Source of the DNA: an uncultured bacterium
GTDB lineage: Bacteria; Patescibacteriota; Minisyncoccia; UBA6257; 2-01-FULL-56-20
DNA length: 64,000 bases
Reading direction: 5' to 3'
Assembly: GCA_963844965.1 (NCBI GenBank)
Contig: CAWJQC010000007.1
Span: forward strand, 224,001-288,000
Shown here: one piece after another, positions 1 to 64,000 of the stretch
Numbering within the stretch: the stretch's first letter is position 1
Layout of the letters: the number at the start of each line of letters is the position of its first letter
Notes under the pieces: generated by a model
Seen by the model: only the letters and a program-made list of their open reading frames with translations
The model's database searches: none
Told to the model about the DNA's origin: nothing
Made by a program: the position numbers and the translations under genes

Positions 1-1
1 C

Positions 2-844
2 GCGGACGCCGTCATGGTGTACAACGCCATGCCGGTTAAGGTCGCGAGTGGCGCCCTTGGCGTGATGGAAGTGGACAGCGACGATGCCGTGATGGGCATG
101 GAAGAAAAACCGCGGGAGCCGAAAGAAATTCCGGGGCGGCCAGGTTTTTGCGTGGCAAATTTAGCCATGTATGCCGTTAAAATGGACGTTTTCGGCGATA
201 TGCTGGACTACGTTCAAGGGCATCACGAACCGGAAAGCACGCTTTCCAATTCCGGCATTCCCTGGCTCATTAAGAATCGGAAGGTGCTTGGCTACGATCT
301 CGGCGACAATGTGGTTGTCGGCGCTTCCGAGCGGGAAAAGAATTATTTTGCCGATACGGGAACCGTTGACGCCTGGTTTGATGTGCAGATGAAAATGTGC
401 GGCCGCAATCCCGCTTTCAATTTTTACTCGCGGGACTGGCCGATATACACCGCGCCTCGCTGGCCGATGAGTTCGGCGAAAGTGGACGACGCCAGACATA
501 TTTCCGAAGTTCTTTTCGGATGGGGCGTGATCTGCGAAGACAGAGTTGTTGTGGAAAAAAGCGTGGTGAGCACAGGAGTCAACGTGAGACACGACAGCTC
601 GATAACGAATTGCGTGATTCTTGATGGCGCGGATATAGGGCCGGGTTGCGCGTTGGACAGGGTGGTGATCGAAAAGAACATTAAGATACCTGCCGGGACC
701 AAACTCTCGCCGCTTGATCCGCCGGATTCCACGATCAAGTTCGCCGACCTCTACGCGAAGATTAAGGCCGGCGAGACCTGCGAGAACACTCCAGTTTTGA
801 CTGACGGGGGAGCGCTGGTTTTCCCCAAATTCTACAAGTTTTAG
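2..844 (+). CDS. glgC: Glucose-1-phosphate adenylyltransferase-like sugar nucleotidyltransferase; 5' end cut by the window edge
   Basis: ORF open from the window start; EKP motif and C-terminal left-handed beta-helix repeats typical of the GlgC/ADP-glucose pyrophosphorylase family. Confidence 0.6.
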   Translation, partial: ADAVMVYNAMPVKVASGALGVMEVDSDDAVMGMEEKPREPKEIPGRPGFCVANLAMYAVKMDVFGDMLDYVQGHHEPESTLSNSGIPWLIKNRKVLGYDLGDNVVVGASEREKNYFADTGTVDAWFDVQMKMCGRNPAFNFYSRDWPIYTAPRWPMSSAKVDDARHISEVLFGWGVICEDRVVVEKSVVSTGVNVRHDSSITNCVILDGADIGPGCALDRVVIEKNIKIPAGTKLSPLDPPDSTIKFADLYAKIKAGETCENTPVLTDGGALVFPKFYKF

Positions 845-850
845 TTGGCG

Positions 851-888
851 GGCGCGCTTGAGCACAAGCTTGGCGCGCCTTTTTTATT
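851..888 (+). terminator. Rho-independent terminator (GGCGCGC stem, T-run)
   Basis: Perfect 7-bp GC stem with an internal extended stem, followed by TTTTTTATTT immediately after the glgC stop. Confidence 0.6.
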
Positions 889-1010
889 TGCTGACGTTGA
901 AAATTTGGTGCAAAGAGAAGCGAGAGAATATAAGAAGCCGACTTTTCTTATGGGTTGGAATATTCATAACCCAATGTTTAGGGGAACAGAAAGCGGAAGT
1001 TGTGCCGAAT

Positions 1011-2216
1011 TCAGTCAAGAATCTGGATTTTCGCGAGATGAAAAGCGATTTTCGGATGTTTCAGAAGCGCATTCTTATCATAAAAGAAGAAGGCGTGATA
1101 TAAATCTTCCGGCGGCAGGTCGCGCACCGTTTCCGTGAACTCGTCCCATTGCTTGTCTGAGAATTTAAGCCAGTATCGTTTCGCCGCGGCTGCTATAAAA
1201 CTCCACGTTGGCTCAAAAATTTCCCTCCACCGCTGCTCATAGGTTTCTTTCAAAGCCGGCAAATCCTTGTCCGCTGATAGCCACTCGTGGACGACTTGCG
1301 CGGCTAGCCGGCCAGCTTTCATGGCGTGCCGTACGCCCTCGCCGGCAGCCGGATTGATTTGATGGGCTGCGTCTCCTATGATGATGATATTCTTGTGGAC
1401 GTGATGTTTCACGCCTCCATCGGCGTTTGCTCCGCCAGCGTGGATTTCAATGGGCTCCATGCGGGCGAAATACTTCATATTGCCGATAAATTTGTCCTGG
1501 AATTGTTTCAAATCATCGCTGTTGGCGCTGATTCCCACGGTGCATGTGCCGACCTTCGCGTGTTTGCCCCCGTCCATCGGGAATATCCATGAGTAACCGC
1601 GCGTCGCGTACTCGGAACCGACATAAAAAGCGAGCGTTCGGTTGAGTTCCAGAGGGCAACTGGTCATCATGTATTCCATGGCGGTCGCGTACATTTCTTT
1701 CGCTTCCGGGTTTATATGAAGTTTGCCGTTTGAGAATTCGTGATGGCCGCTCGCGTCAATGATGACGCGAGCTAACACCTCGCCGCTTCCCAAGGCACCA
1801 TTATATCTTACGCCGCCGAAGCGGCCGTTTCGTTCAATTAATTCTTCCACATTCGTGCCGATGAGTGCCTCCGCGCCGTTGTCGCAGGCATCGCCGGTAA
1901 GAAATTTGCGCAGTTTGGCGAAATCAAACACATATCCGGCGGTTTGCGGAAATTTCCAGGACGCTTTTGTTCGCGGCGTGGCGAAAAGTATTTCGTCCCA
2001 TTCGGCGGCAACCAATTCCATCGGCAACGAAAATTCTTCAATGGTTTCTTTGGGCGTGCCGGCGGTTGAATAGTTCGGTTCGCCGATTTCCTGCGAGCGT
2101 TCAATGACGAGAACTTTCCGCCCAAGCTTCGCGAGCTCACGCGCCGCCTCGCCGCCGGCCGGTCCGGCGCCGATGACGATAACGTCAAATTGTTCTGAAT
2201 CAACTTTTTGGCTCAT
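1011..2216 (-). CDS. FAD-dependent oxidoreductase, geranylgeranyl reductase family
   Basis: N-terminal DVIVIGAGPAGG dinucleotide-binding motif; 401 aa; overall GGR-family-like layout. Confidence 0.6.
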   Translation of the reverse strand: MSQKVDSEQFDVIVIGAGPAGGEAARELAKLGRKVLVIERSQEIGEPNYSTAGTPKETIEEFSLPMELVAAEWDEILFATPRTKASWKFPQTAGYVFDFAKLRKFLTGDACDNGAEALIGTNVEELIERNGRFGGVRYNGALGSGEVLARVIIDASGHHEFSNGKLHINPEAKEMYATAMEYMMTSCPLELNRTLAFYVGSEYATRGYSWIFPMDGGKHAKVGTCTVGISANSDDLKQFQDKFIGNMKYFARMEPIEIHAGGANADGGVKHHVHKNIIIIGDAAHQINPAAGEGVRHAMKAGRLAAQVVHEWLSADKDLPALKETYEQRWREIFEPTWSFIAAAAKRYWLKFSDKQWDEFTETVRDLPPEDLYHAFFFYDKNALLKHPKIAFHLAKIQILD

Positions 2217-2317
2217 ATTTTGTCGTGGTGTTGTTTAATTATATCAAATGACGGGTGTGGGAGTTTGCCATTACAAGCAGGACCCGAGGAAAGTTTCCGC
2301 ATAGGCATTTCCATCGC

Positions 2318-2349
2318 GCGGCACGATGATTTCGTGCCGCTTTTATTTT
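2318..2349 (+). terminator. Orphan stem-loop plus T-tract (plus orientation) upstream of tRNA-Thr
   Basis: Perfect 9-bp stem GCGGCACGA/TCGTGCCGC, 5-nt loop, then TTTTATTTT. Confidence 0.4.
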
Positions 2350-2395
2350 CTTGTCTTTTATTGAAAAATTTGCTAAATTTTATACGTAAAGTTGT

Positions 2396-2468
2396 GCCAC
2401 CTTAGCTCAGCGGTAGAGCAGCACTTTCGTAAAGTGACGGTCCCGGTTCAAATCCGGGAGGTGGCTCA
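2396..2468 (+). tRNA. tRNA-Thr (anticodon CGT)
   Basis: Hand-folded cloverleaf: acceptor GCCACCT/AGGTGGC, D-arm GCTC..GAGC, anticodon loop TTCGTAA, T-arm CCCGG-TTCAAAT-CCGGG, discriminator T; CCA not encoded. Confidence 0.85.
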
Positions 2469-2598
2469 AAACCGACCGGATTTGAACGAAGGGTGGGTCG
2501 GAGGGAAAGCGGCCGGGTTCCCTCCGTGCGGGAAATTATTCAGAACCGTGGGTTCTGAAAGCGCAGCCCCGAGCTTGTCGAGGGGCGAGCAGTGAAAT

Positions 2599-2615
2599 AT
2601 CCGGGAGGTGGCTCA
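2599..2615 (+). repeat. 17-bp direct repeat of the tRNA-Thr 3' end (ATCCGGGAGGTGGCTCA; first copy 2452-2468), att-like remnant
   Basis: Exact 17-mer duplicated 147 bp downstream; a degenerate T-loop (GTGAAAT vs TTCAAAT) precedes the second copy. Confidence 0.7.
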
Positions 2616-2808
2616 GAGAAGTGGCGGGGTGAAGCGGAGCAATGCTTTTCCGCCAGAGGCGGATAAACTCCAAGCAGAGGTTGGAGGCCTGCCCCGTACA
2701 ATTGCGAAGCAATTTGTTCGGGGTTCGACTCCTCCCTGCCGGCAGGCGGGCCTGCCGGCGCAGGCGGGTCTCCGGCTCCAGAAAATAAATTTAAAATATA
2801 CGTAATTA

Positions 2809-3213
2809 ATGGGGAGAAAACGTAAAGACACTTTCAGCGGAGAACTATTTCCTGCTCCCGAGGAATCGCCTTTTGCTCCTGAAGAGATGGATAAGGCGGC
2901 GGAAGCTCTCGCGGCATCCGCCGAGGATACACCTCTCGGAGAGCCGCCGCCGGAGAACGAAGGTGATGAGTGGAGAGAAGCGCCTAAAAAAGAACCGTAT
3001 GCCTTCGGCGAGAGAATCCATAAACTGGACATGGGTCGTTTGGTGCTTTGTCCGGAATGCGGCGCTAAATTCAAAGGCAAGAGGCCGAGTATCGGGTTTG
3101 GCGAGATGAAATTCACGTGCTCGGCAGATAGCAACCACCGTTGGATTTTTGTTGCGGACAAAGATCCTGCCTCCGAGGGTGGCGTTGTCAAGAACCTGAA
3201 CGAGCAGAATTAA
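2809..3213 (+). CDS. Hypothetical acidic protein with a C-terminal CxxC..C..H zinc-ribbon-like motif
   Basis: 134-aa ORF, GGGGAG RBS 6 nt upstream; CPECG...C...H motif. Confidence 0.5.
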   Translation: MGRKRKDTFSGELFPAPEESPFAPEEMDKAAEALAASAEDTPLGEPPPENEGDEWREAPKKEPYAFGERIHKLDMGRLVLCPECGAKFKGKRPSIGFGEMKFTCSADSNHRWIFVADKDPASEGGVVKNLNEQN

Positions 3214-3252
3214 TCTTCTAATCGGCTTAAGTTTTTTAAGGCAACCAGCTTC

Positions 3253-4429
3253 ATGGACTACAAACAAGAACTTCAGGAGCTTGAGGCTGAAGCCCGGCGG
3301 TTAGCCGGGCGGCTTTGACGTAGCGGGCAAGGAGCGAGAGATAGAAAAGTTGGAAGCCGAAATGTCCAGCGCAGGTTTTTGGTCGGACCGTGCGGCGGCA
3401 GACGAGAAAATAAAAACTCTTGGCGAGTTGCGTGATTTGGTTGATAAGTTTCATGTGATCGAGACCGGAATCAAAGAATTAAACGAGAAGGATATTACTC
3501 CTGCGCCTCCGAATGCCTTATCTCACGGAGTTATACCTACTCCTATTTCAAAATCTAAAGAATTAAAGGATGAGGATTTTACTTTGGTGTCTCCGGATTC
3601 CCTATCACACGGAGTTATACCCACTCCAATTTCTAAAACTTCCAAATTTTTCGAAATAAAAAAGAAACTCAGAGACCTTGAACTGACCACACTTTTTACT
3701 GGCAGGTATGACAAGCAGGCGGCCGTGCTTTCGGTGTATCCGGGCGCGGGCGGCGATGATGCCGAAGATTGGGCGCGGATGCTCGCTGAAATGTATGAAA
3801 ATTACGCCAAACGCCGCGGCTGGCAGCATAAAATGATTGACGACAATCCGCGCTCGCGAACATTTGAAGTTCGCGGCGCCTACGCTTATGGTTATCTGAA
3901 GAAAGAAGCCGGCGTTCACCGGCTCGTCAGAATTTCGCCGTTCTCGGCGAAGAAACTGCGGCACACGTCGTTCGCTTTGGTTGAGGTCGTGCCGGATCTG
4001 CCACCGGTTGAAGAGGCCAAGCTGCAAATTCCGGAAAAAGATCTGAAGCTGGAGTTTTCGCGAGCGGGCGGGCCGGGCGGCCAGAATGTGAACAAAGTGG
4101 AAACGGCGGTGCGGATAGTACACTTACCGACGGGGCTCGCCGTGAGTTCCCGCGCCGAGCGGGCGCAGGCGCAGAACCGCGAGCGGGCAATGAAACTCCT
4201 GAAGGCCAAGATATTCCAGCTGATGGAAAAGAATCAGGTGAAGGAATTGAGTGAGCTTCGGGTAAAGGTGAAACCGGAGTGGGGTAATCAGATCCGTTCT
4301 TACGTTTTGAATCCTTACCAGTTGGTGAAAGATCACAGAACCGAGGCGGAAACCGTGAGAGTTCACGAGGTTCTTGCCGGTGATTTGGACTCATTCATTG
4401 AAGCAGAGGCGGAATCCGGGCTAACTTAA
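3253..4429 (+). CDS. prfB: Peptide chain release factor 2 with a programmed +1 ribosomal frameshift (join 3253..3315, 3317..4429)
   Basis: The zero-frame [24 protein letters not shown] ends at the canonical CTT TGA C shifty stop (3313-3319) with an upstream SD-like GGGCGG. The +1 frame then continues with the SPF and GGQ motifs. Confidence 0.9.
3522..3640 (+). repeat. Imperfect tandem repeat inside the prfB N-terminal domain (two copies of [12 protein letters not shown])
   Basis: TCACGGAGTTATACC(T/C)ACTCC(T/A)ATTTC repeated about 75 bp apart; lower-GC insertion of roughly 25-30 codons relative to typical RF2 length. Confidence 0.6.
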
Positions 4430-4496
4430 CGGCCGTCTTGTCCACATAAATAATCCGTTATATAATTAAACCGTCCGGCGAGAAACTTTCGCTCAG

Positions 4497-5210
4497 ATGG
4501 AATTTCAAACAGGAAAAAATCAACCAATGGTAGTATTTCAATCCGTATCAAAGATTTACAACAGCCACGCAACCGCGCTGGAAGACGTGGATTTTCAGAT
4601 CAGTCCGGGCGAATTCGTGTCTCTGACCGGCCGTTCCGGAGCGGGGAAATCAACGGTCATTAAGCTTCTTGTCGGCGAGGAGAAGCCGTCAAAGGGCAGA
4701 ATTTTTTTCAGCCAATACGAGGTGAATAAGATAAAGGACAGCGACCTTCCGGCCTTCCGGCGGCATATCGGCGTTATTTTCCAGGATTTCCGCCTCCTGC
4801 CGACCAAGAACGCTTACGAGAACGTGGCGTTCGCGCTGGAAGTCGCCGGCCGGCCGCAGAGGGAAATTAAGGAACTTGTGCCGCAAGTGCTGGACATGGT
4901 CGGTTTGAGCGACAAGGCCGGAAATTTCCCGCACGAACTTTCGGGAGGAGAAAAACAAAGAGTGGCCATCGCGCGCGCGATGATCCACCGGCCGGAAATC
5001 ATCATCGCCGACGAGCCGACGGGAAATCTGGATCCCTTGAACACGTACGATATCATCAAGCTTCTTGAAAAGATTAACCAGCTTGGCACGACACTGCTCT
5101 TGGCCACTCACGACAGGGAAATAATCAACACGCTCGAGAGAAGAGTGATTACCTTGGATCGCGGGCGCGTGATAAGGGACGAGGCGAAAGGGAAGTACAT
5201 TCTCGTTTAA
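4497..5210 (+). CDS. ftsE: Cell division ABC ATPase FtsE
   Basis: Walker A GRSGAGKST, ABC signature LSGGEKQR, Walker B IIIADEP; followed downstream by ftsX. Confidence 0.9.
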   Translation: MEFQTGKNQPMVVFQSVSKIYNSHATALEDVDFQISPGEFVSLTGRSGAGKSTVIKLLVGEEKPSKGRIFFSQYEVNKIKDSDLPAFRRHIGVIFQDFRLLPTKNAYENVAFALEVAGRPQREIKELVPQVLDMVGLSDKAGNFPHELSGGEKQRVAIARAMIHRPEIIIADEPTGNLDPLNTYDIIKLLEKINQLGTTLLLATHDREIINTLERRVITLDRGRVIRDEAKGKYILV

Positions 5211-5301
5211 TTGTTAACCGCGGTCAACAATTAAACGAGAAATTTTTAATTTCCAATTTCTAATTTTCAAACCGGGGATAGATGAAGTTCTTAGCTTCCA
5301 A

Positions 5302-5703
5302 ATGTTTAAAAATTGCAAAATTGTAAAATTGAAAATTGCGTCGGAAAGGGGTTTCGCGCCGATTCTCATAATTCTCATCGCCGCTGCCGTCATTTTTGGC
5401 GGAGTTTTGTATTACGCGAAGGTTTTGAAAAAGCCGGCGCAGGTGGCTTGCACGCAGGAAGCAAAGCAGTGTCCTGACGGAAGTTACGTAGGCCGCGTTG
5501 GCCCTAACTGCGATTTTGCGCCTTGTCCGGTGTCGTCCTCTACGCAATCGGCGGCAACGAGTTCGGTTGATACTTCAACCTGGCAAACCTATCGCAACGA
5601 GAAGTATGGGTTTGAGATGAAATATCCTGTAGATTGGGAATTTCAAGAGTTACCATCCAACCCCGACGATTTTATGTTTAAGTCTAAGATTCGAGAAGAG
5701 TGA
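5302..5703 (+). CDS. Hypothetical membrane-anchored protein (N-terminal TM, Cys-rich linker, TSTWQTYRNEKYGF motif)
   Basis: 133-aa ORF; the motif is repeated at the start of the next ORF. Confidence 0.45.
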   Translation: MFKNCKIVKLKIASERGFAPILIILIAAAVIFGGVLYYAKVLKKPAQVACTQEAKQCPDGSYVGRVGPNCDFAPCPVSSSTQSAATSSVDTSTWQTYRNEKYGFEMKYPVDWEFQELPSNPDDFMFKSKIREE

Positions 5704-6023
5704 GGTTAGTATAACTCCGACTCGTGCTTGTGAATATGGGTCGCCGTTTGGACAACCAATAATAACAACCACCACCATTGGCGGCGCAAATACAAAAAGA
5801 GCGGACTGGCCCGACCTTTCTGAGTTGCACGTACTAGATCCGAAGCCGAATTGGTCCTTGGACAATTGTGTTGTGATTTTGCCTGGAGAATCTTGGAAAC
5901 GAAATAACTCAAATCCTCTCCACGTTCAAATTTATATCTCCGACAGCCCAGCCGCAGTCAAATCTAACAATTAACACTTCAACCTGGAAGATTTATAAAA
6001 ACGTCAAATACGGTTTCAGGTTT

Positions 6024-6437
6024 ATGTATCCGCCGGACCACACGCCGTATGTTTCGGTGGACACGGCAAACAGCAAACTTGTTCCTGCGACGACTTCAAG
6101 CGAGTCGGTGAGTATCGCCGAAGACGAAACCAATGCGATTGCGGGCGGGGGAGTCGTTCTCAAAATGCAACCTGTTCTGGTTGACGAGCGTATAAGCACC
6201 TGGCTTGACGACAATCTAAAAACTTATGTTACGGACCCGGCGGCGGTTTCACAGAAGAACATGACTGTTGCCGGGAAAACCGCGGTTGAAATTACAGTCC
6301 CCCAATCCACTGCCGGCGCGAAAGTTTACAGGCTCTGCGTGATCCAGCCCGGCAATTATTTCATCGTTATCACAGAAACCGCGCCGAGCGCGCTCTTTGA
6401 TGCTATATTTTCCACCATTTCGTTCAGCCCGTATTGA
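6024..6437 (+). CDS. Hypothetical protein whose conserved domain start (TSTWKIYKNVKYGF) lies upstream of the first ATG; the frame is open from 5877 with no ATG
   Basis: In-frame extension back to 5877 encodes a motif homologous to the preceding ORF; possible non-ATG start or 5'-damaged gene. Confidence 0.4.
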   Translation: MYPPDHTPYVSVDTANSKLVPATTSSESVSIAEDETNAIAGGGVVLKMQPVLVDERISTWLDDNLKTYVTDPAAVSQKNMTVAGKTAVEITVPQSTAGAKVYRLCVIQPGNYFIVITETAPSALFDAIFSTISFSPY

Positions 6438-6480
6438 TTGAGGTGTTGCGCGTTGCCATTATTATTGTTATAGTCATATT

Positions 6481-7389
6481 ATGTTTACCGTTATCTCCCG
6501 CATAATTCATTTCGGCTTAAAGAATTTCTGGCGGAACGGCTGGCTTTCAACGGCCACCGTGGCCATTATGGTACTGGCTTCGCTTATGCTCGTGGGGCTC
6601 GTGCTCTTCGGCGTGATTTCCAGCAGTGCGGCGGCTTCCATCCAGGACAAGATTGACATAAGCGTTTATTTCAAAACCACCACCTCCGAGGACCAGATTT
6701 TAAATATCAAACAATCGCTTGAGCAACTCTCTCAGGTGAAAAACGTTGATTATGTTTCCCAGGACCAAGCCCTCGCGATTTTCAAGGAAGCTCACAAGGA
6801 CGATCCCACCATAAGCCAGGGGATAAACGAGTTGGATACGAATCCGCTTGAAGCGTCGCTCAATATCAAAGCTAACAAGCCGGACCAGTACGGGACCATA
6901 GCCGACTACCTGAACTCGGCGAATCTGAGTTCATATATAGACAAGGTGAGTTATTCGGACACCAAGACCATGATTGACAGGTTGACCGCTATTATTAACA
7001 ACGTCACGCGCGGCGGCTTCATACTGACCGTTGTCCTCGCGCTCGTCGCCGGATTGGTGGTTTTCAACACCATACGGCTTGCCATATATTCCAATCGCGA
7101 AGAGATCGGTATTATGCGCGTCGTCGGCGCCTCCAACAGTTTGGTCCGCGGACCGCTTGTCGTTGAAGGAATAATTTCCGGCGTGCTCGCGGCAATCTTG
7201 AGCGTAGCGATCGCGGCGCCCATCGTCTATTTTCTGTCGCCGTATATCAAGATTTTCATAGCCGGTTTGGATATTTTCCAGTATTTCTACGCGAACATCG
7301 GCCGACTGTTTCTGTACCAGCTTTTGTTCGGAGTGGGTATCGCCAGTTTGTCCAGTTTGGTTGCCGTGAGAAGGTATCTGAAGAACTAG
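6481..7389 (+). CDS. ftsX: Cell division permease-like protein FtsX
   Basis: 302 aa; N-terminal TM, periplasmic domain and C-terminal 3-TM FtsX-like permease domain; downstream of ftsE. Confidence 0.85.
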   Translation: MFTVISRIIHFGLKNFWRNGWLSTATVAIMVLASLMLVGLVLFGVISSSAAASIQDKIDISVYFKTTTSEDQILNIKQSLEQLSQVKNVDYVSQDQALAIFKEAHKDDPTISQGINELDTNPLEASLNIKANKPDQYGTIADYLNSANLSSYIDKVSYSDTKTMIDRLTAIINNVTRGGFILTVVLALVAGLVVFNTIRLAIYSNREEIGIMRVVGASNSLVRGPLVVEGIISGVLAAILSVAIAAPIVYFLSPYIKIFIAGLDIFQYFYANIGRLFLYQLLFGVGIASLSSLVAVRRYLKN

Positions 7390-7441
7390 CGCGCTTCGCG
7401 TTTGCAGTCCGATTGATAAACTGATAAACCGAGCCAATCAG

Positions 7442-7717
7442 CTAAAACAACCTTGGTGCGGCATTTTCGCCGTTCGCCTTGGTTCTGCGGCGCTTGTCCC
7501 TGGTGACGTTCGCGGACGCCTCTTCGCGCGGCCGAGCGATCTTAATCTTCCGCTCTATCATTTTCTGCAGGTCTGCCACCCGGACTTTCCACTCCTTGCC
7601 GATTTTGAATCCGGGAAGCTTGCCCTTCTTGCACCACTCCCTCGCCGTTTCTTTGGTCACGCCGAAAAACTTGGCAAGCTTCTCCGCTCCGTAGATTTTT
7701 TCTCCACCTTGCGCCAT
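7442..7717 (-). CDS. Small helix-turn-helix DNA-binding protein, excisionase/AlpA-like family
   Basis: 91 aa; the motif LAKFFGVTKETAREWCKKGKLPGFKIGKEWKV resembles the Xis/MerR-type HTH_17. Confidence 0.45.
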   Translation of the reverse strand: MAQGGEKIYGAEKLAKFFGVTKETAREWCKKGKLPGFKIGKEWKVRVADLQKMIERKIKIARPREEASANVTRDKRRRTKANGENAAPRLF

Positions 7718-7859
7718 TTATGCTTGATATAAAGATTATACCACGTTTTGCCGCGAGTGGGTTCTCATTCGCTGTTTTGGTTTGCCATACCGGGACTTGA
7801 CATAAATGCCGACTTCAAAGTTGCGGCAAATTAAATAGGATAGATAATTATAGATAATC

Positions 7860-8480
7860 ATGAATTTCGGAGTAGCCATCGTGGCGATTACTGCGCTGGG
7901 GTGCGTCAGCAACTGGCTCAACTGGCGTTATTTGAATTATAAAATTACGCGGTTGCTGTATTACCTCGGCGCTTTTATTCACGAAACATCTCACGCCGTA
8001 TTTTGCGTTCTGACCGGAGCGAAGATTGTTGAATACAAAGTTCTTTCGTTGCAGCCCCGTGTCGTTCATACCAGATCCAAGCTGCCGTTCTTAGGCGAAC
8101 CACTGATTTCTTTGGCGCCAATCATGGGCGGATTGTTCTTTCTATACGCGGTCAATCGGTATTTTTTGGCCGGTTATTTCAGTGTCCCGCAATTTTCCGG
8201 CTGGCAGGATATTGTTGCTGGAATAATCCGGCTTTTCGCGCAGATTAACCTTTTGCAGTGGCAGAGCTGGGTCATGATTTTGCTTTTCTTCAACCTCGGG
8301 GCAATGATCGGATCTTCTCCGCGTGATCTGAGGAATATATGGCCGTTCATAATTCTTTCCTTTTTCGCGAGATTGGCAACGGCGAATTTCGCCCTGCTTG
8401 TCATCGCTCTCATCCTGACAAATATCGCGATTCAGACGGTTCTAATAATTTTCTTGGAAATTCTCGGATCTTTGCGGTAA
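7860..8480 (+). CDS. Polytopic membrane protein with an HExxH motif (putative membrane metallopeptidase, DUF3267-like)
   Basis: 206 aa, several TM helices, HETSH motif in the first TM region. Confidence 0.5.
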   Translation: MNFGVAIVAITALGCVSNWLNWRYLNYKITRLLYYLGAFIHETSHAVFCVLTGAKIVEYKVLSLQPRVVHTRSKLPFLGEPLISLAPIMGGLFFLYAVNRYFLAGYFSVPQFSGWQDIVAGIIRLFAQINLLQWQSWVMILLFFNLGAMIGSSPRDLRNIWPFIILSFFARLATANFALLVIALILTNIAIQTVLIIFLEILGSLR

Positions 8481-8674
8481 ATTATGCGGCCATTTTTTGG
8501 TTCCGGTTCAGGTCCAGACGCTCGGCGTCGTGGCAAGCTGCCGCATGACGCGTGGCTTGACGCATTATTTTGTACACTATACACTTTTATTTCTGAATTT
8601 TGGTTATTTTGGTTCGAATCCAGGACGGGTCGGCAAATCTGCAAAACTTGGGATAAAGTTTTATAATTATTCTC

Positions 8675-9490
8675 ATGAACGCATCGAATACCGTTCCCAT
8701 CATCGAAGTCACTCGTCTCGTGAAGCGGTTCAAGAATTTCGCCGCGGTTGACGACATATCGTTCACCGTAGAAACCAGAGAAATCTTCGCGTTCCTGGGA
8801 CCGAACGGCGCAGGGAAGTCTACGACCATCAAGATGCTCATTACACTGCTTGCGCCCACAAGCGGTACGGCCACGATTGATGGGCACGATATTGTGCACC
8901 ACGCTTCCGAGGTACGCAATACAATTGGCTACGTACCGCAGATGATTTCTGTGGACGGTACACTTACGGCCTACGAGAATCTGATGCTTATGGCGCGTCT
9001 CTATGACATCCCGAAAGCGGAGCGGAAAGACCGCATCCGGGAAATGCTTTCGTTTCTCAAACTGGAAGAGCATACGGACGCACTCGTGCGCACGTTCTCT
9101 GGCGGGATGATCCGCAAGATGGAGGTTGGGCAAGCCATGCTCCATCGCCCCAAGGTGTTATTGCTTGATGAGCCGACGACCGGTCTTGATCCTGTTGGGC
9201 GGCAGAGCGTGTGGGAGCATCTCTTTGAACTACGCAACCGGTTTGGTACTACCATTTTCTTCTCTACGCACAACATGGAAGAGGCAGATGAGGTGAGTGA
9301 CCACGTCGCGGTGATGAACAGAGGGAAAATCGCGGCGATGGGTACAGCAGAAGAACTGAAAGCGAAAACAGGGAAGTTCGATGCTACGCTTGAGGACGCT
9401 TTCATTTTCCTTACTGGCAACAAGTTGGATGAAACCGGCAATTTTCGAGAAATTCGCAGGGCCAGACGGATTGAACGACGATTAGGATAA
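8675..9490 (+). CDS. ABC transporter ATP-binding protein (ABC-2 / DrrA-like exporter)
   Basis: Walker A GPNGAGKST, signature FSGGMIRK, Walker B LLLDEPT. Confidence 0.85.
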   Translation: MNASNTVPIIEVTRLVKRFKNFAAVDDISFTVETREIFAFLGPNGAGKSTTIKMLITLLAPTSGTATIDGHDIVHHASEVRNTIGYVPQMISVDGTLTAYENLMLMARLYDIPKAERKDRIREMLSFLKLEEHTDALVRTFSGGMIRKMEVGQAMLHRPKVLLLDEPTTGLDPVGRQSVWEHLFELRNRFGTTIFFSTHNMEEADEVSDHVAVMNRGKIAAMGTAEELKAKTGKFDATLEDAFIFLTGNKLDETGNFREIRRARRIERRLG

Positions 9491-9504
9491 TAGTCGTCAC
9501 GCAT

Positions 9505-10281
9505 ATGCTCCACTACCTTTCACAAACGATCAAAAAATCATATGTGCTCGCAGAGATGGAAACGCGCAAGCTTCTCCACGATCCCACAGAGCTCATCTCC
9601 CGCGCCGTGCAGCCGATTTTGTGGCTGGGTATTTTCGGAGAAGCATTGAGTAAGGTGCGGGCGATACCGACGCCCGGTGTAACCTATCTCCAGTTCATCG
9701 CGCCTGGTATTCTTACGCAATCCGTCGTCTTCGTTGCCATCTTTTACGGCCTGTATATCATCATGGACCGAGACACTGGCATATTACAGAAACTACTGGT
9801 CACTCCCACGCCGCGTCTGGCCTTGGTCTGGGGGAAAATGATCTCCGCGGGCGTGAGGGGTCTTTCCCAGGCGCTAATCGTTTTCTTATTCGCCATCATT
9901 CTCGGCATTCAATTGCATATCACCTCGTGGTCAATCCTCGGAGTGGTTGTTATTGTCATGCTTGGCGCGGGCTTCTTCACGGGCCTTTCCATGATCATCG
10001 CCGCGATCGTGAAAACCCGGGAGCGGTTCATGGGTATTGGCCAAGTGATCACCCTCCCATTATTCTTCGCCTCGAATGCCATTTATCCGATCGCGATCAT
10101 GCCCGCATGGCTCCAGGTAGTAGCAAACGTAAACCCCTTGAGTTATATGGTGGACGGATTGCGGGCGCTCATGCTCTCGGGCAGTACTGCGGGGGTGGGC
10201 CTTGATATTGGCATACTTGTTGTTGTTACACTGCTTATATCAATGCTCAGCGCGTGGTTCTATCCAAAGGTGGTAATATAA
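9505..10281 (+). CDS. ABC-2 type transporter permease
   Basis: 258-aa six-TM protein immediately downstream of the ABC ATPase. Confidence 0.75.
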   Translation: MLHYLSQTIKKSYVLAEMETRKLLHDPTELISRAVQPILWLGIFGEALSKVRAIPTPGVTYLQFIAPGILTQSVVFVAIFYGLYIIMDRDTGILQKLLVTPTPRLALVWGKMISAGVRGLSQALIVFLFAIILGIQLHITSWSILGVVVIVMLGAGFFTGLSMIIAAIVKTRERFMGIGQVITLPLFFASNAIYPIAIMPAWLQVVANVNPLSYMVDGLRALMLSGSTAGVGLDIGILVVVTLLISMLSAWFYPKVVI

Positions 10282-10286
10282 CAGGT

Positions 10287-10859
10287 ATGAACAACCCATC
10301 TATCGATAAATCAAAGACGGCACTGGTCGTGATTGATCTCCAAAAAGGCATCGCGGGACGGAAAACCGCTCCATATGCGTCTGCGGTCGTAATAAGGAAC
10401 GCGGCGGCGTTGGCCAATGCTTTCAGGGAGAATGGCATGCCGGTGTTCTTGGTGCGCGTCACACCGTCCCCGGATGGGAAAGATGCGTTGCGTCCAATTG
10501 TCGATGCAGCCATGCCGGTGTACACCCCGCCGCCGGACTGGGCAGAAATTGTTCCGGAAATGGGACCGAAGCAGGGTGATTTTATCATCACCAAACATCA
10601 GTGGGGCGCGTTCTACGGTACGGAACTCGACTTGGAGCTCCGAAGGCGGGGAATCACCACCATTGTGTTGTGCGGCATCTCGACGAATATCGGCGTGGAG
10701 AGCACCGCGCGGTTCGCGTATGAATATGGCTACCATCAAATTTTTGCGGAAGACGCCATGGCTGCCATGTCAGTCGAAGAGCATGCGTTCACGATCGCCA
10801 GGACGTTTCCACGTATTGGTCTTGTAAGGAAGACCGAAGACATATTGGCTTGCCTATAA
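10287..10859 (+). CDS. Isochorismatase-family cysteine hydrolase
   Basis: ALVVIDLQ start motif and catalytic Cys in IVLCGISTN; AAGGTGG RBS before the ATG at 10287 (the ORF track starts earlier at 10254). Confidence 0.7.
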   Translation: MNNPSIDKSKTALVVIDLQKGIAGRKTAPYASAVVIRNAAALANAFRENGMPVFLVRVTPSPDGKDALRPIVDAAMPVYTPPPDWAEIVPEMGPKQGDFIITKHQWGAFYGTELDLELRRRGITTIVLCGISTNIGVESTARFAYEYGYHQIFAEDAMAAMSVEEHAFTIARTFPRIGLVRKTEDILACL

Positions 10860-10992
10860 AAGAATCATAGTCATAGTTCGGACTCTAAGAATATCACTAG
10901 GTCTGGTACCAGACTCAGACCCGACCTGTCTTGGACTATGCCATCGGTTCAAAAAATCCTGATAGCACTTGGTCCATCGTACAAAAACTCGG

Positions 10993-11066
10993 TGGCTGCG
11001 GGGCAGGGACTCGAACCCCGATACCGGCGTCCAGAGCGCCGTGTCCTACCGTTAGACGACCCCGCA
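10993..11066 (-). tRNA. tRNA-Gln (anticodon CTG), CCA encoded
   Basis: Reverse-complement cloverleaf: acceptor TGCGGGG/CCCCGCA, anticodon loop CTCTGGA, T-arm CGGGG-TTCGAGT-CCCTG, 3' GCCA. Confidence 0.85.
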
Positions 11067-11161
11067 ATAGCTTTTGTATTATAAGTCCGGCGGCGAAAAT
11101 TTCAACTTCCGGTTTTTTGTATGTCTGTTGTTTTGGGTTATAATATGATTATAATAATCAA

Positions 11162-11565
11162 ATGCCTCAGCGTGAAAAACCATTGATACTCGTCACCGAC
11201 GACGATAAGGACTACCGCGAAGCCGTTGTTCTGCAATTGCAGGCGGCCGGCTTTGACACCATCCAGGCAAAAGACAGCAAGGACTCAATTCAAAAAGCCA
11301 AGGAATCCAGCCTGATCTTATTCTTATGGACGTTAACATGCCGCCGGGTCTTAACGGCATTGATACCGCACTGGAGCTCAAAGAAACGCCCGAAACGAAG
11401 GATATTAAGATCGTTTTTCTGAGCGGTTTGGAGAATCCGTGGCCGCTTTTCGGCGGAGAAAGGGGAGACGTGAGCAGGGAAATGGGAATGGAGGATTACT
11501 TCATAAAGACGAAGGATTTCAGCGAACTGGTGGCGAAAATCAAGAAGATTTTGAACGTAACGTAG
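11162..11565 (+). pseudogene. Single-domain CheY-like response regulator receiver, frame broken by a 1-nt indel near 11298
   Basis: Two overlapping ORFs whose translations join into one receiver domain (LILVTDDD...KESS / PDLILMDVNMPP...). Confidence 0.65.
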
Positions 11566-11587
11566 GGTACCCGAGACCCATGGATGT

Positions 11588-11617
11588 CCGCCCCGACCGC
11601 AGTCGGGGCGTTTTTTG
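11588..11617 (+). terminator. Rho-independent terminator
   Basis: CCGCCCCGAC-CGCA-GTCGGGGCG followed by TTTTTT. Confidence 0.7.
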
Positions 11618-11800
11618 GCCGCGCGCACCGGCGTGTGCCCAGTAGTAGACCGAGCACCTCGCTTTCCTCAATGCCTTGAGGTTGGGCTGGGTTTTTGCAT
11701 AAAGCTGTAAATTTGTTGTTGTCAGCGCTGTGATAATGAAAGCGTGCGGGCGTTGCAGTGCTCGGCTCACTACTGGGTGTGTTATAATGTAATCAATGGT

Positions 11801-11919
11801 CCCGTTAGAAGCCGCGATCGCTTTGGCGGGACAGTTGATGTTTTTTTGGACATAAGATAGTCGTTTTCCCAAATTAAATAAATTTAGCAGGTTACTTATC
11901 GCGATCTGCTTCTAACGGG
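11801..11919 (+). promoter_or_regulatory. Structured leader of pilB: 12-bp perfect long-range inverted repeat CCCGTTAGAAGC...GCTTCTAACGGG ending at the start codon
   Basis: Arms at 11801-11812 and 11908-11919; the ATG at 11920 immediately follows the right arm. Confidence 0.5.
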
Positions 11920-13169
11920 ATGGCTGAATTAAAACGCGACGCCTCTTTTCTTAAAATAGAGATAGAAAAAGATCTCGCGCGGCAGGTGGACAAGGTCTCC
12001 GTCGTTTCCTTGGTTGACTTGCTGGTGGAGTACGCTTATATCTTGCGCGCTTCCGACATCCACATTCAACCCGAGGAAAATTCGTTGCGCATCCGTTACC
12101 GCATAGATGGTCTCCTCCAGGATATTTTCCAGAAGATGACCATTCGCAAGGACATCCAGCCCGAAATCATCAGCCGCATAAAAGTTCTCGCCGGCTTGCG
12201 CACTGACGAGCACCTTGCTTCGCAGGACGGGAGGATCAAGGTTAAGGTCAAGGATTTCGGCGAAATCAGCGTCCGTGTTTCCATCGTGCCGACGTACAAC
12301 GGGGAGAACGCCATTTTGAGGGTGCTTGCCGAAACGCAGGGATTTACCGTGAACGATTTGGGATTTTTGCCGAACGACCTGAAGAAAGTTACGCACGCCA
12401 TGACGAAGCCCTACGGTATGATCCTCGCGAACGGTCCGACCGGTTCCGGTAAGACAACGACCCTCTACACGATTTTAAAAACCTTGAACAAGCCGGATAT
12501 TTCCATAGTGACCATAGAAGACCCTATTGAGTACGCATTGCCGGGAACCTCGCAAATTCAGACCAACGCCGACATAGGATTCACGTTCGCGAGCGGTCTC
12601 AGATCAATTCTGCGCCAAGATCCTGAACATCATCATGGTGGGCGATAATCCGCGACGAAGAGACGGCGGGAATAGCGGTGAACGCGGCCCTGACCGGCCA
12701 CCTCGTGCTTTCAACTCTGCACACCAACGATTCAGCAACAACCTTTCCCCGGCTCATAGATATGGGTGTGCCGCCATTCCTCGTAGCTTCAACGGTTAAC
12801 GTGGCGATGGGCCAGCGTCTTGTCCGGATGATATGCCAGAAGTGTAAGCAGCCGCGTAATTTTAGCGAGATGGAAATAAAAAGTTTGGCGGAAATCATTC
12901 CGGAGTCGGCAAAATATCACGGCAAGTTTTTCATAGGGAAAGGATGCCCCGCCTGCAATGGAACCGGCTATATCAGCCGCACTGGCATACGCGAAGTGTT
13001 GGAAGTGAACGAGACAATCAGCCAGCTTATCATGAACCGCGCGAACGCCAAGCAGATAAAGGATGCTGCTGTCAAAGCCGGAATGACCACGATGACAGAA
13101 GATGCCTTGGAGCGCGCTTCCAAGGGAGTCACCTCCATTGAGGAAATTTTGCGCATTATACACGAGTAG
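11920..13169 (+). pseudogene. pilB: Type IV pilus assembly / type II secretion ATPase PilB/GspE, interrupted by two indels about 19 bp apart (near 12626 and 12645)
   Basis: N-terminal GspE N-domain, Walker A GPTGSGKTT; Asp box and the [13 protein letters not shown] His box lie in different frames; three frames must be spliced to recover DPDIIMVGEIRDEET. Confidence 0.8.
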
Positions 13170-13179
13170 CGCGATGAAT

Positions 13180-13308
13180 CCCGTTAGAAATCCTGCCGGC
13201 AGGCAGGCGCGGACGCTTTTCCAATGACACACCTATTGAACGGTCGAAGTATGTTAAGCAACAACGGTAGGCGCGGAGTTTTTCCGTCCGCGTCCTATTT
13301 CTAACGGG
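13180..13308 (+). promoter_or_regulatory. Structured leader of pilC: inverted repeat CCCGTTAGAAAT...ATTTCTAACGGG ending at the start codon, plus nested GCGCGGACG/CGTCCGCG stem
   Basis: Arms at 13180-13191 and 13297-13308; the ATG at 13309 immediately follows. Confidence 0.5.
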
Positions 13309-14388
13309 ATGAACAAATTTCAGAGAATTCTTTCCCGATTATTTGACAGCGTCCCGCTTCAGGACAAAATTAATTTCGCGCGGCATATGGCGCTTATCAT
13401 AAAAGCCGGATTGCCGATATACCAGGGACTGGGGATTATCCGCGCCCAAACGACTTCCAAGGTGCTCCTTAAGGTGATAGACAGCGTTATGGAAGACGTG
13501 AACAACGGGAAGTTTCTTGCCGACGGGTTGGAAAAATTTGAATATCTTTTCGGGACTTTTTTTGTGAACATCATCCGCGTGGGGGAATCGAGCGGGACCC
13601 TCGCCAAGAATTTCTTGTATCTTGCCGAAGAACTCAAAAAATCCAAAGCGCTCAAAAGCAAGGTCACTTCGGCAATGATATATCCGCTTGTGATTTTTGC
13701 TATGACTTTGGGAGTGACGGGTTTTCTGGCGTTTTTCGTTTTCCCGAAACTTCTGCCGGTATTCGCGAGCTTGAACGTCAAGCTGCCCATAACCACCGTC
13801 ATAATGATGGGCGTCCTCCAGTTTTTGCGCGAGTATTTCATAGAGCTCATAATCGGGGTCGTCATTCTTGTTGTCGCAGTTAGGATGATTATTAAGTACG
13901 TAACGCCGATAAAGTTCCTTCTGGATAAGTTGATTCTTGTAACGCCGGTAATCGGGCCGCTTTCCGTTGATGTTAATATGGTCAATTTTACGCGCGTCTT
14001 TGGATTGCTTTTGAAGAGCGGCGTAAAAATCTTGGAGGCGGCCATGATAACATCAAATACTTTTGAGAATATCGTCTACAGACGGGCGCTCGTAGCCGCG
14101 AAAGATGAAGTTCAGAAAGGCGGCCAGCTCGCGACCTATATGGGCGAAAAAAAGAGATATTTTCCTCCGCTAGTGACCGGCATGATACGCATCGGTGAGG
14201 ATACCGGCAATCTGGAAGAAAACCTGGACTACCTTTCGGAATATTACGAGGACGAAGTTGATACCAAGCTGCACGTTTTGACGAGCGTTCTTGAACCCTT
14301 GATGCTGCTTTTCATGGGGCTTCTCGTCGGATTCGTTGCTTTGTCCATTATCACGCCAATTTACTCCATTTCGCAGGGCATCCAGTAG
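13309..14388 (+). CDS. pilC: Type IV pilus assembly / type II secretion platform protein PilC/GspF
   Basis: 359 aa; duplicated GspF domains, three TM segments, conserved GESSG motif. Confidence 0.85.
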   Translation: MNKFQRILSRLFDSVPLQDKINFARHMALIIKAGLPIYQGLGIIRAQTTSKVLLKVIDSVMEDVNNGKFLADGLEKFEYLFGTFFVNIIRVGESSGTLAKNFLYLAEELKKSKALKSKVTSAMIYPLVIFAMTLGVTGFLAFFVFPKLLPVFASLNVKLPITTVIMMGVLQFLREYFIELIIGVVILVVAVRMIIKYVTPIKFLLDKLILVTPVIGPLSVDVNMVNFTRVFGLLLKSGVKILEAAMITSNTFENIVYRRALVAAKDEVQKGGQLATYMGEKKRYFPPLVTGMIRIGEDTGNLEENLDYLSEYYEDEVDTKLHVLTSVLEPLMLLFMGLLVGFVALSIITPIYSISQGIQ

Positions 14389-14393
14389 CTCCA

Positions 14394-14528
14394 ACTTTCT
14401 ATTTTTGAGAACCGGCGTCACGAATGCTCCAGCGGCATTCGTGCGCCTGCATCTCGCTCCGACGGCGTCCGATTAAAATCGGACGACCAAGCCCGTCGGA
14501 GCTCCGATAGCTTCTCAAAAATAGAAAG
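14394..14528. repeat. About 135-bp palindromic element: 19-bp perfect terminal inverted repeats (AACTTTCTATTTTTGAGAA / TTCTCAAAAATAGAAAGTT) enclosing three internal hairpins
   Basis: Seen directly in sequence; MITE-like or complex terminator/structured RNA. Confidence 0.6.
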
Positions 14529-14639
14529 TTTCCGCGATGGGATTAAGGTGTTTTGCTGACGCAAAACAGCCTTTGTGAAGCAACACCCGGCGCTTTTGGA
14601 AATAAAAATCGCCCCGATCTGTCTGATCGGGGCGCGCTG

Positions 14640-15173
14640 TCAGGGTTTCCACTCTGGCGGAAATTTGTAAATGTCGTATGTCTCAAGGAGTACGCCGAAA
14701 GTCTCACTTTCTATACGGCGTTTTTCAAGTACGGCTTCAAAGACCAGTTCCAGCCCGGCTTTTTTATAGTAGGGCTGGTGACCGCGAGCGAGAACCCGGG
14801 CCACATCCAGGACTGTTTCCGGCGCAGATTGTCCCGCTAATTGTACGATGTCCGAAAATTGGTATGTTCGCCGACCGCCTACATCGCAGTGATTCACAAT
14901 AACGTACTCAATGCTGTAACTTATGCCGTCTCCATCCTGTCCCCATATGGGGTTGATCTTGAATTCTCGGAAAACAGGTCTGAGTGAAAGATTAAGATTG
15001 TCAAATGGCCGGACTGCTATGTATTTTACTTTGTCGGTAATCCAGCGGCGCAGAAGTTCGCTTTCGCTTACATTTCTTCGCGACGCTTCCGCGATTCTCT
15101 CCGAAGGATTGCCGATTTTCCTTGAGAGCCATGGTATCTCGGATAAGTATTCTCGTGCCTTTGACCACTTCAT
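14640..15173 (-). CDS. Hypothetical protein (177 aa) on the opposite strand inside the pilus locus
   Basis: Long ORF with no recognisable family. Confidence 0.4.
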   Translation of the reverse strand: MKWSKAREYLSEIPWLSRKIGNPSERIAEASRRNVSESELLRRWITDKVKYIAVRPFDNLNLSLRPVFREFKINPIWGQDGDGISYSIEYVIVNHCDVGGRRTYQFSDIVQLAGQSAPETVLDVARVLARGHQPYYKKAGLELVFEAVLEKRRIESETFGVLLETYDIYKFPPEWKP

Positions 15174-15346
15174 ATTGCCTCCTCACCCTGTAGGATATTG
15201 GTTTGTGTGCAACTCCCCGTCAATCGCTCTATAAGGTCATGTCGGAGAGCTGGATAAAGTTTAGCGTCGGTATTCACTATGTGTCAAGCGAAAAATTATT
15301 GTTATGAGTCGCGCGGCAGGTACGGCATGCAAAATCAATATTGAAA

Positions 15347-15357
15347 ACGTGTTAGAA
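15347..15357 (+). promoter_or_regulatory. Candidate extended -10 promoter element (TGTTAGAAT) for the minor-pilin operon
   Basis: TGnTAGAAT about 20 nt upstream of an AAGTGGAG RBS and the ATG at 15378. Confidence 0.3.
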
Positions 15358-15377
15358 TATAAGTGGAGTATCTTCTG

Positions 15378-17159
15378 ATGCGCAACAGGAATTTGCTTAA
15401 ATTTTATTCGCGGCGAGGCACGACTTTTATAGACTTGGCGATCGCCATGGGCATTATCGCCGTTCTTTTCAGCGCGATTTTCAGCGTGTATTTTTCCATT
15501 CTGACTTCCATAAACAACATCGGATTACGCACGTCGGCGACGCAGCTCTTGAGCCAGCAGATAGAAATTATTCGGAACCTGCCGTATGCCTCCGTGGGAA
15601 CGGTCGGCGGCGTACCAGCCGGCATTATTCCGCAGCAGCAGACCTTGTCCATAGGGAACAACAGCTTCGTTATCCAGGCCGATATCCGCAACATTGACGA
15701 TTCTTTTGACGGTACTCTCGGCGGAAATCCCAACGACACGGCGCCGAACGATTACAAACTCGTGACGCTTGTGGCCAGCTGTTCGTGGTGCGCGAATTTT
15801 TTCCCCCTCGCAATTACCACCACCGTTGCTCCAAAAAATCTTGAGTCAGCCGGATTGAGCGGTGATCTTTTCATCAATGTTCTGAATGCCTTCGGCATCG
15901 GCGTGCCGCTCGCGAATGTTCAGGTGACGAACGCATCCGTGACGCCGTCAATCAGTCTTACGGATACGACCAACGTAAGCGGAGTACTGCAGCTTGTGGG
16001 GGTCCCTACCAGTACGCAATCCTATCACATTGTTGTGACCAAGAGCGGTTATTCTTCCGATCAGACATATCCCTTGGGAGCGCCGTCAAACCCGCATCCT
16101 CTGAAGCCCGACGCCACAGTCGCGCAGCAACAGGTGACAAGCGTGACGTTTCTCATAGACAAGACGAGCGTTCTTAACGTTTCCACCGAAAACAATGTCT
16201 GCGTTCCCGTCCCCGCAGTTCATTTCTCCACTACAGGGTCAAGCACCATCGTTTCCAATCCGACCGTGTATAAATTTTCCACGAGCTCGGTGACGGGTGC
16301 CGGCGGAACGTTTTCTTTCCCGAGCTTGGGGTGGGATACGTACGCGTTATCGCTTTCCGAATCCTCGTACAATCTTCTGGGAACTATTCCGCTCGGCCCG
16401 CTTATAATCAATCCGAGCTCAACCGCGAGTTTCACTTTTGTGCTGCAATCGGCGGCTAACCCGTCGCTTCTCATCGGCGCGGTTGACGCCGTGACGGGAG
16501 CGGGATTGCAGAACGCCACGGTCACGATAACCACTACCGGTTTTTTGGCCGCGAGAACAACAGGACACGCGTTCGTTACACAGTCCAACTGGGCAGGAGG
16601 CCAATACACAAGTCAAAACGGCATCAATCCCAACACGTCGGGGACTCTGACTATGATGCAAAACGCTTCCGGAACTTACAGCACGACTACGACGGCTTGG
16701 CTTATTTCAAATACGATGGATTTGGGAAGTTCAAGTTCAACATTATATTCGTTTTCCTGGAATCCTCAGTCGCAACCGCCGAGTACTGGTCCGAATAGCG
16801 TGAAATTCCAGCTTGCTGCGAACAATGATCAGGCAACGTGGAATTTTATCGGTCCCGATGGAACTGCAGGTTCGTTCTACACCGCGTCGTCAACGCTGGG
16901 TGGCCGTTTTGACGGTAATCGTTACGTGCGCTACGAGGTGTACATGAGTACGCAGGACGCGAATACGTCTCCCAGCGTTACGAGCGCTTCACTTGAATTC
17001 AATGCCATCTGCGTCCCCCCCGCGCAGACGCTGTTCACTAATTTAAGTCAGGGAACGTACGTAGTTGACGTGACCGCGCCGAGCCATATTGAAACGACAA
17101 GCACCGTATCTGTCGGGTCAGGATTCAACCAGACGACCATTTCTCTTACTCACACATAA
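15378..17159 (+). CDS. Large Thr/Ser-rich minor pilin-like protein with a prepilin-type N-terminal hydrophobic segment
   Basis: N-terminus RRGTTFIDLAIAMGIIAVLF; AAGTGGAG RBS 9 nt before the ATG at 15378 (the ORF track begins at GTG 15363). Confidence 0.55.
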   Translation: MRNRNLLKFYSRRGTTFIDLAIAMGIIAVLFSAIFSVYFSILTSINNIGLRTSATQLLSQQIEIIRNLPYASVGTVGGVPAGIIPQQQTLSIGNNSFVIQADIRNIDDSFDGTLGGNPNDTAPNDYKLVTLVASCSWCANFFPLAITTTVAPKNLESAGLSGDLFINVLNAFGIGVPLANVQVTNASVTPSISLTDTTNVSGVLQLVGVPTSTQSYHIVVTKSGYSSDQTYPLGAPSNPHPLKPDATVAQQQVTSVTFLIDKTSVLNVSTENNVCVPVPAVHFSTTGSSTIVSNPTVYKFSTSSVTGAGGTFSFPSLGWDTYALSLSESSYNLLGTIPLGPLIINPSSTASFTFVLQSAANPSLLIGAVDAVTGAGLQNATVTITTTGFLAARTTGHAFVTQSNWAGGQYTSQNGINPNTSGTLTMMQNASGTYSTTTTAWLISNTMDLGSSSSTLYSFSWNPQSQPPSTGPNSVKFQLAANNDQATWNFIGPDGTAGSFYTASSTLGGRFDGNRYVRYEVYMSTQDANTSPSVTSASLEFNAICVPPAQTLFTNLSQGTYVVDVTAPSHIETTSTVSVGSGFNQTTISLTHT

Positions 17160-17163
17160 TTTT

Positions 17164-17790
17164 ATGAAAGAAAATCTTTACATTCAGGCAACTTATGAAC
17201 AAAACGGCTTCGGGCTTATGGAGGTCATCATTGTCATCGCGCTGACCGGTCTCGTCGTGCTCGTTGTCACGAGCTTCAGCGGGAATTTGGGTGTGCTGCA
17301 GAATCTTGTTAGCCAGCAATTACAATCCCGCTCCGACATTGATGAGGCGATTCAGATAATGACGACGGAAATTCGTTCGGCGGGACCGTCGGGTCTCGGA
17401 GCGTATCCCGTAGATTCGGCGAGCACGAGCAGTTTCGCTTTCTACAGCGACATAAACAAGAATGGCACGTTTGAGCACGTGCGCTATTTTCTCGGAACGA
17501 GCACGATACAGAAAGGAGTTATAACGCCGCTGGGAAATCCGCTCGTGTACGCAACCTCAACGGAAGTCATAACCACAGCCGTGAACAACCTTACATATAC
17601 GAGCACGACTCCGCTGTTCGCGTATTATGGGCCCGCATACACCGGCTCGGGGCCGTCTCTCACTTCTACGGACGTGACTCAGGTGCGGATTGTCCAAATT
17701 ACTTTTTACGCGGACGTGAATCCGGGGAAAGCGCCCCAGCCGCTATTTTTCTCGGACACGGTGGATTTGAGGAATCTGAGAAGCAACTGA
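17164..17790 (+). CDS. Minor pilin / pseudopilin (PilW-like) with a prepilin cleavage motif
   Basis: NG|FGLMEVIIVIALTGLVV matches the class III signal peptide (G-F-x-L-x-E); start chosen after the upstream stop at 17159. Confidence 0.65.
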   Translation: MKENLYIQATYEQNGFGLMEVIIVIALTGLVVLVVTSFSGNLGVLQNLVSQQLQSRSDIDEAIQIMTTEIRSAGPSGLGAYPVDSASTSSFAFYSDINKNGTFEHVRYFLGTSTIQKGVITPLGNPLVYATSTEVITTAVNNLTYTSTTPLFAYYGPAYTGSGPSLTSTDVTQVRIVQITFYADVNPGKAPQPLFFSDTVDLRNLRSN

Positions 17791-17851
17791 AAAATTAGCG
17801 GGTGGTGGGTAGTAAGTAGTAGCAGGGGATAATCAAAAACTGGGAACTGAA

Positions 17852-19282
17852 ATGAGAATAAAGAAAAATAATAAGGGCCAATTATCCGTGGAGCTTATAC
17901 TTTTCTCCGCCGTAGCGGTGATTTTGATAAGCGGATTCGTTTCGCTCGCGGCGTCTTTTGTCCAGCTTTCCGTGCGCAATCTCAATAAACTGCAGGCGTT
18001 TTCCATCGCTGAATCCGGTATTGAATACTACAGGTGGCACCTGGCGCACGCGCCGACCGATTATCAGGACGGGACGGGGCACGCTGGACCGTATGTTCAC
18101 AATTATTACGATAAGAACGGCGTGCTTATCGGAGCGTTTACCCTGACCATTACTCCGCCTCCAGCCGGTTCAACGGTCGTGACGATCCAGAGCGCCGGAT
18201 CCATACTCGCAGATCCATCCATCAATAAGATTATCAGCGTGAAGATGGGTGTTCCCTCGTTCGCGCAGTACGCGTGGGTTCTGAACGACAACGTTTTTTT
18301 CGGCAGCACGGCGCAGGTGTACGGAACCATCCAGTCGAACGCCGGCATTCACTTTGACGGAGTCGCCCACAATCTCGTTTCAAGCGCGCTTACGACATAC
18401 ACCGATCCGGACAGCGGACTCAACGAATGGGCGGTTTACACGGATGGGCCTCCCGCCGATTCGCAGCCGCCGACGGCGATGGCCAACGCCTCAAACACTT
18501 TTTTGGCGGGGCGCGCGGTGGGGGTGCCGATGGTTGATTTCACGGCTATCACGCAAAACCTTTCCAACATAAAGGCAGCCGCGCAGGCGAGCGGCACTTA
18601 TTTCGGAAGCTCAACCGTTCAGGGATGGAACCTCCAATTGGCAACGAGCGGTGTTTACAGCGTGTATAAGGTTACTTCTTTGGTTTCCACCCCGAGCAGG
18701 TGCACGAATGATTTGAGTCAGACGAATTGGGGATTGTGGAGCGTTGGGTCGTCAACCTTGTACGCGACAGGCACTATACCCGCTAACGGTCAGATGTTTT
18801 TTGAAGATAACCTCTGGGTACAGGGGCAAATCAACAACAAACGGCTGACGATCGGCTCCGCGCGGTTTCCGGACAACGCAAGCACGCGCTCAAGCATCAC
18901 CGTCAATCACAATCTTCTTTACACGAATTTCAACGGCAGCGATACCATATCGCTTATCGCCCAAAACAACATCAATGTCGGTCTTATGAGCGACGATAAC
19001 CTTTACATTGACGGGGCGCTAATTGCGCAAAACGGCTGGGTGGGGCGTTATTACTATAATTCCAACTGCGGCACCACGCAGCTGCGCACGTCGCTCAACA
19101 CGCTGGGCATGTTGGGGACCAGCATCAGATCGGCGTTTTATTATTCCGGCTACGGCGGAGGCGATAGCGGATATCAGACAAGAATTTACACTTACGATTC
19201 AAACTTGCTGTACGCGCCGCCGCCAGGGTTTCCGCTTACAACGGCGCAGTATACGCCGATTTCCTGGACGGAGGTACAATAA
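17852..19282 (+). CDS. PilX-like / pilus-associated large protein with an N-terminal pseudo-prepilin hydrophobic segment
   Basis: N-terminus KGQLSVELILFSAVAVILISGFV; 476 aa; position within the pilin operon. Confidence 0.5.
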   Translation: MRIKKNNKGQLSVELILFSAVAVILISGFVSLAASFVQLSVRNLNKLQAFSIAESGIEYYRWHLAHAPTDYQDGTGHAGPYVHNYYDKNGVLIGAFTLTITPPPAGSTVVTIQSAGSILADPSINKIISVKMGVPSFAQYAWVLNDNVFFGSTAQVYGTIQSNAGIHFDGVAHNLVSSALTTYTDPDSGLNEWAVYTDGPPADSQPPTAMANASNTFLAGRAVGVPMVDFTAITQNLSNIKAAAQASGTYFGSSTVQGWNLQLATSGVYSVYKVTSLVSTPSRCTNDLSQTNWGLWSVGSSTLYATGTIPANGQMFFEDNLWVQGQINNKRLTIGSARFPDNASTRSSITVNHNLLYTNFNGSDTISLIAQNNINVGLMSDDNLYIDGALIAQNGWVGRYYYNSNCGTTQLRTSLNTLGMLGTSIRSAFYYSGYGGGDSGYQTRIYTYDSNLLYAPPPGFPLTTAQYTPISWTEVQ

Positions 19283-19320
19283 TTTATCAATTATAATAAA
19301 ATAATATTAATCGGTTTGCC

Positions 19321-19353
19321 GGTTAACGAGTTAACTCGTTAACGCGTTAATCC
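19321..19353. promoter_or_regulatory. GTTAAC-rich palindromic motif cluster (GGTTAACGAGTTAACTCGTTAACGCGTTAA) upstream of the pilin gene
   Basis: Perfect 12-bp palindrome CGAGTTAACTCG flanked by further GTTAAC copies, 30 nt before the pilin ATG. Confidence 0.4.
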
Positions 19354-19383
19354 CCCAGCCATTAATTTTAATAATTAAATAAT

Positions 19384-19845
19384 ATGATTGGAAATAACCG
19401 AAACGGAATGACGCTTGTGGAAATTGTTATTACCATGGCACTTTTGGCGATCGTCCTTGGCGTCAGCGTTGTGGTCATGAATCCAGCGGGCCAGCTCGCG
19501 AGTTCGCGCAACAGCAAGAGAACGTTGGATTTGCAGACGATCATGAACGGTATCCGCGCTAACATTGCCGACCAGTCGGGACAGACGTTTTCCTGCGCCG
19601 CCGGTCCGGTGCCGACGTCCACGAAACGAATGGCGCCCGGCACCGGAAACTACGACATAGCATCATGCCTTGTGCCCACATATCTTTTGGCTCTGCCGTT
19701 TGACCCCTCCACCTCGAGCGCGCACTATACCTCAAACAGCAATTACGATACTGGATATTACATAATGCAGAATTCCTCCACGGGTCAGATCACCTTGACC
19801 GCGCCGGCGGCGGAACTCCAGAAAACGATTTCAATAACGCGATAG
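19384..19845 (+). CDS. Type IV pilin (prepilin; leader MIGNNRNG then MTLVEIVITMALLAI)
   Basis: Canonical G|(M/F)TLVE prepilin peptidase site and hydrophobic alpha1 helix; 153 aa. Confidence 0.8.
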   Translation: MIGNNRNGMTLVEIVITMALLAIVLGVSVVVMNPAGQLASSRNSKRTLDLQTIMNGIRANIADQSGQTFSCAAGPVPTSTKRMAPGTGNYDIASCLVPTYLLALPFDPSTSSAHYTSNSNYDTGYYIMQNSSTGQITLTAPAAELQKTISITR

Positions 19846-19955
19846 AAAAGCGCACATCATGTATCACATAGCATATAGCACGAGGTACGCATCACGAAGC
19901 GTGATAACAAAACAGGAAACGCGTGCTTCATGCTACGTGTTATGTGTTTCGTGGT

Positions 19956-21094
19956 TCATTGTCCGAGCGCGGGCAGGTATTCCGGTCCATAGGTGGCGGT
20001 AATGTCGCCGTCCGCGTCGTAGACATCCATCTTATAGTAGTATGGATCGTATAGCGTTTGGTCCAGGATTTTTATGGAGTAGGGACCGCCTGACGGCGGA
20101 TTTTCTTGCGTAAGCACCGCTAGCCACGGTCCGTTTTGGTCAGCCGAGCGCGAAACCACGAATTTCTCCGTTCCCAAGGGAAGGTTCTGCCAACCGATGT
20201 CAATATTGTTATCCATATGGTCTACCCAAAAATTCTCAGTTTGCGGCTGGCCGTAGCCCGAAATGCCGCCTTGCGGATTGTAATAGGGAATTCCGGACGG
20301 CTTTGGCGTAGGCGTCGGCGTCTGAGTTGGCGTCGTTGATGTCGGCGTTGGGGATGGCGATTGGCTTGGGGTGCCCGTGCTTTGCGTCGTTGATGATGGC
20401 TGCGTACTTGGAGGCGTCGTTGGCGGAGGAGTGTTGGTTCCCGTGGTCGGCGTCGGTGCCGTGGTAGATGGCGTGGATGTTGAAATTACCGTCGGCGTTA
20501 TGGGCGATGTCCAGAGAACGGTTTCTTCGGACGGTCCGCCGGTTTCGGTGCTTGAACCGGTGCCGGCGCCGTTATTTGTTCCGCTTGTGCCACTAGCAAC
20601 TGCCTCCACGTAATAAACGTACGTCTCCATTCCCCTCGCTTGTTTTGCCGAGTGAGATGGAAAAATTCCCGCTTTCTATGTCGCCTGAGAATATTCCGCC
20701 ATCTATGTTAATTCCGCCAGCCGTTCCTGCGCCGGTCGCGCCACCACCTCCCGTGCCCCCGCTGATTCCGCCGCCTTTACCAGAAACAATATCTTGCAGG
20801 TTAACGGTTTTCCAGAGCTCCCACTGCGTTGTCCCGGCCTTCGCGCGGTAGAATATTTATGCGTGCGGTGTTCGCCGGTATATTATCCCAGCGCATGATC
20901 AGGACATCCTCACCGCCGCTCCGCTGAATTTCTACGGTCAGTTTCGGTTCGTTGGGCTTGGCAACGGGCGTGACAGTTTCTTGGCGAAAAATCGTGAAAA
21001 TATCCTGTCCGGTGATTCTGTAGTATATGAAAGTAACGCTCGCAAGCCCGACGACAAAAAGGATGGCGAAGTAAATTTTGCTTTTTACTGTCAC
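19956..21094 (-). pseudogene. Membrane-anchored Gly/Thr/Pro-rich low-complexity surface protein; single gene spread over three frames (breaks near 20630 and 20830-20880)
   Basis: Signal-anchor ORF 20801..21094, a Gly-rich bridging frame, and the Thr/Pro-rich ORF 19956..20630 are contiguous only if two 1-nt shifts are allowed. Confidence 0.5.
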
Positions 21095-21172
21095 GCATTT
21101 ATTTTAACACAAAAAGCGTGCCATAGTGATTTTATGACCGCAACCCAGGACAATATCTCTTCGTTTCTGTTT

Positions 21173-22334
21173 CTATTTTCTGGATTCCAGGTTCTCTATC
21201 AGCGCGATTTCCAAGGGTACAACCGCGAATGGGCTGTAGCGCATTTCGGAGTAGGCGCGGATGAGGGACTGGAGAAGTTTTACGGCGGATGCCGGTTCAA
21301 TAAGCGTGCCGAGTTGTTTGACTCTTTCTATCTCTTCGCCGGTCAACTCGCCGCGGAGCGCGGTTTCCGTGGCCGGACTTATCTTCAGCGCCAGAATTTT
21401 CCTTACATAATGGATTAGGTCTTTCGTGAATTGGGTCAAATTTTGCCCTTCTTCGTTAAGTTCCGCGAGATAGTTGATGCTTCCTTTGAGGTCTTTTTTT
21501 AAAATTAATTCCGCCAGCCCATCCACTTTTTTGAGGCCGACGCGGCCGGTGATTTCTTTCGGCCGCTGCCAGATCAATCCCGACGTGTTTTGCGGTCGGG
21601 ACTCCGACCCCGCCAGTGGCGGGCGTCGGAGTTTCCAATGAACTTATCTGGTCTAAGAGCGATTCGGCGTCGCGGAAACTTCCTTCCGCGGCGGCTGCGA
21701 TGAGCTCAAGCGCCGGTTTGTCAATCTGAATTTTTTCCGCTTTCGCCATCATCGCCAGTTTTTCCATGATCTTCGTTTTCGGAAGTTTTTTAAAGAGGAA
21801 ACGCTGAGTGCGCGAAACAATGGTCGCGGGCAATTTTTCGTATTCGGTCGTCGCGAGTACGAGAACGGCGTGCGCAGGCGGCTCTTCCAGGGTTTTGAGG
21901 AGCGCGTTAAAAGCGGGCGTCGTGAGCATGTGTACCTCGTCTATGATGTAAACTTTGTATTCGCCGGACGCCGGAGAGGTTCTGATGCTGTCTTTGAGGT
22001 TGCGGATCTCGTCAATGCCGCGGTTGGAGGCGGCGTCTATTTCAATGACGTCAAAAGAATTCTGCGCGTCAATTTCTTTGCAATGGCGGCATTCATTACA
22101 TGGTTCGCCAAGCTTTCGGAATTCGGCGTCGTCGCGGCGCTTCTCGCAGTTTAATAGCTTGGCGATGAGCCGCGCAGTCGTGGTTTTTCCGGTCCCACGC
22201 GAGCCGTAAAACAAATAGGCGTGGCCAAGCCGCCCCGCCTTTGCGGCGTTCTTCAGAATTTGCGCGTTCGTTTCCTGCCCAAAAGCTCGTCAAGTCTCTT
22301 TGGGTCGGTATTTGCGATAGAGGGCGAGTGCCAT
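21173..22334 (-). CDS. dnaX: DNA polymerase III subunit gamma/tau; frame disrupted by an in-frame TGA at codon 15 (22290-22292) and a 1-nt frameshift around 21580-21660
   Basis: MALALYRKYRPKET*RAFGQETNAQILKNAAKAGRLGHAYLFYGSRGTGKTT (conserved N-terminus and Walker A), DEVHML Walker B, SRTQ sensor; the C-terminal domains continue in another frame. Confidence 0.8.
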
Positions 22335-22382
22335 CTCCTAAATTATAAATGAAATATCCGTAGAAAACAAAGGTCGTAGAAG

Positions 22383-23798
22383 TTGCCAAACGCAGTCAAA
22401 TTTTTTAAAATTATATCGATGAAATTGATTTTATTGTGCGGTGCAATAATAACGGTTTTAGTCGCCGCCGTTTTTTTATTTTTGCCCTCGGATGAAGTGA
22501 TTGTTGTTGGCAACGGCGCAACCACCGGCTCGGCGATTGCGACAAGCACCGCCGTATCCTCAACCCTGCTTTCCGTGCCGGAGGCGCCGACTTCATCGCA
22601 AGCGGCCTTGAGTTATGCGACAAATTCCGCCTCGGCATCGTTTTCCGACATAGGGCCGCAGCAGCCGCTCGTGAATCCACCGACAGTCATGAAGGGTGTG
22701 TATATGACCGAATCGTCCGCGGGCTACGCTCCGAAAGTCAACTATATAATTGACTTGGCCAATAAGACCGAAATCAACGCTGTGGTCATAGATATAAAGG
22801 ATTACTCCGGTTATGTTTCCTATCGCACAACCGTTCCGGCGACAAAGGAAACTGGAGCCGAGGGAGAGATAAGAATCGCCCAACCGAACGCTCTGCTTAA
22901 AAAATTTCACGACGCGGGAATTTACGTTGTCGGAAGGATTACCGTGATGCAGGACCCTGTGCTGGCTAAAGCCCATCCGGAGTGGGCGCTTATAAACAAA
23001 ACAACAGGCAAGACATGGACTGATAATAATGGACTTGCCTGGATGGACCCTGCGGCGGAACCGGTTTGGGAATACAACGCGGCAATTGCCAATGACGCCA
23101 TCGCGCGCGGATTTGACGAGGTGCAGTTTGACTATGTTCGTTTCGCCTCCGATGGCGACCTCACGAATATCGGATATCCATACTGGGACGGGAAAACGGC
23201 CAAGCACACGGTTATAAAAAATTTCTTCGCATATCTGCGGGGGAATTTACCGGAAGCTAAACTTTCCGCCGACGTCTTCGGACTTACGACGGTTGACACT
23301 GACGACTTGGGCATCGGCCAGGTTATTGAAGATGCCTACAAATATTTTGATTACGTGTCGCCGATGGTGTATCCTTCCCACTATGCCCCCGGGTTTTTGG
23401 GCTATGCGAATCCGGCGAAATATCCATACGAGGTTATAAAATATTCAATGGACCATGCGCTCGCGCGGCTCAAGGCCGGTGAAGAGGTTACAGAAAACGT
23501 TTCTTCGACTTCGGCAACGTCCACGGCCACGGTTACGGTCAATGTGCCGTACCGGGCCAAGCTTCGTCCTTGGCTTCAGGATTTTGATTTGGGCGCGACC
23601 TACGACGCCACGATGGTGAAAAAAGAAATGCAAGCGACCTACGATGCTTTGCTGAATTTCATATCTACGCCACCCTCGATGATAACCGCAACTTCAACGC
23701 TTATAGAAGCTCCCGGCTCTTCGAATGCAGATTACGGCGGCTGGCTCCTCTGGGACCCGGCGAATATTTATACGGAAGGAGCGCTAAATAGTAAATAG
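22383..23798 (+). CDS. Secreted putative glycoside hydrolase (TIM-barrel, DUF4015/GHL10-like)
   Basis: N-terminal TM/signal, Ser/Thr-rich linker, VVIDIKDYSGYVSY and GIYVVGRITVMQD motifs; 471 aa. Confidence 0.5.
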   Translation: MPNAVKFFKIISMKLILLCGAIITVLVAAVFLFLPSDEVIVVGNGATTGSAIATSTAVSSTLLSVPEAPTSSQAALSYATNSASASFSDIGPQQPLVNPPTVMKGVYMTESSAGYAPKVNYIIDLANKTEINAVVIDIKDYSGYVSYRTTVPATKETGAEGEIRIAQPNALLKKFHDAGIYVVGRITVMQDPVLAKAHPEWALINKTTGKTWTDNNGLAWMDPAAEPVWEYNAAIANDAIARGFDEVQFDYVRFASDGDLTNIGYPYWDGKTAKHTVIKNFFAYLRGNLPEAKLSADVFGLTTVDTDDLGIGQVIEDAYKYFDYVSPMVYPSHYAPGFLGYANPAKYPYEVIKYSMDHALARLKAGEEVTENVSSTSATSTATVTVNVPYRAKLRPWLQDFDLGATYDATMVKKEMQATYDALLNFISTPPSMITATSTLIEAPGSSNADYGGWLLWDPANIYTEGALNSK

Positions 23799-23815
23799 GT
23801 ATAGCCAATATCAAA

Positions 23816-24550
23816 ATGGTTTACGAACTAAAAACCGAAAAGTTTTCCGGCCCGCTGGAAAAACTTCTTGAGCTTATTGAGGCCAAACAGCTTACCATCA
23901 ACGAAATCAGCTTGGCCGAAGTTACGGAAGATTTTTTGAAGTATCTTGAAGCGCTTACGGACGCCGATATGCGCCTTGTGGCCGACTTTATTGCGGTCGC
24001 GAGCCGGCTTGTTCTCATCAAGTCAAAGTCGCTCTTGCCGGACCTCAGTTTAACGAGCGATGAGGAGTCGGACATCAAGGACCTGGAGAAACGCCTTAAA
24101 ATTTATCAGGAGCTGAAGCCGGTGATGAAAATGCTCGATACTCTTTGGAAAAAGGCGGGGCGCGAATTCAGCCGGCCGTATTTTTTGGAACAGGGCGCGC
24201 CGCTCGCGGGCGGCGCCAAGGTGTTTTATCCGGGCGAAGGCCTGGAAATTCAGGCGCTTTTCGGGGCACTTCACAAGATTTTTGAAAGTTTCGTGAATCT
24301 GGAGCTGGAAACCAAATCCATCAAGGAAAAAATCGTCACCATAGAGGAAAAAATAGCCGAAGTCGTTGAACGGCTGGCAAAGGAAGGCGAGTCAACATTC
24401 AAAAATCTTTCTTCGGCGAAATCGCGCTCGGAAGTCATCATAATTTTTCTCGCGATACTACATCTTGCCCGCGAGCGGCTCATCGCACTCGAGCAATCCG
24501 AAAGATTTTCTGATATAATAATCAAGCGACAAGCGGCAGGTAACAAGTGA
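23816..24550 (+). CDS. scpA: Segregation and condensation protein A
   Basis: 244-aa kleisin-like protein; immediately followed by scpB. Confidence 0.8.
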   Translation: MVYELKTEKFSGPLEKLLELIEAKQLTINEISLAEVTEDFLKYLEALTDADMRLVADFIAVASRLVLIKSKSLLPDLSLTSDEESDIKDLEKRLKIYQELKPVMKMLDTLWKKAGREFSRPYFLEQGAPLAGGAKVFYPGEGLEIQALFGALHKIFESFVNLELETKSIKEKIVTIEEKIAEVVERLAKEGESTFKNLSSAKSRSEVIIIFLAILHLARERLIALEQSERFSDIIIKRQAAGNK

Positions 24551-24551
24551 C

Positions 24552-25163
24552 ATGGAAAATTTGGATAAAAAAATAGCGGAACTGGAGGCTTTGCTCTTCA
24601 TCCATGGAGAGCCGCTCTCGGTGAAGAAAATCGCGCCGATTTTGGAACTTAAGATTGAAGAAGCGAAAGAGGTTGTTGAGGAACTCAAGAAGCGTCTGGA
24701 ATCGGACGAGAGGGGATTGGCGTTGGTTTCCGACGAAGAGCGCGTTCAACTCACGACAAAACCGCAGTTCGGAAAAATCCTGGAGAAGTTCATCAAGGAA
24801 GAGCTTTCGGAGGATTTGACGCCGGCGAGTTTGGAGGCTCTGGCGATCGTGGTGTACTTTGCGCCGATTTCGCGCAGCCGACTTGAGTATTTGCGCGGAG
24901 TAAACTCCATTTTCATTTTGCGGAGCCTGCTTTTGCGTGGCCTGGTTGAGAGATATCCGGATCCCGCCCGACCGAACGCTTTCCTCTACAAGCCGACGTT
25001 CGATTTGCTGAAGCATCTTGGTCTCAAAAACCGCGAAGAACTGCCAGAATTCGGAAAATTCCAGGATTTGCTCAAAAGGTTTGAATCGTCGGGCGGTGTT
25101 GCCGTACCGCAGCAACCGCCCGAAGCGAGCTACGGCGACGTACAAAGCGAGTTGACGCAGTAG
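24552..25163 (+). CDS. scpB: Segregation and condensation protein B
   Basis: Tandem winged-helix ScpB signature (LEALLFIHGEPLSVKKI...); adjacent to scpA. Confidence 0.8.
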   Translation: MENLDKKIAELEALLFIHGEPLSVKKIAPILELKIEEAKEVVEELKKRLESDERGLALVSDEERVQLTTKPQFGKILEKFIKEELSEDLTPASLEALAIVVYFAPISRSRLEYLRGVNSIFILRSLLLRGLVERYPDPARPNAFLYKPTFDLLKHLGLKNREELPEFGKFQDLLKRFESSGGVAVPQQPPEASYGDVQSELTQ

Positions 25164-25193
25164 AATTCAAAGATTTTTTAACTTTACATTTGC

Positions 25194-26288
25194 ATGTCCG
25201 ACAATTTTCACAAGTTTCTGTTTCTCGGCGCGATGCTTGTGCTTACGGTTTTCGCGAGCAGAAGTTCGGGATTGGATGGCACCGCGGTCACGAACGGTTC
25301 GTCGCCGGTTGTTGCGGGAGGCGACACCTCTACTGTCGCCGTCGGCTTGCCGCCGCTCAATCCGACTGGCGATTCGTATGGCGCCGCGAGTGCCATCGGG
25401 AAAAATACCATAGATGACGCGTCGGGTGCTGATTTATCTGTGGGATCTTCAACTGATGCGGCCACTGTTCGGGATAATAAGGCCGGCGTGGGTGACGCTG
25501 GTTTTTATTCGCGGTCTGGTGCTGAAATTGTTGATTCGGTGTTCAGTCGCCTCAGTGATGAGCAGGCGCCCGAAACCGGCGCAAAGATCGCGCTCGTTGC
25601 CGACCTAGAGAGTGGCAATAATTTTTACGCGATGAACGCGGCCATGCGCTGGCCTGTGGCGTCAATCACTAAACTTATGACCGCCGAGATTATTTTCAAG
25701 AACGAGCTATTTAACGAATCAACCACGATTACCGACGCCGAATTTACCGTGGACGGTTCAACCCACGACCTGAAGGCGGGCGAAAGATACAGTTTGGCCG
25801 ATCTCCTTAATGCGATGCTTGTTGAGTCAAACAACGAAACGGCAATGGCGCTTGCCGACTCTTTCGGCTACGACGCGTTTATGAAAGCGATGAATGAAGA
25901 AGCGAAAAATTTGGGACTTGACGGTACTTATTTCAGCGATCCGGTGGGACTTGCGGCAGCGAATCAGTCCACCGCCGACGACCTTTTAGCCTTTACTCAG
26001 CACATCTATGCCGAGTACCCAGATATTCTCAGGTTAACGCGAAAAACTTCTGCTTCGCTCCGAGACCTTAACTCTGGCGCGAGGATTACGGTCAAAAGCA
26101 TAAACAATTTCGCCGGACGCGCCGATTTTTTGGGCGGTAAGACTGGTTATACCGACGACGCAAGCGGCAACCTACTCTCAATTTTTTCCTATGAAAAGCG
26201 GCCGATTTTGATTATAGTTATGGGAACAGAGGACCGCTTCGGCGACACGCAGAAGCTATTGGATTGGTTTGAGAATAACTACAAATAA
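25194..26288 (+). CDS. D-alanyl-D-alanine carboxypeptidase (class C low-molecular-weight PBP)
   Basis: Signal peptide; active-site SxxK (ASITK), SxN and KTG motifs in order. Confidence 0.8.
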   Translation: MSDNFHKFLFLGAMLVLTVFASRSSGLDGTAVTNGSSPVVAGGDTSTVAVGLPPLNPTGDSYGAASAIGKNTIDDASGADLSVGSSTDAATVRDNKAGVGDAGFYSRSGAEIVDSVFSRLSDEQAPETGAKIALVADLESGNNFYAMNAAMRWPVASITKLMTAEIIFKNELFNESTTITDAEFTVDGSTHDLKAGERYSLADLLNAMLVESNNETAMALADSFGYDAFMKAMNEEAKNLGLDGTYFSDPVGLAAANQSTADDLLAFTQHIYAEYPDILRLTRKTSASLRDLNSGARITVKSINNFAGRADFLGGKTGYTDDASGNLLSIFSYEKRPILIIVMGTEDRFGDTQKLLDWFENNYK

Positions 26289-26398
26289 CATATAACATAC
26301 GAAATTACGAAAACATACGAAAGTACGAAAAAATGCAGGAATCCTATTTCGTATGTTCGTACGGTTTCGTACTTTCGTAAGAAACGAGCAAAGCGAGT

Positions 26399-27442
26399 AT
26401 GATTTTTCAAACCGTTCGCATAATAGTTCTAACGACTATCGCATTTGTCGTCGCCCTGATCACGACGCCCTTTTGGAGCAGATTTCTCATCAAAAGTAAA
26501 CTCAGCAAGCAGATCAGGAGTGGGACGGACACGCCGATCTTCCAGAAATTCCATGAAAAGAAAGCCGGCACGCCGACTGGCGGCGGCATAATCATCTGGT
26601 CTACCGTTCTGGGTCTCGCCGTTATCTTCGGGATACTTAACAGATTTTTTGACGGTTTCTGGACGTATCTGAATTTCATCAATCGCGCGGAAACGTATCT
26701 GCCGCTCGCGACCCTTTTCATCGCTGCCATACTTGGATTGCTTGATGACTGGTTCGGGACCCTGCGCATCGGCGGCGCGGCTGGCGGCGGGCTTAAAATC
26801 AGGCACAAATCCATTTTATACATAATTATTGCGGCAATCGGCGCCTGGTGGTTTTACTTCAAGCTCGGCTGGGATGTGATAAACGTCCCACTGGTAGGCA
26901 GTTTTCAGATCGGTTGGTGGTATATACCGATCTTCATATTCATCATTTTTGCAAGCGCTTTTTCGGCGAACGAAACCGACGGCTTGGACGGGCTTTTGGG
27001 CGGCGTTTCGCTCTTCGCTTTCGTCGCCCTGACTACCGTCGCTTTCGTGCTTCACCGTTACGATCTCGCGGCTTTCGGCGGCGCGATGATCGGGGCACTC
27101 CTGGCATTTCTCTGGTACAATATTTATCCCGCGAAGTTTTTCATGGGCGACACCGGCTCAATGTCCCTGGGTATCACGATAGGCGTGACTTCCATGCTCA
27201 CGAACACCACCCTGCTCCTGCCGTTTTTCGCGATAATTCTGGTTATTGAATCCATTTCTGTGCTTGTGCAGGTCTTGAGCAAAAAACTGCGGCACAAGAA
27301 AATTTTTCTCTCAACGCCGATCCATCATCATTTTGAAGCGCTCGGCTGGCCCGAGTCGCAGGTGACGATGAGGTTTTGGATCATTTCGGCGGTGTTCGCC
27401 TCGTTGGGACTCGTGATTTTCTTTTTGTCCAGATTCCTGTAG
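26399..27442 (+). CDS. mraY: Phospho-N-acetylmuramoyl-pentapeptide transferase
   Basis: Ten-TM protein with NETDGLDGL and other MraY signatures. Confidence 0.9.
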   Translation: MIFQTVRIIVLTTIAFVVALITTPFWSRFLIKSKLSKQIRSGTDTPIFQKFHEKKAGTPTGGGIIIWSTVLGLAVIFGILNRFFDGFWTYLNFINRAETYLPLATLFIAAILGLLDDWFGTLRIGGAAGGGLKIRHKSILYIIIAAIGAWWFYFKLGWDVINVPLVGSFQIGWWYIPIFIFIIFASAFSANETDGLDGLLGGVSLFAFVALTTVAFVLHRYDLAAFGGAMIGALLAFLWYNIYPAKFFMGDTGSMSLGITIGVTSMLTNTTLLLPFFAIILVIESISVLVQVLSKKLRHKKIFLSTPIHHHFEALGWPESQVTMRFWIISAVFASLGLVIFFLSRFL

Positions 27443-27476
27443 GAAGGTGCTAAGTGTTTTGCTTTTTGAGTGAGAT

Positions 27477-27505
27477 TTGACGAGGAATGTCTGGGTTGAT
27501 ATAAG
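27477..27505 (+). promoter_or_regulatory. Candidate sigma70-like promoter (TTGACG, 17 nt spacer, TATAAG)
   Basis: Consensus-like hexamers with 17-bp spacing upstream of the small zinc-ribbon gene. Confidence 0.4.
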
Positions 27506-27555
27506 TATAGTAGCGATAAATCAAATACTATTACTATCCTTGCGAGGAGGTAGCT

Positions 27556-27777
27556 ATGGCGCAACGCCCGCCAGTGGCCTTTGTGATACTTCTGCGAGTG
27601 CAGGAGATTGACATGACCGGAAAGATAGAACAACTTTTAAAAGAACTCCGTCTCGGGATAGAAGGAGAAGGCAGATTTAATTCCTTGCCGCGTCGATGCG
27701 GCAAGTGCGGGACGATAGTATATGCCAACAGGACAAAATTCCGTTGCCCATATTGCGGAAAAGTTATCAAGTTGTAG
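27556..27777 (+). CDS. Small zinc-ribbon protein (CxxC...CxxC)
   Basis: GAGGAGG RBS 6 nt before the ATG; RRCGKCG...CPYCGK motifs. Confidence 0.5.
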   Translation: MAQRPPVAFVILLRVQEIDMTGKIEQLLKELRLGIEGEGRFNSLPRRCGKCGTIVYANRTKFRCPYCGKVIKL

Positions 27778-27851
27778 TTTTTCAAAAGCTTCTCTGTTGG
27801 CTGCAGTTTAAGGCCGCGCATTAGACGGAGCAACAGAAGTAAGACAGAATG

Positions 27852-27886
27852 CCCGCGGGCGTGATACCCGCGGGATTTATTTTTGC
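27852..27886 (+). terminator. Rho-independent terminator (CCCGCGGG stem)
   Basis: CCCGCGGG-CGTGATA-CCCGCGGG followed by ATTTATTTTTG. Confidence 0.7.
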
Positions 27887-27954
27887 CAATGCAAAATTAT
27901 CATCGGGCCTCACCATTTTCTCTCCAGATCTTTATAGAAGCGTTCCTACTGGTA

Positions 27955-27984
27955 TTGACAAAGAGCGGCATTGCGCCGCATACT
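27955..27984 (+). promoter_or_regulatory. Candidate promoter (TTGACA, 18 nt spacer, CATACT)
   Basis: Perfect -35 hexamer; downstream AAGGAGG RBS and the ATG at 28022. Confidence 0.35.
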
Positions 27985-28021
27985 TTCTACGGTTGGTATT
28001 TTACAACCAAGGAGGATAGTT

Positions 28022-28390
28022 ATGCGCAGGAATGACGCTGGTTCCGGCTTGTCCAAAGTATTAATTGTGGTAGCTGTAGTAGCTGCGATTTCATTCATCA
28101 TTGCGATGGTTGTCCTTGAATATCAATCACATGCCAGGCCCGATGTGGAGTTGAGCGGCTGGGTCAGGAACGTAAACATTGTTTATGACTCTACTATTGT
28201 CGCTGTTGAGAAAGACGGCGACATCACGCCGCAGTCATATGAGCTGATCGGCAAACACTCTGAACTTTGGAAGGGCGAGCATGTTTGGCTAAGGCTTCAC
28301 TTCCGTCCTTACAGAGAGGAATACGAAATCGTCGGCTTCAAGCGACTCGGCCCCGACGACAAATCCAGGCCGTTGATAGTAAGTCATTGA
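28022..28390 (+). CDS. Hypothetical membrane-anchored protein
   Basis: AAGGAGG RBS; N-terminal TM helix; 122 aa (the ORF track extends it upstream without RBS support). Confidence 0.45.
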   Translation: MRRNDAGSGLSKVLIVVAVVAAISFIIAMVVLEYQSHARPDVELSGWVRNVNIVYDSTIVAVEKDGDITPQSYELIGKHSELWKGEHVWLRLHFRPYREEYEIVGFKRLGPDDKSRPLIVSH

Positions 28391-28403
28391 GTTTTCGCGG
28401 AAA

Positions 28404-28436
28404 AGCCCCACCATTTGGTGGGGCGGTTCTTTTGCG
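28404..28436 (+). terminator. Rho-independent terminator
   Basis: CCCCACCA-TTTG-GTGGGGCGG followed by TTCTTTTG. Confidence 0.65.
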
Positions 28437-28460
28437 GCGCATATTTTTATAAAAAAAGAG

Positions 28461-28486
28461 CCCTCGCCGGTTCCGACCGGCGAGGG
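28461..28486 (-). terminator. Rho-independent terminator for the minus strand (CCCTCGCCGG stem with an A-run on plus = U-run on minus)
   Basis: Perfect 10-bp stem; AAAAAAAG immediately 5' on the plus strand. Confidence 0.5.
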
Positions 28487-28515
28487 GTTTGGAGAATTGA
28501 AAGTGAGCGGGGTGC

Positions 28516-28644
28516 TCAAGAAGCGTGGACGATGTAGTCCTTATGACTGGAATACGGCGCCAGCCCGAAGGGCGCAGCGGCTCCGTGAGTGAACCAGAAC
28601 GCCCTTTTGGAACTTTGAACATTGTTCTCGGCCATCCTCAACAT
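28516..28644 (-). CDS. Candidate small protein (42 aa, MLRMAENNVQSSKRAFWFTHGAAAPFGLAPYSSHKDYIVHAS)
   Basis: Not in the ORF track (under 60 aa); GGAAAGG RBS-like sequence upstream; stop sits directly before the minus-strand terminator. Confidence 0.25.
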   Translation of the reverse strand: MLRMAENNVQSSKRAFWFTHGAAAPFGLAPYSSHKDYIVHAS

Positions 28645-28857
28645 TTTAAGCTGGCCTTTCCCGTGGTCATAGTCCTTTTTGGGGTTAAAGCCGTCCCTGA
28701 GTATTTCTTCCTCTGAGCTGTCTTAATTATAGCAGATAACAAATTTAATGTCAAGCCCATTCCCAAGCGCCAAAAGCGGTGTTAATCTTTATAAAACAAG
28801 TCGTTTATTGGATGGTTTTTTCTATTTTCTACTTTCTAATTTCTATTTTCTAAACCA

Positions 28858-30105
28858 ATGCTTCAATCCGAACTTTTCACCAAGGTTTCGCGGGACGCGC
28901 CCAGCGATGAAGCCGCTTTGAGCGCCAAACTGCTCACGCGGGCGGGATTTGTGAGTAAGGTGATGGCCGGCGTTTACGAGTTTATGCCGCTCGGTTTGCG
29001 CGTCTTGAACAAGATCAACGCCGTCATCCGCGACGAGATGGACAAAACGGGCGCGCAGGAAATTTTCATGTCCGTTTTGCAGAACAAGGAGACATGGGCG
29101 AAGAGCGGGCGGTGGGAAACGGCGAAAGACGTCATGTATCAATTCAAGGACGCTTCCGGCAAAGAAGTCGGTCTCGGCTGGACGCACGAGGAGCCGCTCA
29201 CGGTCGCTGCCAAGAAATATATAAGTTCCTATCGGGACTTGCCGCGCGCCGTCTACCAGATCCAGACGAAGTTCAGGAACGAACCGCGGGCGAAGTCCGG
29301 CCTTTTGCGCAGCAAGGAATTTTTAATGAAGGATTTGTATAGTTTCCACGCCAGCGAAGAATGCCTGAATAAATATTACGAGCGCGTTGCCGTCGCTTAC
29401 GGCAATATATTCAAGAGAATTGGTCTGAACGCGCTGCGCACGGTGGCTTCCGGCGGTCTGTTCTCAAAATATTCCGACGAATTCCAGGTGCTTTGCGACG
29501 CCGGCGAGGATACGATTTTCCATTGCGAGAATTGTCCTTATGCCGCCAATCTTGACGTAGCCGAAGAACTTAAACTTAAGAATAAATGTCCAGCCCGCCT
29601 GCCGGACGGGCAGGAATGCGGGGGAAAGATAAAAAAGGCGAAAAGCATAGAAGTCGGCAATATTTTCAAGCTGGGAACGAAGTTCTCGGAAGCGTTCGGC
29701 CTGACTTTTAAGGATGAAAAAGGCGCCGAAAAACCGGTGATTATGGCTTCATACGGCATAGGGCCGGGGAGAGTGCTAGCGACTATCGTGGAAATTCATC
29801 ATGACGAAGCGGGAATTATCTGGCCGGAGGCGGTCGCGCCCTTCCGGGTGCATTTATTGGAGCTTGGCGGTGCGAAGGGCGAAGAGTTGTACAAATCTTT
29901 ACAAAAAGGTGGAATTGACGTACTCTATGACACGAGAGACATGTCGGCGGGCGAGAAATTCGCCGAGGCCGATCTTATCGGAATTCCTTGGCGCGCAGTC
30001 GTAAGCCAGAAAACCGGCGACAAAGTGGAGATAAAAAAACGTGGCGAAAAGGAGACGAAGCTAATGGACGTCAAGGAAGTCATCAAACAAATAAGTAATT
30101 CGTAA
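28858..30105 (+). CDS. proS: Proline--tRNA ligase (short form without editing insertion)
   Basis: Class II aaRS motifs with ProRS-specific sequence and anticodon-binding domain; 415 aa. Confidence 0.9.
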   Translation: MLQSELFTKVSRDAPSDEAALSAKLLTRAGFVSKVMAGVYEFMPLGLRVLNKINAVIRDEMDKTGAQEIFMSVLQNKETWAKSGRWETAKDVMYQFKDASGKEVGLGWTHEEPLTVAAKKYISSYRDLPRAVYQIQTKFRNEPRAKSGLLRSKEFLMKDLYSFHASEECLNKYYERVAVAYGNIFKRIGLNALRTVASGGLFSKYSDEFQVLCDAGEDTIFHCENCPYAANLDVAEELKLKNKCPARLPDGQECGGKIKKAKSIEVGNIFKLGTKFSEAFGLTFKDEKGAEKPVIMASYGIGPGRVLATIVEIHHDEAGIIWPEAVAPFRVHLLELGGAKGEELYKSLQKGGIDVLYDTRDMSAGEKFAEADLIGIPWRAVVSQKTGDKVEIKKRGEKETKLMDVKEVIKQISNS

Positions 30106-30185
30106 TTGGTAACTGGTAATTGGCTGGTTCGGAAAAGATCCAAACAACCTAATCAGCCGATTACCAATTACTATTTACCGCTTTC

Positions 30186-31229
30186 ATGAAATTTTTTGAT
30201 AAAATTTTCAACGACATTGGTATTGACCTCGGTACGGCGAATTCGCTCGTGTATTTCAGGAATCGCGGCATTGTCGTGAACGAGCCGACGGTTGCCGCGG
30301 TGAATAACAAGACGAACAAGATCTTGTCCATCGGGGAAGACGCGAAAAAAATGCTCGGGCGGACTCCGGGGCACATAAACGTTATCCGGCCGCTCGTGAA
30401 CGGCGTTATTTCGGATTTTGACATGACGCAGGAATATTTGCGCGAGCTTTTGCGGCGTCCGAGAACCAACCCGATTTTAAGTTATAGAAGGGCCATTCTT
30501 TCCATTCCCAATAATCTTACGGAGGTGGAACAGAAGTCGGTTGAGGACGCCGGACTGAACGCCGGTTGCTCACGCGTTTATCTCGTGGAGTCAACGACTG
30601 CCGCGGCTCTCGGCGCCGACATGCCCATAAGCGAGCCGTCGGCGAGTTTGATAATAGATATCGGCGGCGGCACGACGGACATCGCCGTGATTTCCCTGGG
30701 AGGTACCGTTGTTTCGCGGACATTGAAAGTCGCCGGCGACAAGCTTAACGATGACATCGTCAGGTTTGTCCGCGACGAATTCCGTTTGGCAATCGGCGAA
30801 CCGACGGCCGAGTACGCGAAGATCGCCGTTGGTTCCGCCGTTCCCATGGACGACAGATTGGAAGTGCCGATACGCGGGCGCGATTACACCTCCGGTCTTC
30901 CGAAAGAGGTCATCATAAAGAACAATCACATACGCGCCGCGATCCAGAAATCGCTGCGCACCATAACGGATTCCGTGCGGGAGGTGATAGAGGAAACGCC
31001 GCCGGAGCTCGTGGGCGATATTTTGAGTCATGGGATCTACGTTTGCGGCGGCGGCGCGATGCTCCGCGGCTTGGACGAACTTTTGGGCAAGGAAGCGGCC
31101 GTACCCGTGCGCATCGTGGATGAGCCCCTGACCTGCGTGGCGCGCGGACTGGGCAGAATGGTTGAAGATTTTGACGCCTACAGAGCATTGCTCAATAACC
31201 CGCCAAAGCCGCTGTCAATCAACTTGTAG
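30186..31229 (+). CDS. mreB: Rod shape-determining protein MreB
   Basis: Actin-fold motifs IGIDLGTANS and DIGGGTTD; 347 aa. Confidence 0.9.
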   Translation: MKFFDKIFNDIGIDLGTANSLVYFRNRGIVVNEPTVAAVNNKTNKILSIGEDAKKMLGRTPGHINVIRPLVNGVISDFDMTQEYLRELLRRPRTNPILSYRRAILSIPNNLTEVEQKSVEDAGLNAGCSRVYLVESTTAAALGADMPISEPSASLIIDIGGGTTDIAVISLGGTVVSRTLKVAGDKLNDDIVRFVRDEFRLAIGEPTAEYAKIAVGSAVPMDDRLEVPIRGRDYTSGLPKEVIIKNNHIRAAIQKSLRTITDSVREVIEETPPELVGDILSHGIYVCGGGAMLRGLDELLGKEAAVPVRIVDEPLTCVARGLGRMVEDFDAYRALLNNPPKPLSINL

Positions 31230-31274
31230 TTGCGCGGATGAACGCGGATTTCCACGCTGATTAGCGTTGATAAA

Positions 31275-31973
31275 ATGCACAGAACTAACTGGATATTGAT
31301 TATACTCATAGTCGTTTTGGCGGCCTTAATTTTATTCCAGCCGCATTACGGCTGGGAGGTGAGGAAATTTCTGGCGCCGAGCTCAACGCAGCTGAACGGC
31401 GCTTCCGGCAATCTGGCGGCCGAGAACGAGAAGCTGAAAGCCGAGCTCGCGAAGCTCCGAAGTATTCAGGCCCAATTCCCGGATAGATCGCCGGATTATA
31501 TCGGCGCCATGGTTTACTCGCGCTACCCGCTGAACTTCAAGAACGAGCTTCTGCTCAACGCAGGAACGCACGACGGCGTGGTGGTGGATAAGGCTGTTAT
31601 CGCGGACGGAATTCTGATCGGCAAGATTAGCCAAGTTTTTGACACCACCGCGCTCGTTCAGACCATGTTTGACAGCGATTTTCAAACCGCCGTGCGGATT
31701 GGTTCTGCCGGCTTGCCCGCCGGAGCCTTGGCGAAGGCGGGAACGCAGTCGCTTTTGCGCGGCGGAACACTGCCGAAGCTTACTCTTATCCCATTGAACG
31801 CGGGCGTTTCAAGCGGCGACATCGTCTATTCCGCCTCGCCGGATTTTCCCTACGGCCTGCCTATCGGCGAAGTCGCAACGGTCGCGACTTCTTCCGATAA
31901 TCTCTTCCGCGAGGCGACGCTTAACTTCGCTTACGATATAAATTCCGTGAGCGCGGTTCTTGTTGCGAAATAA
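31275..31973 (+). CDS. mreC: Rod shape-determining protein MreC
   Basis: N-terminal TM, coiled-coil (ENEKLKAELAKL), C-terminal beta domain; position after mreB. Confidence 0.8.
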   Translation: MHRTNWILIILIVVLAALILFQPHYGWEVRKFLAPSSTQLNGASGNLAAENEKLKAELAKLRSIQAQFPDRSPDYIGAMVYSRYPLNFKNELLLNAGTHDGVVVDKAVIADGILIGKISQVFDTTALVQTMFDSDFQTAVRIGSAGLPAGALAKAGTQSLLRGGTLPKLTLIPLNAGVSSGDIVYSASPDFPYGLPIGEVATVATSSDNLFREATLNFAYDINSVSAVLVAK

Positions 31974-31999
31974 TATTTTAATTTGCTAGCCAGTTAGAC

Positions 32000-32066
32000 G
32001 GTTAAAGGGTTAACATGTTAACGAGTTGATGACTTTAAACCCGTTAACCAGTGGACTCGTTAACTG
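32000..32066. promoter_or_regulatory. GTTAAC-rich motif cluster upstream of mreD (perfect 14-bp palindrome GTTAACATGTTAAC plus CCCGTTAACC and CTCGTTAACTG)
   Basis: Four GTTAAC copies within 60 bp; shares GTTAACGAGTT with the pilin upstream region. Confidence 0.4.
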
Positions 32067-32094
32067 ATTAATCGGTCAATTATTTATTATAAGT

Positions 32095-32529
32095 ATGAAG
32101 TTATTGGTTGCCGTTATATTTCTCATACTTGGAATATTTCTCCAGCTTTTAGTCGGGGGAGCGAGCGGCGTCTGGCTTAATTTCTCGCTCGCCGCGCTCG
32201 TCACAGCCGCGCTCTTCTTGAATTTCTTGGAGTTATTGCTTCTTTGCCTAATCGCTATTTTTATCTTGAATTGGCAGCCGGCATTCAGTTTGGAAATCGC
32301 GCTTTATATTGTTCTGCCATTTCTTGTTTTTGCGTTGCGAAAATTTTTTCCCGTTAAGGCCTGGACCTGGGGACCGGTGGTAATTTTTTTGTCTTTCCTG
32401 ATTTTTTACCTTGCGGCCGGCCCGCGTTTCCTAGTGGCCGCTCCGGCCATATTTCTGTGGGATATTATCGGCGGATTGGCGTTCGGAGGCATATTTTTCA
32501 AGGCCTGCGCGGCGGTTGCAAAAACTTGA
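32095..32529 (+). CDS. mreD: Rod shape-determining protein MreD-like small polytopic membrane protein
   Basis: 144-aa, highly hydrophobic, five TM segments; position after mreC. Confidence 0.55.
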   Translation: MKLLVAVIFLILGIFLQLLVGGASGVWLNFSLAALVTAALFLNFLELLLLCLIAIFILNWQPAFSLEIALYIVLPFLVFALRKFFPVKAWTWGPVVIFLSFLIFYLAAGPRFLVAAPAIFLWDIIGGLAFGGIFFKACAAVAKT

Positions 32530-32555
32530 CAGATTGTGTTGCGCAAACATATAGT
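32526..32555 (+). promoter_or_regulatory. Candidate promoter (TTGACA, 18 nt spacer, TATAGT)
   Basis: Perfect -35 and 5/6 -10 overlapping the mreD stop; GAGGAGGGA RBS before the next gene. Confidence 0.4.
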
Positions 32556-32652
32556 GTAATCGCAAACCACCGGGGTTTGCTGCCTGAAAAGCCCTACCGC
32601 TCCAACCTGTAAGGTTAGGAAGACGAGGAGGGATGGCAACGGGAGAAGTAAG

Positions 32653-33213
32653 ATGTACCTTGAAATGCCGATTGTAAGTGCTATAAACTCGGGCTTGGAT
32701 TGGCGTGCCCTCTATGCCGTTTGTATCCTTGCTGTCTTTATTGTTCCCTTCTGGTGGGAGCGCTACGGAAATAATTGGAGACATCGAAGAGAGCGGCGGC
32801 GTAAGGAATCCCTTCCCCGCTTGCGGGCGAAGCGCTACAAAGACAGCATCGCGTTGGTTCGCGAGGACGACTATCTGGAGGTGTGCAGGGAATATGAAGA
32901 GAAGGCACGCCGCGGGGAAATCAAGCCGTGGGAAAAAATGGTAGTTATCGTGCAGCGCACTTTTACCTTTTATGTGCATGAGGCTGACAAAACGCTCATG
33001 CACGTTGGTGGTTTTGATAAATACCACAGTTTGATTGGGGAGTTTTATCCTCGTGAACAACGCAGTGAGCCAGAAGATGCACCCAATCTCTTTCTCCCGT
33101 TCCTTAACGAGACAATTATGAAGTTTGAGGAGCAGGCAAAGATGTTCAAGCGCTATTCTCTAGAGGAGGTACGCAATTATCTTCTCACAAAGCAACTTCC
33201 GCAGCTTCCTTGA
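32653..33213 (+). CDS. Hypothetical membrane-anchored protein with an Arg-rich juxtamembrane region
   Basis: 186-aa ORF between the promoter/RBS and a strong terminator. Confidence 0.5.
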   Translation: MYLEMPIVSAINSGLDWRALYAVCILAVFIVPFWWERYGNNWRHRRERRRKESLPRLRAKRYKDSIALVREDDYLEVCREYEEKARRGEIKPWEKMVVIVQRTFTFYVHEADKTLMHVGGFDKYHSLIGEFYPREQRSEPEDAPNLFLPFLNETIMKFEEQAKMFKRYSLEEVRNYLLTKQLPQLP

Positions 33214-33237
33214 TTATGGTTACTGATTTTCAGTGCC

Positions 33238-33275
33238 ACCACCGGTCGCCCAAGGCGACCGGTTTTCTTTTTGCC
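33238..33275 (+). terminator. Rho-independent terminator
   Basis: CACCGGTCGCC-CAA-GGCGACCGGT followed by TTTCTTTTT. Confidence 0.7.
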
Positions 33276-33307
33276 AACAAAAAATTTCGGTGATAAGCTA
33301 AGGAGTG

Positions 33308-33418
33308 GTCGCGAATAACGCGAATGGCGGCAAATAATGCGAATAAATCTTACTTTTGTTTTTCGCGGGTATCTTTCATAATTCGCGTTATTAAATAAAA
33401 ATTCGCATTATTCGCGAT
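33308..33418. promoter_or_regulatory. Four copies (two per orientation) of a 12-bp motif AATAACGCGAAT / ATTCGCGTTATT upstream of mrdA; operator-like
   Basis: Copies at about 33311, 33334, 33380 and 33401, arranged as a large imperfect palindrome ending 7 nt before the ATG. Confidence 0.45.
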
Positions 33419-33424
33419 TACTCC

Positions 33425-35329
33425 ATGTTCTCAAAAAAGGAACAAAAAGACCTCGCTCTTGAAGAAGCGCTCCGCGACAGCGTGTCTTCGGATTTTGACG
33501 TCGTGGAGGTGCCCATCGGTGCGAAGCCGTTCCTTTATCTTGGCGGCGTGCTTGTTCTGGTCGGCCTTGTCCTTGCCGGGCGTATCCTGTATCTCAACAT
33601 TTTCGGCGCGCAGTTATACGTTTCGCAGGCGCAGGCGAATTTGAGCAGTTTGCAAAAGCTTACGGCGCCGCGCGGTTTGATCTACGACAGGCAGGGCGAT
33701 GTTCTTGCCGAAAATGTCGCCACATTCGCGGCCGTGCTTAACGCGAAAGAGTTCGCGAACCATCCGGAACTGCAGGAAAACACGTTGAGGACGATTACCG
33801 ACGTTCTCGGAATTTCCGCCGATGATGTGCGCGGTTTGATGAACAGCGGCTCGTCTTCTCCCGCGTCCGTTGTCCTAGCCGACAATCTTATGCAGGGTGA
33901 GATAGTTGGAATTGACGGCGCGAACCTTCCGACACTTTCGGTTGAGCGCGAATTCGGAAGAAAATACAACGAGGGTCCGGTTTTTGCGTCCGTCGTGGGT
34001 TATGTAGGGAGGCCGAGCGCCAATGACCTCAAAACCAACCCCGACCTTGCGGGCGATGACTTTGTCGGCAAGGCGGGAGTCGAGGCGTTTCACGACAAAT
34101 CTTTAAGGGGCAGTGACGGAACGGTGGAGACCATCAGGGATTCCAAGGGGCAGGTTTTGAGCGAGAAAAAGAAAAGTGATCCAGCGCCAGGCGAGCCGCT
34201 TCGTCTCACCATTGACGGAGATTTTCAGAGATACTTTTATTACCGTCTGGAGGAGGGACTTCAGTCGTTGGGGAAGCGGATAGGCGCGGGAATTGCCATT
34301 GATCCGCGGAACGGTGAGGTGCTCGCGCTCGTGAACTTGCCGTCGTTTGACCCAAATGTTCTCTCGGGTCCTGGCAATAATGACATAAAGACCGAGATCT
34401 TTAATTCCGCGGACAAACCGCTTTTCAATCGCGCAGTTAGCGGCTACTACAGTCCCGGTTCAACCATCAAGCCCTTGGTCGGCGTCGCGGCATTGGCGGA
34501 AGGCGTGATTGACCCGCAACGGGAAATTTTTTCGCCGGGCTACATGGATTTTCCGAATCCTTACAACGCCAGCGAGACAACCCGTTATTTGGACTGGCGC
34601 TATCAGGGAAACGTGAATTTGGCTTCGGCGATTGCCCAGTCGTCGGACGTTTACTTTTATCTTGTCGGCGGCGGTTCGCCTCCCGAAATTTCGCCGCCGG
34701 AAATTCTGAACGGTGGCGGCACCGTAAAGGGACTGGGCATCAGCCGGCTAATTGACTGGTGGGAAAAATTCAATTTGGGCAAACCGACCGGCGTTGATCT
34801 GCCCGGAGAAGGCGACGGTTTCCTGCCGTCACCGGATTGGAAAGAAGCGAAAACGAAGAAACCGTGGCTTTTGGGCGATACATATAATGTTTCCATCGGC
34901 CAGGGCGATTTGCTTCTGACGCCGATTCAGCTTCTTTCCTACACGGACGCGATAGCGAACGGCGGAAAAATTTACGAGCCGGTTTTGAATTTGGACTCGC
35001 GCCATCCGAGTACGACCGCTGACCTTTCCGCGTTCCAGCCGGAAATAAAAGAAGTGCAGAAGGGGATGGTGGAGGGCGTTACGTCGCCTCTCGGCACGGC
35101 GCACTCCTTGGCGGACCTTGGTTTCTCTGTCGGCGCGAAGACTGGCAGCGCGCAGGTGATGAACAACGCCCAGGAGAACGCGTGGTTTGTTGGCTACACG
35201 CCTACCGATAATCCGCAGATTGCCATTTTGGTTCTTGTGGAAAATTCCAAAGAAGGAAGTTTGAACGCCGTGCCGATAGCGAAAGATATCTTAAATTGGT
35301 ATTATTGGAATAGGATTTATAAACCATGA
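33425..35329 (+). CDS. mrdA: Penicillin-binding protein 2 (elongasome transpeptidase)
   Basis: N-terminal TM; transpeptidase motifs STIKP (SxxK), SSD (SxN) and KTGS; position after mreBCD. Confidence 0.9.
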   Translation: MFSKKEQKDLALEEALRDSVSSDFDVVEVPIGAKPFLYLGGVLVLVGLVLAGRILYLNIFGAQLYVSQAQANLSSLQKLTAPRGLIYDRQGDVLAENVATFAAVLNAKEFANHPELQENTLRTITDVLGISADDVRGLMNSGSSSPASVVLADNLMQGEIVGIDGANLPTLSVEREFGRKYNEGPVFASVVGYVGRPSANDLKTNPDLAGDDFVGKAGVEAFHDKSLRGSDGTVETIRDSKGQVLSEKKKSDPAPGEPLRLTIDGDFQRYFYYRLEEGLQSLGKRIGAGIAIDPRNGEVLALVNLPSFDPNVLSGPGNNDIKTEIFNSADKPLFNRAVSGYYSPGSTIKPLVGVAALAEGVIDPQREIFSPGYMDFPNPYNASETTRYLDWRYQGNVNLASAIAQSSDVYFYLVGGGSPPEISPPEILNGGGTVKGLGISRLIDWWEKFNLGKPTGVDLPGEGDGFLPSPDWKEAKTKKPWLLGDTYNVSIGQGDLLLTPIQLLSYTDAIANGGKIYEPVLNLDSRHPSTTADLSAFQPEIKEVQKGMVEGVTSPLGTAHSLADLGFSVGAKTGSAQVMNNAQENAWFVGYTPTDNPQIAILVLVENSKEGSLNAVPIAKDILNWYYWNRIYKP

Positions 35330-36315
35330 GTGAACTACGCCAAGACCCTGTTTCCGGCGACTGGATTATTATGGCGCCGGAACGTGGCGGCAGACCGCAC
35401 AATATCGGCGGCAAAAAAGCGGCACGGAAGCCATCGCCCAAAAAAGACTGCCCATTTGAGAATCCGAAGAAATCAGGCAACTGGCCGCCGATTTTGAGCT
35501 GGCCGAACGAAAAGAAATGGCAAATACTTCTGACCCCCAACAAGTTTCCCGCTCTGTCGCATGCCGACGGCTGCGCCCAAAACTTTAGAGTCGGTCCCTA
35601 CGATTTGAAAAATGGAACTGGCAGACATGACCTTTTGATAACGCGCGACCATCGCAAGAATTTCGGCGACCTCGCGCCCGCCATGGCAACGAAAGTTTTG
35701 GAAGTGCTTCAGGCGCGTTACAGAATGCTCGCCCGCGACAAGTGTCTTCTATATACATCATCGTTTTTCAATTACGGACCGACAGCCGGAGCGTCAATTT
35801 TCCATCCGCATTACCAGGTTATAACTTTGCCGATTCTCCCTTCCGATTTCAAACATTCACTTCTCGGACTTGAGGCGTATTACGAGAAGAATCATCGTTG
35901 CGCTCATTGCGTGATGCTTGCCGAGGAGTTGAGGTCAAAGACTAGAATAATAGACCAGAATAGATTCGCCGCGCTCGTTTCCCCGTTCGTTCCGCGCGAG
36001 GCCTATGAGATAAGAGTTTTCCCGAAGCGCCATCTGCCACGTTTTGAAAATACTTCTTTGCACGAGTTGCGGGATATGGCGGCGATGCTCCAGTCGGGCA
36101 TCAAGCGCCTCAAGCGGTATCTCGGCGACCCGGATTTTAATTTTTTCATCCACACCGCGCCACTCAAGAACCGCACCCGCTACCGCTACTATCATTGGCA
36201 CATAGAGATTGTTCCCAAGATCACCATTATCGGGGGGTTCGAGCTTTCCACTGGCGTTGACATTAACGTCGTTGACCCAGAGAACGCGGCGGCAGTTTTA
36301 CGCGGGGAAAAATAA
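35326..36315 (+). CDS. Galactose-1-phosphate uridylyltransferase-family (GalT-like HIT) protein
   Basis: HPHYQ (HxHxQ) active-site motif; Cys/His zinc ligands; ATGA-overlapped start with mrdA. Confidence 0.6.
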   Translation: MSELRQDPVSGDWIIMAPERGGRPHNIGGKKAARKPSPKKDCPFENPKKSGNWPPILSWPNEKKWQILLTPNKFPALSHADGCAQNFRVGPYDLKNGTGRHDLLITRDHRKNFGDLAPAMATKVLEVLQARYRMLARDKCLLYTSSFFNYGPTAGASIFHPHYQVITLPILPSDFKHSLLGLEAYYEKNHRCAHCVMLAEELRSKTRIIDQNRFAALVSPFVPREAYEIRVFPKRHLPRFENTSLHELRDMAAMLQSGIKRLKRYLGDPDFNFFIHTAPLKNRTRYRYYHWHIEIVPKITIIGGFELSTGVDINVVDPENAAAVLRGEK

Positions 36316-36342
36316 GCCGGAATTTCGCAGCCACATTTTTCT

Positions 36343-36685
36343 ATGCTAAAAAAGATTTTAAAATCCAGGATAGTCAGCTCTATTTTTTTGCTGGATCCTG
36401 CTTTTGGTTCTGGGCGGAACGATCTGGGTGTATTTCGCCCTGCGTCATATCGCGCCGCCGCTGATTCTTCATTTCAACAACCTCGCCGGGATTAACCAGA
36501 CCGGGAATTTGGCGGATTTATTGGAGATCGGTGCCACCGGCATTGTTTTCGTGCTCGTGAACTTTTTTATAGCGTTGGAGCTGGAGAATAGGGACGCGTT
36601 CGGCGGCAAGCTTCTGGCCGCGGCGACCCTATTCCTCGCGATTTTGATTTTCATTGGCTTTGCCGCTATAATTTCTGCAAATTAG
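36343..36685 (+). CDS. Small polytopic membrane protein; ATG at 36343 and body (from 36404) are in different frames, joined if the T7 run at 36383-36389 were T6
   Basis: ORF track body 36404..36685 starts on TTG; an upstream ATG ORF ([15 protein letters not shown]...) ends shortly after the T7 run; removing one T fuses them. Confidence 0.4.
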
Positions 36686-37174
36686 TATCGATGCTAATAT
36701 ACGAATGAGTACTAATGATACGAATAACCGAAACAGGAAACTTATTTATCCGGAATTATCATATACGATTGTCGGCATTTGCTTTGAAGTTCATAATCAG
36801 CTCGGGAGATTTGAGAGGGAAAAACAATACGGGGATTTGACAGAAAAGAAGTTAAAAGAGTCCGGTATTTCATACGAGCGCGAACGCGAGATTTTGAAAA
36901 CGGGAAACCGGGTTGATTTTTTGATTGATGGTAAGATCATCTTAGAAGTCAAAGCAAGAAAACTTGTTTTAAAAGATGATTTTTATCAACTGCAGCGCTA
37001 TCTTCAGGCTGCTGGTAAAAAGCTCGGTTTGATAGTAAATTTTAGAAACCGCTATTTGAAACCAATCAGGATTATCCGCATTGATACTGACGCAAGGAAA
37101 AAATTTCAATAACTTGCAAAAATTGTCATTATAGATTAGTATAATTAGCATCATTAGTATATTAGCATCGATAC
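36685..37174. mobile_element. 490-bp cassette bounded by 18-bp perfect terminal inverted repeats (GTATCGATGCTAATATAC / GTATATTAGCATCGATAC), carrying a GxxExxY-family gene
   Basis: TIRs at 36685-36702 and 37157-37174 with an imperfect extension (TACTAATGAT); the right TIR ends 1 nt before the rplU ATG. Confidence 0.45.
36705..37112 (+). CDS. GxxExxY-family protein (PD-(D/E)xK nuclease-like)
   Basis: [19 protein letters not shown] motif and overall 135-aa architecture typical of the GxxExxY family. Confidence 0.7.
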
Positions 37175-37175
37175 C

Positions 37176-37488
37176 ATGTCTAAATTTTCGATAATCGAGA
37201 CGGGAGGAAAACAATATAAAGTTTCCGCCGGTCAAAAAATTAAGGTGGAAAAACTGAACGCGGAGGCGGGCGATTCTTTTGTTTTTGACAAGGTTTTGCT
37301 TGTTGTGGATGGCGAAAAAGTTGAGATTGGCACGCCATATATCGCCGGCGCGAAAGTGGAAGCCAAAGTTTTGCGCCAAGCCCGCGAACGCAAGAAAATC
37401 GTTTTCAAATACCATTCCAAAACGAGATATAAAAAAGAAAAAAGGACACCGACAACATTTTACGGAGGTGTTAGTGGAGAAAATTTGA
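37176..37488 (+). CDS. rplU: 50S ribosomal protein L21; frame shifts within the A6-G-A6 tract at 37431-37443 and the true C-terminus (KKKKGHRQHFTEVLVEKI) is in the +1 frame
   Basis: N-terminus MSKFSIIETGGKQYKV is canonical L21; the conserved C-terminal tail is only found in the overlapping ORF ending at 37488. Confidence 0.85.
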
Positions 37489-37545
37489 TTTGTTATAATT
37501 AATCGCAGTAATCTTTATACGGGCCGCTTTCGGGGGTGATGTGGC

Positions 37546-37800
37546 ATGTCCGAACTTGTCTATGACCTGGAGGTCGCTTTTGTGCTGCTCGTGATAGCAG
37601 CTTTGTTCTTTGCCGCCGCTACTATTTTTTTGGCTTATGCCTTACCGAGCCACACCGCAAGAATGCATAAAAAAGTCAACGGCTGGTTGCAGAACGATAG
37701 AGTTCTCGGGTCAATTTCCGCCCACTATCGTTTTTTGGAAAAAAAATTGAAGGATTTTTCCCGCACCATTCATTTGCCAAGAATGCCTCGCCGCAAATGA
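37546..37800 (+). CDS. Hypothetical small membrane protein
   Basis: 84 aa, one TM helix, basic C-terminus. Confidence 0.4.
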   Translation: MSELVYDLEVAFVLLVIAALFFAAATIFLAYALPSHTARMHKKVNGWLQNDRVLGSISAHYRFLEKKLKDFSRTIHLPRMPRRK

Positions 37801-37857
37801 GCCCGGTCGCGCTTTATGCGATCGGGATTTTTATTATTTCTGTCGGTTTGGGCGGCC

Positions 37858-39429
37858 CTATTTTATATAAAACTTCAACGCGTCTGCCGGAATATCCTTT
37901 TCGTCCTGCGGCAGGACGTAGTGGACGTTTTTGGCTTGTTGGTCTTGTGGCAGATAAGTATTTGTAATGAACATAACGGTTTCGGCGGGCATGGGAATGC
38001 CGTGGACGAGCACGCCGCCTGCCTCTACGATAATGTATTTGGGCGCGTCGGGCGGAAGCGCATTTATCTCGCGCCCGATTTCAACGTAGTTGGAACTGAA
38101 CGCATCGTAGACGTTCGGATTTTTCGCCCAGACGATGAAATAGGAATTGTATGCTTCCAAAATAAGCAGAGCGAAGAAAAAACAGACGCAGCATTTTACG
38201 ACCATCCGCATTTTCGTGCCCTCTTTGTACATCGCTGCCAGTTTGTTGTAAAGCCATATCCCTCCGGCCGCAGCGAGCATTATGACCGGCGGTATCATGA
38301 GAATGGAGCGCAGAGCGTGTGGCAGGGCTTCGTTTGAAATTACGACGGGCAGGGCCGCGAGAAAAAGCCAGCCGAACGTGGTCCAATAACCGAAGTCGGA
38401 TTCCTGAAACAATTTTGAGAAATTGATATCACGGCGGTCGGCGTGTTTGTTCTCTAGAATAGTTACTTGCTTAGCATTTCGGATTCTGTGTTGAATTGCC
38501 CGGTAAATTTGCTTCAGGCCCAAGAATAACCCGAGTAGGAATATTATGCCTACAGGCCAGAACAGTTCGGGCGCGCCGCTTATGTTGTGCCGCCAGTTCC
38601 AGTCGCCGTGAATATTGAACATGCCCGCGGTTTTGAGGATATTCACCCCGAGATCCTTAAGCGGCGTTGGCGAGCTGAAGATGGAGATTTGGGAAGTGCG
38701 TCCGAGGAAATCCGCCGGATTGTGGAGGAAATAAACGCCGATGGGCAACGCCGTGAGAAAGGCGAGAAGCAGGAAGAGAGAGGATAGAAGGTAAAATTTT
38801 TTTTGCCACCCCTCGCTTTTAGATTTCTGCCAGAAATATATCAATATGAACAAAACCAAAAGCGGCGTGTCGCGATAGGCGATATAGGTGTAGAAACCGA
38901 GGCCGTAGAGAATACCAGCAAATATAGAACACATAACATAGAGCAGGGGTTTTTGGGCGCGGAATGTTTTTATCAGCAGATAGACGGCCCAGACGAGTAT
39001 CAGTGGCGCCATGATGGCGCGGAAGCTGATGCGCGAGAAATTTATGTGCCAGAAATTCGTGGCGAGAAGGAACGCCGAAAGCAGGCCGACGCTTACGGAG
39101 CCGAAGAGTTCGGTCGCGAGGAAATAAATTCCGAGAACGGTTAGGATGCCGTAAATCGCCGAAGGCAAACGCAGAACCCACGGCTCGTTAACGCCGAAAA
39201 ATTTCAGAAAGACGGCTTGAACGTTCATGAATAGTCCTTCGCGTCCGTTGTTTTCGGGATAAAAAACCTTAAACTGACCGGTGTGCAGCGCCTCAGTGGC
39301 GTTGTTGCCATCCATCGCCTCATCGGGATACAGACCTGGCGGGACGGTCGTTATTTTGTATAGCCGCAGGAAGCTTGCTATAATAATAATTGCAAGCAAT
39401 AACCAAAAGATTTTTGATTTCGTACCCAC
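37858..39429 (-). CDS. Glycosyltransferase family 39/83 (ArnT / PMT-like dolichyl-phosphate-mannose-type glycosyltransferase)
   Basis: 523 aa, polytopic; N-terminal YPDEA-like motif region and overall ArnT-like topology. Confidence 0.75.
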   Translation of the reverse strand: MGTKSKIFWLLLAIIIIASFLRLYKITTVPPGLYPDEAMDGNNATEALHTGQFKVFYPENNGREGLFMNVQAVFLKFFGVNEPWVLRLPSAIYGILTVLGIYFLATELFGSVSVGLLSAFLLATNFWHINFSRISFRAIMAPLILVWAVYLLIKTFRAQKPLLYVMCSIFAGILYGLGFYTYIAYRDTPLLVLFILIYFWQKSKSEGWQKKFYLLSSLFLLLAFLTALPIGVYFLHNPADFLGRTSQISIFSSPTPLKDLGVNILKTAGMFNIHGDWNWRHNISGAPELFWPVGIIFLLGLFLGLKQIYRAIQHRIRNAKQVTILENKHADRRDINFSKLFQESDFGYWTTFGWLFLAALPVVISNEALPHALRSILMIPPVIMLAAAGGIWLYNKLAAMYKEGTKMRMVVKCCVCFFFALLILEAYNSYFIVWAKNPNVYDAFSSNYVEIGREINALPPDAPKYIIVEAGGVLVHGIPMPAETVMFITNTYLPQDQQAKNVHYVLPQDEKDIPADALKFYIK

Positions 39430-39468
39430 ACATACATTTTATATTTTATATTCTATATTCTCAAACTT

Positions 39469-39882
39469 ATGCCCGATCAACAATTCCAATCGTTTGAACA
39501 TGCGGCTCTTGAAGCGGATATCAAAGTCTTGGCCGAGGAGATACGAAAGCACCGCGAGTCGCCCGAGGGCGAGAATTTGGCCGGGAAAGAACTATTGAAG
39601 CAGGCAATCAAATTGTTGCCGCAGACCGGTCCTCAAGATCAGACGTCACCGCCACCGTCTCCGTCTTCTTCCGCCAAGAATCCTCTGCCGGATTATGCCC
39701 AGAACGCGTCGGCCGAGGTGAAACTTGAAATTGAATATCTCTTGGATGTGGCTTTCCATCAAGGCATCGCGAAAGCTAACGCCGAAGCGCAAAAATCGCC
39801 GCCGTTTATTTTGGATGCGTTCCACGACGCTCTGGCCGGAAAACTTTATCCGGAGTTGCAGAGAAGGGGAATGCTGAAGTAA
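39469..39882 (+). CDS. Hypothetical protein with a Pro/Ser-rich linker, 12 nt upstream of the T4CP-like ATPase
   Basis: 137-aa ORF, probably cotranscribed with the following gene. Confidence 0.45.
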   Translation: MPDQQFQSFEHAALEADIKVLAEEIRKHRESPEGENLAGKELLKQAIKLLPQTGPQDQTSPPPSPSSSAKNPLPDYAQNASAEVKLEIEYLLDVAFHQGIAKANAEAQKSPPFILDAFHDALAGKLYPELQRRGMLK

Positions 39883-39894
39883 TTTCAGGGCTCA

Positions 39895-42288
39895 ATGGCC
39901 ATTTATCTCGTAATTTCATTTTCGATCGGCGCCGTCTTGGGCGTTTGCGTTTATTTTATAGGGAGATTTTTCGTCAGGCGCAGGTTATTTGAATCCCTGA
40001 ATTACGCGCTGTTTTTGGTCAAGCTCCCGCGGGAGGCGGTTCCCGAAAAAACCGAGAGTGCTGAAGGGCGTGATTTCAAAGTTCAACTCGCCCACTTTGA
40101 GCAGCTCTTGGGCGGTCTCCTGGCCATAAAGAAACCGGTTGTTTTTGAAGTGGCCGTTCCGCACCTCGGCGAGGAGATACATTTTTACATGTCGGTTCCG
40201 AAGTTTTCTGGCGAGACCGCTACGAAGCTGATCCAGGGTTTGTGGAGCGGCGCAAGCGTTGAGCTCGCGCCGGACGATTTTAATATATTTAACGTTAATG
40301 GTGCGGCTGCGGCGGCGTACTTGGAGCAAAAAGAAAGTTACGCCTTGCCGGTGAGAACTTACAGCGAACTGGGGATTGACTCTTTTGAATCCATCGTCGG
40401 CGCGTTTTCAAAGATAAAGGAAATAGGTGAAGGAGCCGCTTTGCAGTTGGTTTTCCGTCCGGCTCCCGCCAAGCTGAAGAGAAAAGTGCACGGTTACATA
40501 AACCTGCTCAAAAAGGGGGTGCCGCTCAAAAAAGTTCTGAATTACGAGTTTCCGGTTGGCATTTCGGATATCGGAGAGATATTCAATCCGAAGACGAAGG
40601 AGAAAATACAGGAAGAGAAAAGCGAACGCGTGATTGACGAAGAAGCCGTGAAAGCGCTCACGGCGAAGATCACGAAGCCGCTTTTTGAGGTCAACGTGCG
40701 GCTCGTCGCCTCGGCGCCGTCGGAATTCCAGGCGAAGGATATCCTGGACGGTATGACGGCTGGTTTCAGCCAGTTTGCCGCACCGCTCAGGAACAGTTTC
40801 AAGATTATAAGGGCGCGCAACCCTAAGGGTCTGATTCGCCAGTTTATTTTCCGAAATTTTGACGCCGGCAAGAAGATGGTGTTGTCAAGCGAAGAAATCG
40901 CGAGCATTTATCATTTGCCAATCTCTTCCACCGAGACGCCGAAAATAAAATGGCTGAAGTCAAGGGAGGCGCCGCCGCCGCCGAATCTGCCCGCGACAGG
41001 CGTTCTCGTGGGCGAGAGCGTTTTTCGTGGTCAGAGAAAACCCATTTATATCACGGACGCGGATCGCAGACAGCACGTGTATATTATCGGTCAGACCGGC
41101 ACGGGCAAAACGACCTTGATCGGCGACATGGTGCTTGAAGATATCAAAAGCGGCAAAGGAGTCGCGATAATTGACCCGCACGGCGATCTGGTCGCGAACG
41201 CCCTGAGCTTCGTTCCCAAGGAGCGCATTGACGACTTGATTTATTTCAATACGGGAGATTTAGAACGTCCGCTCGGTTTGAATATGATTGACTACAATTT
41301 CAACCGCCCGGAAGAAAAGACGTTCATTGTGAACGAGATGCAGGGCATTTTCAACAGGTTGTTCGTCGCCGAGACCATGGGGCCGATGTTTGAACAGTAC
41401 ATGAGGAACGCTCTCCTGCTTCTCATGGAAGATATGCCTAACGAGCCGGCGACCCTGATAGAAGTGCCGCGGGTTTTTACGGACACAGAGTACCGCATGC
41501 GCAAGCTTGAAAGGATCCAGAACCCGGTGGTCGTTGACTTCTGGGAAAAAGAAGCGGTAAAAGCCGGCGGCGAAGCGTCATTGGCGAACATGACGCCCTA
41601 CATCACCTCCAAGTTCAACAATTTTATCGCCAACGACTATGTCCGCCCGATTATCGGGCAGGCGAAGTCGGCGTTCAACTTCAGGCAAGCGATGGACGAA
41701 GGAAAAATTTTGCTCATAAACCTGTCAAAAGGAAAGATAGGGGATATCAACGCCGGACTTCTCGGCATGATATTCACGGGAAAACTTTTGATGGCTGCTC
41801 TTTCGCGCGTGGACGTGCCGGATATTTCTAAACGCCGCGACTTTTATCTTTATATAGACGAGTTCCAGAACTTCACGACCGATTCCATTTCCACGATCCT
41901 CGCCGAAGCGCGGAAGTACCGTCTGAATTTGACTATGGCCCACCAGTTCATCGCCCAGCTTACGGAGAAAATACGCGATTCCGTTTTCGGCAACGTCGGT
42001 TCACAGCTCGTCTTCCGCGTTGGCGCGCAGGACGCGGAATTTCTCGTCAAGCAGTTTGAACCGACGTTCAATCAGAACGATCTGTCAAATATAGACAACC
42101 TGAACGCCTACGCGAAGATTCTCATAAACGGCATGACCTCAAAGCCGTTCAATTTGAAAATTCTGGGCACTTCCTGGAACCACGGCGACCGCGAACTCGC
42201 GGAGAAGCTTAAAGAGTATTCGCGCACGAAGTACGGCATGGACCGGCACGTAATAGAAGAGGAAATTTACAGAAGGTTGAGAGAATAA
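39895..42288 (+). CDS. TraD/TraG/VirD4-like type IV coupling protein-type P-loop ATPase with an N-terminal TM anchor
   Basis: HVYIIGQTGTGKTT Walker A followed by AIIDPHGDL and YFNTGDLERPLGLNMIDYN (T4CP-like DPKGE / NPL region); Walker B LYIDEFQNF; 797 aa. Confidence 0.6.
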   Translation: MAIYLVISFSIGAVLGVCVYFIGRFFVRRRLFESLNYALFLVKLPREAVPEKTESAEGRDFKVQLAHFEQLLGGLLAIKKPVVFEVAVPHLGEEIHFYMSVPKFSGETATKLIQGLWSGASVELAPDDFNIFNVNGAAAAAYLEQKESYALPVRTYSELGIDSFESIVGAFSKIKEIGEGAALQLVFRPAPAKLKRKVHGYINLLKKGVPLKKVLNYEFPVGISDIGEIFNPKTKEKIQEEKSERVIDEEAVKALTAKITKPLFEVNVRLVASAPSEFQAKDILDGMTAGFSQFAAPLRNSFKIIRARNPKGLIRQFIFRNFDAGKKMVLSSEEIASIYHLPISSTETPKIKWLKSREAPPPPNLPATGVLVGESVFRGQRKPIYITDADRRQHVYIIGQTGTGKTTLIGDMVLEDIKSGKGVAIIDPHGDLVANALSFVPKERIDDLIYFNTGDLERPLGLNMIDYNFNRPEEKTFIVNEMQGIFNRLFVAETMGPMFEQYMRNALLLLMEDMPNEPATLIEVPRVFTDTEYRMRKLERIQNPVVVDFWEKEAVKAGGEASLANMTPYITSKFNNFIANDYVRPIIGQAKSAFNFRQAMDEGKILLINLSKGKIGDINAGLLGMIFTGKLLMAALSRVDVPDISKRRDFYLYIDEFQNFTTDSISTILAEARKYRLNLTMAHQFIAQLTEKIRDSVFGNVGSQLVFRVGAQDAEFLVKQFEPTFNQNDLSNIDNLNAYAKILINGMTSKPFNLKILGTSWNHGDRELAEKLKEYSRTKYGMDRHVIEEEIYRRLRE

Positions 42289-42642
42289 AAACCACCGCCT
42301 TAGCGGTGGCACGGGAGCCGTCCTCTGTTCTAGTCTTTTTTTTGCGGTTTTTCTTTTCCGGTTTTTCCCGGAAAAGAGAAAATTTGCCGAACGCATTTTG
42401 CCGTTGCCCTCCTGAACGAAGATGTTGAACTTCAGGCCCAGCGATTCTTTGCTGTCCACGAAAGTTCTGACCTTGCGAGCGTCGCCGTCCACAAGCCAAA
42501 CGTCGTGTTTCCCTCCTTCGTTGTCAGGGACGCCGCGAAAAGCGTTTTCTTCTGGAAACTCTCTGGAGAAGAACGTATTAGTATGTGCGTTAAGCGGTTC
42601 CACAAACCATCTATACTGGCGGCCTTTCTCCTCTTTAGCCAA
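42139..42642 (-). CDS. Hypothetical ORF; only the N-terminal ~85 codons lie in intergenic space, the rest reads through a hairpin and overlaps the T4CP gene 3' end
   Basis: ORF track entry; the C-terminal half has a basic low-complexity composition suggesting read-through. Confidence 0.25.
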   Translation of the reverse strand: MAKEEKGRQYRWFVEPLNAHTNTFFSREFPEENAFRGVPDNEGGKHDVWLVDGDARKVRTFVDSKESLGLKFNIFVQEGNGKMRSANFLFSGKNRKRKTAKKRLEQRTAPVPPLRRWFLFSQPSVNFLFYYVPVHAVLRARILFKLLREFAVAVVPGSAQNFQIERL

Positions 42643-42820
42643 CTGGCACCTCCTTGTTGTTGATCCTGCTGATTTGAACTGGTTTGATAGTAGAGGAAAT
42701 ATTTCCTCCGGTCAACTGCGCGGGGCATTCCGCGGGGAGCGGAGAACGCGGCCCTGGTCCGTTTGCTACAATCTTGCGGCAGTAATATTATTTAAAGCAA
42801 CATCTGAAAACCTCAAATAA

Positions 42821-43993
42821 ATGAAGAATTTTATGAAGACGGTTTGTTTCACTATAGCGGCGGTTGTCCCGCTCGGTTGCATTTCCGCTGTTTTTGCCGC
42901 CGCGCCGTTTTACTACGCCGGTTGGATACCATTTTGGCAGGAGCAGAGCGGGGCGCACGACATCGCGCCGCATCTCGGCAACGTTCGTGAGGTAAGCCCG
43001 TTCTCTTATGAAGTGAATTCCGACGGCACGCTTGTGGACGACCTGCATATCAACCAAGGTTTTTGGCCGGCGTGGCTCGCCGCCGTGCGCGACGGCGGCG
43101 TAAAGGTAATCCCGACCATCGCCTGGTTTGACGGGAGCAGTATCCAAAAACTACTCTCCAACAAAACGCTTCGCATAAAACACGAAGACATAATCGCAAA
43201 GTTGGTTAAGGACAATAAATTTGACGGCATTGACATTGACTATGAAGGTAAGCTCGCGGCAACGAAGCCCTATTTTTCGCTTTTAATCCAAGGACTCGCG
43301 ACGCGTTTGCACGGAATGAAAAAAACTCTTTCCTGCACGGTTGAAGCGCGCACGCCGCCCGCGTCCATATATGTCACAGTTCCCAATCCGCTCCGCTACG
43401 CCAATGATTACGCGGTTCTGAACAAATATTGCGACGAGGTGCGCATAATGACTTATGACCAGGGGACGATTGATTTGAAATTGGACGCCGCTAAGGGCAA
43501 CGGGAAACTCTACGCGCCGGTCGCGGATACGGATTGGGTTGAAAAGGTCATCAAGGAGACGATAAAAACGATAAGCCGCAAGAAAATAATGCTCGGCGTT
43601 CCAACATATGGTTATGAATATGAAGCTACGTGGTCGGAAGGAGTGACGACTTATCGCCGGCTGCGCAGTCTGAATTATTTCACCGCCATGCAACTAGCGA
43701 ACTCCGCTGGCGCGGTCGCTTTGCGCAATAACGCCGGCGAGCTCGGTTTTTGGTACACTTCAAGCACGCTTATAGAGACATCGGCGGCGCTCCGCACAGA
43801 TGTCTCATCAACAATTCCTTTGGAGATTGTCTCTTCCACCGCCAATGGCGGCATAACGCGCTTCGCGTCGTTCAGCGACGCGGGATCCGCCGCGGCGAAG
43901 ATCGCGCTTGCCAAACATTACGGTCTCCGCGGGGTCGTTTTCTTCAAATTTGACGGCGGTTTTGACCCCTTGCTTTGGTCAAAGATGAACTGA
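42821..43993 (+). CDS. Secreted glycoside hydrolase family 18 (chitinase / peptidoglycan hydrolase-like)
   Basis: Signal peptide; GH18 catalytic motif DGIDIDYE (DxxDxDxE). Confidence 0.8.
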   Translation: MKNFMKTVCFTIAAVVPLGCISAVFAAAPFYYAGWIPFWQEQSGAHDIAPHLGNVREVSPFSYEVNSDGTLVDDLHINQGFWPAWLAAVRDGGVKVIPTIAWFDGSSIQKLLSNKTLRIKHEDIIAKLVKDNKFDGIDIDYEGKLAATKPYFSLLIQGLATRLHGMKKTLSCTVEARTPPASIYVTVPNPLRYANDYAVLNKYCDEVRIMTYDQGTIDLKLDAAKGNGKLYAPVADTDWVEKVIKETIKTISRKKIMLGVPTYGYEYEATWSEGVTTYRRLRSLNYFTAMQLANSAGAVALRNNAGELGFWYTSSTLIETSAALRTDVSSTIPLEIVSSTANGGITRFASFSDAGSAAAKIALAKHYGLRGVVFFKFDGGFDPLLWSKMN

Positions 43994-44183
43994 GGCCGGA
44001 GCTTATTTATGCTTTGCCGCAAACTTCGTTTTGCTCCGCCTCAAGTTGCGCGAAATACATTTATAATCTATATTATCTTCAGTCGCCTTTTGAGATTATA
44101 GTTCGTAAGTTCGGAAAAGGGGGTGCCTTACGGAAAAAATCTGCGACCTTGATTACTTTTTCGCGAGGGACGGCATCGTTTAT

Positions 44184-45080
44184 TTGGTGAGGGGATATTA
44201 TCATCCGTCTGAGGGAGTTCTCGCTTACCCCGTTTTTTGGCCAGACGAGAGTGGCGACCGTTTGCATCCTTGGCGCGGCAGATACCGGAAAGACGTTAAA
44301 GAGTTCAATGAGAAAATTTTTTCGCTGCATCCGGAATATCGCCACAATTTCGTTCCGCGCAATTGTCCGCTCGTGCCTTGGAGCGATATTGATGAAGTTC
44401 TCCATCCGAGGAGCAAGACGCGGATATTTCTGGAGCGGGAGAAGCGAACGGTGTGGCACGCCATAATTCTTTACCTGGCGGAGAAACTCTCCGTTCCGCT
44501 TGAAGACATAGGAATTTTCGGCTCGTACCTTGTGGACCTCAACAGGAATATGGATGGCCAGCACGTAAAAGACGTTGATATCGCCATTTACGGGTTTGAT
44601 AATTTTGTCGCCGTAAAGAACGGTATGGAAAAGCTGCTTCACCACTTCGGATTCGGGCATATTTCCGAAGACCATATCCGCTACCACGCGGAGAAATTCG
44701 GCAGAGAGTTTTCTCCTCGGGCTAATTCGTTCGAGAAGACGCTTGCGAACAAATGGTCGTCAATCCAGATCAGACCTGGACTTTTGAGCACGCTCCGGTT
44801 CGTGTATAAAGAAAACGAGATTCCGCCGAATCCGGTGCAAAGCGGTATCGTGGATGTTTGCAGGATCGTCGGTGAAGTTACGGATGACTCCGGTTGTAAT
44901 TTCGTGCCGCGAGTTTTCAGAGTGAACGCGGGCGGGACGGAGTGCACCGTGGTTACGTATTGCTGGGCGTTCCAGGCGTGCGTGAAGAAGGGCGACCGCG
45001 TGGCAGTTACAGGAAACTTGCACGAAGATCGCCGTACCGTGAGCATTGACGCCCCCCAGCAAGGCATAAAGATCCTATGA
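44184..45080 (+). CDS. Predicted nucleotidyltransferase (Pol-beta superfamily fold) with a C-terminal OB-fold-like region
   Basis: GIFGSYLVDLNRNMDGQHVKDVDIAIYG matches the GS...DhD nucleotidyltransferase motif; TTG start, N-terminus uncertain. Confidence 0.5.
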   Translation: MVRGYYHPSEGVLAYPVFWPDESGDRLHPWRGRYRKDVKEFNEKIFSLHPEYRHNFVPRNCPLVPWSDIDEVLHPRSKTRIFLEREKRTVWHAIILYLAEKLSVPLEDIGIFGSYLVDLNRNMDGQHVKDVDIAIYGFDNFVAVKNGMEKLLHHFGFGHISEDHIRYHAEKFGREFSPRANSFEKTLANKWSSIQIRPGLLSTLRFVYKENEIPPNPVQSGIVDVCRIVGEVTDDSGCNFVPRVFRVNAGGTECTVVTYCWAFQACVKKGDRVAVTGNLHEDRRTVSIDAPQQGIKIL

Positions 45081-45112
45081 GAACTTTTTCTGGAAAAAAG
45101 AACGCCACGGAG

Positions 45113-45784
45113 TTAAACCGTGGCATTTTTTCGAACCCGTTCTTGTTTTTTGAGACAATCAACGAGATATTTTACGATCTTTTCGCAATTTTCTTCCGGA
45201 GTGGTGCTCACAAAAACTGCGACATTATGCTTCCTGGCGTCATCAATAAGGAAGTTTTGCTGTATCTTTTCAATGCGCCAGATCTTTTCGCTTAGCCAAG
45301 CCTTCTGAACGCCATGGCGCCTGTCGAATTTCTTCGCCAGAAGTTCCTTGTGGTGAGCGTGGTTTCTGGCGATAAGCAAGATGTGGAATACCCTTGCTTC
45401 CGGGATGTTTTGGTATAGGGACGGGAGAAGATGCACTCCTTCAATCATTGTGTTTTCCCCGACTCTAATGATATTTTTTCGGATAATCGCCCTGGCGCCT
45501 CTCCGCAACGCGCGGCAGTGGCCGAGAAAACCTTTCGCGAAATTGCTTTCTGTGGACTTGCCGAACAATCTCCAGCGGTTATGGCTTCTGCCTTGTATAA
45601 TCGGCCGGCGGTCGTAAAGGCGCATGACGTCGCGTATTTCGTCCATGCCGATGACGGTGGCGAACCTGAGGGCAGCGGCGAGCAGCACGGCCGTTGACGA
45701 TTTTCTGGTCCCGGCCATGCCGCAGATGAGGATCAATACCGGCCTCTTTCCTTCCGTGAATTTCTTCACGAGCCATTTGTTCAT
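45113..45784 (-). CDS. P-loop kinase, 2-phosphoglycerate kinase-like (COG2074)
   Basis: Walker A ILICGMAGTRKSS and VIGMDEIRDVMR motif typical of the 2PGK family. Confidence 0.55.
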   Translation of the reverse strand: MNKWLVKKFTEGKRPVLILICGMAGTRKSSTAVLLAAALRFATVIGMDEIRDVMRLYDRRPIIQGRSHNRWRLFGKSTESNFAKGFLGHCRALRRGARAIIRKNIIRVGENTMIEGVHLLPSLYQNIPEARVFHILLIARNHAHHKELLAKKFDRRHGVQKAWLSEKIWRIEKIQQNFLIDDARKHNVAVFVSTTPEENCEKIVKYLVDCLKKQERVRKNATV

Positions 45785-46087
45785 TTATGCCTCCTTTCGC
45801 TTAGCGGTGCATCTTTTCAATTTTCGCAAGACCATCGCTAGTGCGCAATAAGCATTTACATCGGTCTTTTTCGCGAGTTCAAGGAACGCTTCCGCTTCTT
45901 TTATCCAGCGGGGAAATTTAGCGCGATTGGGATTTGATCGCGGTATGAGCGGGGCGCGCCTTATCGTGTCATACTTGTCGGCAATGCCAAGGAGTTTTAT
46001 TCCCCGGCTTCCGTTGCGGACAAAATCATTGAAGAACCGCGCCTTGAGGATTTTCTTCTCGGCTTCGGTTTCGTGGGCTTCTGGCAT
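45785..46087 (-). CDS. C-terminal half of an HD-domain (p)ppGpp-hydrolase-like (SpoT/Mesh1-type) protein
   Basis: IKLLGIADKYDTIRR resembles the IKLADRLHNMRTL region; own AAGGAG RBS; starts 8 nt after the stop of the N-terminal half. Confidence 0.5.
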   Translation of the reverse strand: MPEAHETEAEKKILKARFFNDFVRNGSRGIKLLGIADKYDTIRRAPLIPRSNPNRAKFPRWIKEAEAFLELAKKTDVNAYCALAMVLRKLKRCTAKRKEA

Positions 46088-46092
46088 CCGAG

Positions 46093-46419
46093 TTACTCCT
46101 TTAACGATATCGTGTGTTTCGGGACGAATAGGTGCTCAATCGTTTCCAGCGCAACGCCGCCGTCTTCCACGACGTCGTGCAGAAGGGCGGCGGCAAGCAG
46201 ATGGTAATCGCGGACACGGAACGTTTCAAAGAGAAAATTGAACACGGCGAGCGGATGGACGAAGTACGGATATGATTCAATTCCGAATTTTTTCTGCCCC
46301 CGATGCGCCGCTTCAGCCATGTTGTATGCCCGCCAGAGCGCCGATTGTTCGGCGCAGGTAAGTTGCCTGGCGTTCTTCATGAATCGGCGCTTTGCGGCTT
46401 TGAGCGATGGGTAACGCAT
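46093..46419 (-). CDS. N-terminal half of an HD-domain (p)ppGpp-hydrolase-like protein
   Basis: AHRGQKKFGIESYPYFVHPLAV...LLAAALLHDVVED matches the RelA/SpoT HD hydrolase N-terminus; ends at TAA in the middle of the domain. Confidence 0.55.
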   Translation of the reverse strand: MRYPSLKAAKRRFMKNARQLTCAEQSALWRAYNMAEAAHRGQKKFGIESYPYFVHPLAVFNFLFETFRVRDYHLLAAALLHDVVEDGGVALETIEHLFVPKHTISLKE

Positions 46420-46440
46420 GCGGCCTCCTTTCTTTGCGGG

Positions 46441-47640
46441 CTAAAACCCGAAGTGATTTAGAAGAATTGCTTTAAGATCCATTTTCCGCAACGATTGCCA
46501 GAAAATCTTATGCGAAAGCTTTTTCTTTCTGCGGATTTTTTCTTCCTCGGTCACTTTGCCGCCCATTGAGTGCGCGAGAGTGCCGTGGCGGTCGCTATAG
46601 GGGAAGATTTTCACCTTGTTGAAGTGGAATTTATCTAAGACTGCGGAGGTCGCAAGAAAGTCCGCTTCGGTTTCGCCCGGAAATCCGACGATGATGTGGG
46701 TGTTGATCTTGAGGCGAGGATTTGCCTCCCGGATGCGCTCAAGAAGAGGGAGCACGCGTTCCATGGCATACGGCCGCTGCATCAGGTTGAGAATCCTTTG
46801 ACTGCCGCTTTCAATGGGAATGGTGATGAAGATAATTTTTGGCGAGGAAAGCGCCGCGAAAAGCCGTTTTTCGTATCTAACAAGCGCGGCTGGATTGAAT
46901 TCGGTGAGCACCAATCTGAAGTCCTGTTTCATCGCGAGGATTTGCTCTAGAAGATCGGCGATGCTCTCGCCGCGGTCTTGGCCGAACATTCCTACGTCAT
47001 CTGCGTTGAGGGAAAAAATACAGTATCCTTCCTCAAGACCGCACAGGAATTCACGCATAATATCCGCTGTTGGCTTTGATACCAGTTTGCCGCGGGCAAG
47101 CCGTTCGGCGCAGTAGGTACAGGTTCCGAGGCATCCTTCTGAAATTTTGAGATGGAAGACTTTTTCCTTGTCGTAGAGATACGTAAAGTAATCGTCGCGC
47201 AGGAACACGCGGTTCAGCAGCCGCATCAATCTTCCGCCGCGAGACCACTCCCTATGCACTTTGTGACCTATCTTGCGTTCGGCACGACTGAGATTGAACA
47301 TATTTATCGCTTCTTCCAGATTTCGGCCGGAGAAAAATCTCCCTTCGGCATTTATCTCGCGCAATCTTTGAGGATTGATGTCGGGCAGACAGCCGAAAAC
47401 GACCACCTCCTGGTTTTTTCGTTTGGCGTTGAGGAGCTTCGTGATCTCGCTGACGGCTTTTTCTTCGGCGCTTTCCATGAACGCGCAGCTGTTGATGAGG
47501 ATGATATCTGCTTCGTTCGCGCTTGGCGCTTCAATCCAGTTGTTCGCGCTGAGCAGTTCTTTCACGTCCTCTCCACAGAGCATCAGTCGGACGCACACAT
47601 TCTCGTTGACCAGGTGAAATTTCCGCGGAAGTTTGCCCAT
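46441..47640 (-). CDS. Radical SAM methylthiotransferase (MiaB/RimO family)
   Basis: MTTase N-domain (INSCAF), radical SAM CLGTCTYC cluster, C-terminal TRAM-like region; 399 aa. Confidence 0.8.
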   Translation of the reverse strand: MGKLPRKFHLVNENVCVRLMLCGEDVKELLSANNWIEAPSANEADIILINSCAFMESAEEKAVSEITKLLNAKRKNQEVVVFGCLPDINPQRLREINAEGRFFSGRNLEEAINMFNLSRAERKIGHKVHREWSRGGRLMRLLNRVFLRDDYFTYLYDKEKVFHLKISEGCLGTCTYCAERLARGKLVSKPTADIMREFLCGLEEGYCIFSLNADDVGMFGQDRGESIADLLEQILAMKQDFRLVLTEFNPAALVRYEKRLFAALSSPKIIFITIPIESGSQRILNLMQRPYAMERVLPLLERIREANPRLKINTHIIVGFPGETEADFLATSAVLDKFHFNKVKIFPYSDRHGTLAHSMGGKVTEEEKIRRKKKLSHKIFWQSLRKMDLKAILLNHFGF

Positions 47641-47805
47641 TTTTCGTTTCCTTTTATGGTTAAAATTTCAACGGAACCTATAGCTACCTGATTATTAGCA
47701 TAAAGTTGGGTCGTGAGTCAATTTTAAGTTTCGGATAGGCTTTGAAGTTTTCAGGGAACATATCGGTCCCAACATGCGAACCGGAAAGGTTCGCTGAACG
47801 AAATA

Positions 47806-47836
47806 AAGGGCCTGGATTCCCGGGCCCTTTTTCTGT
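47806..47836 (+). terminator. Stem-loop plus T-tract in a gene-free plus-strand region (possible sRNA end or attenuator)
   Basis: GGGCC...CGGGCCC followed by TTTTT; preceded by the perfect hairpin GCGAACC-GGAAA-GGTTCGC at 47776-47794. Confidence 0.5.
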
Positions 47837-47908
47837 GTGAAAAACCGCAATTTGCTCTATATAAAACCAAAATGAAACTTTTTACCGGCACTTATCGTAT
47901 GTATAAGT

Positions 47909-48850
47909 ATGAAAAACAACAAATTGTGGTTTCTGGTGTCGGCTTTAGGGGTTGTGATGGCGGTTGGTTTCGCTTTCAGCGCGGCGCACGCTCAAATGCC
48001 GCAGGGTAATTTTGGCCAACCGGGCCAACAGGGAGGCGGTTTTGGCCAGGGAAACCCGGCAGGAGGACCAAATTCCGCGCGTCACAACATGAAGATGCCG
48101 TTCTCCGGCGTGACCGGCACCGTGACGGCGGTGAATGGCATGACGATAAGTGTTCAAAGCTCGCGTGCGTCAAGCACGATTTACGCCGTTGATGCGAGCA
48201 ATGCGACGGTGAGGAAAAATAACGCTACAAGTACGGTTTCCGCGATCGCGGTGGGGGACAGGGTGCTCGTCAGGGGCACGGTGAACGGCACTTCCGTTAC
48301 CGCCGCGAGCATTATTGATGGAAATTTTGGTCGCGGTTTCGCTGGGAACGGGAATCCGTTCAATGCCAGTTCGTCGGCCAACGGAATGCCATTCGGTCGC
48401 GGCAGAGGCGGCCGTCCGTTCGGCGCGGTGAGTGGAACAATGCCGTTCGTGAGCGGTACATTTCCTTTTGCGAGCGGGACATCGCCGTTCGCCAGCGGCA
48501 CGCCGCCGTTCGGCAGATTCGGCGGGCTTGGCGGAGAAAGCATCACGGGCACCGTGGCCTCGGTTGGCAATTCAACGCTAACCGTGACTGGGAATAACGG
48601 GACAACGTACACAGTGGATATTTCAAGCGCCACGCTCGTGAAGCAGGGGAACGCGACAAGTTCGGTCTCGGCTATCAACGTCGGCGACAGTGTGCAGATC
48701 CAGGGTAACGTGAGCGGCACTTCTGTCACCGCGAACATAATTGTTGATAATGTCAGCCAGAGTTCTTCCAATCGGGGGTTCTTCGGCACCATCGAAGGCG
48801 CTATCGGAAACCTTTTCTCCAAACTGTTTCATTTCAATTTCAGGTTCTAA
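47909..48850 (+). CDS. Secreted protein with two DUF5666-like beta domains separated by a Gly/Phe/Pro-rich linker
   Basis: Signal peptide; internal duplication ITGTV..V...T..V......Y.VD.S.AT....NATS.VSAI.VGD.V...G.V.GTSVTA..I. Confidence 0.6.
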   Translation: MKNNKLWFLVSALGVVMAVGFAFSAAHAQMPQGNFGQPGQQGGGFGQGNPAGGPNSARHNMKMPFSGVTGTVTAVNGMTISVQSSRASSTIYAVDASNATVRKNNATSTVSAIAVGDRVLVRGTVNGTSVTAASIIDGNFGRGFAGNGNPFNASSSANGMPFGRGRGGRPFGAVSGTMPFVSGTFPFASGTSPFASGTPPFGRFGGLGGESITGTVASVGNSTLTVTGNNGTTYTVDISSATLVKQGNATSSVSAINVGDSVQIQGNVSGTSVTANIIVDNVSQSSSNRGFFGTIEGAIGNLFSKLFHFNFRF

Positions 48851-48985
48851 CTCCAAAAATTATCTGGCAGTCGTCAGCAAAGCCCCGAATGAATCGGGGC
48901 TTTGTTGATTGTTCTAAAATAAAAAGCGCCGTCCGGTTGGGCGGCGCGCGCTGTAATGTGTGGTGAATAAGCCGTAATTTCTTAA

Positions 48986-50563
48986 TCAACGCAGCCCCGC
49001 AGACTTTTCGTTCGCGTATTTTTCTATGTCGGCCAGAAAAGAACCGCCCTTCTGTTTTTTCTGCCACTGCCGGATAAGAAGATGCCCTCCGTACTTTATG
49101 AAATCCCGGAGCCAGGCGCGCTCAAAGTAGTGCTTCCACCCCTTAAAGAAATAGTGTAGATGGAAAGTTTTGAAGATGAGCTTGAAGAGGCTGAACGAGC
49201 TGTAAAACCATTTCATAATCTCAATTGGTTTTTCCTGAAATTCCTTGAGCGTCATGTTGTCTGGAATGAAGCAGGGGTAATTCCCGTCGTAGTATCTCCA
49301 ACGGACGATATTGAGCGGAAAGATTCTTCCTTCTCTATCAAGCCTCTTCCGAAGGTCTGTCCCCACCAAGGGCACGGGGTGCAGAACCTGAATGCTGTCT
49401 ATTTTGGCTTCGCGAATGAACACCTTGAAGCGCCTAACCATTTCTGAAACGCTTATTTCGGATCGCTGTTCGTTTGGATAACCGAAGATAAACATTCCAT
49501 GCACCCAGAAATACCGGCGCAGAGTTTTTGTCCACTCCGCCATGTTCTTGGAAAGATAACCCTTGCGCATGGCTTTAAGGTCCTCATCTATCGGTGATTC
49601 ATAGCCAATGCAGACCATACTCACGCCGGCTTTTTTCATCGTCTCAAGAATCGGGATATTCCTCGCCGTTTCTAACCTTATCTGAACCGAGAAATCTAAG
49701 CTGTCTCTATATTTTTCGTGGATTAGCCTGAAGAATTCAACAACACCTTCAAGGTTTTCTTCCAGGCGGTCGTCCACGATGAAGAATTTTTTTGCGCCGT
49801 ATTTTTCCACGAGCCATTTCACCGTATTGAACACGTGCAGGGGGCTCGCCCAGCGCGGCTTGCCTTTCACACTGCAGAATTCGCAGTTCATGGCACAGCC
49901 GCGGACGCGGCCGATGGGATAGAGCTTGATCTTTTTCACGTGCCGCAGGAGACCGAAATCCGGGTAGGGAAGATCGCTCAAGTCCGGCAATTCAAGCATC
50001 TGTGGCGGATTAGTTGTCTGCTCGTAGTCCAATTCCCGGAACCAGAAGGAAATTCCAGGGATATCAGCAAGATTTCCACAGTTCTTGAGGGTTGTGAGAA
50101 TCTGCTGAATGGCGATTTCTCCATCGCCATGGACGACAATGTCGATATTATTTTTCAATGTCTCCTCCGGGCAGTAATGGGCGTGCCAGCCGCCGGCAAT
50201 GTTTATAGCTCCTTGGTCGTAGTAAAATTTGGCCAATTCAAAAACGCGATCCATAGTGGAAGAAAGTCCGCAGTAAAAACCGACAACCGAAGCCGGGTCT
50301 TCTTTTTGCAGTTTTTCGTGGTCCGGCAGACCACGTTCGTCACGTGGGCCTTTGTAATTGTTTTCGTCAATGACTTCAACTCTCCATCCCCAAACTTTAT
50401 TTGCCGCGGTCGCCACGCTTATGATTCCGAGGGGCGTGGTCTGCTCGGCAATGCGCGAAAAAATGTTCACTTCCGGGAAAGCGGGGGCGATAAAGCGAAT
50501 CAGGGGCCAGTCATCGCTCGTTATTAGCGGTTTCACTATTCTGCCTCCGATGAAAGTTCTCAA
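48986..50563 (-). CDS. B12-binding domain radical SAM protein
   Basis: N-terminal cobalamin-binding Rossmann-like domain and CAMNCEFC radical SAM cluster; 525 aa. Confidence 0.8.
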   Translation of the reverse strand: MRTFIGGRIVKPLITSDDWPLIRFIAPAFPEVNIFSRIAEQTTPLGIISVATAANKVWGWRVEVIDENNYKGPRDERGLPDHEKLQKEDPASVVGFYCGLSSTMDRVFELAKFYYDQGAINIAGGWHAHYCPEETLKNNIDIVVHGDGEIAIQQILTTLKNCGNLADIPGISFWFRELDYEQTTNPPQMLELPDLSDLPYPDFGLLRHVKKIKLYPIGRVRGCAMNCEFCSVKGKPRWASPLHVFNTVKWLVEKYGAKKFFIVDDRLEENLEGVVEFFRLIHEKYRDSLDFSVQIRLETARNIPILETMKKAGVSMVCIGYESPIDEDLKAMRKGYLSKNMAEWTKTLRRYFWVHGMFIFGYPNEQRSEISVSEMVRRFKVFIREAKIDSIQVLHPVPLVGTDLRKRLDREGRIFPLNIVRWRYYDGNYPCFIPDNMTLKEFQEKPIEIMKWFYSSFSLFKLIFKTFHLHYFFKGWKHYFERAWLRDFIKYGGHLLIRQWQKKQKGGSFLADIEKYANEKSAGLR

Positions 50564-50705
50564 ATAATCTAAGGATTATAGTACTATCTATTGGGCAAAA
50601 AAAACAAGACCCAGCTTGCCACGAGTCGCAGAAATTCTTACGCTCCGCCAAGCGAATAAAACAGGCCCGCTCGGCGTTTCGGTGTCTAAAAGCTGCTTCC
50701 AATAA

Positions 50706-51717
50706 CTATAATTTGAAAACCATTCTGGCGAACGTATAAAGAATTGCGGCTATAATGGCAGCCATGGGAATGGTTAAAACCCAGACCCAGATAATTCGCA
50801 GAGTCACGCCCCATTTTACGGCAGAAACGTGCTTGGCCGCGCCGACTCCAGAAATAGCACCGGTTATGACGTGTGTGGTTGAAACCGGCACGCCCAGATA
50901 AGTGGCGAAGAAAATGCTGATGGCGGAAGCCGACTCGGCACAGACACCGTCAATTGGTCGGAGTTTCGTGATTTTTTGGCCCATGGTTTTGACAATGCGC
51001 CAGCCGCCGGAAAGAGTGCCCATTCCAATGGCCGCGTGCGCCATAAGCACGACCCAGAGCGGAATTTTGAAAGTGCTGATAAGCCCGGCAGAAAACAAGA
51101 GGCTCGTGACAATGCCCATGGTTTTTTGTGCGTCGTTGCTGCCGTTACCCAGGCTGTACGCCGCGGCCGAAACAAGTTGCAGGCGCCTTGACCAAATATT
51201 CACCGGTCCCGGCGAAGCTTTAGTTTTATACAAAACCCAGAGAGTAGCGCTGATAAAGATCATGCCCAGGACCATGCCGATGATCGGCGCGAGAAAAATA
51301 AATATGATCGTTTTGTTCCATCCTTGCCAGATGATTACGTTTAGTCCCGCCTTGGCTACGGCCGCGCCGGCGTAACCACCGATCAGCGCGTGTGAGGAAC
51401 TAGTAGGCAACCCCAGCCGCCAAGTGATGATATTCCAGATAATTGCGCCGAGAAGCCCCACTAAAATCACATAAGGAGTTACTACGTTGATGTCTATGAG
51501 ACCCTTGCCGATGGTGGAAGCGACTGTAGTGCCGAAGATAAGGAAGGCAACGAAATTAAAAAATGCCGCCCAAACTACGGCTTGGCGCGGCGAGAGCACG
51601 CGGGTGGATACGATGGTAGCAATGGAGTTGGCCGCGTCGTGCATGCCGTTCGTGAAGTCAAAGATGCACCGCTACCAAAATGATCCCTATGACGAGCAAC
51701 AGGCTATAGCTCAGCAT
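50706..51717 (-). CDS. pitA: Inorganic phosphate transporter, PiT family; the N-terminal ~20 codons are in a different frame (1-nt indel near 51662-51668)
   Basis: MLSYSLLLVIGIILVAV (frame 1) then IFDFTNGMHDAANSIATIVSTRVL (PiT signature) in the ORF-track frame. Confidence 0.75.
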
Positions 51718-51725
51718 TCTTTTGC

Positions 51726-52349
51726 TTACGAAGATTTGACTATTATGCCCTGAATGATATCGCCTATTTGCTGAAATCTGTCCATAACGTTTTCCAGAGT
51801 TTCCAGGATGTCTTTGAGTTTAATGACCACGATGGGATCGGTGTGGTTTTGGAAAAGTTCGCCGATGGCCCGGCCGAAGATTTCATCACCCCGATCTTCC
51901 AGATGGTGCATTTTCAGTTTAATGCGGTCTAAATGTTCGGTATGCTTAAGTTTTTCCAGGCAATCCAGAAGTTCCGTTAGGCAATGGCTGGCACCGACCA
52001 TGATTTCTGCGAATTCTTTAAAAGCCGGATGGTTCTGTGTCAGGCGGTAAATTTGGATATTGTGGATGACATATTCTATCCAGTCAATGACGTCATCCAT
52101 TTCGCCGGCCAAACGGTAAATATCCTCGCGGTCAAAAGGAGTGATGAAAGTTTTGTTGAGCTTGTCTACGATGGCGTAGGTATCGGCATCGCCGCGGTGC
52201 TCCAGTTCTTTTGCCTTTTTGGCGTAGCCCTCAAAATCCTTGAAATTCTTTACCAACTCTTGAAATAAGCTGGTAATCTGCGTTATGTCCCGGTCTACAT
52301 TTTTAAACAGCTCGTTAAAGACGGGCTGTTTTGGGGCGAAGAATCTCAT
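51726..52349 (-). CDS. DUF47 / PhoU-like phosphate transport regulator (Pit accessory protein)
   Basis: 207-aa helical protein of the YkaA/TIGR00153 type, directly upstream of and co-oriented with pitA. Confidence 0.7.
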   Translation of the reverse strand: MRFFAPKQPVFNELFKNVDRDITQITSLFQELVKNFKDFEGYAKKAKELEHRGDADTYAIVDKLNKTFITPFDREDIYRLAGEMDDVIDWIEYVIHNIQIYRLTQNHPAFKEFAEIMVGASHCLTELLDCLEKLKHTEHLDRIKLKMHHLEDRGDEIFGRAIGELFQNHTDPIVVIKLKDILETLENVMDRFQQIGDIIQGIIVKSS

Positions 52350-52468
52350 GTTTACTTAAGTATACCATATGGCCGTAGATAACAGCTTTCTCGGTTGGCC
52401 GCCCGCCCGAAACTTTTATCTTCAGAAAGTCGTATAATAAAGGTAATAAATAATTAATAACAAAAACC

Positions 52469-54491
52469 ATGAAGAATACTTCCTGGACGGTGGGTGTTTT
52501 GGTGGTTTGTGTTTCTGTAAGTTTGCTTGCGGCGTCAAGCGCTTACGCGGCTACGCCGACGCTTTCGCTCGCGGTGACGAGCGGGGATTCTGTGCAGATA
52601 AACGTGATCGGCGATTCGAATTTTCCGGTCGTGTTTTATTACAATGTCGGCAGTTCTTCCGGAACGAACACAACGACGCTCGGTAGTACGAACTCCAGCG
52701 GCGTTTTTTCAACAACGATAAGCACGGGCGCGTACGCGATAAACTCCAGCTATCCGGTATATGTCGTAGTGGATGGTCAGCAGTCAGCTACACAAACCTG
52801 GCCTTACGGCGCCAGTACTTCCTCGGGTACAAGCGGTACGCCAGTACTCAGCCAGACAAGCGTTACGGTCGGTATCGGGCAGTCAGTGACCGTGACTTCG
52901 CAGGGAGGCAGCGGCATCTATTTGGTGTCCAATTCCAATTCTTCTGTGGCCGCCGCTTACGTATCTGGGACACAGGTTGTTGTTACCGGAAGCCAGCTGG
53001 GTTCAACGACAATGACAATCTGTTATGTGGGTACCGCTTCCAATTGCACGAATTTGTATGTGAATGTGCAGAGCGGAACCGTGCAGGCGCTCACGTTCAG
53101 CCCGAACAACATTTCCTTATCGGTCGGTGGCAGTCAATCTGTGACCATAAGCGGCGGGAGTGGAACGTATAGTTTGTCTTCCAATTCAAACTCCAGCGCC
53201 GTTTCCGTGAATTTATCGGGAAACACGCTTACGGTGACAGCCATCGCGGCCGGGAGCGCCAATATAACGGCATGCGACACGTCGGGAAATTGTAGTGTCT
53301 TATATGTGACGGTGGGCGGAAGCTCAACAAGCGGTTCCTTGTCTTTCAGCCAGACGAATCCGTCTATAGCGGTCGGACAGGTTATAAGCGTGAGTGTTTA
53401 CGGCGGAAGCGGCTATTACGTGTCCGCTAACACGAACTCCGGCATCGCCTCGCAAACGCTGAATGGCAACACACTCTCAATCTCTGGTCTGGCAGCCGGA
53501 GCGACGACGATCACCGTATGTTCGGCGGTGAACGGCTGCGGCTACCTTTATGTCACCGTCGGTTCGTCATCCGGCACGAGCCAGACAATTACTTTTAGCC
53601 AGACGAATCCGTCCATAGCGGTCGGACAGGTTATAAGCGTGAGTGTTTACGGCGGGAGCGGGTATTACGTAACGGGCAACACGAATTCCAGTGTCGCTTC
53701 GCAAGCCCTTAATGGGAGCATACTTTCCATCTCCGGATTGGCAAGTGGCGCCACGACTATCACGGTATGTTCCGTGGCTAATGGCTGTGGTTCGATTTAC
53801 GTCACGGTCGGTTCGTCGTCGGGCTCGAGTATGGCCATCACCTTTGGCACGACCAATCCCACTATTACAACGGGGCAAAGTATGAACATCTCGCTTTCTG
53901 GCGGTTCCGGTTATTTCGTTTCGTCTAATCCAAGTACGAATATTGCGCAGGCAAGCGTTACGGGCAATACGCTTGCGCTCTATGGCGTGGGCGTCGGCTC
54001 CGATTCGCTTACGATTTGCGCGAGTTCCGGCGGCTGCAACACGCTTTACGTCACAGCTGACAAGCGTGACGACCGTTCCGACCACCACGCAGACACAGCA
54101 AACAGTTGTTTCGAGCGCTTGGATAACCGAGATCCAGACAATGCAGACCCAGCTCACAAATATCCTCGCCCAAATCCAAACTTTACAAAGTAACCTTGCA
54201 AATCTTCTTACGCAAGTTACCGCCGGCGCGCAAAGTCCAAGCGTAAGTGGCACGACGACCGCGCAATCCAGCGGCTATAAATTCTACAGCCCGCTCTCGC
54301 TTGGCTCGAGCGGCGCAGACGTCACGGCATTGCAGACCCTCTTGGCCGCGAAGGGATATTACACTGGTTCCATAACCGGTTACTACGGTACGGCGACGAT
54401 GGACGCGGTGATGGAATACCAGACGGCTCATGGTATCACGCCGCTCGGCAACGTGGGTCCCGCCACCCGCGCGGCGCTGAACGCGGAATAA
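52469..54491 (+). CDS. Large secreted surface protein: signal peptide, multiple Ig-like repeats, Thr/Gln-rich coiled-coil linker, C-terminal peptidoglycan-binding domain; 1-nt frameshift near 54050
   Basis: Tandem near-identical ~80-aa repeats; C-terminal GADVTALQTLLAAKGYYTGSITGYYGTATMDAVMEYQ matches PG_binding_1, but only in the overlapping ORF 53943..54491. Confidence 0.7.
53320..53830 (+). repeat. Near-identical ~246-bp tandem duplication encoding Ig-like domains
   Basis: Blocks starting about 53335 and 53580 share more than 90% nucleotide identity. Confidence 0.7.
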
Positions 54492-54527
54492 CAGTGGTAT
54501 TTGTTTTTGAACCAAAAACTCTACAAA

Positions 54528-54563
54528 CTGCCCCGACTGTGTAGTCGGAGCAGTTTTTATTTT
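54528..54563 (+). terminator. Rho-independent terminator
   Basis: CTGCCCCGAC-TGTGTA-GTCGGAGCAG followed by TTTTTATTTT. Confidence 0.7.
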
Positions 54564-54597
54564 GGCGGTAGGTGGCGCTATAATTAAATTGCTTACA

Positions 54598-55692
54598 ATG
54601 ATCAAATATTTATCAAGAACAAATCCCAGACTTCTTCAAGGCACGGCGCTCCTGCGGCTTGACTTCAACACGGAAGACGACTGGCGGATGCGGGCGGTTT
54701 TGCTGACAGTCCGCTTTTTATTAAAATACGCCTCAAAGATTATTATCGTAAGCCACAGGGGGCGGCCAAAGGGCCGCGACAAGAAATTCAGCCTGAAAGG
54801 AAGCGGTTTGCGCCTGCAAAAACTTCTGGGCCGCCGGGTTAAGTTCGTGCCGGACTTAAACTTCGCTTATATTAAGAAGGCAGTCGCTGATTCGCCGCAC
54901 GGCTCCATTGTTCTTTTGGAGAATTTGAGATTTTGGAAGGGGGAGGAGGCGAATGATTCGAAGTTCGCGAAACAATTGGCGTTGCTTGCCGATTATTTTG
55001 TGAACGACGCGTTCGCGGTTTCGCATCGGGCGAACGCTTCGGTCGCGGCAATCACGAAATTCCTGCCGAGTTATGCCGGGCTTGAATTGGAAAGGGAGAT
55101 CAAGTTCCTCGGGGGCGTGATGCGCCATCCACGCCATCCGTTTGTTTTTGTCGTAGGCGGGGCGAAAGCAAGCGACAAGCTCGGAGTTATGAAATATTTC
55201 AGAAGCAAGGTCGATTGGTTCCTTGTCGGCGGCGCTGCGGGAAATACGGTTCTCGCCCTTAAAGGAATGGGTATGAAAAAATCTCTTAGGGACAAGGACA
55301 AAAAAGATTTAAAAGGACTACGCGGGATTCTGAGGTATGAGAATGTTATATTGCCTGTGGATTTGAAATGGCATAACGGCGCCGCGCTTGATATCGGTCC
55401 GAGGACAATCGGAGCGTTCACCGGGAAAATCCGCCGCGCGAGAACTATAATTTGGAGCGGTCCGGTCGGCTATTTTGAGAAGCGCGGTTTTGACAAGGGG
55501 AATCTTGCGGTAGCGCGCGCGATAGCGGCGAACCGCAAGGCGTTCAAGCTCACCGGTGGCGGCGAAACGGTGATGTTCCTAAAGAAACACCATTTAGATA
55601 AGAAGTTTAGTTTTATTTCAACCGGCGGGGGAGCAATGCTTGATTTTTTAGCCGGAAAAAAACTTCCTGGGATAGAGGCATTAAGTAAATGA
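54598..55692 (+). CDS. pgk: Phosphoglycerate kinase
   Basis: N-domain VSHRGRPKG and hinge/C-domain motifs; TATAAT at 54579-54584 upstream; the ORF track start (54562) lies inside the upstream terminator, so ATG 54598 is preferred. Confidence 0.85.
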   Translation: MIKYLSRTNPRLLQGTALLRLDFNTEDDWRMRAVLLTVRFLLKYASKIIIVSHRGRPKGRDKKFSLKGSGLRLQKLLGRRVKFVPDLNFAYIKKAVADSPHGSIVLLENLRFWKGEEANDSKFAKQLALLADYFVNDAFAVSHRANASVAAITKFLPSYAGLELEREIKFLGGVMRHPRHPFVFVVGGAKASDKLGVMKYFRSKVDWFLVGGAAGNTVLALKGMGMKKSLRDKDKKDLKGLRGILRYENVILPVDLKWHNGAALDIGPRTIGAFTGKIRRARTIIWSGPVGYFEKRGFDKGNLAVARAIAANRKAFKLTGGGETVMFLKKHHLDKKFSFISTGGGAMLDFLAGKKLPGIEALSK

Positions 55693-56316
55693 AAAGTTTA
55701 TATAAAAAAGTGGCATTGGAATTAGCGGAAAAGGCGGGTAAAACTATGCTTGCTTATTTTACATTGGGGATGAAAAAGAATTGGAAAGAAGACAACACCC
55801 CCGTTACCGCAGCCGACATTGAAATTAACAAACTCGTTATCAAAACCATCCGCAAGAATTTTCCTGATCACGACGTGCTTGGCGAAGAGTTGAGCGATAT
55901 GAAAAGAGGAAGCGAGATGGTGTGGGTGTGCGATCCGATTGACGGCACAATCCCGTTTTCTCATGGGATTCCAACGAGCACCTTCTCGCTTGCGCTTGTT
56001 TGGCGCGGGAAGCCGATTATGGGCGTTGTTTATGACCCATTTCTCAAAAGAATGTTTTTTGCAGAGAAAGGCGGAGGCGCATTTCTCTGTAGCAAGAGAA
56101 TATACGTGAATTCGAAAAAAGAATTGCGGAGCTCTCTCGTAGGTATGGAGGTATGGAGGGAGGCACAATTCAATTTATCCCCGCTTCAGATAGCCATGAA
56201 GAACGAGGGCGCAAAAATAATCATTCCTTGCTCGACGGCGTATATGGGAATGCTTGTTGCGTGTGGCGAAGCCTCGGCAAGCATTTTTCCGGGATCTACC
56301 GCGCACGATGGCGCCG
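55689..56316 (+). pseudogene. Inositol monophosphatase-family protein (SuhB-like), 3' end truncated by the IS insertion
   Basis: WVCDPIDGT metal-binding motif; sequence is homologous up to the WDxAAG-equivalent (HDGAV) and is then replaced by IS-derived sequence from 56317. Confidence 0.7.
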
Positions 56317-56376
56317 TGAAAAGGACCCTTTTCTTTAGACAGTCATTCGACGATTTTTTCGCCGATTTTTTTCACT

Positions 56377-57162
56377 TTACCACGCCGCTAACTGCTCGGC
56401 AAACACGACTGGCGGCATCTTGAGGGCGGAGTGGATCCGCGTGTGGTTGTACTGCCACAAGGTGCTGTAGATCTCCGCCACGAGCTCGCCGAAGGTCCCG
56501 AACCGGTTGGGATCACCGAGGTCAATCTTGAACTTGTCATAGAACGATTCCTGGTAGCCGTTTTCCCATGGGGCACCGGGCCGCGACCGCGAGATCGTGA
56601 TGCCACAGTCCCCCAGTGTATCGGTGAACGCTCGTGCCTTGTACTCGCTGCCGTTGTCCGAATGGAAGATGACCGGATGCGGATGGTGGAAAAGCGCGTT
56701 GGCCAGGGTCTGTATCGTGAGGGGCGATCCTTTCCGCAACGCCACATGGACGCCCATCAATCGTCTCGTGAAAAGATCGAGTATCGTGGACACGTACACT
56801 TTCTTGCCGCGATACAGGAACTCCGTGAAATCGGTTGCCCAGACGTGGTTCGCGTACGAGGGCATGATGGCAAGTAAGAGGTTCGGAAAGGCCCGCGATG
56901 CCTTTGATTTCCGGTATTTCCTGCCTCGCCTCCGGTACGGCCTTATGCCGAAGATTCGCATGACGCGCTGCGCTCGCGGACGGCTCACGCCCAGAGCTTG
57001 TCCCAAGCGCCGGGAACCGTATGCCGGATGGCGCTGCAATTCTTCTTCCATGCGGATCTTGAGCGCCCAATCTTTCTTGTCCTGCCGTGATACGTAGTAG
57101 AGCGATGCCCGCGAGACGCCCATGGCCCGCGCCATGGCGGACTTGTTCCGCTTTTCCGTCAA
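56377..57162 (-). CDS. IS3-family transposase OrfB (DDE integrase core)
   Basis: rve-type DDE motifs including HSDNGSEY; in the -1 frame relative to orfA at CAAAAAAAG. Confidence 0.85.
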   Translation of the reverse strand: MTEKRNKSAMARAMGVSRASLYYVSRQDKKDWALKIRMEEELQRHPAYGSRRLGQALGVSRPRAQRVMRIFGIRPYRRRGRKYRKSKASRAFPNLLLAIMPSYANHVWATDFTEFLYRGKKVYVSTILDLFTRRLMGVHVALRKGSPLTIQTLANALFHHPHPVIFHSDNGSEYKARAFTDTLGDCGITISRSRPGAPWENGYQESFYDKFKIDLGDPNRFGTFGELVAEIYSTLWQYNHTRIHSALKMPPVVFAEQLAAW

Positions 57163-57422
57163 TTCTTTTTTTGGGCCTGGGAGAGCTTCACGGTGAGCTC
57201 GCCCACCACTTCAAACAGCTCCCTGTTCTGCTTCTGGAGACGGCTGAACTCGCCCCAGGAAGGGACGCCCGATGCTCCTGCGCCTAGCCAATTGTAGATG
57301 GTGGACTCGTGCAAACCGTGGTCCTTCGCAGCCTGCGCTACGGGGACTCCTTCTTCCTTCACCCGGCGGAGGATGTCCGCCTTCACTTCCTTCGCAATCC
57401 GATGCCCTTTTTTGTTGCTCAT
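57159..57422 (-). CDS. IS3-family transposase OrfA (HTH)
   Basis: Helix-turn-helix (AQAAKDHGLHESTIYNW); ends LSQAQKKN at the slippery site. Confidence 0.85.
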   Translation of the reverse strand: MSNKKGHRIAKEVKADILRRVKEEGVPVAQAAKDHGLHESTIYNWLGAGASGVPSWGEFSRLQKQNRELFEVVGELTVKLSQAQKKN

Positions 57423-57436
57423 GACACAATGGTAGT

Positions 57437-57769
57437 TTGTTTCGACCTTTGTGTCTAAATTACGGGGTCCGGGTCAAAACAAAAGAGGTCGTCAGAGTCC
57501 TCTCGAAGGCCGGCTTCACGCAACAGGAGATACTTGATGCCATCTGGAACGCCGACTTTGTAAAAGATGAGAACGGCGGAGCCGTCGTGAACGCCATGTA
57601 CGAAGCAAAGATTCCGGTCGCCGATATCGTCGGAGTGCTTATGAGGGAAAAGATCGATCCCGACGACCTCGACGGCGAAATGGGCGGAGAAGAAGTTGAC
57701 ACGCGCACCCGCGTTGAGATTCTCCATTCGCTCTTTGAGGCGATTGACGGCGAGAAAGAGACAGCTTAA
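57437..57769 (+). CDS. Hypothetical acidic small protein; annotated start lies inside the IS terminal repeat
   Basis: 110-aa ORF; true start is probably downstream of 57476. Confidence 0.3.
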   Translation: MFRPLCLNYGVRVKTKEVVRVLSKAGFTQQEILDAIWNADFVKDENGGAVVNAMYEAKIPVADIVGVLMREKIDPDDLDGEMGGEEVDTRTRVEILHSLFEAIDGEKETA

Positions 57770-57859
57770 TTTTTCCACGATTACCACCAGGCCGCATATT
57801 CATATCTGCGGCCATTTTCTTTTGGTTTGAATCAGAAGTCGCTTCTCTTTCTTTATTCT

Positions 57860-57938
57860 CCGCGGAGCCATTTTTCATTTTCCGCCCGCACTGCCTACCT
57901 TCTCTAATTTTTGCCAAAGGCGGACAAGCCTGCCTGCC
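57860..57938 (+). repeat. Intergenic repeat copy A (~79 bp), promoter-proximal to the metallopeptidase gene
   Basis: About 85% identical to copy B at 58476-58553; a partial third copy lies at 59371-59400. Confidence 0.65.
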
Positions 57939-57964
57939 TCCGGCGGGAATGGTAGAATAAGCTT

Positions 57965-58369
57965 ATGCTGAAATTGGGGCGGGATGAATTTGAGAAAATC
58001 GTAGAGGAAGGAATACATGCGGTTCCGGAAAAGTTTTTACAGAAGTTGGATAACGTGGCGATCGTGATCGACGAGGAACCGACGCCGGCCCAGAAAAAGA
58101 AGCTGAATATCCATCCAAACTGGACACTCTTCGGCTTATACGAAGGCGTGCCGCAGGTATCGCGAGGGGCGAACTATACCGCTGTGCTTCCCGATAAAAT
58201 AACTATTTTCCAAAAGCCGATCGAAGACGAGGCCGTGGATAAGGAAGACATTAAAAAGATGGTGAGGGATACGGTTTGGCATGAAATTGCCCACCATTTT
58301 GGCATGGACGAATCCCGCGTGCGTGAAGCCGAAGCCAGAAGGCGAAAGCTCCGCGGCAGCGCGAAATAG
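57965..58369 (+). CDS. Small zinc metallopeptidase-family protein (HExxH; DUF1025-like)
   Basis: HEIAHHFG motif; 134 aa. Confidence 0.65.
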   Translation: MLKLGRDEFEKIVEEGIHAVPEKFLQKLDNVAIVIDEEPTPAQKKKLNIHPNWTLFGLYEGVPQVSRGANYTAVLPDKITIFQKPIEDEAVDKEDIKKMVRDTVWHEIAHHFGMDESRVREAEARRRKLRGSAK

Positions 58370-58414
58370 GCGAATGGAGGAAACCGGTCAACCCCGAACA
58401 ACCCCGCCAAATAA

Positions 58415-58456
58415 ACCATTCCAACATTCTGCAGAATGTTGGAATGATGTTTTTCA
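58415..58456 (+). terminator. 28-bp perfect palindrome (ATTCCAACATTCTG|CAGAATGTTGGAAT) plus T-run
   Basis: Perfect hairpin centred on CTGCAG, followed by GATGTTTTT. Confidence 0.6.
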
Positions 58457-58475
58457 GCCCCGCCCTCCTGCCCCT

Positions 58476-58553
58476 CCGCGGAGCCGTTTTCATTTTCCGC
58501 TCATGCCGTTTACCTTCTCTAATTTCCGTCAAAGGCGGACAAGTCTGCCTGCC
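58476..58553 (+). repeat. Intergenic repeat copy B (~78 bp)
   Basis: CCGCGGAGCC(A/G)TTTTCATTTTCCGC...CCTTCTCTAATTT...AAAGGCGGACAAG(C/T)CTGCCTGCC shared with copy A. Confidence 0.65.
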
Positions 58554-58631
58554 CTTGGCATGGCCTCTGGAGGGAGCCACATCGTCTTGGCTTGTCTTTT
58601 TTCCCCGCGACGAGAGTGGTAAAATAGTTCT

Positions 58632-59296
58632 ATGAAAAAATCATCACTTATAGCGGTGGTCGCGGTTGCCGTCGTTGCCGTCATCTCCGCCGTTCTCATG
58701 TTCAGGAACGCGCCGGCTCCGCCGGAGACCTCGCCGGTCGCGCCACAGAATCTTCAGCCCGCAACCGCGCCATCCGCGCCTTCGTCGAGCGCGGATCGCA
58801 AACCCAAACGCAAAACATGGAACATTTAATTACGCTCAGAACCACCATGGGCGATATCCAATTCGGGACCTACGACTCGGACGCTCCGAATACGGTGAAC
58901 AACTTCATCACGCTCGCGCAAAAAGGATTTTATAACAACGTCATTTTTCACCGCGTCATCAAGGGATTTATGATACAAGGCGGCGACCCTACGGGAACCG
59001 GCACGGGAGGTCCGGGGTACTCCTTTGCGGACGAACTCAATCCCGCGACGCCTTCTTACCAGGCGGGATACAAGAAGGGCGTGGTCGCGATGGCGAACGC
59101 CGGACCGAACACGAACGGCAGCCAATTTTTCATCATGCTTGCCGATTATCCGCTGGACCATAACTATACGATCTTCGGCAAGGTGGTGGCCGGACAGGGC
59201 GTCGTGGACGCGATCGGCGATCTTCCGACCGACGCGAACGACAGGCCTCTGCAACCGCCGGCGATAAAGAGCGTTGTCGTGGAAGTTGCGAAGTAG
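58632..59296 (+). CDS. ppiB: Secreted cyclophilin-type peptidyl-prolyl cis-trans isomerase; signal peptide plus Pro/Ala linker (58632-58829) is in a different frame from the catalytic domain (58817-59296)
   Basis: Catalytic-domain motifs FHRVIKGFMIQGGDP and NGSQFFI; the upstream ORF encodes a typical signal peptide and ends 13 nt into the domain ORF near an A-rich tract. Confidence 0.75.
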
Positions 59297-59463
59297 GGGA
59301 CATCCTCTTTTCGTTTTGAGTCGGTCGTAAGCAATCAGAAATTCAAAACTATCTCTCTACCCCTCGTGCCGGCCAGGTCTGCCTGTCGGTAGGCGGGCAC
59401 AGAATTGAGGTTGTTATACTCGTATGGTATGTTTAATTCATATAAATTAAACCCCATACATAC

Positions 59464-59865
59464 ATGCTTAAAGAGTTCAAACAGTTTTTGCTTCGGGGAA
59501 ATGTCGTTGATCTGGCGGTCGGAGTCGTCGTCGGCGCGGCTTTTGGCACGGTCGTTACCGCTCTTGTTTCGGACCTCCTAACCCCGTTCATCGCGGCCAT
59601 CATCAAGGTACCGGATTTTAGCGGCCTTGCGTTTACGATCAACGGCAGTAAGTTCATGTACGGCCATCTTATAAACGCCGTCATCTCGTTCATGCTTGTC
59701 GCGGCCGCCATTTTTTTCTTCGTGGTCAAACCGATAAATGTGCTCATCGCCCGATCCCGCAAAGAGCCTCCGGCGGATCCCACCACGAAAAAATGCAAAG
59801 AATGTCTGAGTGAGATCCCTATTGAAGCCAAACGCTGTTCGCACTGCGCGCAGTTGGTTGTCTAA
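59464..59865 (+). CDS. mscL: Large-conductance mechanosensitive channel
   Basis: Canonical N-terminus FKEFKQFLLRGNVVDLAVGVVVGAAF; two TM segments; C-terminal CxxC pairs. Confidence 0.9.
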   Translation: MLKEFKQFLLRGNVVDLAVGVVVGAAFGTVVTALVSDLLTPFIAAIIKVPDFSGLAFTINGSKFMYGHLINAVISFMLVAAAIFFFVVKPINVLIARSRKEPPADPTTKKCKECLSEIPIEAKRCSHCAQLVV

Positions 59866-59971
59866 ATAAGAACCTGAAATTTTTTCTCCGCCCTTCGCGC
59901 CGAAACAAGCGGCGCTCGCGCTGGGAAGGGAACTTGAACTTCTGAATCCAGCGTAGCGCGATAGGCTCATA

Positions 59972-60000
59972 GGCCGGGACTTTGTGTTCCGGCTTTTTTA
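59972..60000 (+). terminator. Probable rho-independent terminator after mscL
   Basis: GGCCGG / CCGGCT stem with an 11-nt loop, followed by TTTTTT. Confidence 0.5.
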
Positions 60001-60012
60001 TATTGCGCAGCC

Positions 60013-61137
60013 CTAATCTATTGTCTGTGTTTCTAAAGGCGGCTCCGTTTGGCTTTGGACGACATCAAACCTCAGCTGGCCGATGACGCCGCCGTCCGGC
60101 GTTTCCACGTTCACGCGCCACTCACCGGGTGTTACATATGATATCGTAGAGAAGGTCCGGTAGCCGCGCTCGTTTCCGCCGACGACGGAGAGCGCAATGC
60201 GGCTGCGGGTTGACCAGATGCCTTTCGCCTGGTCGTAGTACTGCCACTCGTGGACGATATCCGTGTTCAGAGCGGTCGGAGAGAACACGGCAGTATAGGC
60301 GTAAAGCGCGTCGCCCGCGACAATATGCGTCGTTTGATCCCAGTTGAGGAGACCGAACAGATCAAAGCCGTGCTTTTCGCTGGTCACCGTGTAATTGCCG
60401 GGTCCGTTCGCGACGAGAGAGTGATAGACAGCCCCGTCTTCCAAAGAAAGCGGCAGGGGCGGAATGAGATTCAGGAAGTAAAGCGTGTTCACCCCTGCGA
60501 GGATGAATACTATCGCGGCGACGGCCAGACGTCTGCTTCTTGCCGTGAAATTTTCGCGCAAGATGATGCGGAAGATGAAGAAGAGGACGCGGATAGCCGC
60601 CACGCTAACAACACCGCTCAAGATAAATATCCAGGGACCGATCCTGTGGAGTAGGATTGGCACGAGGTATATCGCGAAAGCATAATAGGCGAGGAAGAGC
60701 AGTGAGATCTGGAAGGAAATGCGGGCGTAGTGGCGCTTGAGCGATTCGTTGGCCACGAAGGCGGCCGCGAGGAGCAGAAGGAACGGCCAGCTCGCGGTTA
60801 TCGCGGAGCTGCGGAAATAAAAAACCAGGTATGTTGAGAGAATGCCGCCGAAAAAGAATTGCATCACGTTCACGAGCCAGAAGCGCAGCTTCTGCGGGTT
60901 TGCCTCGGGGCGCACGCCGCTCTCGTCGGCAGTATCGTCCAAAATATTTAGCCAAATGGCGCAGACGGTGACGATGGTTAGGTGCGCGACGACCCAGAAA
61001 TTTTCCCAGAACATGTCCACGCGGTGTAGCGTCAGGGCGTCAAAGACGAATCCGCCTATGAGCGAAAAGGAAGAGAGCGGCCGTTCGTAGCGTCCGTACC
61101 AGCTCCTTGCGCGCGCAAAAATGGATCCAGCCGACAT
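60013..61137 (-). CDS. Hypothetical polytopic membrane protein with a C-terminal extracytoplasmic domain
   Basis: 374 aa; about eight TM helices followed by a soluble beta-rich domain. Confidence 0.55.
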   Translation of the reverse strand: MSAGSIFARARSWYGRYERPLSSFSLIGGFVFDALTLHRVDMFWENFWVVAHLTIVTVCAIWLNILDDTADESGVRPEANPQKLRFWLVNVMQFFFGGILSTYLVFYFRSSAITASWPFLLLLAAAFVANESLKRHYARISFQISLLFLAYYAFAIYLVPILLHRIGPWIFILSGVVSVAAIRVLFFIFRIILRENFTARSRRLAVAAIVFILAGVNTLYFLNLIPPLPLSLEDGAVYHSLVANGPGNYTVTSEKHGFDLFGLLNWDQTTHIVAGDALYAYTAVFSPTALNTDIVHEWQYYDQAKGIWSTRSRIALSVVGGNERGYRTFSTISYVTPGEWRVNVETPDGGVIGQLRFDVVQSQTEPPLETQTID

Positions 61138-61208
61138 TGCAATTTGTATTTTAACATTATTCGGAGATATGATTAATGGTGGTGAAATAAATTAATACAT
61201 AAAAACAA

Positions 61209-61667
61209 ATGCGTAAATTTTATTGGAGCGAGGAATACGCCGTTGGTATCAGGATATTGGACGAACAACACAGACGCTTTTTTGAGATTGCGGACAAAAT
61301 TATAGATCTAGAGTCAAAACAGAATACTACCATGGACGAATTGCTCGCCGTCGCCGAACAGAATGCTACCAGGAACAAATTGCTCGCCGCTGCCAAGGAG
61401 CTTGAAGCGCATGCCGCGGGTCACCTGAAAACCGAGGAGGATTATTTTGACTCCCTTAATTATCCGAGCGCCCAACTTCACGTTGAGGCCCATAATTTGT
61501 TCCGGAAGAGAGTTGATAATTTTCTCGCGATGATAGCGGACGAGAATATCCATGGCGAAGATATCGCCGAAGAAATGGCTTCCTACTGCATTTTCTGGCT
61601 ATCCGACCACATCTTGCTCATGGATAAAAAGTACACCGTGTTTTTCAGGGAACACGGCCTTAAATGA
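61209..61667 (+). CDS. Hemerythrin-like metal-binding protein (bacteriohemerythrin family)
   Basis: W..Y.VGI..IDEQH N-terminal signature and spaced His/Glu ligands. Confidence 0.7.
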   Translation: MRKFYWSEEYAVGIRILDEQHRRFFEIADKIIDLESKQNTTMDELLAVAEQNATRNKLLAAAKELEAHAAGHLKTEEDYFDSLNYPSAQLHVEAHNLFRKRVDNFLAMIADENIHGEDIAEEMASYCIFWLSDHILLMDKKYTVFFREHGLK

Positions 61668-61757
61668 CTTTCTGCCGCCTGATGCCGGCTGGAAATAAAA
61701 ATTTCACCGAAAGTTCACGAACTTAGTTGGTTAATTAAAATGAGGTTTAAGAATTAA

Positions 61758-62372
61758 ATGCCCAAGCAGACATCGCCGGTAAAAATAAAAATCATTGTCG
61801 GCAGCACGCGCGAGGGCCGCTTCAGCGAGAAGCCGGCTCGTTGGATTTTTGAAGAAGCGAAAAAGAAAAACGATGTTGACGCCGAACTTCTGGACCTGCG
61901 CGACTACCCGATGCCTTTCTTTAACGATCCTGTGTCTCCCTCAATGAATAAGGGGAATTATTCAAATGAGGTCGTCGCCGCGTGGGCGAGGAAGATCGCC
62001 GAAGCGGACGCCTACATTATCGTTACGCCTGAGTATAATCACGGCTACCCAGCCGTGCTCAAGAACGCCATGGATTTTGTGTATTATGAATGGAACAGGA
62101 AACCCATTGGTTTCGTGAGCTACGGCGGCGTCGGCGGAGCGCGTTCCGTGGAACAGCTCCGGCAAGTTGCGATTGAGCTCCAAATGGCGCCCGTGAGGAA
62201 CGCCATCCATATTCCGTGGCAGGTTTATATGACGATTGTGAACGAGAAGGGGATGGTGAAACCGGAACTTTTTGAGCCGCTCAAAGATTCAAAAGACAAC
62301 TTTCTGAATCAGCTTGTTTGGTGGGCCAAGGCGCTGAAAACAGCGCGTGAAGAAGACGGTAATAGGTTATAG
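61758..62372 (+). CDS. NAD(P)H-dependent FMN reductase (flavodoxin-like fold)
   Basis: KIIVGSTREGR and IVTPEYNHGYP motifs of the NADPH-dependent FMN reductase family. Confidence 0.75.
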   Translation: MPKQTSPVKIKIIVGSTREGRFSEKPARWIFEEAKKKNDVDAELLDLRDYPMPFFNDPVSPSMNKGNYSNEVVAAWARKIAEADAYIIVTPEYNHGYPAVLKNAMDFVYYEWNRKPIGFVSYGGVGGARSVEQLRQVAIELQMAPVRNAIHIPWQVYMTIVNEKGMVKPELFEPLKDSKDNFLNQLVWWAKALKTAREEDGNRL

Positions 62373-63326
62373 ATCGCGGCCGTAACCGCGCACCATCCCG
62401 CCTCTGGTTTCCTGCCGATATGCTCCTAGATGTGAGCCGCGCCCGGGCAGGAAATTGAATGTTCCTGAAGCCGAACCGCGCGTGTGGCGGCTATAGCCGC
62501 TGATGCCGACGCCGATTCTCCAGCTCCTTCCTCTCGTGACAAAATATCTGCTGGTTCCGGACGGAGCCGCGGCCACGCTCGTGCGCGTGACGGTGAAGCT
62601 CTCGCCGTCGCCTCCCAAGGACGATGGCGAAGCCAATATCTGTCCGTTTCCGTTCGTCATTGAAAGTGGCTGTGCTCCGGAGCCCGCGATTGTTACCGTG
62701 TTTCCGTTCATGACGGCGGTGCCGCCCGCGAACGAAACCGAGCCGAAGTTATCCAGGGGAACGAGACCGCTGGCGCTACTCGGCATTTCTTCTATCCACT
62801 CGGCGGAAGAATGCGAAGACGCGTACTCAACGGAAGTTTGATAGGTTTGGTTGGTCGTGTTGTCCTTGAAAGAAATTTGCCAGTTATTGGAAGATACCTC
62901 GGTTAAAGAAACGGTAACGGAGTCCCCGGCGGAAATTGTCAAAGGAATTTGCGCCGTTGCCTGCGGCAATATTTCGTACCATGCTTCATAGGTAACGCCG
63001 CCAGAGCCGTTCGTTACCGCTTGTGTCCCAACCTGTATCAGGTCGCTTTTCGTGACCCCGCCTATCCCGACCCAGGTGACGTCGGCCTCAGTAGAACTTG
63101 CGGCGGCGACGGTTGGAACTATCCACGTGCTGCCGACCGAAGTGAAGGTTCCCTCGTCGGCAACGTAGCCGGCCCAGTTGAGCGAGGTGTTCGCGCCGGA
63201 CGGCGAATTGACCGCCGGATTGCCGATGGAATTCACCGCCACGGAACGATGTGCCGGAGAAAAGAACGAGAACGGAAGAGAAATTGTGAAAACGCCGATA
63301 GCGAATAGCTTTTTTAATTGCAACAT
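62367..63326 (-). CDS. Secreted peptidase family G1 (eqolisin / scytalidoglutamic peptidase-like)
   Basis: Signal peptide; NWAGYV...TWIVPT...WVGIGG...LIQVGTQ...YEAWYEILP matches the G1 beta-sandwich signature including the catalytic Q/E region. Confidence 0.6.
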   Translation of the reverse strand: MLQLKKLFAIGVFTISLPFSFFSPAHRSVAVNSIGNPAVNSPSGANTSLNWAGYVADEGTFTSVGSTWIVPTVAAASSTEADVTWVGIGGVTKSDLIQVGTQAVTNGSGGVTYEAWYEILPQATAQIPLTISAGDSVTVSLTEVSSNNWQISFKDNTTNQTYQTSVEYASSHSSAEWIEEMPSSASGLVPLDNFGSVSFAGGTAVMNGNTVTIAGSGAQPLSMTNGNGQILASPSSLGGDGESFTVTRTSVAAAPSGTSRYFVTRGRSWRIGVGISGYSRHTRGSASGTFNFLPGRGSHLGAYRQETRGGMVRGYGRDL

Positions 63327-63570
63327 TTTGGTTTATAATTACTGTTAATAATATGTGGAATAGTCGGCTTTCGTTACTCGCGCGCCGGTTTACCCAAAGT
63401 GAACGAACCGGCTTTGCGCTACCTGAACTACGATGCACCGGCCGATTATGGTGCGTTTTTGACGAAAAGGCGGAGATGCACCAAAAGATCTCATGAAATC
63501 GTATCAATATTGTATGCGCAAAGCGCCAACAACGTTGTAAAGGTCGCTTGTTTATTAATTCATAAAAACA

Positions 63571-63927
63571 GTGTTCAATAAAATGGAGGAGCAAAAACCG
63601 CAGGGACATCCGGAAGGATGCCGTTGTTTTCAGTGTAGGTGTGGAACCGATTGCAAGTGCGGTCACGGTTGGCATGGTCACAGACACTTCCTGCTCAGGT
63701 TCCTTGTCGGCATCATCATTCTCGTCATCGTTTTCGCGGTTGGTGTGAAGCTAGGCGAACTTAAAAGCAGTTTCGGCCACGGACACTATAGTGGCGGAAG
63801 GCACTACATGATGCAGCCGTATGGCACGATGCCGCAGTTTTACTATTATGGGGGATACGGGCAAGCCTATCCGCCGATGATGCAGCGTGGAGTTGGTACG
63901 AGCACGAGTCCCGTTGCACCGAAATAG
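63571..63927 (+). CDS. Hypothetical membrane protein with a Cys/His-rich N-terminus (CRCFQCRCGTDCKCGHGWHGHRH) and a Tyr/Gly/Met-rich C-terminus
   Basis: 118-aa ORF, one TM helix; possible metal-binding protein. Confidence 0.45.
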   Translation: MFNKMEEQKPQGHPEGCRCFQCRCGTDCKCGHGWHGHRHFLLRFLVGIIILVIVFAVGVKLGELKSSFGHGHYSGGRHYMMQPYGTMPQFYYYGGYGQAYPPMMQRGVGTSTSPVAPK

Positions 63928-64000
63928 CAATAGCGGCACCGCTGATCTGTTTTAACTGTAAAAAAGTCGGCACTTTTAAAGCGCCGGCTTTTTGGTTAGG

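Follow-up and report, generated by a model that had tools for sequence, protein, structure and literature searches.

A GxxExxY nuclease-like gene in an inverted-repeat cassette next to rplU, with related gene-less miniatures in CPR genomes

The cassette at the tm93–rplU junction

We examined a 64-kb stretch of CPR DNA (the window) in which a 490-nt cassette (36685–37174, + strand), recognised by its inverted repeat, GC content, RNA fold and comparison with relatives, fully occupies the gap between the stop codon of tm93 and the ATG of rplU. It consists of a left arm, a single GxxExxY ORF and a right arm. The upstream neighbour tm93 (36404–36685, +) encodes a 93-aa membrane protein with no Pfam hit, while the downstream neighbour rplU (37176–37502, +) encodes L21 (Pfam PF00829, TIGR00061). 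The adjacency of tm93 and rplU is conserved in the relatives L001, L129–L137 and L146. A break at an A-run disrupts the rplU reading frame in this assembly alone; an independent assembly (L209) has an intact 103-aa L21.

The outermost sequence of the cassette, GTATCGATGCTAATATAC (36685–36702), is found as its exact reverse complement at 37157–37174, which confirms the original prediction of 18-nt perfect terminal inverted repeats (TIRs) around a 135-aa GxxExxY ORF. Allowing up to 3 mismatches, these were the only two matches in the 64-kb window, where 0.03 were expected by chance, and two or more matches occurred in 0 of 100 shuffles. Neither a second copy of the TIR nor a GxxExxY paralogue was present elsewhere in the window. 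A repeat search extended the arms to 24 nt (36685–36708 and 37151–37174, 96% identity), with a second inner block at 36710–36725 and 37144–37159 (88% identity). The imperfect extension of about 40 bp that had been predicted was thus recovered, as the arms span ~41 nt (left, 36685–36725, +) and ~40 nt (right, 37135–37174, +) with a 1-nt indel. The left arm is made of GTATC and GATGCTAAT, followed by ATACGAAT, GAGTACTAAT and GATACGAAT. Its first base is also the last base of the tm93 TAG stop codon (36683–36685), and the ORF start codon together with codons 1–7 fall within it. The start codon had been placed inside the left repeat; this holds for the imperfect extension, at 36705–36707, and not for the perfect 18-mer, outside which it lies. 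The right arm begins 22 nt past the ORF stop codon and finishes at 37174, 1 nt short of the rplU ATG at 37176, so the cassette does form the immediate 5′ context of rplU, as proposed. Three −10-like hexamers within the right arm (TATAAT, TATATT and TAGCAT) point at rplU, which has no Shine-Dalgarno (SD) sequence. The host is SD-poor; an SD-like 4-mer was seen in 10 of 43 genes, roughly the chance level as estimated rather than calculated.

The cassette looks foreign in base composition and in divergence: its GC content is 35.1%, compared to 51% upstream and 48% downstream, its GC3 is 0.39 versus 0.60–0.67 for the adjacent genes, and its pS (0.38) is about half of theirs (0.74). In both the MFE and the centroid RNA folds, a terminal stem of 18 perfect and ~14 further pairs closes the entire 490-nt unit (z = −3.9). 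An Rfam search of 36500–37400 with E values up to 1 gave no match, and the region is not a described RNA family.

The ORF (36705–37112, +) matched PF13366 (PDDEXK_3; 2.8e-19, 70.1 bits against a cutoff of 22) and TIGR04256 (GxxExxY; 5.5e-19, 68.7 bits against a cutoff of 35), while no Y1_Tnp match was found in the cassette protein. Of the putative catalytic residues, E39, D71 and K83 do not vary among homologues, and E81 is conserved in at least 90% of them. The protein has the PD-(D/E)xK catalytic core, with an acidic residue in helix 1, a D and an ExK on adjacent strands, in a restriction-endonuclease-like fold, and this core is closer to Cas4/Dna2/RecB than to known homing enzymes. Its signature is G34-R-F-E37-R-E39-K-Q-Y42, which can be read as GxxExxxxY or as an ExxY with two additional residues; the corresponding motif in non-CPR members is GLLESxY. 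With a dN/dS of 0.09, the nuclease gene is under strong purifying selection, and this value together with the conserved putative catalytic residues suggests that the protein is functional.

The N-terminal MHTNDTN is at least 90% conserved among homologues (MSTNDTN in the window protein). However, this peptide is disordered in the structure model and its bases are also conserved in non-coding miniatures (described below), so the constraint acts on the nucleotides, and the MSTNDTN peptide arises as a side effect of the repeat arm. The left arm extends over the start codon and the first codons in nearly all of more than 90 homologues. GxxExxY/PDDEXK_3 is a large and widespread orphan protein family with no assigned function, and it was mentioned only in passing in the searchable literature.

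Cassettes and gene-less miniatures in CPR genomes

The original prediction had proposed to search for other copies of the TIR and for GxxExxY homologues with the same flanks. Both were found: an identical TIR type surrounds every CPR homologue whose DNA was read, giving 13 unique cassettes at different gene junctions (counted from homologous loci and a TIR scan, among the matches listed), and at least 120 genomic stretches match the TIR among the matches listed. The outcome is the opposite of a TIR unique to the genome around a gene that all relatives have in synteny and without TIRs. A chance inverted repeat around an ordinary gene, with which the single copy in the window would agree, is already refuted by the chance expectation given above, by the recurrence of the same repeat at every homologous locus and by the number of these stretches, and we give it practically no weight.

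TIRs were read at the tm93–rplU, ligA–gatC and dnaB–recR junctions, downstream of gatA and at further sites of the TIR scan; the GxxExxY gene is carried at the four named sites and was also noted at pilT–pilC and DUF2229–BcrAD. Conserved genes adjoining the cassettes include rplU, gatC, recR, dnaB, ligA, pilC, radA and fabD/fabG. Every one of the 13 unique cassettes reads in the same direction as the upstream gene and lies flush between housekeeping genes. Their edge lies 0–4 nt after the upstream stop codon, and the repeat core begins 1–14 nt past that stop, with the next start codon 2–8 nt beyond the core end. As this spacing leaves no room for the cassette's own promoter or ribosome-binding site and the orientation is constant, read-through presumably provides its transcription, and coupling or re-initiation its translation. 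Among the matches listed, TIR spacing was bimodal (82 unique miniatures and 13 unique cassettes), and the GxxExxY ORF was the only cargo in all 18 full-size TIR pairs (13 unique).

Some genomes have more than one copy. Two cassettes lie within 2.2 kb in L002, two others are found in the CAZCSJ genome (L022 and L042), and in L217 the gene call, rather than a reading of TIRs, places another GxxExxY gene directly upstream of the DUF2229 gene. Recent movement of the full cassette was not seen: cassette paralogues of the same genome are only 71–73% identical, and identical GxxExxY proteins always have the same gene context across many samples. No intermediates of insertion or excision were seen either. 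The full cassettes thus appear old and stably resident, and they may have lost their mobility. L074 is a decayed cassette, with MNTNYTNKNK and KLIYPEF remnants still visible. A phage origin or vehicle was unsupported, as no TIR was found in viral contigs and no homologue in phage records.

Each arm of the CPR cassettes is built of four tandem ATAC[G/T]AAT units, and the consensus from 56 oriented miniatures and 13 cassettes is GATRCYAAT ATACKAAT gcATACTAAT kATACKAAT. As a single strand (RNA or ssDNA), the arms fold into a ~36-bp stem in which 7–8-bp blocks are separated by conserved mismatches, with unpaired positions recurring periodically. No compensatory covariation was found between the arms; the variable positions, 6 and 14, are anti-correlated. 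The conserved mismatches fit recognition of a folded strand and not of two identical duplex sites. Simple selection for a perfect sense-RNA stem was rejected, given this anti-correlation and the excess of C-A mismatches (23) over G-U pairs (8) at position 6 in the sense-strand RNA. A relay mini-ORF starting at the arm ATG in the miniatures was also unsupported, since the ATG-type arm is no more than weakly biased to the upstream side (19 versus 10).

The 82 unique gene-less miniatures analysed are 60–150 nt long, have the cassette ends and fold into stable hairpins (mean −28 kcal/mol), and other palindromes are nested inside element loops. Pairs of miniatures at different junctions of one genome reached 88–92% identity, loops included, whereas identity between genomes averaged 70% and reached 88.9% at most. 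In CAZCSJ, the closest match of the miniatures was to the arms of that genome's own cassettes. Judged from these identities, the miniatures are genome-specific and multiplying within genomes, and we found nothing relevant on described CPR palindromic or MITE elements in the literature; they apparently form a large, undescribed family of miniature hairpin elements in CPR. We consider it reasonably probable, and the best explanation of the locus, that the cassette belongs to a family of selfish, hairpin-forming elements of CPR/Patescibacteria, in which it is the gene-carrying form and the miniatures are non-autonomous.

On the other hand, the hairpins could be host-domesticated operon punctuation, serving as RNase III sites, mRNA stabilisers, coupling devices or outward promoters, with GxxExxY a host nuclease whose start codon is sequestered by the stem, and with the multiple copies kept by selection for function. 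The elements are indeed nearly flush with the neighbouring genes (0–8 nt from the stop codon in 44 of 77 cases and at most 17 nt from the start codon in 56 of 76), the miniatures fold stably, and the cassette RNA is closed over its whole length by the terminal stem. The strong purifying selection and stable residence, the SD-poor host, the −10-like arm hexamers pointing to the downstream ATG and the documented RNase III excision of an analogous intervening sequence (IVS) (PMC4990558) also agree with a host function. However, the junction is occupied in some close relatives and not in others and functions without the element, the GC and GC3 look foreign, and the variants are genome-specific and proliferating. 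Moreover, palindromes are nested in the loops, decayed cassettes exist, and the preference for C-A over G-U at position 6 is contrary to selection for sense-RNA pairing. We regard domestication as unlikely compared to a selfish hairpin family. Against the selfish reading, the native spacers are very short (5–19 nt at empty sites), and the elements could be flush with their neighbours for this reason alone.

Junction occupancy and target sites

The comparison of the rplU upstream region among relatives, also proposed with the original prediction, showed an empty tm93–rplU junction in L135, L137 and L146 and a miniature in L130 and L133. The full cassette occupies the junction in the window, in L001 and at the P0003 locus, and some other relatives have a different element there. 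Relatives that share an occupancy state do not group by similarity. A second junction, rplI–pyrG, was also variable in presence and absence. Rather than being independent insertions, miniatures at orthologous sites could have arisen by decay in situ.

No target-site duplication was seen at these two junctions when compared with their empty sites. Among the 56 oriented elements, a direct repeat of at least 3 nt was found in none and one of 2 nt in four, which is the chance level. An element without target-site duplication is not a classical DDE-type MITE, and a classical cut-and-paste MITE was therefore rejected. The broader suggestion of a mobile cassette or MITE-like carrier gained support from the shared TIR, the numerous miniatures, the polymorphic junctions and the likeness within genomes.

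Correia elements of Neisseria are bacterial MITEs. Like bacterial MITEs, the elements described here are miniature, end in terminal inverted repeats, and are multicopy and intergenic; they are presumably co-transcribed with their neighbours and have possible promoter-like hexamers and RNase III-type stems. They differ in that they lack target-site duplications, their full-length form encodes a dedicated non-DDE protein and their arms are tandem units with conserved mismatches (for the MITE and REP classes, see PMC3184786). These elements might still be an ordinary MITE family mobilised by an unrelated transposase from another locus, and GxxExxY a passenger captured between the ends, for which size, ends, copy number and intergenic location would speak. 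This is very improbable, as the duplication is absent from all 56 oriented elements, GxxExxY is the sole cargo of every full-size pair listed, the left arm runs into the first codons of nearly all homologues, and unrelated TIRs accompany GxxExxY genes in other phyla. We found no autonomous partner with a known transposase and the same ends; GxxExxY is the sole ORF between full-size ends.

The seg and mob genes of T-even phages are free-standing homing endonuclease genes. The cassette resembles such genes, as a small nuclease gene of foreign base composition is wedged amid conserved genes and is present or absent at one conserved site. On this reading, the GxxExxY nuclease would cut cassette-less alleles within or close to conserved neighbours such as rplU, and recombination with an allele that has the cassette would copy it in; the repeats would be secondary and the miniatures decay products at formerly occupied sites. 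The highly conserved genes next to the cassettes, the differing states of one junction (cassette, other occupant or nothing) in relatives that do not cluster by similarity, the halved synonymous divergence, the foreign-looking GC3, the lack of target-site duplication and the decayed cassette L074 can all be read in this way. However, homing neither needs nor explains terminal inverted repeats of ~40 nt whose conservation extends over more than 1000 homologues, and it leaves unexplained the 88–92% identical gene-less hairpins, loops included, at different junctions of one genome, as well as the clade-specific tandem-unit arms in several phyla. The long terminal repeats and proliferating gene-less derivatives are differences from free-standing homing genes, as are the location on CPR chromosomes rather than in phages, with no phage or viral match, and the nuclease core, which is nearer Cas4/Dna2/RecB. 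We therefore hold homing to be an unlikely account, and we continue with the cassette as the gene-carrying member of a selfish hairpin family.

GxxExxY genes outside CPR and comparison with known systems

In Bacteroides, Bernardetia, Sphingomonas and Treponema, GxxExxY genes are bracketed likewise, with clade-specific repeat units. A simple flanking TIR was absent at two of the seven non-CPR loci (L213 and L215), and at a third, Gemmatirosa L216, there was no simple flanking TIR and a gene-less hairpin was found downstream only. At the sequence level, the bracketed architecture is general to GxxExxY genes in other phyla, and the occurrence of unrelated TIRs with these genes argues for a partnership of gene and repeat. 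Miniatures are not obviously abundant outside CPR, as in the 50 kb of Bernardetia that were read only one solo arm was found.

The REPIN/RAYT system consists of REP doublets forming hairpins and a REP-associated tyrosine transposase (PMC3116915, PMC3337134, PMC5581495). The CPR elements are similarly ~70–110-nt hairpin-forming inverted-repeat doublets in extragenic space, multicopy and more alike within than between genomes (maxima of 92% and 88.9%), with a repeat sequence particular to each clade. In both systems, the small nuclease or transposase gene is itself bracketed by cognate repeats (here in 13 of 13 unique cassettes) and stably inherited under purifying selection, while the miniatures form a within-genome population. 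The differences are that the protein here is a Cas4-like PD-(D/E)xK enzyme and not an HUH/Y1 (IS200-like) transposase, that several diverged cassettes per genome are found rather than one gene copy, that the arms are arrays of 7–9-nt tandem units rather than GTAG/CGTC-tagged REPs, and that the elements sit flush between stop and start codons inside operons, in CPR hosts.

Relatives of the IS200/IS605 type are not known to produce target-site duplications, and none was found for the elements described here.

The second comparison is with the IVSs of 23S rRNA in Coxiella burnetii and Leptospira. The selfish Coxiella IVS is 428 nt long, carries an ORF, has tandem heptamer repeats in its 5′ part and is closed by a 28-bp terminal stem, which is cut by RNase III without re-ligation (PMC4990558). 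Both are selfish inserts of ~430–490 nt within a host transcript, with one ORF of ~120–135 aa that lacks its own ribosome-binding site, a terminal inverted-repeat stem of 24–28 bp with few mismatches and tandem 7–9-nt repeats in the arm by the start codon; in the cassette, too, the ORF is enclosed by a terminal stem of at least 20 bp in the transcript. On the other hand, the ORF here encodes GxxExxY/PDDEXK_3 and not the four-helix-bundle S23p, the cassette lies between protein-coding cistrons and not in helix 25 or 45, plentiful gene-less miniatures accompany the CPR cassette, and RNase III cutting, which is documented for the IVS, would apply here by analogy.

The sequences show the architecture, the family, the spread in many copies, the site polymorphism, the purifying selection and the generality across phyla; the mechanism of mobility, including the mover and the nucleic acid, and the RNA-level processing are inferred. 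The full-length form encodes a single protein, a Cas4/RecB-like PD-(D/E)xK nuclease, and miniatures with the same ends multiply within genomes. The nuclease may recognise its own clade's ends as folded, mismatch-bearing structures and may copy or maintain both miniatures and cassette, as a PD-(D/E)xK counterpart of the RAYT transposase. The insert would be tolerated since the stem brackets it exactly between two cistrons; host RNase III might excise it from the transcript, as with the ORF-bearing 23S rRNA IVS, or, alternatively, the terminating ribosome might melt the stem. Either way, both neighbour genes would remain intact and translatable in the SD-poor host.

A wider reading, which we put forward tentatively and hold to be possible rather than probable, is that GxxExxY proteins are the dedicated enzymes of a class of hairpin mobile elements that spans phyla and has so far gone unrecognised. 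Its members would be tandem-unit palindromes at operon stop–start junctions, served by a PD-(D/E)xK-only, Cas4-like "transposase" or maintenance nuclease for folded mismatch-bearing ends, with the ORF-bearing rRNA IVSs as cousins. If true, such a class would explain why the orphan GxxExxY family is multicopy and oddly placed, and the enzyme would be a new route to REPIN-like intragenomic replicators. Apart from this reading, the bracketing by clade-specific arrays, the abundant gene-less hairpins of CPR and the polymorphic orthologous sites give the family its first concrete biological context and make it, as a nuclease with its cognate hairpins, a testable system. These findings would also document a substantial selfish or semi-domesticated repeat load in very small, tightly packed CPR genomes, in which hairpins at operon junctions must interact with transcription, RNA processing and SD-independent translation. 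In practice, the hairpins fragment assemblies and yield spurious N-termini (MHTNDTN…) in annotation.

A palindrome-ended cassette between tm93 and rplU

Perfect 18-bp terminal inverted repeats (TIRs) around a 135-aa GxxExxY ORF had been predicted, and both were found, with GTATCGATGCTAATATAC at 36685–36702 (+ strand) and its exact reverse complement at 37157–37174. At up to 3 mismatches, GTATCGATGCTAATATAC gave just these 2 matches in the whole window (0.03 expected by chance; no shuffle gave two). The arms of the cassette extend to 24 nt with 96% identity, and adding another block of 16 nt, with one indel, takes them to ~41 and ~40 nt. The GxxExxY ORF (36705–37112, +), the sole ORF between the arms, scored clearly above the cutoffs of PF13366 PDDEXK_3 (2.8e-19) and TIGR04256 GxxExxY (5.5e-19). 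Its ATG, which had been placed inside the left repeat, does lie within the left arm, in its imperfect portion and outside the perfect 18-mer. On the upstream side, the TAG stop of the 93-aa membrane ORF tm93 (36404–36685, +) runs one base into the left arm, and on the downstream side the right arm ends at 37174, 1 nt ahead of the rplU ATG at 37176 (+), as predicted. The GC content of the 490-nt cassette is 35%, against ~50% in both flanks, and its terminal stem is predicted to close the entire cassette RNA in both the MFE and the centroid fold (z = -3.9).

Relatives of the protein at 60–88% identity number more than 1000, the named ones being all assigned to Patescibacteria/CPR. E39, D71 and K83 are invariant in the homologues and E81 almost so. 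The N-terminal MHTNDTN(K) is at least 90% conserved; in the window, the inner part of the left arm encodes this stretch. The dN/dS of 0.09 equals that of L21.

When relatives were searched for the same TIR, as originally suggested, matching ends were found in L001, an 88% orthologue with identical synteny, in L002, with two cassettes (ligA/gatC and after gatA), and in L004 (dnaB/recR). The common left end of these cassettes is CGATRCYAATATACKAATGCATACTAATGATACKAAT and the common right end, as reverse complement, is CGATRCTAATATACKAATTNATACTAATTATACKAAT, with arms built of four tandem ATAC-N-AAT units at a period of 8–10 nt. No Rfam model for the cassette or hairpin element was found, and the searchable literature described neither elements of this kind in CPR nor a function for GxxExxY.

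Occupied and empty junctions

Operon junctions contain a palindrome-ended cassette of foreign composition and its gene-less miniatures, with an occupancy that differs from relative to relative. Syntenic loci were drawn from metagenomes by the conserved GalT/HIT-like neighbour gene, and the region upstream of rplU, which the original prediction had proposed for comparison, turned out to differ by relative. The tm93/rplU junction is empty (spacers of 5–19 nt) in L135, L137 and L146, holds a ~95-nt miniature of the same family in L130 and L133, and carries the full cassette in the window, in L001 and in the P0003 locus. In L131 (4420–4520) it holds a different tandem-unit palindrome, which abuts both the TAG stop and the ATG, and in L129, L132 and L134 unrelated small coiled-coil ORFs (~75–115 aa), so that the junction is a general insertion hotspot. 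Occupancy does not track similarity, as L129 and L131 are as near to the window as L001. In the L131 palindrome, the left side counts about four TATCAAG/TGTCAAG units but the right side six or more of the CTGATAC type, and these unequal numbers suggest slippage. A second junction, rplI/pyrG, is empty in L126 and occupied by a different miniature in each of L031, L071 and L122.

The scan for the TIR pattern, with one genome per species, gave at least 120 stretches, nearly all from CPR MAGs by the records' own labels. Among the matches listed, the spacing of facing arms is bimodal, at 40–145 nt (mode ~80) and 443–480 nt, duplicate removal left 82 miniatures and 13 cassettes, and every full-size arm pair contains a GxxExxY ORF. 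Each of the four pairs of intermediate size is a miniature whose loop contains nested foreign palindromes, and thus palindromes insert into palindromes; one of the four, L074, is a decayed cassette with the remnants MNTNYTNKNK and KLIYPEF. The nested palindromes (L074 7638–7922, L077 4258–4615, L036 1955–2199) include the GGGAATGAC…GTCATTCCC type, translating to IPAKAGIQ or SRLRGND.

Miniatures at different junctions of one genome are 88–92% identical, loops included, as compared with a mean of 70% between genomes (95th percentile 83%, maximum 88.9%). In CAZCSJ, a genome with two cassettes, the miniatures find their best match in the arms of these resident cassettes, an idiosyncratic variant of the right arm included. 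Compared with its flanks, the cassette itself seems younger or more foreign, since its pS between the window and L001 is 0.38 (0.74 in the adjacent tm93 and GalT genes) and its GC3 is 0.39 (against 0.60–0.67). Two observations speak against the full cassette being mobile at present: paralogues within one genome are only 71–73% identical, and identical GxxExxY proteins always share one context over many samples.

All 13 cassettes are co-oriented with the upstream gene, the repeat core beginning 1–14 nt (mostly 3–4) past its stop codon. In the 10 cassettes with a co-oriented gene downstream, the start codon of that gene comes 2–8 nt after the core. Since there is no room for signals of its own and all are co-directional, the cassette would be expressed through read-through and coupling. 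For miniatures, the stop-facing distance is 0–8 nt in 44/77 and the start-facing distance at most 17 nt in 56/76, start calls being approximate; tandem contexts number 56, against 8 convergent and 7 divergent ones. Of the oriented miniatures, 41/56 have C as the base next to the left end and 41/56 have G next to the right end, and the element is therefore written as C/GAT…ATC/G. None of the 56 has a target-site duplication of 3 nt or more, and identity with a classical MITE is hence rejected; the multicopy miniatures and polymorphic sites support the predicted mobile cassette or MITE-like carrier.

By gene calls alone, further GxxExxY genes occur at pilT/pilC and DUF2229/BcrAD, and a second one, also a gene call, just upstream of the latter. 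At this locus (L217–L224 298–5180), the DUF2229 and BcrAD_BadFG genes flanking the GxxExxY gene each hold an intein with LAGLIDADG traces; selfish elements are densely clustered here.

Conserved mismatches and the hairpins of other clades

Folding of the 82 miniatures predicted blocks of 7–8 bp, paired in 85–94% of elements and separated by positions 6, 14, 18–19, 28 and 33, which pair in 37–50% only. Variable unit positions have no pairing-preserving covariation between arms; at position 6 the identity within elements is 0.18 (0.36 in shuffles), at position 14 it is 0.23 (0.38), and the two positions are unlinked within one arm. In the sense of transcription, position 6 tends to be C in the upstream arm and T in the downstream arm (23 vs 8), giving a C-A mismatch in the sense RNA. 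Conserved mismatches at fixed places fit neither a pair of identical duplex sites for binding nor plain selection for stability of the sense-RNA helix; as a sequence pattern, they would be compatible with recognition of a folded strand. The attC sites and IS200/IS605 ends are recognised in this way.

Outside CPR, tblastn against plasmid/chromid records gave seven GxxExxY genes, four of which (L210, L211, L212 and L214) are bracketed by 16–30-nt inverted arrays of clade-specific short units. Those of Bacteroides finegoldii (radA/gene/FAD protein; 30-nt arms, 90%, CACAGAGGA units), Bernardetia (ade/gene/manC; 28 nt, 86%, CACAGAGA units), Sphingomonas (fabD/gene/fabG; 25 nt, 92%, CGCGAAGG units) and Treponema (16 nt, 88%) sit between co-oriented housekeeping genes, with the Sphingomonas right arm within the C-terminal codons, mid fabD-fabG operon. 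In Gemmatirosa, a 73-nt hairpin that is built of CGCGGAT units and holds no gene lies just downstream, and no simple TIR was found at the Fusobacteria and Persicobacter loci. A solo arm of the Bernardetia TIR (CTCTGTG units; L233 1118–1150) lies ~35 nt upstream of purQ and adjoins an IS4 transposase gene.

Known systems and the proposed role of the nuclease

The cassette resembles REPIN/RAYT in its hairpin doublets, its repeat-flanked, stably inherited gene and its proliferating miniature population (PMC3116915); however, its enzyme is not of the HUH/Y1 type by which those systems are defined, and it does not keep to a single copy. Its anatomy also matches that of the 23S rRNA intervening sequences that bear an ORF, although cargo and location differ; these are 428 nt long, have a terminal stem of 28 bp and tandem heptamers by the start codon, and are excised by RNase III (PMC4990558). 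We consider it somewhat probable that this is a hairpin-bounded cassette with a nuclease serving the ends of its own clade, which would act on these folded ends and so copy or maintain the miniatures; the main rivals of this reading are homing-type spread and host domestication. The insert may be harmless, with the stem bracketing it exactly between cistrons, where either RNase III could excise it, as in the intervening sequences, or terminating ribosomes could melt the stem. This would matter in a host barely using Shine-Dalgarno sequences: 10 of the 43 window genes (long ORFs) have an SD-like 4-mer at -20 to -4, about chance level by a rough, uncalculated estimate. The cassette arms carry -10-like hexamers facing the next ATG. 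TATAAT-like boxes end 6–8 nt before the ATG of several genes, including 6481, 7860 and 8675, a sequence pattern that suggests frequent leaderless mRNAs.

Two other junction hairpins of the same plan, with other units, occur in the window. One, with YGCGAAT units (33302–33424; arms 24 nt, 88%; predicted fold -49.9 kcal/mol), has its right arm ending exactly at the ATG (33425) of a 634-aa PBP-like gene; its left end overlaps an SD-like AAGGAG, with a terminator-like hairpin immediately upstream. The other, with about four tandem GTAATTG units per arm (30095–30178; predicted fold -34.5 kcal/mol), starts at the upstream gene's TAA stop (30103–30105) and stops 7 nt short of the ATG at 30186. Between the convergent genes 13309–14388 (+) and 14640–15173 (-) lies an inverted repeat (14380–14543; 32 nt, 81%, 100-nt spacer) that is not of the tandem-unit type. 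Finally, rplU is frameshifted in the window at an A-run (AAAAAA GAAAAAA, 37425–37445), most likely through a homopolymer assembly error; in L209, a short-read assembly made independently from the same organism and 99.7% identical, one A is absent and the 103-aa L21 is intact.

Follow-up and report, generated by a model that had tools for sequence, protein, structure and literature searches.

REP/BIME sequences of Enterobacteria and Pseudomonas are short, imperfect intergenic palindromes that form mosaics with other modules and often lie just after stop codons, and hairpins of this type can end or stabilise transcripts. The Correia elements of Neisseria (CREE/NEMIS) are alike over their whole length of 100–155 bp, with a TA duplication on either side; their inverted-repeat ends provide adjacent genes with working -10 or -35 boxes, and their transcripts form long hairpins. 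In ordinary terminators, the arm sequences are not conserved between unrelated loci or genomes. To our knowledge, little is known about the transcription signals and repeat elements of candidate-phyla-radiation bacteria, most of which are uncultured, and our literature search found no published description of an element like the one reported here in these bacteria. We analyzed a 64-kb stretch of DNA (the window) that contains two intergenic repeats, A and B, together with related contigs and sequences from public collections, which are denoted by L-numbers. Our preferred reading, which we judge to be probable if by no means certain, is that A and B are copies of a mosaic, promoter-carrying intergenic element of related Patescibacteria (Paceibacteria-like) that resembles REP/BIME or Correia sequences. 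The element family appears to be lineage-specific in candidate-phyla-radiation bacteria, and the promoter of the following gene appears to lie in its downstream arm.

Copies A (57860-57938) and B (58476-58553) were identical in 66 of 79 aligned columns (83.5%), with one 1-nt indel, in agreement with the original prediction of a repeat with about 85% identity; nhmmer and alignments showed that the homologous stretch is longer than had been claimed, spanning approximately 57826-57960 in A and 58447-58575 in B. A repeat search of the window recovered a 67-nt A/B pair with 84% identity, and copy B was found by nhmmer with an E-value of 9e-34. The 23-mer AAAGGCGGACAAGYCTGCCTGCC has its only sites in the window in A and B, where the shuffled expectation is 0, and exact matches to the blocks TTTTCATTTTCCGC and TACCTTCTCTAATTT are likewise confined to the two copies. 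Pattern, profile and covariance-model searches found no copies beyond A and B elsewhere in the window. GC-rich hairpins at 2730-2768, 13177-13256 and 29571-29629 were considered as further copies and rejected, as their scores were only marginal (E 0.03–0.5).

The 5' half of A (57826..57897) starts with GAATCAGAAG and continues with the CTCCGCGGAGCC block, the TTTTCATTTTCCGC block and a variable patch. It is homologous to B and to positions 401-468 of L056, a related metagenome contig, and its two conserved blocks are identical between A and B at 26 of 27 positions, as counted by hand on the alignment. The 3' half (57898..57960) consists of a 5' arm, CCTTCTCTAATTT, hairpin 1 (TTGCC-AAA-GGCGG, 57911-57923), hairpin 2 (CCTGCC-TCC-GGCGGG, 57933-57947) and a 3' arm, GAATGGTAGAAT (57947-57958). 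Copy B (58447..58575) has an A-type 5' half, which matches positions 539-588 of L067 upstream of the cyclophilin ortholog, followed by a 5' arm TCTAATT (58518-58524) and hairpin 1; its hairpin 2 and 3' arm are degraded. These features, and all those located below by window coordinates, lie on the + strand.

The repeats had been predicted to precede three different genes. Copy A does precede a zincin gene (57965..58369; Zincin_1 metallopeptidase family, PF06262; Pfam E 2.6e-28), which has homologs in Patescibacteria and is flanked by A and B. Copy B stands before a 65-aa membrane-anchor ORF rather than directly before the annotated cyclophilin ORF, and the third copy, C, is not a recoverable homolog, as discussed below. 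The 65-aa ORF is the frameshifted N-terminus of a membrane-anchored cyclophilin gene (58632..59296; Pfam Pro_isomerase), in which an apparent 1-nt frameshift, around 58790-58797, yields ORFs 58632-58829 and 58817-59296; cyclophilin homologs are mostly 200–280 aa long, and the L067 protein aligns over both ORFs. Farther downstream is mscL (59464..59865; Pfam MscL, E 1e-36), with a C-terminal zinc-ribbon tail and a product 94% identical to that of the partial gene in L056. Directly after its stop codon lies remnant D (59866..59902), the first ~35 nt of the repeat unit (AAGAACCTGAAA...TCTCCGCCCTTCGCGCCG), which is supported by BLASTN similarity to L056 running ~33 nt beyond the mscL stop.

The layout of the 3' half of A, in which GC-rich hairpins stand between an A/T-rich TTCTCTAATT arm (ATTC-N4-ATTC type) and a GAATGGTAGAAT arm (GAAT-N4-GAAT type), is that of an imperfect palindrome. 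Copy A matched its own reverse complement in nhmmer (E 0.0035), and similar reverse-complement matches were obtained in further profile searches. RNAfold folded the 3' half of A as a single long hairpin of -22.9 kcal/mol (z -2.5), and the long hairpins predicted for A, L056, L067 and L061 had z values of -2.2 to -3.9; one L061 copy folded poorly, and copy B showed no long hairpin (z -0.8). Cross-species constraint on the element is confined to this half. Between A and L056, the 3' half had 7 mismatches in 63 positions (89% identity), compared to a four-fold-site identity of 0.69–0.74 in the flanking genes (binomial P ~0.001), while the 5' half had 24 mismatches in 67 positions (64% identity), which is the neutral level. 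The functional part of the element appears to be the 3' half, whose GC-rich centre is variable, is often made up of CCTG/CAGG repeats and folds into a single hairpin or a pair.

Constraint on the 3' half would also be expected if hairpins 1 and 2 were functional folds of a structured + strand RNA, either a cis-regulatory leader or a small RNA. Consistent with this idea, all substitutions on the 5' strands of the two hairpins exchange C and U, by which pairing, as G-C or G-U, is preserved on the + strand alone, and a terminator-like hairpin with a T-run stands downstream of B. However, every pair change is one-sided (G-U), with no compensatory double change in either hairpin, searches of Rfam gave no meaningful match to the element even at E<=10, and the centres vary from one family member to the next. 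No promoter-like site was seen upstream of B, where GC-rich sequence follows a strong terminator, and in A the only plausible -10 box lies downstream of the element, which would therefore be left out of the zincin mRNA. We regard a structured RNA as very unlikely.

The -10-like hexamers that had been reported after the copies are present as described for A and B, each 6 nt before an ATG. The first, TGGTAGAAT (57950..57958), lies inside the 3' arm of A, upstream of the zincin ATG at 57965, and is a perfect match to the extended -10 form TGnTAnAAT. As read from the sequence, the 3' arm of A probably acts as the promoter of the zincin gene, and the short distance to the ATG suggests that the zincin mRNA is leaderless. 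The second extended -10 box, TGGTAAAAT (58617..58625), precedes the ATG at 58632, and its counterpart in L067 is GTGCTAAAATAGTTC. Because B lacks a 3' arm and has this separate promoter 54 nt farther on, placement of the promoter within the arm is not universal. The arrangement of TAnAAT followed 4–9 nt later by a start codon was also found before several other genes in the window and before zincin orthologs elsewhere, and GAATTGGTAAAAT stands 6 nt before an ATG in both L056 and L067.

In transcripts that run on from the gene upstream, the hairpin may act as a terminator, an insulator or a 3'-end stabiliser, and the unit may therefore represent a compact terminator-plus-promoter spacer between genes. 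The clear terminator layout occurs in L056 only, where a T-run begins 3 nt after the long hairpin and the promoter of the next gene follows immediately. No T-run follows the hairpin of A, and each of the two copies, A and B, has a separate terminator-like hairpin upstream of it, suggesting that a terminator role is unnecessary here. A terminator scan identified one of these, a perfect 13-bp hairpin (CATTCCAACATTC-TGCA-GAATGTTGGAATG, 58417..58446) followed by a T-run, as a putative terminator of the zincin gene; it has a folding energy of -18.4 kcal/mol (z -6.9) and arms of the GAAT-N4-GAAT form, and L061 has the same hairpin immediately 5' of a TCTAATT element. The same scan found a short terminator-like hairpin, GAGCCA...TGGCTT followed by GTCTTTTTTC (58574..58602), between B and the next promoter.

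Examination of the related sequences revealed units homologous to A and B at two loci. In L056/L057, mscL is followed by a 174-nt intergenic region that aligns along all of A, and then by the zincin gene. In L067/L068, a homologous unit (nhmmer E 6.5e-5), consisting of the 5' half plus TCTAATTCC ... GAATAGGAGAATAG, precedes the cyclophilin ortholog; L067 also contains, in this order, TTCTTTAATCC, a 38-nt perfect CCTG/CAGG palindrome and GAATTGGTAAAAT, with an ATG 6 nt farther on. The arms TCTAATT ... GAAT-N4-GAAT recur in L061, L056, L060 and L067, and in the form TCTAATT(C/T) plus GAAT-N4-GAAT they are common to these sequences and A; the two arms do not match perfectly, and the internal mismatch between them, CTA versus GGT, is conserved. 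L025 has a looser form of the arms (TAATTCCG ... CGGAATTCTGGTAGGAT) downstream of its zincin gene only, with no element upstream of that gene, and the element is absent in the other close zincin relatives, L026-L029, L058-L059 and L062-L065. The link between A and B and the elements of the L061 type is formed by the short arms and the L067 intermediate, with no significant full-length alignment.

The element is dense in L061, a contig of 4.2 kb, which holds seven copies of TCTAATTC and seven of GAAT-N4-GAAT, where we estimate that ~0.1–0.3 would occur by chance. It is present in 4/5 intergenic regions between genes and in the stretch before the first full gene, and, of the seven TCTAATTC copies, six run in the direction of the genes. 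Among all copies, the centres differ completely except between A and B and between L061 2897 and 4171, which share nearly one centre; the distance between the conserved arms ranges from 4 to ~80 nt, and the length of the element from 20 to ~105 nt. All copies found are intergenic, mostly downstream of a stop codon and ahead of the following promoter, and almost always co-oriented with the genes. A repeated intergenic family whose 3' arm carries a suitably placed extended -10 box makes the comparison with REP/BIME sequences reasonable. The original prediction of a promoter-bearing, dispersed repeat of this type holds with respect to the family in relatives and the -10 box in the 3' arm, but the repeat is not dispersed in the window, where only two copies occur, 615 nt apart.

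Conserved arms, variable centres and hairpin folding are also properties of REP- or MITE-type non-autonomous mobile elements, and it is conceivable that a transposase encoded elsewhere (e.g., a RAYT-like Y1 enzyme) acts on the folded arms, with promoter capture as a side effect. The high density in L061, including a tandem pair at 2145-2250, and the near-identity of two of its centres are consistent with mobility, as are the ~430 nt in L067 between arms that stand ~36 nt apart in L025, and the CTAC...GTAG pair that closes A and C (in A, GTAG lies within the 3' arm at 57952-57955 and its complement at 57895-57898). However, no target-site duplication or other flanking direct repeat was visible at the L061, L056 or window copies, whose exact ends are uncertain. 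A Pfam scan of 39 ORFs in the window found no Y1 transposase (PF01797) or other candidate enzyme; the sole transposase is that of an IS3 element, whose ends are unrelated to the repeat. The near-constant co-orientation with genes and the placement between stop codon and promoter suggest selection for a function rather than random insertion, and we consider a mobile element of this kind a rather unlikely explanation.

The near-identity of the 5' halves of A and B, despite their neutral divergence between species, indicates recent duplication or gene conversion, and raises the possibility that the repeat is nothing but a local segmental duplication, in which rearrangement of mscL, zincin and cyclophilin copied one intergenic region, promoter included, with no role of its own and no family. 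The restriction to two closely spaced copies in 64 kb agrees with this possibility, as do the IS3 element ~350 nt upstream, the truncated remnant after mscL, and the permuted gene order, which is zincin-cyclophilin-mscL in the window, mscL-zincin in L056 and cyclophilin-radical SAM-zincin in L067. In addition, exact-pattern scans of public collections did not find the full unit, and the 5'-half pattern had 0 matches in the metagenome scan. A local duplication does not account for the homologous units at two loci in relatives (zincin in L056, cyclophilin in L067), for the arm architecture that recurs with different centres in L061, L056, L060 and L067 and more loosely in L025, or for a 3' half that is better conserved than four-fold sites. 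The core is also shared by L003, which belongs to another genus (Ca. Paceibacter) and was the one credible extra relative from the exact-pattern scans of genome, metagenome and viral collections; it has CCAAAGGCGG, the 19-mer, a perfect CCTGCCTGCC/GGCAGGCAGG hairpin and ATGGTAG before an unrelated gene. We view segmental duplication alone as unlikely.

The original prediction had also raised the possibility of a binding site for a shared regulator, here an operator for a transcription factor common to zincin, cyclophilin and mscL, for which the CTCCGCGGAG palindrome and the TCCGC/GCGGA half-sites are candidates. Within the window, CTCCGCGGAG is exact in A and B only, several TCCGC/GCGGA motifs lie within 90 nt, and both copies are upstream of promoters. 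Nonetheless, we found no support for a shared site, because CTCCGCGGAG, the only clean palindrome, is not kept in the orthologous units, where it reads CTGCGCCGGCC in L056 and CTCGCGCCGCC in L067, and it is part of the 5' half, whose divergence is at the neutral rate. The -10 box is 54 nt farther from the repeat in B than in A, neither CTCCGCGGAG nor the TCCGC/GCGGA motifs are present in C, and the highly variable spacing of the arms, from 4 to ~80 nt, is more easily reconciled with a folded hairpin than with a dimeric protein site. An operator appears highly improbable.

Copy C (59344..59412; core 59371-59400) is a weak candidate for a degenerate element. It comprises TATCTCTCTACC, a CTGCCTG hairpin closed by CTACC/GGTAG, AGAATTG and TGTTATACT, and shares an exact 9-mer, GTCTGCCTG, with ~65% identity over ~40 nt by hand count on the alignment. 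Neither an nhmmer profile of A, B and L056 nor a covariance model trained without C detected it at E<=10, and it scored only when it was included in the training set. Its likeness is one of general layout only, with a pyrimidine-rich 5' arm, a GC hairpin, GAATTG and a TGTTATACT box, and the homology proposed for a third copy before mscL is not borne out.

Several other origins were considered and rejected. The + strand of the core reads K-G-G-Q-V-C-L-P, and most exact-pattern matches were metallophosphoesterase genes encoding GHTHGGQVCLP; a pseudogene fragment was dismissed, as the metallophosphoesterase tblastn matches covered only 13–15 residues and an indel between A and B shifts the reading frame. 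A plasmid or phage origin was dismissed as well, with no BLASTN match and nothing found by the core patterns in viral contigs; the arm-pattern scans of viral contigs returned only AT-rich phage sequences that lack a GC-rich centre and are probably coding. Noncoding 19-mer matches in other phyla (Bacteroidota L014 and L019, Acidobacteria L008) and in L043 were treated as chance, since the pattern is self-complementary and GC-rich and more than 1 Tb of sequence was scanned; those inspected lie in hairpins with different stems. A CTACC...GGTAG resemblance to A and C is nevertheless seen.

Under the preferred reading of a promoter-carrying element, the copies before the zincin and cyclophilin genes would predate the species split, and A and B may have been homogenised later within the genome by recent duplication or gene conversion. 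Recombination at or between units plausibly accompanied the reshuffling of zincin, cyclophilin and mscL. A more far-reaching version, which we put forward as speculation and think rather improbable, is that the units are portable terminator-plus-leaderless-promoter spacers, whose folded arms (ATTC-N4-ATTC / GAAT-N4-GAAT) are recognised by a dedicated putative enzyme, and that recombination between them moves individual genes, zincin, cyclophilin and mscL among them, as self-sufficient cassettes; such movement would explain the shuffled gene order among close relatives with tiny genomes. If the preferred reading is correct, the element would provide an explicit sequence model of the way in which very small genomes fit the end of a transcript and a leaderless promoter into a single short spacer, would demonstrate that terminator-promoter spacers are duplicated and homogenised, and would provide a marker for local gene shuffling between relatives.

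Compared to known systems, the element can be distinguished from integron attC sites and gene cassettes, as neither strand of A, B, C or their surroundings contains GTTRRRY and no tyrosine recombinase was found among the window ORFs scanned, and from TIGR arrays, as its units stand singly between genes and not in tandem arrays. Like an intrinsic terminator that overlaps the next promoter, it has a GC-rich hairpin between A/T-rich arms, with the T-run after the hairpin in L056; unlike such a terminator, it has no T-run in A, and its arms are conserved between unrelated loci and genomes. It shares with REP/BIME sequences the form of an intergenic, imperfect palindrome within a mosaic, which here is made up of the 5' half, the TCTAATT element and a CCAACATTC hairpin. 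The two are not similar in sequence, and whereas REPs are conserved as a whole, only the arms are conserved here, around a centre of 4 to ~80 nt; this variable centre and the length of 20 to ~105 nt are unusual for REPs. The copies are almost always oriented with the genes, whereas REP/BIME copies alternate; only two, at one locus, are present in the 64-kb window, despite the high density in L061; and no RAYT was found among the 39 ORFs scanned there. GTAG lies inside the 3' arm here and 5' of the hairpin in REPs, and the 3' arm carries a -10 box. Like Correia elements and MITEs, it is a small intergenic element with shared inverted-repeat arms, a long hairpin and a predicted -10 box at its terminus, but it differs from Correia elements in its divergent centres, and no flanking duplication was visible at the L061, L056 or window copies. 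The element is thus a modest further example of small palindromic intergenic repeats that donate promoters, and involves no new principle.

The original prediction that copies A (57860-57938) and B (58476-58553) form a repeat pair was borne out, with 66 of 79 aligned columns identical, and their long conserved blocks were unique to these two places in the window, where none would be expected by chance. An nhmmer profile built from A, B and one relative revealed homology wider than claimed, spanning 57827-57959 in A and 58449-58574 in B. The supposed third copy before mscL (C), between the cyclophilin gene and mscL, was not supported: it contains only an exact 9-mer and scattered identities, was missed by the nhmmer profile, and also escaped a covariance model whose training set excluded it, even when filters were switched off and hits accepted at E<=10. 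No further copy was found within the 64-kb window.

In this region, an unannotated 110-aa ORF (57437-57769) is followed by a hairpin plus T-run, then by copy A and the Zincin_1 metallopeptidase gene (57965-58369). Between this gene and copy B stands another such structure, a perfect 13-bp hairpin plus T-run (58417-58446). Downstream of B come a short hairpin, likewise with a T-run (58574-58602), the membrane-anchored cyclophilin gene (58632-59296; its ATG 58632 is preceded by TGGTAAAAT and 6 nt), mscL (59464-59865) and a convergent DUF2914 gene on the minus strand (60013-61137). The cyclophilin is one gene in two ORFs, 58632-58829 (a 65-aa membrane anchor) and 58817-59296 (159 aa), split by a 1-nt frameshift near 58790-58797, where GCGGATCG is present and GCGGGATCG would restore the frame. 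Its homologs are mostly single proteins of 200–280 aa, and the frameshift may be genuine, making this a pseudogene or split gene, or may stem from misassembly of a homopolymer. Just upstream of the region, within 55689-57480, a minus-strand IS3-family element (56377-57422; orfA 57159-57422, orfB 56377-57162) truncates an inositol-monophosphatase gene, whose Pfam match covers only profile positions 6-214 of 271. About 350 nt separate the IS3-family element from copy A, and it may be connected with the local rearrangement.

Protein names in public sources assign the organism to the Patescibacteria and label relatives as Paceibacterota and similar groups. We compared contigs of relatives chosen because they encode close zincin and cyclophilin homologs. 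In contigs L056/L057, whose zincin is 90% identical, a 174-nt spacer separates mscL from zincin, after which comes a convergent DUF2914 gene. The spacer can be aligned with both copies, with A over the stretch that runs from just past the mscL stop to the -10 region. Its first ~35 nt are still present directly after mscL in the window (59866-59902), and the window order of zincin, cyclophilin and mscL is thus a reshuffling of these pieces. L056 contains a pair of similar boxes 41 nt apart, GAATGGTAGAAT and then GAATTGGTAAAAT, the latter separated from ATG by 6 nt; A lacks the intervening 41 nt, and the element's own arm therefore became the promoter-proximal box. Contigs L067/L068 encode a cyclophilin that is 87% identical, and the 5' half recurs in the spacer ahead of that gene (nhmmer E 6.5e-5). 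Next come TCTAATTCC, a centre that differs and GAATAGGAGAATAG; farther along lies GTGCTAAAATAGTTC, which matches the promoter region of B. Upstream of zincin, L067 carries TTCTTTAATCC, a 38-nt perfect CCTG/CAGG palindrome, GAATTGGTAAAAT, 6 nt and ATG. Because the spacers of both contig pairs carry such units, zincin and cyclophilin both had them upstream before the lineages split.

The two halves of the element appear to have evolved differently. Identity between the window and L056 at four-fold degenerate sites was 0.69–0.74, and the 3' half of A (57898-57960) had 7 mismatches in 63 aligned positions (P ~0.001), so that this palindrome, being more conserved than four-fold sites, looks functional. 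The 5' half of A differed from L056 at the neutral level (24 mismatches in 67), yet within the window A and B hardly differ in the two blocks of this half; it thus looks like passenger sequence that was recently duplicated or converted between the two copies. In a profile search the 3' half matched its own reverse complement. Folding predicted long hairpins, with GC hairpins enclosed by paired A/T-rich arms, for A and L056, for the L067 element ahead of zincin and for one copy on L061, a related contig (z -2.2 to -3.9); it gave none for B or another L061 copy. The consensus fold of the homologs consisted of two small hairpins, in which all variation was one-sided G-U and no compensatory pair changes occurred. 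An Rfam search matched no family.

In the 3' arm of A, TGGTAGAAT forms a complete extended -10 lying 6 nt upstream of ATG 57965, and the same TAnAAT-to-start spacing was found at several other window genes and at zincin orthologs. Judging from these motifs, the arm would act as the zincin promoter, and the zincin mRNA would be leaderless. We infer that the hairpin may serve as a terminator or stabiliser acting on read-through transcripts; this fits L056, where a T-run begins 3 nt after the hairpin; A and B, each accompanied by a separate terminator-like hairpin, do not require it. The suggestion that the repeats are sites for a shared regulator fared poorly, as neither L056 nor L067 preserves the CTCCGCGGAG palindrome, and the distance between the arms is highly variable.

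Related elements were abundant on L061 (4.2 kb; zincin 83% identical), where GGTCTAATTC(G/C) occurs in four of its five intergenic spacers as well as ahead of the first full gene (positions 40, 2149, 2193, 2897, 3458 and 4171), and TCTAATTC is co-oriented with genes in 6 of 7 occurrences. Each L061 element continues with a variable, mostly GC-rich centre and a GAAT-containing 3' arm; two copies have the full GAATAGGAGAAT, and the minimal form is a perfect palindrome, TCTAATTCGCGCGAATTAGA. GAAT-N4-GAAT was counted seven times on L061, three times on L056 and twice on L060 (955 bp). L056 and L060 have short versions of the element past the stop codon of zincin, and L025 has a looser one in this position. 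The hairpin at 58417-58446 is a perfect CATTCCAACATTC-N4-GAATGTTGGAATG whose arms share the GAAT-N4-GAAT form of the element's 3' arm; it recurs at L061 1-30 and 4098-4127, and lies directly 5' of a TCTAATT element in both window and L061. The TCTAATT family was absent from other related Patescibacteria contigs, which had different intergenic repeats, and spacer repeats seem to differ by lineage within Patescibacteria. Runs of CCTTCGAC...GCTCAGGAC-type repeats were seen at L058 1422-1750, downstream of zincin in L062-L065, and at L067 1623-1830.

Exact-pattern scans with the 19-mer GC-rich core matched 24 places in species-representative genomes and 26 in the metagenome collection, mostly the GHTHGGQVCLP motif of metallophosphoesterases or unrelated GC-rich hairpins. 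Only L003, which comes from a MAG of Candidatus Paceibacter, was a credible relative (nhmmer E 2e-4); there the core is intergenic, with a perfect CCTGCCTGCC/GGCAGGCAGG hairpin, and has flanks CCAAAGGCGG and ATGGTAG in common with the repeat. The 5'-half pattern had no matches in the metagenome scan, and searches of plasmid, phage and viral collections returned nothing relevant. The 19-mer GGCGGACAAGNCTGCCTGCC was also present in noncoding hairpins of Bacteroidota, Acidobacteria and one high-GC contig (L019 751-770, L014 6763-6782, L008 1933-1952, L043 9340-9359), with differing closing stems (CCTACCGGC/GCCGGTAGG, GTGTGGGGC/GCCCCACAC, GCTGGCGG/CCGCCAGC); the CTACC...GGTAG closure in L019 resembles A and C. 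These cross-phylum matches are probably due to chance in >1 Tb of sequence.

Other repeats were observed in the window. Two inverted pairs, 11801/11910 and 13180/13299, are made up of the 10-mer CCCGTTAGAA and its complement, ~110 nt apart. All are intergenic with unrelated interiors, and they flank a pair of genes for the type IV pilus ATPase (T2SSE); they had no Rfam match and may represent an operator pair or another small element. The last ~17 nt of tRNA-Thr (2396-2467) are repeated at 2600-2616. From there to ~2780 the sequence is rich in GC and contains hairpins of the CCTGCCGGCAGG type as well as GGTTCGACTCC, which resembles a T-arm; in 2396-2780 only the tRNA was reported by ARAGORN and Rfam. 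Tandem direct repeats at 53343-53840 (249 nt, 79% identical) and 3473-3640 (84 nt, 80% identical) both lie inside long ORFs on a crude ORF map.

On the question of mobility, target duplication was not visible at the element flanks, no Y1 transposase was present among the 39 window ORFs examined, and no integron core sites occurred at the element. Our literature search found no published description of it. The proposed REP/BIME-like nature is upheld only in part: like REP/BIME and Correia types, the element is palindromic, mosaic, intergenic and, by prediction, promoter-donating, but several features that define each family are absent or ambiguous.
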